Part shown: positions 1-14,862 of the stretch, in pieces | Layout: the number at the start of each line of letters is the position of its first letter | How positions within the stretch are numbered: the first letter of the stretch is position 1 | IMG/VR virus record: IMGVR_UViG_2778261344_000012 | Strand: one strand, 5' to 3' | DNA: 14,862 bases | Source: a virus | Lineage: Duplodnaviria; Heunggongvirae; Uroviricota; Caudoviricetes | Notes under the pieces: model-generated | The model's input: the letters and a program-made list of their open reading frames with translations, nothing else | Databases searched by the model: none | What the model was told of the DNA's origin: nothing | Translations under genes and position numbers: made by a program

Positions 1-6680: not shown

Positions 6681-7622
6681 ATGAGCACTAAATTAACCGG
6701 CTATGTATGGGATGGTTGCGCTGCATCAGGCATGAAATTATCCAGCGTGGCAATTATGGCCCGCCTGGCTGATTTCAGTAATGACGAAGGTGTGTGCTGG
6801 CCATCAATTGAAACTATTGCCCGTCAGATTGGCGCGGGGATGAGTACCGTCAGGACGGCTATCGCACGGCTGGAAGCAGAAGGCTGGTTAACGCGTAAGG
6901 CGCGTCGCCAGGGTAACCGCAATGCGTCGAATGTTTATCAGCTTAACGTTGCGAAGCTTCAGGCAGCGGCATTTTCTCAACTGTCAGATTCTGACCCGTC
7001 AAAATCTGACGCATCAAAATCTGACCCGTCAAAATTTGATGCGTCGAAATCTGGCAAAAAAGCGGGTTTTCACCCGTCAGAATCTGGCGGGGATCCGTCA
7101 GTAAAATCAAAACATGATCCGTCAGATAAAAAACCTTCTCGTCCGGACGCTTCGCAACCGGACACGCAGACGGATGAACAGGATTTTTTAACTCGCCATC
7201 CTGATGCGGTTGTATTCAGCCCTAAAAAGCGCCAGTGGGGAACGCAGGATGATTTGACCTGCGCACAGTGGCTCTGGAAAAAAATCATCGCCCTGTACGA
7301 GCAAGCCGCCGAATGTGACGGCGAGGTGGTTCGTCCCAAAGAACCGAACTGGACAGCCTGGGCAAACGAAATTCGCCTGATGTGTGTGCAGGATGGTCGT
7401 ACTCACAAACAAATCTGCGAGATGTACAGCCGCGTCAGCCGCGATCCGTTCTGGTGCCGTAACGTGCTCAGCCCGTCGAAGTTGCGGGAAAAATGGGATG
7501 AGCTTTCCCTGCGCTTATCACCGTCCGTCAGCACGTACACCGAAAAACGCGAAGACCCGTACTTCAAATCCAGTTACGACAACGTGGACTACAGCCAGAT
7601 CCCGGCAGGATTCAGGGGGTGA
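6681..7622 (+). CDS. Replication initiator, lambda O-like (N-terminal HTH, internal iteron-encoded linker), 313 aa
   Basis: N-terminal helix-turn-helix (WPSIETIARQIGAGMSTVRTAIARLEAEGWL); central repetitive SDSDPSKSDASKSDPSKFDASKSGKK segment encoded by tandem 15-bp DNA repeats; gene order after cro/cII. Confidence 0.7.
   Translation: MSTKLTGYVWDGCAASGMKLSSVAIMARLADFSNDEGVCWPSIETIARQIGAGMSTVRTAIARLEAEGWLTRKARRQGNRNASNVYQLNVAKLQAAAFSQLSDSDPSKSDASKSDPSKFDASKSGKKAGFHPSESGGDPSVKSKHDPSDKKPSRPDASQPDTQTDEQDFLTRHPDAVVFSPKKRQWGTQDDLTCAQWLWKKIIALYEQAAECDGEVVRPKEPNWTAWANEIRLMCVQDGRTHKQICEMYSRVSRDPFWCRNVLSPSKLREKWDELSLRLSPSVSTYTEKREDPYFKSSYDNVDYSQIPAGFRG
6984..7133. repeat. Putative origin of replication: iterons inside the O-like gene
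   Basis: Five tandem 15-bp units of the form TCAAAATCTGAC-NNN (6984..7058), then three spaced CCGTCAGA/TAAAA-type copies (7073..7133), followed by A/T-rich tracts. This is a lambda-ori-like architecture. Confidence 0.6.
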
Positions 7623-7624
7623 TC

Positions 7625-8113
7625 ATGAGTCTTTTGAATGAAGTTCAGAAATTCATTGAAGCCCATCCGGGATGTACTTCCGGAGACATTGCGGATGCTT
7701 TTGCAGGTTACTCACGGCAGCGCGTTCTGCAGTCAGCAAGCAAGTTACGTCAGAGTGGGCGTGTGGCTCACCGTTGTGAAGGAGATACACGCAGACATTT
7801 CCCGCGCCTGACTGAGAGAGCGCAGGAACCGGAACCACAACCAGTTCGAGAAACCAGACCTGTGCGCAATTTCTATGTCGGCACTAACGATCCACGGGTG
7901 ATTTTGTGCCTGACCCGCCAGGCTGAAGAACTGGAGTCCAGGGGCTTATACCGTCGTGCTGCAACGGTGTGGATGGCGGCATTCCGTGAAAGCCACTCCC
8001 AGCCAGAACGAAACAATTTTCTGGCGCGTCGTGAGCGGTGCTTACGGAAAAGCAGCAAGCGCGCTGCATCGGGTGAAGAGTGGTATCTGTCAGGGAATTA
8101 CGTGGGGGCTTAA
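7625..8113 (+). CDS. Hypothetical protein with probable N-terminal winged-helix, 162 aa (in the helicase-loader position)
   Basis: ATG 7625 preceded by AGGGGG; overlaps the O-like stop; Arg-rich C-terminal half. No recognisable P/DnaC-type loader motifs could be seen by eye. Confidence 0.5.
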   Translation: MSLLNEVQKFIEAHPGCTSGDIADAFAGYSRQRVLQSASKLRQSGRVAHRCEGDTRRHFPRLTERAQEPEPQPVRETRPVRNFYVGTNDPRVILCLTRQAEELESRGLYRRAATVWMAAFRESHSQPERNNFLARRERCLRKSSKRAASGEEWYLSGNYVGA

Positions 8114-8766
8114 TGAGTAATAAATATTGCCAGGCGCTGGTGGAACTGCGGAACAAACCAGCCCATGAACTGAAGGAAGTGGGCGATCAGTGGCGCACGC
8201 CGGACAACATTTTCTGGGGAATTAACACCCTGTTTGGCCCGTTTGTTCTGGATCTGTTTACTGACGGTGATAACGCCAAATGTGCCGCGTATTACACGGC
8301 GGAAGATAACGCGCTGGCGCATGACTGGTCAGAACGTCTTGCGGAGCTTAAAGGTGCTGCCTTTGGTAATCCCCCATACAGCCGCGCCAGTCAGCATGAG
8401 GGGCAATACATCACCGGCATGCGTTACATCATGAAACATGCCAGTGCCATGCGTGATAAGGGCGGGCGCTATGTTTTCCTGATCAAAGCTGCCACCAGCG
8501 AAGTGTGGTGGCCGGAAGATGCGGACCATATTGCTTTTATTCGCGGGCGTATTGGTTTTGAACTGCCTGCCTGGTTTATCCCGAAGGATGAGAAGCAGGT
8601 GCCGACAGGCGCTTTCTTCGCTGGTGCTATTGCTGTTTTCGACAAGACCTGGAAGGGACCGGCAATCAGCTACATCGGGCGCGATGAACTTGAGGCATGT
8701 GGTGAGGCCTTTCTGGCGCAGGTTCGCCAGCAGGCGGAAAAACTGGTCAGGGAGATGGCGGCATGA
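8113..8766 (+). CDS. Phage-type DNA N6-adenine methyltransferase (Dam-like), 217 aa
   Basis: Contains the NPPY catalytic motif (FGNPPYS) in a context typical of phage orphan Dam methylases; the start overlaps the upstream stop (TAATG). Confidence 0.7.
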   Translation: MSNKYCQALVELRNKPAHELKEVGDQWRTPDNIFWGINTLFGPFVLDLFTDGDNAKCAAYYTAEDNALAHDWSERLAELKGAAFGNPPYSRASQHEGQYITGMRYIMKHASAMRDKGGRYVFLIKAATSEVWWPEDADHIAFIRGRIGFELPAWFIPKDEKQVPTGAFFAGAIAVFDKTWKGPAISYIGRDELEACGEAFLAQVRQQAEKLVREMAA

Positions 8767-9089
8767 CGACGTTAACTCAATGCCAGCAGCAGGTGCTGGA
8801 TATGCTGATTTCTTACCAGCAAGAACGTGGCTTTCCGCCAACCAATCAGGAGGTGGCAACCATGCTGGGATACCGTTCGGTGAATGCAGCGGTGGAGCAT
8901 CTTCGCGCACTGGAGAAAAAAGGCGTCATCACGATAAAGCGTGGCGTGGCCCGGGGGATAACTCTTCATACCGCGGTGAAGGACGACGACAGCGAGGCGG
9001 TCGGGATTATCCGCGCACTGCTTGCCGGTGAGGAAAACGCCAGGCTGCGTGCAGCCCACTGGTTACATGAGAGGGGCCTGAAAGTATGA
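8763..9089 (+). CDS. LexA N-terminal DNA-binding-domain protein lacking the S24 protease domain, 108 aa
   Basis: MTTLTQCQQQVLDMLISYQQERGFPPTNQEVATMLGYRSVNAAVEHLRALEKKGVI closely parallels the LexA winged-HTH domain; the ORF ends at 108 aa with no peptidase motifs. Confidence 0.6.
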   Translation: MTTLTQCQQQVLDMLISYQQERGFPPTNQEVATMLGYRSVNAAVEHLRALEKKGVITIKRGVARGITLHTAVKDDDSEAVGIIRALLAGEENARLRAAHWLHERGLKV

Positions 9090-9475
9090 AGCTGATCTTG
9101 CCTTTCCCTCCCAGCGTGAACACGTACTGGCGACACCCCAACAAAGGGGCGTTTGCTGGTAAGAGTCTGATAAGCGCAGCGGGGCGCAAATTCCAGAGCG
9201 CGGCGTGCGCAGCAATAGTTGAGCAGTTACGTCGTCTGCCGAAACCAACGTCGGCACCTGCTTCAGTGGAGATCGTGTTGTTTCCTCCGGATAACCGGAT
9301 CCGCGATCTGGACAACTATAACAAGGCGCTGTTTGACGCCCTGACCCATGCGGGTGTGTGGGAAGACGACAGTCAGGTGAAAAGAATGCTGGTGGAGTGG
9401 GGACCGGTTATCCCGAAAGGGAAGGTCGAGATCACTATCAGTAAGTACGAGAAAACGGCGGGTGCAGCCGCCTGA
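9086..9475 (+). CDS. rusA: RusA-family Holliday junction resolvase, 129 aa
   Basis: Size and motifs (N-terminal LPFPPSVNTYWRH, conserved DLDNYNKALFDALT acidic block) match the RusA family. Confidence 0.8.
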   Translation: MKLILPFPPSVNTYWRHPNKGAFAGKSLISAAGRKFQSAACAAIVEQLRRLPKPTSAPASVEIVLFPPDNRIRDLDNYNKALFDALTHAGVWEDDSQVKRMLVEWGPVIPKGKVEITISKYEKTAGAAA

Positions 9476-9494
9476 TCAAGAGGAGAAACGAAGT

Positions 9495-10304
9495 ATGAAT
9501 AATCTGATGGTCATTGATGGTATTGAAGTTCGTCGTGATGCTTATGGGCGTTACAGCCTGAACGATCTGCATCGCGCAGCAGTAGCATCTGGTGCAAATG
9601 CCAGAACCAAGGAGCCGGGAAAGTTTCTTTCCAGCCAACAAACTGTTGAGCTTGTTCATGAATTGACCAACACCCAGAATTTGGGTGTTGACCCGGTGAG
9701 TGTGATTCATGGGGGAAATGAACGGGGAACGTATGTCTGCAAGGAACTGGTGTATGCCTATGCAATGTGGATCAGCCCGTCATTCCATCTGAAGGTGATC
9801 CGTACTTTCGATATGGTAACCAGCGCACCGGAAAAATTATCCGGACAGGCTGCTGACAAGATGCAGGCTGGCGTGATCCTGCTGGACTTTATGCGCCGGG
9901 AGTTAAACCTGTCTAACTCTTCAGTGCTTGGTGCCTGTCAGAAACTCCAGGAGGCTGTTGGCTTACCGAATCTGGCACCGCGCTATGCCATTGATGCTCC
10001 TGCTGATGCACACGATGGCTCAAGTCGCCCGACACTGTCACTGAGTGCACTGCTGAAACAGTATGGTATACGCCTGACGGCTAATCAGGCATATCACCAG
10101 ATGGTGAAACTGGGGATCGTCGAGCAGCGCGAACGATACAGCCGTACAGCGATTAACAACATCAAAAAATTCTGGTCGCTGACAGCGAAAGGTTGCATGT
10201 TCGGCAAGAACATCACCAGTCCCGCAAATCCGCGCGAGACGCAGCCGCATTTCTTCGAATCCCGATTCCCTGAGCTGTTAAAGCTGCTCGATACCGTTCA
10301 TTGA
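9495..10304 (+). CDS. KilA-N domain protein (antirepressor-like), 269 aa
   Basis: The N-terminus LMVIDGIEVRRDAYGRYSLNDLHRAA matches the KilA-N domain pattern; ATG 9495 is preceded by GAGGAG. The track's upstream start at 9462 lacks an RBS. Confidence 0.65.
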   Translation: MNNLMVIDGIEVRRDAYGRYSLNDLHRAAVASGANARTKEPGKFLSSQQTVELVHELTNTQNLGVDPVSVIHGGNERGTYVCKELVYAYAMWISPSFHLKVIRTFDMVTSAPEKLSGQAADKMQAGVILLDFMRRELNLSNSSVLGACQKLQEAVGLPNLAPRYAIDAPADAHDGSSRPTLSLSALLKQYGIRLTANQAYHQMVKLGIVEQRERYSRTAINNIKKFWSLTAKGCMFGKNITSPANPRETQPHFFESRFPELLKLLDTVH

Positions 10305-10305
10305 G

Positions 10306-11301
10306 GTGACCGTGAGAGCACTACTGACCCCTGAAATTGCCCCGCGTATGGGGATCGTATTGTTCAGGCCAGGTTCAGAGCTGATGCCCCTGTTTATGCA
10401 GGGGCGTGTCCTGCTGGAGCCTGAGCCGGAGCGTTATTCATCTTTCGCCAGTGGTGCCGTTCCGGCGGCATCACAACCGCTGGCGGATGATCCTGCCGTT
10501 CGGGCCGTGTTCCGCAATGAGGCAGTGATCCGTCGTGCTGGTGGCGTGGAATGTCTTGAAAGCTGGTTACTTCGTGAAAAAGGCTGCCAGTGGCCTCATT
10601 CCGACTGGCACAGCGAGAACATGACCACAATGCGACACGCTCCGGGTGCAATCCGTCTGTGCTGGCACTGCGATAACCAGCTGCGCGATCAGTTCACGGA
10701 ACGGCTGGAATCAATGGCAACGGATAACTGTGCCCGCTGGGTGTTGTCTGTTGTGCGTCGGGATCTCGGTTTTGATGACAGTCACGTTGTGACAATGCCG
10801 GAACTGTGCTGGTGGCTGATTCGTAATGATCTGGCGGATGCCTTACCGGAAAGTGCAGCCCGTAAGGCACTGAGATTACCGAAGCCTGTTGTGCCGTCTG
10901 TTACCCGGGAAAGTGACCTTGTGCCTTCGGTTCCTGCCACCAGCATCATCCAGGATAAGGCGAAAAAGGTGCTGGCGCTGAAAGTGGATCCGGAGTCGCC
11001 GGAGTCTTTTATGTTACGCCCAAAACGTCGCCGCTGGGTTAATGAAAAGTACACGCGCTGGGTTAAGACACAGCCGTGTGCATGTTGTGGAAAGCCAGCT
11101 GATGATCCGCATCATCTGATAGGCCATGGTCAGGGTGGAATGGGTACAAAAGCGCATGACCTTTTTGTGCTGCCTTTGTGCAGAAAACACCACGACGAAC
11201 TGCATGCGGATACCGTGGCATTTGAAGAGAAGTATGGCTCCCAGCTGGAGCTGATATTTCGTTTTATCGATCGCGCACTGGCGATTGGTGTGCTGGCCTG
11301 A
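10306..11301 (+). CDS. DUF968-like prophage protein with C-terminal Cys/His (HNH-like) motif, 331 aa
   Basis: C-terminal [21 protein letters not shown]...CRKHHDELH resembles an HNH/zinc-binding motif; the size and position resemble DUF968 proteins of E. coli prophages (from memory). The GTG start at 10306 is uncertain. Confidence 0.55.
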
Positions 11302-11318
11302 TTTTGTGGAGAAAGTTA

Positions 11319-11702
11319 ATGTGTGATATTCAGATGGTTCTTGAACGTTGGGGAGCGTGGGCGGCTAATAATCATGAAGATGTGACCTGGTCGTCCATTG
11401 CCGCCGGTTTTAAGGGATTAATTCCTTCAAAAGTAAAATCTCGCCCGCAATGTTGTGACGATGACGCGATGATCATTTGCGGGTGCATGGCCCGTCTGAA
11501 AAAGAACAACAGCGATTTGCACGATTTATTAGTAGATTATTATGTAGTCGGTATGACATTCATGTCACTGGCAGGTAAGCATTGCTGCTCTGATGGTTAT
11601 ATCGGGAAAAGGTTACAGAAGGCTGAGGGCATAATTGAAGGGATGTTAATGGCATTAGATATCCGGTTAGAGATGGATATCGTTGTTAATAACTCTAATT
11701 AA
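11319..11702 (+). CDS. Q: Late-gene antiterminator Q (Phage_antitermQ family), 127 aa
   Basis: Sequence [26 protein letters not shown]... with Cys-rich [17 protein letters not shown] matches my recollection of Q proteins from E. coli lambdoid and Stx phages. ATG 11319 is preceded by GGAGAAAG, and a hairpin-rich leader follows. Confidence 0.7.
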
Positions 11703-11724
11703 TATGCCAATTGTTTACTGAAAG

Positions 11725-11754
11725 TTATTAAAAATGGGGCGTTGCAACGCCCCC
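11725..11754 (-). terminator. Rho-independent terminator (minus strand) ending the porin/sRNA transcript
   Basis: Perfect palindrome GGGGCGTTGCAACGCCCC (11736..11753) followed on the minus strand by ATTTTTAATAA. Confidence 0.5.
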
Positions 11755-11890
11755 AAAAATAAAGGGTAATATATAACAGAAGGTTTATATAGTTAGAAGC
11801 AAGGTTGTGCTCCTAAAGGAAGTGGCTTGAGGGAGCCACTTATATGTTGGGGAGGCAACGCCTCCCGCAACATATCTTTTTCGTAATCAG
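11755..11890 (-). ncRNA. Candidate IpeX-like small RNA in the porin 3' region
   Basis: About 165 nt between the porin stop (11892) and the minus-strand terminator at 11725..11754, containing the stable hairpin AAGTGGCT/AGCCACTT (11820..11841). Position and length match my recollection of IpeX downstream of nmpC in DLP12; sequence identity not verified. Confidence 0.3.
11842..11883 (+). terminator. Plus-strand Rho-independent terminator (tR'-like) downstream of Q
   Basis: ATATGTTG-GGGAGGC-AAC-GCCTCCC-(G)-CAACATAT, a roughly 15-bp stem, followed by CTTTTTCG; lies about 140-180 nt downstream of the Q stop, as expected for a Q-antiterminated late leader. Confidence 0.55.
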
Positions 11891-11891
11891 A

Positions 11892-12989
11892 TTAGAACTG
11901 GTAAACCAGACCTACAGCAACGATGTCATCAGTGCTTACACCGAGTGCTTTAGTGAAGTCATTTTTGTCAAGCAGGTTGATTTTGTAATCAACGAAAGTA
12001 GACATATTTTTGTTGAAGTAATAGGTTGCACCTACATCAACATATTTGACTAAGTCCTGATCGCCCCATACTCCAAGATCCTTACCTTTAGATTGCAGGT
12101 AAGCAACGGACGGACGCAGACCGAAATCGAACTGATATTGTGCAACAGCTTCGAAGTTTTGAGCTTTATTAGCAACGAAGTGATCAGCAAATACAGTCAT
12201 ATTCTGGGTTTCAGAATAGGTAGTGGCCAGGTAAATGTTGTTAGCGTCATATTTCAGACCTGCGGCCCAAACTTCTGCATTTTTACCGGAAGCAAATACT
12301 TCAGGAAGAACTTTCCCTGCATTAACTTGAGTGTCGGTACGATCAGATTTCGCATAAGTTGCACCGATACCGAATCCTTCGTATTCATAGGTAGCAGAGA
12401 AACCGAAGCCATCACCGTTACCTTCGGTGTAGTTATCGAAATCGCTACGATCGTTTTTGCCTTGGTACTGAGCAGCAAAGTTCAGACCATCAACCAGACC
12501 AAAGAAGTCGTTGTTACGATAGGTTGCAACACCAGTGGTGCGACCAGTCATGAACACATCTGTTTGGGTCCAGGTATCGCCACCGAATTCTGGCAGAACG
12601 TCAGTCCACGCACCGATGTCGTATGCTACACCGTAGTTACGGCCGTAATCGATTGAGCCGTAGTCACCGAATTTCAGGCCTGCAAATGCAAGACGGGTTT
12701 TGTCTTTGGAGGAACCTTGAGATTCAGCGCGGTTGCCTTTGAATTCATATTCCCACTGACCGAAACCAGTCAGCTGATCGTTGATTTGGGTTTCGCCTTT
12801 GAAGCCCAGACGAACATAAGTAGTATCACCATCATCTGCATCGTTAGAGGAAAAGTAGTGCTTGGCATTAACTTTCCCGTACAGATCCAGCTTGTTACTG
12901 TCTTTATTATAAATTTCAGCTGCCTGAGCAGACATCGCCATCAGTACTGATGCAGCTACAGCAGAAATTGCCACTGTTAATTTTTTCAT
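11892..12989 (-). CDS. nmpC: OmpC/NmpC-family general porin (phage lysogenic-conversion porin), 365 aa, with signal peptide
   Basis: Signal peptide [23 protein letters not shown] followed by [16 protein letters not shown], and C-terminal ...VGLVYQF with terminal Phe, are classic OmpC-family features. Located between Q and the lysis genes on the opposite strand, as nmpC is in DLP12. Confidence 0.9.
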
Positions 12990-13480
12990 CGTGAGCCCTT
13001 TTTTTTGAACTATTATTAAAAAATGATGTCACTGCGCGATAAATATTCATCTAATCAATGTGATTATTTCAAGATGTAAGTTTTAGTTTCTCATTTAATT
13101 TGTGAAGTAGATCTCTATTTTTATCTGAACTTTTTCTATCGAAACCTATTTATGGCTCTTATTTGAACAAAAATAAATCTATTAGCTAATTTATATTAAT
13201 GGCTGTTATTTATGGTGGTTCTATAATTCGTCTGTTTAATTTAAACCGGCTAAAAATAACACTGAAAATTATTTATTGGTTATTTGTTGAGGTTTTCTTA
13301 TGTATTTGTGGTGATGTTTTGAACACTCGGTAGCATTCTCATAAATATCATTCAGTGGTTTACGTACGTAAAAAATTGGTTATGCTGTTAAGAGTGGTTA
13401 CTTCGTCACACAGCTTAAACCCGCCGTCGAGCTGGTTTTTCCATTTTTTGAGTCTCGATATTAGCTGATAACTCAATACC
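12990..13480. promoter_or_regulatory. Long AT-rich upstream region of the porin gene (promoter and likely nucleoid-protein-bound regulatory region)
   Basis: About 500 bp of strongly AT-rich sequence with poly-A/T tracts and no credible ORF, immediately upstream of the porin start (12989). Confidence 0.4.
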
Positions 13481-13577
13481 TGAGTTATTCACTGACTCGG
13501 AGTCAGTTACGTTTCTGCTTTTTTGCGATACGTTGTATTCCCTCAATTTACACCCGCTTTGTCTGCGAGGTGGGGTT

Positions 13578-13793
13578 ATGAAATTCATGGATAAGTTAAC
13601 AACTGGAGTCGCCTATGGCACCTCAGCAGGTAGTGCCGGTTACTGGTTTTTACAGCTGCTCGATAAAGTCACTCCCTCACAGTGGGCAGCAATAGGTGTG
13701 CTGGGTAGCCTGGTATTTGGCCTGCTGACGTACCTGACAAACCTTTATTTCAAGATTAAAGAAGATAAGCGCAAGGCTGCGAGAGGTGAATAA
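13578..13793 (+). CDS. S: Class II pinholin (phage 21 S-like) with dual-start motif, 71 aa
   Basis: [71 protein letters not shown]: two transmembrane segments, charged C-terminus, and Met1/Met4 dual starts. RBS GAGGTGGGG precedes the ATG. Confidence 0.8.
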
Positions 13794-14290
13794 TGCCTCC
13801 ATCATTACGAAAAGCCGTTGCTGCTGCTATTGGTGGCGGAGCAATTGCTATAGCATCAGTGTTAATCACTGGCCCAAGTGGTAACGATGGTCTGGAAGGT
13901 GTCAGCTACATACCATACAAAGATATTGTTGGTGTATGGACTGTATGTCACGGACACACCGGAAAAGACATCATGCTCGGTAAAACGTATACCAAAGCAG
14001 AATGCAAAGCACTCTTGAATAAAGACCTTGCCACTGTCGCCAGACAAATTAACCCGTATATCAAAGTTGATATACCGGAAACAACGCGCGGCGCTCTTTA
14101 CTCATTCGTTTACAATGTGGGTGCTGGCAATTTTAGAACATCGACGCTTCTTCGCAAAATAAACCAGGGCGATATCAAAGGCGCATGTGATCAGCTGCGT
14201 CGCTGGACATACGCTGGCGGTAAGCAATGGAAAGGCCTGATGACTCGTCGTGAGATTGAGCGTGAAGTCTGTTTGTGGGGGCAACAGTGA
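13793..14290 (+). CDS. R: SAR endolysin (T4-lysozyme-like, phage 21 R-type), 165 aa
   Basis: N-terminal Gly/Ala-rich signal-anchor-release segment ([20 protein letters not shown]) followed by a lysozyme-like domain; the start overlaps the holin stop. Confidence 0.85.
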
Positions 14291-14748
14291 GCAGAGTAAC
14301 CGCGATTATATCCGCTCTGATTATCTGCATCATCGTCAGCCTGTCATGGGCGGTCAATCATTACCGTGATAACGCAATCGCCTACAAAGCCCAGCGCGAC
14401 AAAAATGCCAGAGAACTGAAGCTAGCGAACGCGGCAATTACTGACATGCAGATGCGTCAGCGTGATGTTGCTGCGCTCGATGCAAAATACACGAAGGAGT
14501 TAGCTGATGCGAAAGCTGAAAATGATGCTCTGCGTGATGATGTTGCCGCTGGTCGTCGTCGGTTGCACATCAAAGCAGTCTGTCAGTCAGTGCGTGAAGC
14601 CACCACGGCCTCCGGCGTGGATAATGCAGCCTCCCCCCGACTGGCAGACACCGCTGAACGGGATTATTTCACCCTCAGAGAGAGGCTGAACACTATGCAA
14701 AAACAACTGGAAGGAACCCAGAAGTATATTAATGAGCAGTGCAGATAG
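14287..14748 (+). CDS. Rz: Rz i-spanin, 153 aa
   Basis: From GTG 14287: [54 protein letters not shown]...YINEQCR, near-identical to lambda Rz as I recall it; N-terminal transmembrane segment plus coiled coil. Confidence 0.85.
14507..14689 (+). CDS. Rz1: Rz1 o-spanin lipoprotein, embedded in the +1 frame of Rz, 60 aa
   Basis: [24 protein letters not shown]...: signal peptide with lipobox (VVGC) and Pro-rich mature part, entirely within Rz. Confidence 0.8.
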
Positions 14749-14779
14749 AGCTGACCATATCGATGGGCAACTCATGCAA

Positions 14780-14862
14780 TTATTTTGAGCAATACACACG
14801 CGCTTCCAGCGGAGTATAAATGCCTAAAGTAATAAAACCGAGCAATCCATTTACGAATGTTT
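14780..14862 (-). CDS. bor: Bor-like lipoprotein, C-terminal 27 codons (partial; gene continues past window end)
   Basis: Minus-strand translation ending ...TFVNGLLGFITLGIYTPLEARVYCSK-stop matches the C-terminus of lambda Bor (serum-resistance lipoprotein) as I recall it; position after Rz is as in lambda. Confidence 0.6.
   Translation of the reverse strand, partial: TFVNGLLGFITLGIYTPLEARVYCSK

Follow-up and report, generated by a model that had tools for sequence, protein, structure and literature searches.

The closest described counterpart of the quuD-porin spacer analyzed in this study is the ipeX gene of the DLP12 prophage and of phage PA-2 (Castillo-Keller, Vuong and Misra 2006), encoding a small RNA (sRNA) of 167 nt (PMC12197685). 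Both the K-12 and the PA-2 alleles of IpeX lower OmpC and OmpF (literature including PMC12197685), and reviews published as late as 2025 hold that IpeX neither base-pairs with nor has complementarity to ompC or ompF, with PMC12197685 being more cautious on this point. MicC and MicF, which block ribosome binding by pairing with porin mRNAs, are encoded by separate chromosomal genes divergent from the porin, whereas IpeX is the phage-borne 3′ untranslated region (3′UTR) of a porin mRNA and its pairing is predicted; like them, IpeX has imperfect complementarity to a porin translation-initiation region. CpxQ and DapZ represent sRNAs that derive from 3′UTRs and share the terminator of the parent mRNA. 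IpeX resembles them in sharing the porin mRNA terminator, in the U-rich stretch ahead of this terminator, and in a second 3′ end, at helix 1 in K-12, that suggests processing; no promoter is predicted inside it.

The window, that is, the entire 14,862-nt stretch of viral DNA analyzed here, is a DLP12/PA-2-like lambdoid prophage with the gene order quuD, an intact porin gene on the opposite strand, essD, rrrD, and rzpD. The quuD gene (11319-11702, plus strand) encodes a Q-type late antiterminator (Pfam PF06530, Phage_antitermQ, E 1.5e-52; RefSeq annotation of an identical locus), which shares 78-81% identity with Stx-phage Q and is a distant relative of Q21, whose structure has been solved. Its stop codon ends at 11702. 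The convergent porin gene (11892-12989, minus strand; Pfam PF00267, Porin_1, E 1.8e-156), with its stop codon ending at 11892, encodes an intact 365-aa protein of the Lc/NmpC type, 99% identical to PA-2 Lc. The quuD-ipeX-porin order was also found in K-12, PA-2, phage 434B, and more than 80 viral contigs, and a 401-nt query spanning the quuD-porin spacer has matches, many at 100%, in 2,533 of 5,426 complete E. coli genomes, where the locus is annotated as "antitermination protein QuuD" next to "porin". A plus-strand open reading frame at 11844-12053 (ORF1 in the PA-2 record) has no Pfam match and was taken as spurious. A porin match in Salmonella phage SPF_0923 proved to be a chromosomal ompN region and was set aside.

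The spacer at 11703-11891 is 98% identical to the quuD-nmpC spacer of K-12 MG1655 and 97.4% identical to the lc 3′ region of PA-2 (J02580). Since these spacers are the published ipeX locus, with the same strand and flanking genes, the minus-strand reading of the earlier note, which saw here a candidate IpeX-like sRNA, is correct and already known. Thus the interval encodes IpeX, the porin 3′UTR (11725-11891, minus strand), and the element is not new. With the first base past the porin stop codon taken as its start, a 167-nt RNA ends at 11725, slightly beyond the terminator. The K-12 gene differs from that of the window by five bases, including those in the terminator loop, which make the terminator a perfect palindrome in the window allele, and the candidate seed at 11757-11783 is identical in K-12. 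In the DLP12 prophage of K-12 the porin is split by IS5, whereas in the window it is intact, and hence IpeX should be expressed from the porin promoter, as in PA-2; no promoter is predicted between the porin reading frame and IpeX, which are contiguous on the same strand. IpeX has no Rfam model and is not annotated by RefSeq in MG1655. A scan of the whole window yielded no Rfam family at the gathering score, and a permissive scan of 11600-12000 gave only sub-threshold chance matches.

Three strong hairpins had been proposed in this spacer, and all of them were found: a perfect 18-nt palindrome (11736-11744 with 11745-11753), a perfect 8-bp stem (11820-11827 with 11834-11841), and a single 15-bp stem with one bulge (11842-11852 with 11865-11875 plus 11850-11856 with 11860-11866). 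After the palindrome, the minus strand reads AUUUUUAAUAAC and the plus strand reads CAAAAAUAAAGG, so that the AUUUUU tail is present on the minus strand alone, in agreement with the suggestion that it terminates transcription on this strand only. For the big hairpin the asymmetry is reversed, as the plus strand continues with CUUUUUCGUAAU and the minus strand with AAGUGGCUCCCU, and CUUUUUCG is present on the former alone. The perfect palindrome is a feature of this allele; the K-12 loop at this place is TCTCAA, and only a GC stem of 6-7 bp is conserved. The interval folds far beyond chance: the minus-strand RNA 11891-11720 has a folding energy of -62.4 kcal/mol, compared with -32.7 ± 3.6 kcal/mol in dinucleotide shuffles (z -8.2; none of 200 shuffles folds as well), and the z-score of the plus-strand fold is -4.3. 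The minus-strand RNA has an additional conserved helix at 11793-11816 that was absent from the earlier list of hairpins.

On the minus strand, IpeX starts with helix 1 (11842-11875; 15 bp, one bulged C, -22.2 kcal/mol), followed by helix 2 (11820-11841; an 8-bp stem with the loop CCCUCA) and helix 3 (11793-11816; 9 bp on the minus strand, where the plus strand could form only 4+4 bp). A single-stranded A/U-rich stretch spanning about 11792-11755 contains the unpaired core, our candidate seed (11757-11783), and the RNA ends with the intrinsic terminator of the porin/IpeX transcript (11730-11753; fold energy -12.5 kcal/mol), identified by a terminator scan as a GC stem at 11753-11736 followed by AUUUUU.

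The 3′ end of this RNA is supported by the curated Term-seq ends of MG1655 (Adams et al. 2021, PMC7815308, supplementary file 1), mapped to the window by equating the quuD end at 574339 in K-12 with 11702. The minus-strand ends at 574367/574366, found in two of the three growth-condition sheets, fall on the last U of CCCCAUUUUU and correspond to 11730/11729, directly after the GC hairpin and U5. Hence the minus-strand RNA exists in K-12 and ends where the sequence predicts, and the end point that the earlier note gave for a short minus-strand RNA, 11725-11754, stands. A secondary minus-strand end at 574476 corresponds to 11839, 3 nt downstream of helix 1, which suggests processing at this helix. 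The same table lists a Rho-dependent termination region at 574331 on the same strand. We propose that transcription of the porin continues past its stop codon into a 3′UTR of roughly 160 nt, ending at the GC hairpin and U-tract at 11753-11730. This 3′UTR RNA, either intact or after processing to a presumed 5′ end, is the known sRNA IpeX.

The spacer was also considered as a plus-strand leader. The earlier note had suggested that it carries a late promoter and a short leader ended by a tR′-like terminator at 11842-11883, and that the Q-modified RNA polymerase reads on, antisense through the porin, to the lysis genes. Its attractions are the position of the interval directly after Q, which is the pR′ site in lambda and Stx phages, and the 15-bp hairpin, which on the plus strand (11842-11883, -20.8 kcal/mol) is followed by CUUUUUCG. 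The cognate signals of this Q family lie elsewhere. The DNA directly after Q in the Stx2 phage Sakai matches positions 13358-13440 of the window (76% identity over 83 nt, E 1e-10) and has no match in 11703-11891. In Sakai, this DNA holds PR′, with a start site that dRNA-seq placed 258 nt ahead of tR′ (PMC7547250), and pR′ is annotated at the corresponding place in a 933W-like record. By homology to this region, we predict the late promoter pR′ for QuuD at 13359-13393 on the plus strand, with the -35 box TTTACG (13359-13364, within the palindrome TTTACGTACGTAAA), a 16-nt spacer, the -10 box TATGCT (13381-13386), and the start near 13393; the -35 box and the spacer align with those of Sakai, where the counterpart of the -10 box is TATCAT. 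This pR′/qut block, which reads GTTTACGTACGTAAAAA...TGTTAAGAGTGGTTACTTCGCCACACAGCTTAA and has a small GC hairpin and a T-run after it, is kept in E. coli, Shigella, Trabulsiella, Pantoea, Citrobacter, and Xenorhabdus.

The position of this block relative to the porin is consistent across relatives. In more than ten porin-less relatives it starts some 30-90 nt downstream of the Q stop codon, whereas in all of the more than 80 loci with QuuD at least 97% identical, ipeX, the porin, and the porin upstream region are located between Q and the block. Two pR′ signature strings occur once each in the window, and neither is in 11703-11891, where a consensus scan, admittedly crude, found no sigma-70-like promoter on either strand. 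In the comparison with the short, terminated RNAs made from lambdoid late promoters, namely lambda 6S RNA and StxS of Stx phages, the QuuD-type homologue in the window is likewise found from 13359-13445 onward, and the spacer has neither a promoter nor the conserved initial transcribed block. Published work, as cited in PMC7918800, places the regulatory region of the DLP12 lysis operon upstream of essD. The conservation of the 13359-13445 block in porin-bearing loci thus puts the predicted pR′ of QuuD between the porin start and essD, and the proposal of a late promoter with a terminated leader inside the spacer was abandoned: we consider such a leader extremely improbable, and no less so the read-through from it across the porin to the lysis genes. 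The likely late leader extends from 13394 to 13586, up to essD, on the plus strand; it includes the conserved initial transcribed block and two hairpins, a small one with a T-run (13412-13445), weakened in this allele, and a second one with a T-rich tail (13492-13536). No short pR′ RNA is listed in the K-12 Term-seq data near 5771xx-5773xx, which is uninformative if pR′ is silent in K-12.

IpeX, the porin, and the porin promoter region (about 11678-13355) are therefore a reverse-oriented insert between Q and pR′. At its quuD side, homology to the Q genes of porin-less relatives stops at nt 359 of 384, and the last eight or so codons (from about 11677) are unlike those of the relatives, so these codons are part of the mosaic junction. 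In C. braakii and SfII, this site holds inserts that have no Pfam match.

The hairpin at 11842-11883 does have the form of a plus-strand terminator, a stem with a T-tract. This T-tract is not kept across the RNA family, and the K-12 Term-seq data list no plus-strand 3′ end at 5745xx, which is weak evidence as quuD may be silent there. As tR′ the hairpin was rejected, given that the T-tract is not conserved in other IpeX lineages and that the late promoter is located elsewhere. Another role could be that of an insulator stopping quuD transcripts from entering the porin in antisense, which would be compatible with IpeX. The two genes are convergent, on the plus strand U5 comes directly after the strong stem, and every lambda-type allele has the T-tract, in the form of either CTTTTTCG or CTTTTAG. 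Yet the latter, shortened form constitutes about 40% of the alleles, and the T-tract is absent from the P7 and L228 lineages, where helix 1 itself is kept; together with the K-12 ends, this makes the insulator role doubtful. Since the helix is kept while the T-tract is lost, selection appears to act on the minus-strand RNA. Plus-strand termination by this hairpin, a possible accessory terminator, is plausibly an accessory property rather than the reason for the hairpin.

Within E. coli, 29 distinct alleles of ipeX were found, with changes mainly in loops and in the bulged C and no compensatory pairs; they are too similar for covariation analysis, and more diverged lineages were needed. IpeX homologues are located 3′ of porin genes in at least five diverged phage lineages. 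They follow the porins of the P1-like phages P7 and phi456 (80% identical) and those in several IMG/VR contigs (64-93% identical). Several family members were retrieved with a pattern derived from the core, so the conservation of the core in them is biased; P7 and the L246/L247 lineages were retrieved via the porin protein, and core conservation in these is no retrieval artefact.

In the alignment of nine sequences from five lineages, the RNAalifold consensus consists of four helices, corresponding to 11875-11842, 11841-11820, 11816-11793, and the terminator, and the stretch between helix 3 and the terminator is unpaired. Standard pairs occupy 93.9% of the cells, compared with 35-53% when the partners are slid, and 13 pairs, four of them in helix 3, are changed on both sides, compared with 2-5 for slid partners; the covariation score was reached by none of 500 column shuffles. 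Many of the pairs are G·U when read on the porin-sense strand, where the opposite strand would have A·C. As they are valid only on the former, this points to selection on the minus-strand RNA. In helix 2, every lineage has the same loop, CCCUCA, which is complementary to GAGGG, the porin Shine-Dalgarno sequence, while the stem changes from A-U to G-C and from U-A to A-U.

Contrary to the reviews, IpeX carries a conserved stretch able to pair with the ribosome-binding sites of ompC and ompF. The segment CCUUCUGUUAUAU (11783-11771) pairs with AUAUAACAGAGGG of K-12 ompC (-21 to -9, including the Shine-Dalgarno sequence GAGGG) over 13 bp with one G·U, and CCUUUAUUU (11765-11757) pairs with ompC AAAUAAAGG (-31 to -23) over 9 bp, with a 5-by-1 internal loop between these two blocks. 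The core also fits ompF from -15 to +9. The same segments of the targets are covered by the known antisense RNAs: the 5′ end of MicC, GUUAUAUGCCUUUAUUGUCAC, covers the same segment of the ompC leader, and MicF covers the same Shine-Dalgarno/AUG segment of ompF.

The significance of this complementarity was assessed by an alignment score (Watson-Crick pair +2, G·U +1) and 1000 dinucleotide shuffles. The IpeX-ompC score is 39, compared with 24.2 ± 3.8 in shuffled sequences (z 3.9-4.4), and is reached by 0-1 of 1000 shuffles: one for full-length IpeX (z 3.95), none for the core only. The validated pairs scored lower by the same metric (z 2.7 for MicC-ompC and 1.9 for MicF-ompF), the z-score for IpeX-ompF is 2.3, and that for the leader of the phage porin itself is -0.25. 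Among 558 natural 160-nt windows, one, the antisense of micF, scores as high as ompC, and the only other one with a score above 33 is the ompN leader. The hybrid energies are -26.7 kcal/mol for IpeX-ompC vs -22.8 kcal/mol for MicC-ompC, and -18.6 kcal/mol for IpeX-ompF vs -27.4 kcal/mol for MicF-ompF. A test based on energy only (RNAduplex, 34-nt windows) gave no separation, with -26.7 kcal/mol for IpeX-ompC compared with -27.0 ± 2.8 kcal/mol in shuffles, and such windowed energies did not beat the shuffles for either ompC or ompF, because shuffling frees the G+C-rich hairpin bases; RNAduplex applied to whole molecules produced meaningless long duplexes. As the energy test is not significant, the significance of the pairing rests on the alignment-score tests.

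The fit also varies among the lineages, which differ in the best-fitting porin leader when scored against ompC and ompF. The P7-type core fits ompF as 6+14 bp, and in the L176 lineage the scores are weak (z 1.0-1.6).

The original 2006 study reportedly found no complementarity between ipeX and ompC, and repression of ompC is said to be independent of Hfq, with that of ompF dependent on it. The latter pattern would fit a long pairing with ompC and a shorter one with ompF. The authors of that study may have had mutational data on this point.

We suggest that the IpeX core could base-pair with the translation-initiation regions of the host porins, at -31 to -9 of ompC and -15 to +9 of ompF, perhaps joined by the anti-Shine-Dalgarno loop of helix 2. 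Pairing would block ribosome binding, as in the case of MicC and MicF, and the phage porin, whose own leader has no complementarity to IpeX, would be spared. From the sequence comparisons, we hold pairing to be the mechanism of IpeX with a confidence only slightly above even. Alternatively, IpeX could act indirectly, titrating Hfq or another factor or perturbing envelope-stress signalling without pairing with ompC or ompF, and the complementarity would then be left over from the origin of the locus. This agrees with the reviews that deny base pairing or complementarity and with the non-significant energy test, and a fossil origin could indeed explain complementarity without present function. 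It does not account well for a core that stays conserved and single-stranded next to helices that undergo compensatory substitutions, for complementarity that covers the Shine-Dalgarno region and the start codon and exceeds the MicC and MicF controls by the same metric, for the sparing of the phage porin leader, or for the differences among lineages in the best-fitting host porin leader. Hence we regard indirect action as unlikely.

The origin of the complementarity may be seen in the opposite strand of the locus. The plus strand at 11757-11819 aligns with ompC from -31 to +27, and IpeX in reverse complement can be aligned with the antisense strand of micF. When reverse-complemented, the P7-type core reads AAAAGGGTAATAAATAACATGAAGTTAAAT, which is a porin SD-ATG region; the core itself includes the exact MicF string UUAUUUAUUACC. 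In L246 and L228, the UTR is antisense to ompC between -40 and +21, with 17 of 18 bases complementary in the first codons. Thus, the ipeX locus has the look of a porin 5′ end that was inverted and has decayed. These observations lead us to favor, by a modest margin, a reading in which IpeX would be a phage-borne Mic-type antisense RNA, formed from a fossil porin 5′ end that lies inverted within phage porin 3′UTRs, and silencing host porins by pairing with their ribosome-binding sites. It would represent a covarying family of at least five lineages in lambda-like and P1-like phages, absent from Rfam, with cores tuned to different host porin leaders. The broader account, comprising the ipeX locus, its pairing with ompC and ompF, and a porin cassette inserted between Q and pR′, we consider likely.

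As first filed, the observation amounts to a rediscovery of a described sRNA, with a wrong idea about a late leader. What is added here is the relocation of pR′, a covarying model of IpeX from multiple lineages, and a testable pairing mechanism that contradicts the standing description. The placement of pR′ matters when late promoters are annotated in prophages of the DLP12 type, found in nearly half of the complete E. coli genomes. The pairing, if true, would explain how lysogens of the PA-2 type swap host porins for the phage porin. OmpC is the receptor of PA-2, and hence the repression of host porins by IpeX would also be a form of superinfection exclusion.

In the minus-strand sRNA IpeX, in the 3′ untranslated region of the porin gene (window 11725-11891), helix 2 (window 11820-11841) covaries in its stem among the five diverged lineages of IpeX homologues, while its loop CCCUCA (window 11828-11833) is unchanged in all five. 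This loop is complementary to the Shine-Dalgarno sequence GAGGG of both ompC and ompF, the latter having UGAGGG. In the curated Term-seq data for E. coli K-12, a second minus-strand 3′ end maps to position 574476, corresponding to window position 11839, 3 nt beyond helix 1 (window 11842-11875), although this helix is not followed by a U-tract. Either the porin mRNA has a stable terminus here, or the transcript may be processed at this point to free the distal portion of IpeX. An ipeX feature is absent from the RefSeq record NC_000913.3 of K-12 MG1655 (locus at L001, 9341-9529), though ncRNAs such as micF and micC are annotated elsewhere in that record, and despite this absence an abundant RNA end is seen at the ipeX locus in Term-seq. 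In one porin lineage, represented by a viral contig among L248-L324, the first ~17 nt 3′ of the porin stop codon are kept, after which a simple terminator, CCTCCGG...CCGGAGGTTTTT, stands in place of IpeX; here the sRNA has been lost or replaced in nature.

On the plus strand, a 69-aa open reading frame (window 11844-12053) starts within hairpin 1, which is helix 1 read on either strand, and extends in antisense into the 3′ end of the porin gene. This frame corresponds to ORF1 as annotated in the PA-2 record of the 1980s; it matches no Pfam family and is unlikely to be a gene. At the quuD side of the porin cassette, homology of quuD to the Q genes of porin-less relatives ends ~25 nt before the stop codon (window 11677-11702). 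The last ~8 codons of quuD (IVVNNSN) were brought with, or created by, the cassette junction.

The block containing the inferred late promoter pR′ of the QuuD type (window 13359-13445) is kept in Escherichia, Shigella, Trabulsiella, Pantoea, Citrobacter, and Xenorhabdus. The -35 element falls within TTTACGTACGTAAA, a perfect palindrome and candidate site for Q binding. Conservation is higher in the initial transcribed block, AGAGTGGTTACTTCGCCACACAGCTTAA, than in the -10 element. In the relatives, pR′ is followed by a small GC hairpin with a T-run, CCCGCC...GGCGGGTTTTT, showing compensatory changes between genera; this hairpin (window 13412-13445) is weakened in the window allele and in PA-2 (AGCTGG versus GGCGGG or AGCGGG). 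Another hairpin, at 13492-13536, has a tail rich in T. The GenBank record of PA-2 (L005) annotates two CRP-binding sites, at record positions 1434-1454 and 1730-1750, both falling in the long A/T-rich stretch 5′ of the porin gene (window 12990-13350), and the second overlaps the pR′ block located in the present analysis.

Unrelated minus-strand genes, for which no Pfam match was found, lie directly 5′ of the pR′ block in other prophages, namely in Citrobacter braakii (L017, 3391-5726) and in Shigella phage SfII (L007, 1-1500). In C. braakii they sit between Q and the pR′ block; no Q gene was found within the SfII stretch. The position 5′ of the pR′ block thus appears to have received cargo genes in reverse orientation more than once.

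Follow-up and report, generated by a model that had tools for sequence, protein, structure and literature searches.

A porin gene lies backwards between the late antiterminator gene Q and the lysis genes of the phage DNA studied here, a stretch of 14,862 nucleotides that we refer to as the window (IMG/VR record IMGVR_UViG_2778261344_000012; Caudoviricetes). This arrangement raises two questions: is the porin a working gene, and must late transcription run through it in antisense to reach the lysis genes? The porin gene nmpC, also called lc, has been known from lambdoid prophages since the 1980s. A first-pass annotation of the window, made from the sequence alone, had answered the second question with yes and had described the DNA upstream of the porin as typical of promoters silenced by H-NS. 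We examined the gene, its flanks and the late promoter by comparison with E. coli K-12, with Stx phages and with the contigs of IMG/VR. The features of the region are collected in Table 1.

Results

The porin gene is an intact allele of nmpC

The gene at 11892..12989 on the minus strand is a single 365-aa open reading frame with no frameshifts and no internal stops. Residues 29-365 of its product cover positions 1-337 of the 337-position Porin_1 profile (Pfam PF00267, E 1.8e-156), and the NCBIfam OmpC subfamily model scored 527.8 bits, against a cutoff of 484. The crystal structures of OmpC and OmpK36 (2XE2, 1OSM, 2J1N) align over their full length, from residue 24 of the porin (AEIYNK) to its C-terminal VYQF (E ~1e-135), and share with it the PEFGGD motif of the L3 constriction loop; the segments near residues 181-190, 219-233 and 268-272, however, are shorter or altered. 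Since AEIYNK is aligned with the start of the mature PDB chains, it marks the mature N-terminus, and the 23 residues that precede it are, by prediction, a Sec signal peptide cleaved before AEIYNK. The protein terminates in ...GLVYQF and thus has the C-terminal aromatic residue of the beta-signal. Judging from the full-length match to solved OmpC and OmpK36, we infer that it would form a 16-stranded trimeric beta-barrel diffusion channel. According to the first-pass annotation, the OmpC-family porin is full length, has a signal peptide, ends in Phe and lies between Q and the lysis genes on the opposite strand, and all of this held: the reading frame is uninterrupted, and the plus-strand genes quuD and the holin flank it.

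In E. coli K-12, the nmpC gene of the DLP12 prophage is interrupted by IS5B after codon 346, in agreement with the first-pass statement that the DLP12 counterpart is disrupted by an insertion sequence. Once IS5 was removed and the two K-12 fragments were joined, 362 of 365 amino acids were identical to those of the porin studied here, which is therefore the intact allele of nmpC, a gene carried by DLP12/PA-2-type lambdoid prophages. The PA-2 counterpart is the gene named lc. The agreement with DLP12 (qsr') NmpC and PA-2 Lc extends to position and orientation, between quuD and essD, and the DLP12 copy further shares a near-identical promoter-proximal region and 3'UTR. The two prophages differ in that the K-12 copy is split by IS5B and ours is uninterrupted, in the more distal upstream DNA, in the early region, which here contains yfd/CPS-53-like genes, and in the leader terminator, which here has a G-to-T change at 13433.

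The gene is widespread. Of 5,426 complete E. coli genomes, about 2,465 (roughly 45%) contain DNA that matches at least 80% of the gene, and similar DNA is also found in viable lambdoid phages. The whole Q-porin-S module occurs in 36 sequenced phages. In the complete phage genome PhiR29_1, the module is 99.8% identical to ours, so that this gene order is no bar to lytic growth. The DNA of the window, which belongs to a lambdoid prophage, is 100% identical over 2.5 kb to the chromosomes of E. coli O103:H2 and related STEC. The matching O103:H2 region is annotated with quuD, the porin, essD, rrrD and rzpD. That prophage is degraded by IS3 and IS66 elements, which makes a complete lytic cycle unlikely in that O103:H2 host.

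Of all parts of the module, the coding region differs most from one porin allele to another (85-88% nucleotide identity), and Q, the 3'UTR and the pR' leader mostly reach 95-99% identity. In the proteins, the differences among alleles form clusters near residues 181-190, 219-233, 268-272 and 340-352.

Table 1. Features of the Q-porin-holin region, in window coordinates
Feature	Position	Strand	Evidence or remark
quuD, late-gene antiterminator Q, Q21/933W family	11319..11702	+	Pfam PF06530, E 1.5e-52
Porin 3'UTR / IpeX small-RNA region, ~165 nt	11727..11891	-	three or four stable hairpins
Intrinsic terminator of porin 3'UTR	stem 11736-11753, U-run to about 11727	-	terminator scan
nmpC porin precursor, 365 aa	11892..12989	-	ORF, profiles, structure alignments, K-12 identity
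Porin stop codon	11892-11894	-	within nmpC
Mature barrel coding DNA	11895-12920	-	within nmpC
Signal peptide coding DNA (predicted)	12921-12989	-	within nmpC
AT-rich porin regulatory region, 369 bp	12990..13358	-	27.6% GC vs 48% in the whole window
RBS	~12996-13002	-	upstream of porin
Candidate PnmpC -10	13043-13048	-	relaxed promoter scan; inference
Candidate PnmpC -35 TTGAAA	13067-13072	-	relaxed promoter scan; inference
CRP-like site TGTGAAGTAGATCTCT	13101-13116	-	relaxed CRP scan; predicted
Late promoter pR'	13359..13386	+	homology to pR' annotated in Stx phages 06-3462 and Ss-VASD
pR' -35 TTTACG	13359-13364	+	16-nt spacer to -10
Palindrome TTTACGTACGTAAA, probable Q-binding element	13359-13372	+	overlaps -35; varies with Q subtype
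pR' -10 TATGCT	13381-13386	+	pattern TAnnnT kept in 66 distinct sequences
Initial transcribed region TAAGAGTGGTTAC...CACACAGCTTAAA	from 13389	+	alignments with related phages
Invariant block TAAGAGTGGTTAC	13389-13401	+	alignment
First terminator-like hairpin and T-run	13417-13450	+	alignments, folding
Further leader hairpins	13469-13487, 13491-13507	+	within 13469..13527; weak prediction: -9.3 kcal/mol, z = -1.4
T-run after leader hairpins	13519-13524	+	weak prediction
S21-type holin, dual start ATG 13578 and 13587	13578..13793	+	Pfam PF04971, E 1.7e-35

The late promoter maps by homology beyond the porin

Over 120 aa, QuuD is 77-80% identical to the Q proteins of 933W/H-19B-type Stx phages; beyond that point the proteins diverge, and the C-terminus of QuuD is about 17-20 aa shorter than that of 933W-type Q. 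The last codon of the conserved core is codon 120 (LEMD, nt 11678), the final 7 codons of quuD are particular to this cassette, and the divergence of all compared phages begins directly after GAGATGGAT, the LEMD codons at window position 11678. The structure of Q21 (PDB 6P18) was considered as a template for the binding site of QuuD and set aside, as the match is distant (35 bits); 933W-type phages were used instead.

To locate the late promoter pR', we asked which parts of the Q-to-S interval are common to phages with related Q genes. Within the spacer between porin and holin, only positions 13358-13440 match Stx phages. There, the matching segment overlaps the 3' end of Q and carries the annotations "putative late promoter pR'" and "possible rho-independent terminator", the promoter being marked as putative in the Stx phage records themselves. 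Across an alignment of seven phages with differing cargo, the -10, the leader and the terminator were kept. Scanning IMG/VR with the leader motif returned 120 loci, 100 of which had a Q of the QuuD family upstream, and in these 100 contigs the motif was always preceded by such a Q. Measured from where the Q core ends, the motif lay 41-92 nt away in 24 of the 100 loci, which have no cargo, and 1692-1711 nt away in another 35, every one of which has a minus-strand porin; the remaining loci gave other values (632-2479 nt). The window contains a single copy of the motif.

The palindrome at the -35 was found to change together with Q. The form TTTACG(T/A)(A/T)CGTAAA accompanies QuuD/933W-type Q, ACGCGTACGC goes with a Q type that is 45-48% identical, GCGGTCCGC with one that is 48-52% identical, and TGTGTTATAACA, TGTGGAATTCCA and ATTCGTTACGAAT with three further Q types. 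Such co-variation with Q subtype is the behaviour expected of a Q-binding element, and the palindrome probably is one. For Q21, the Q-binding element lies within -40 to -1 of pR' (bioRxiv 10.1101/651190). In addition, the published reporter fragment for the DLP12 lysis operon runs from -121 to +650, consistent with a transcription start shortly before essD, and the same work cites the DLP12 Q-like factor and RpoE as regulators of that operon (PMC7918800). A consensus promoter scan found no promoter-like site on the plus strand between Q and the porin, a scan that also missed pR' and the porin promoter PnmpC. Each of these two has 8 of the 12 consensus positions, and their identification thus rests on homology and the literature.

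From these lines of evidence, we conclude that pR' lies at 13359-13386, about 190 nt before the holin, and that Q-modified transcripts would begin about 185 nt before the holin start codon. A distance of 1.66 kb separates pR' from the stop codon of Q, which it thus does not directly follow, the porin lying in between. The start site itself, the sigma-dependent pause and the loading of Q at pR' are predicted from homology and co-variation. With pR' beyond the porin, Q-modified transcripts would start downstream of the gene and need not cross it, and the porin and the late operon would be divergent, not convergent. The first-pass annotation had the porin convergent with late transcription and traversed in antisense by Q-antiterminated transcripts. 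Neither claim is supported, given the pR', leader and terminator homologue at 13359-13450; the traversal had followed from the assumption that pR' stands directly after Q. The genuine convergence is with Q and with any early transcript that reads out of Q.

The comparison with the Q-pR'-tR' region of 933W/H-19B-type phages is therefore one of homologous parts, namely Q, the -35 palindrome, the -10, the leader and the terminator, in a different arrangement. In Stx phages, the end of Q overlaps pR', which is followed by Q-dependent cargo (tRNAs, stx), whereas here 1.68 kb of cargo lies upstream of pR', faces backward and would be Q-independent, and the tail of Q is shorter and different.

A weakened first terminator in the late leader

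In a survey of 118 loci, comprising 66 distinct sequences, the leader was conserved along with the -10, and its terminator hairpin was kept, with compensatory changes. In the window, its stem has a T at 13433 where a G is canonical elsewhere, and it folds at -6.2 kcal/mol, compared with -12 kcal/mol for the K-12 and 933W-type versions. This substitution removes the canonical leader terminator hairpin and is present in 16 of the 118 surveyed loci. With the first leader terminator weakened, the Q-dependence of the lysis genes may be partial here. The hairpins and T-run further along the leader (13469..13527) may constitute a second terminator before the holin. The holin, which goes by the annotation essD and, in phage 434B, by antiholin/holin, is the first late and lysis gene.

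The AT-rich upstream region and the porin promoter

The DNA upstream of the porin is indeed AT-rich, as first described, but the stretch is 369 bp long (12990-13358) and not about 500 bp. From 13359 on, the GC content rises to 42%, and what follows is no longer upstream DNA of the porin but the promoter and leader of the late operon. The promoter-proximal ~170 nt are nearly identical to K-12 and the distal part is ~91% identical; the same upstream region is found at 93% identity in the LF82 prophage Perceval. K-12 PnmpC has been placed within -199..-1 of the start codon, and its start site was mapped by 5' RACE. The promoter is activated by CRP, its annotated sites are for CRP (two), OmpR, IHF and MprA, and its transcription makes the nested IS5 the main source of transposase (PMC11677980). 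Relaxed scans of the window yielded candidate -10, -35 and CRP-like elements for the homologous promoter (Table 1).

Published data from other strains describe how the gene is expressed. In a cya mutant, nmpC expression was 6.3-fold lower (PMC4512719), and at pH 4.4 its ribosome footprints were ~60-fold lower (PMC10746267). The NmpC moron of Perceval in LF82 was transcribed 10-fold above the prophage background (PMC9928086), and in CFT073 both mRNA and protein strongly favoured 37 C over 23 C (PMC12890032). The K-12 spacer between nmpC and essD is one of 78 "promoter islands" and was bound by H-NS in all compiled ChIP sets (PMC3661553). The earlier idea of an H-NS-silenced, horizontally acquired promoter was thus half right: the high AT content, the horizontal acquisition and the binding of H-NS to the K-12 homologue bear it out, but "silenced" is too strong in view of a mapped start, transcripts and protein in K-12, LF82 and CFT073. 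The likeliest picture is of an nmpC promoter that H-NS modulates, that CRP activates and that responds to temperature and pH, one that works in the lysogen and does not depend on induction. According to the literature, this CRP dependence sets nmpC apart from the classical OmpR-activated pattern of ompC.

The porin 3'UTR corresponds in sequence to IpeX

Downstream of the stop codon, the 3'UTR of the porin folds at -62.4 kcal/mol (z = -7.9 compared with shuffles) and is 97.7% identical to that of K-12 DLP12. Its terminator is the only strong intrinsic terminator in the area. IpeX has been described as a 167-nt RNA that derives from the phage porin transcript and represses ompC and ompF (PMC12197685, PMC5069750, PMC3333887), and by sequence the 3'UTR corresponds to this RNA. 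A covariance-model search of the whole window at a permissive threshold placed no Rfam family over the 3'UTR.

Borders of the cassette and other cargo at the same place

Phage homology ends after the LEMD codons (11678) and resumes ~40 nt before the late transcription start, which delimits a cargo cassette of about 11679-13358 (1.68 kb, 40% GC). Salmonella OmpD and the OmpD-like porins of Citrobacter and Enterobacter are 75-79% identical to the porin over the mature barrel and are closer to it than E. coli OmpC, OmpF or PhoE. These genes are chromosomal, however, and at the DNA level they are homologous to the cassette only between the signal-peptide boundary (window 12923) and the stop codon, and do not share its promoter, 5'UTR, signal-peptide DNA or 3'UTR. 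This leaves the regulatory DNA and the IpeX tail as features of the phage cassette alone, and an origin of the whole cassette from a chromosomal ompD locus was rejected, the Salmonella, Citrobacter and Enterobacter homology being confined to the mature coding region.

In other phages, the gap between Q and pR' holds different cargo, mostly AT-rich and on the minus strand, and has the look of a hotspot for morons and defence genes. We found there the Kiwa genes KwaA/KwaB (PADLOC E 2e-150), a PDC-S20 KAP NTPase (E 1e-177), an HNH/PDC-M68A protein, an Abhydrolase_3 esterase, lipoproteins, the lipocalin Blc and a GIY-YIG nuclease. In phage ev087, which has Blc as its cargo, the leader motif was absent within the 2.5 kb examined, and ev087 was thus unusable for placing pR'.

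Discussion

We consider it highly probable that the porin belongs to a Q-independent lysogenic-conversion cassette, seated in the slot upstream of pR', which would insert NmpC into the outer membrane and, by means of IpeX, lower OmpC and OmpF. The present analysis shows that the gene is intact and encodes NmpC, and it places pR' and the boundaries of the cassette. The cassette would be self-contained and backward-facing, with its own sigma-70 promoter, the porin precursor and an IpeX 3'UTR that ends in an intrinsic terminator. Q would act in trans on pR', and late transcripts would begin past the porin and run into the holin. The porin would be transcribed in the lysogen from PnmpC, independently of pR' and divergently from it. 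If it behaves as in the published strains, PnmpC would be activated by CRP, more active at 37 C than at 23 C and repressed at acid pH, within DNA bound by H-NS. NmpC would then enter the outer membrane as IpeX lowers OmpC and OmpF, so that the set of surface porins would be swapped, and the swapped set would alter the availability of phage receptors and the permeability of the envelope. Regulation, expression and the porin swap are carried over here from the literature on K-12, PA-2, LF82 and CFT073. The first-pass suggestion that a phage porin can alter receptor availability and permeability is supported.

Could late transcription nonetheless cross the porin? The usual place of pR', as in lambda, 21, 82 and the Stx phages, is immediately behind Q, and a promoter just after Q in the window (11703-11891) would send Q-modified polymerase head-on through ~1.1 kb of the porin in antisense. 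The spacer between Q and the porin is rich in hairpins and can be mistaken for a 6S-like leader. Yet this spacer is the porin's own 3'UTR, and its hairpins end in a U-run on the minus strand only; in E. albertii, moreover, it travels with the porin independently of Q. No plus-strand promoter-like site was found in it, by a scan that missed pR' as well. The closest relatives of QuuD place the homologous promoter, leader and terminator at 13359-13450, and both the short spacing in cargo-free loci and the co-variation of the palindrome with Q tie Q to that site, leaving a head-on late transcript scarcely credible. Early transcription is another possible source of antisense RNA. In lambda, N-modified pR transcripts read past Q, and antiterminated pR transcripts could here read through Q, cross the porin during lytic growth and shut off both porin and IpeX. 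The porin is oriented convergently with Q, and the terminator scan revealed no convincing plus-strand intrinsic terminator between 11703 and 12989, but polymerase without such modification may pause or stop at the stable hairpins of 11736-11866. We regard such a lytic shut-off as possible, though less likely than not.

It could also be argued that the porin, though intact, is effectively cryptic, with H-NS on its AT-rich DNA keeping it off under normal conditions. The upstream DNA has a GC content of only 27.6%, its K-12 homologue was H-NS-bound in every ChIP set (PMC3661553), and a "quiescent" nmpC has been reported in E. coli B. A cryptic gene is hard to reconcile, however, with a K-12 promoter that has a mapped start and drives the IS5 transposase (PMC11677980), with mRNA and ribosome footprints abundant enough to fall ~60-fold (footprints) at pH 4.4 (PMC10746267) and 6-fold in cya (PMC4512719), with a moron transcribed 10-fold above background in LF82 (PMC9928086), or with protein induced at 37 C in CFT073 (PMC12890032). 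We therefore find a permanently silent porin quite improbable, and prefer a Q-independent cassette that brings NmpC and IpeX into play in the lysogen.

A broader proposal, which we offer tentatively as a possibility, concerns the place in which this cassette sits. The gap between the Q core and pR' might be a slot in which cargo recurs between fixed borders, just after the LEMD codons on the left and ~40 nt before the late start on the right. Within it, the porin could act as a receptor-swap module for superinfection exclusion in a defence hotspot of lambdoid phages, and the -35 palindromes could be a specificity code for Q. A limited literature search for a description of this slot as a hotspot returned P2/P4 hotspots only.

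The literature already covers the porin, the K-12 copy disrupted by IS5, the promoter and its regulators, and IpeX, and in this respect the finding is not new. For annotators, our analysis provides a correction: in DLP12-type prophages, pR' should not be assumed to abut Q. Kiwa and the other defence candidates in the same slot could aid the mining of prophages for immune systems. As for the biology of the prophage, a porin located outside the late operon would have its expression tied to lysogeny and uncoupled from induction, unlike stx in the sister phages. In STEC O103:H2 and similar strains, an intact NmpC together with IpeX could plausibly contribute both to phage susceptibility that depends on porins and to antibiotic permeability.

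A variable cargo slot between Q and the late promoter

The interval running from the end of the Q core, at the LEMD codons, to the Q-dependent late promoter pR' constitutes a variable cargo slot. Among the 100 viral contigs with an upstream Q recovered by our leader-motif scan of IMG/VR (loci L091-L210), 35 carried a porin in the slot, 24 had no cargo (41-92 nt), and the remaining contigs contained other genes, mostly on the minus strand and AT-rich. The cargo found in other phages (these loci, together with loci L007, L008, L009 and L010) included Kiwa KwaA/KwaB, a PDC-S20 KAP NTPase, an HNH/PDC-M68A protein, an esterase, lipoproteins, the lipocalin Blc and a GIY-YIG nuclease.

Between cassette alleles, the Q core, 3'UTR and pR' leader were mostly 95-99% identical, and the porin coding region was the most divergent segment (85-88% nucleotide identity between the window and L116, L170 and other porin-carrying loci). 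Amino-acid changes and indels were concentrated near residues 181-190, 219-233, 268-272 and 340-352, positions that probably lie in surface loops. In Salmonella, Citrobacter and Enterobacter, the chromosomal genes for OmpD-like porins resemble the window porin at the DNA level in the mature coding region only, with homology to these loci (L012-L040) ending at window positions 12923 and 11891. The signal-peptide DNA, promoter and 3'UTR belong to the phage cassette alone.

Features located in the window
Feature	Position	Strand	Description
TCAAAATCTGACCCG-like repeats	6969-7091	+	Six tandem copies, 15 nt apart
Repeat-containing ORF	6681-7622		Replication-initiator-like gene
STnc100-like stretch	3572-3795	-	Sub-threshold Rfam match
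Cargo slot	11679-13358		Q core to pR'
Porin coding region	11892-12989	-	Most divergent segment
Antisense ORF	11844-12053	+	69 aa, antisense to porin 3' end
Palindrome	13359-13372		Over pR' -35
Leader hairpin	13417-13440		Contains T at 13433
Holin dual start	13578 and 13587	+	MKFMDK..., start codons three codons apart

Additional features and prophage state

The tandem repeats inside the replication-initiator-like gene are probably origin iterons; an Rfam mir-5880 match on the same stretch was spurious. Elsewhere, a match to STnc100, a prophage-associated small RNA family in Rfam, covered the entire model below the gathering score (40.3 versus 47 bits, E 6e-6), and overlapped a region that the annotation of the matching genome lists as a hypothetical gene with a frameshift. 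The phage 434B record annotates the counterpart of the antisense ORF as a hypothetical protein with an RBS; this ORF is probably not a real gene. For the dual-start holin arrangement, phage 434B has the annotation antiholin S71 and holin S68.

In the matching E. coli O103:H2 chromosome (NZ_AP038976.1 576146-604646), the prophage around the window is degraded. Since its integrase is disrupted by IS3-family elements and its tail genes are severed by an IS66-family element, this prophage probably cannot be induced as a whole phage.

The late promoter and its leader terminator

Across loci L091-L210, the sequence of the palindrome over the pR' -35 varied among phages while its palindromy was kept, and it tracked the Q subtype in at least six pairings, as would be expected for a Q-binding element of the Q21/933W family. 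Within the leader hairpin, the window carries T where K-12, 933W-type and most other phages have G, an allele present in 16 of the 118 surveyed loci. This substitution disrupts the canonical stem of the first terminator in the leader (-6.2 versus -12 kcal/mol) and may make lysis-gene expression leakier.
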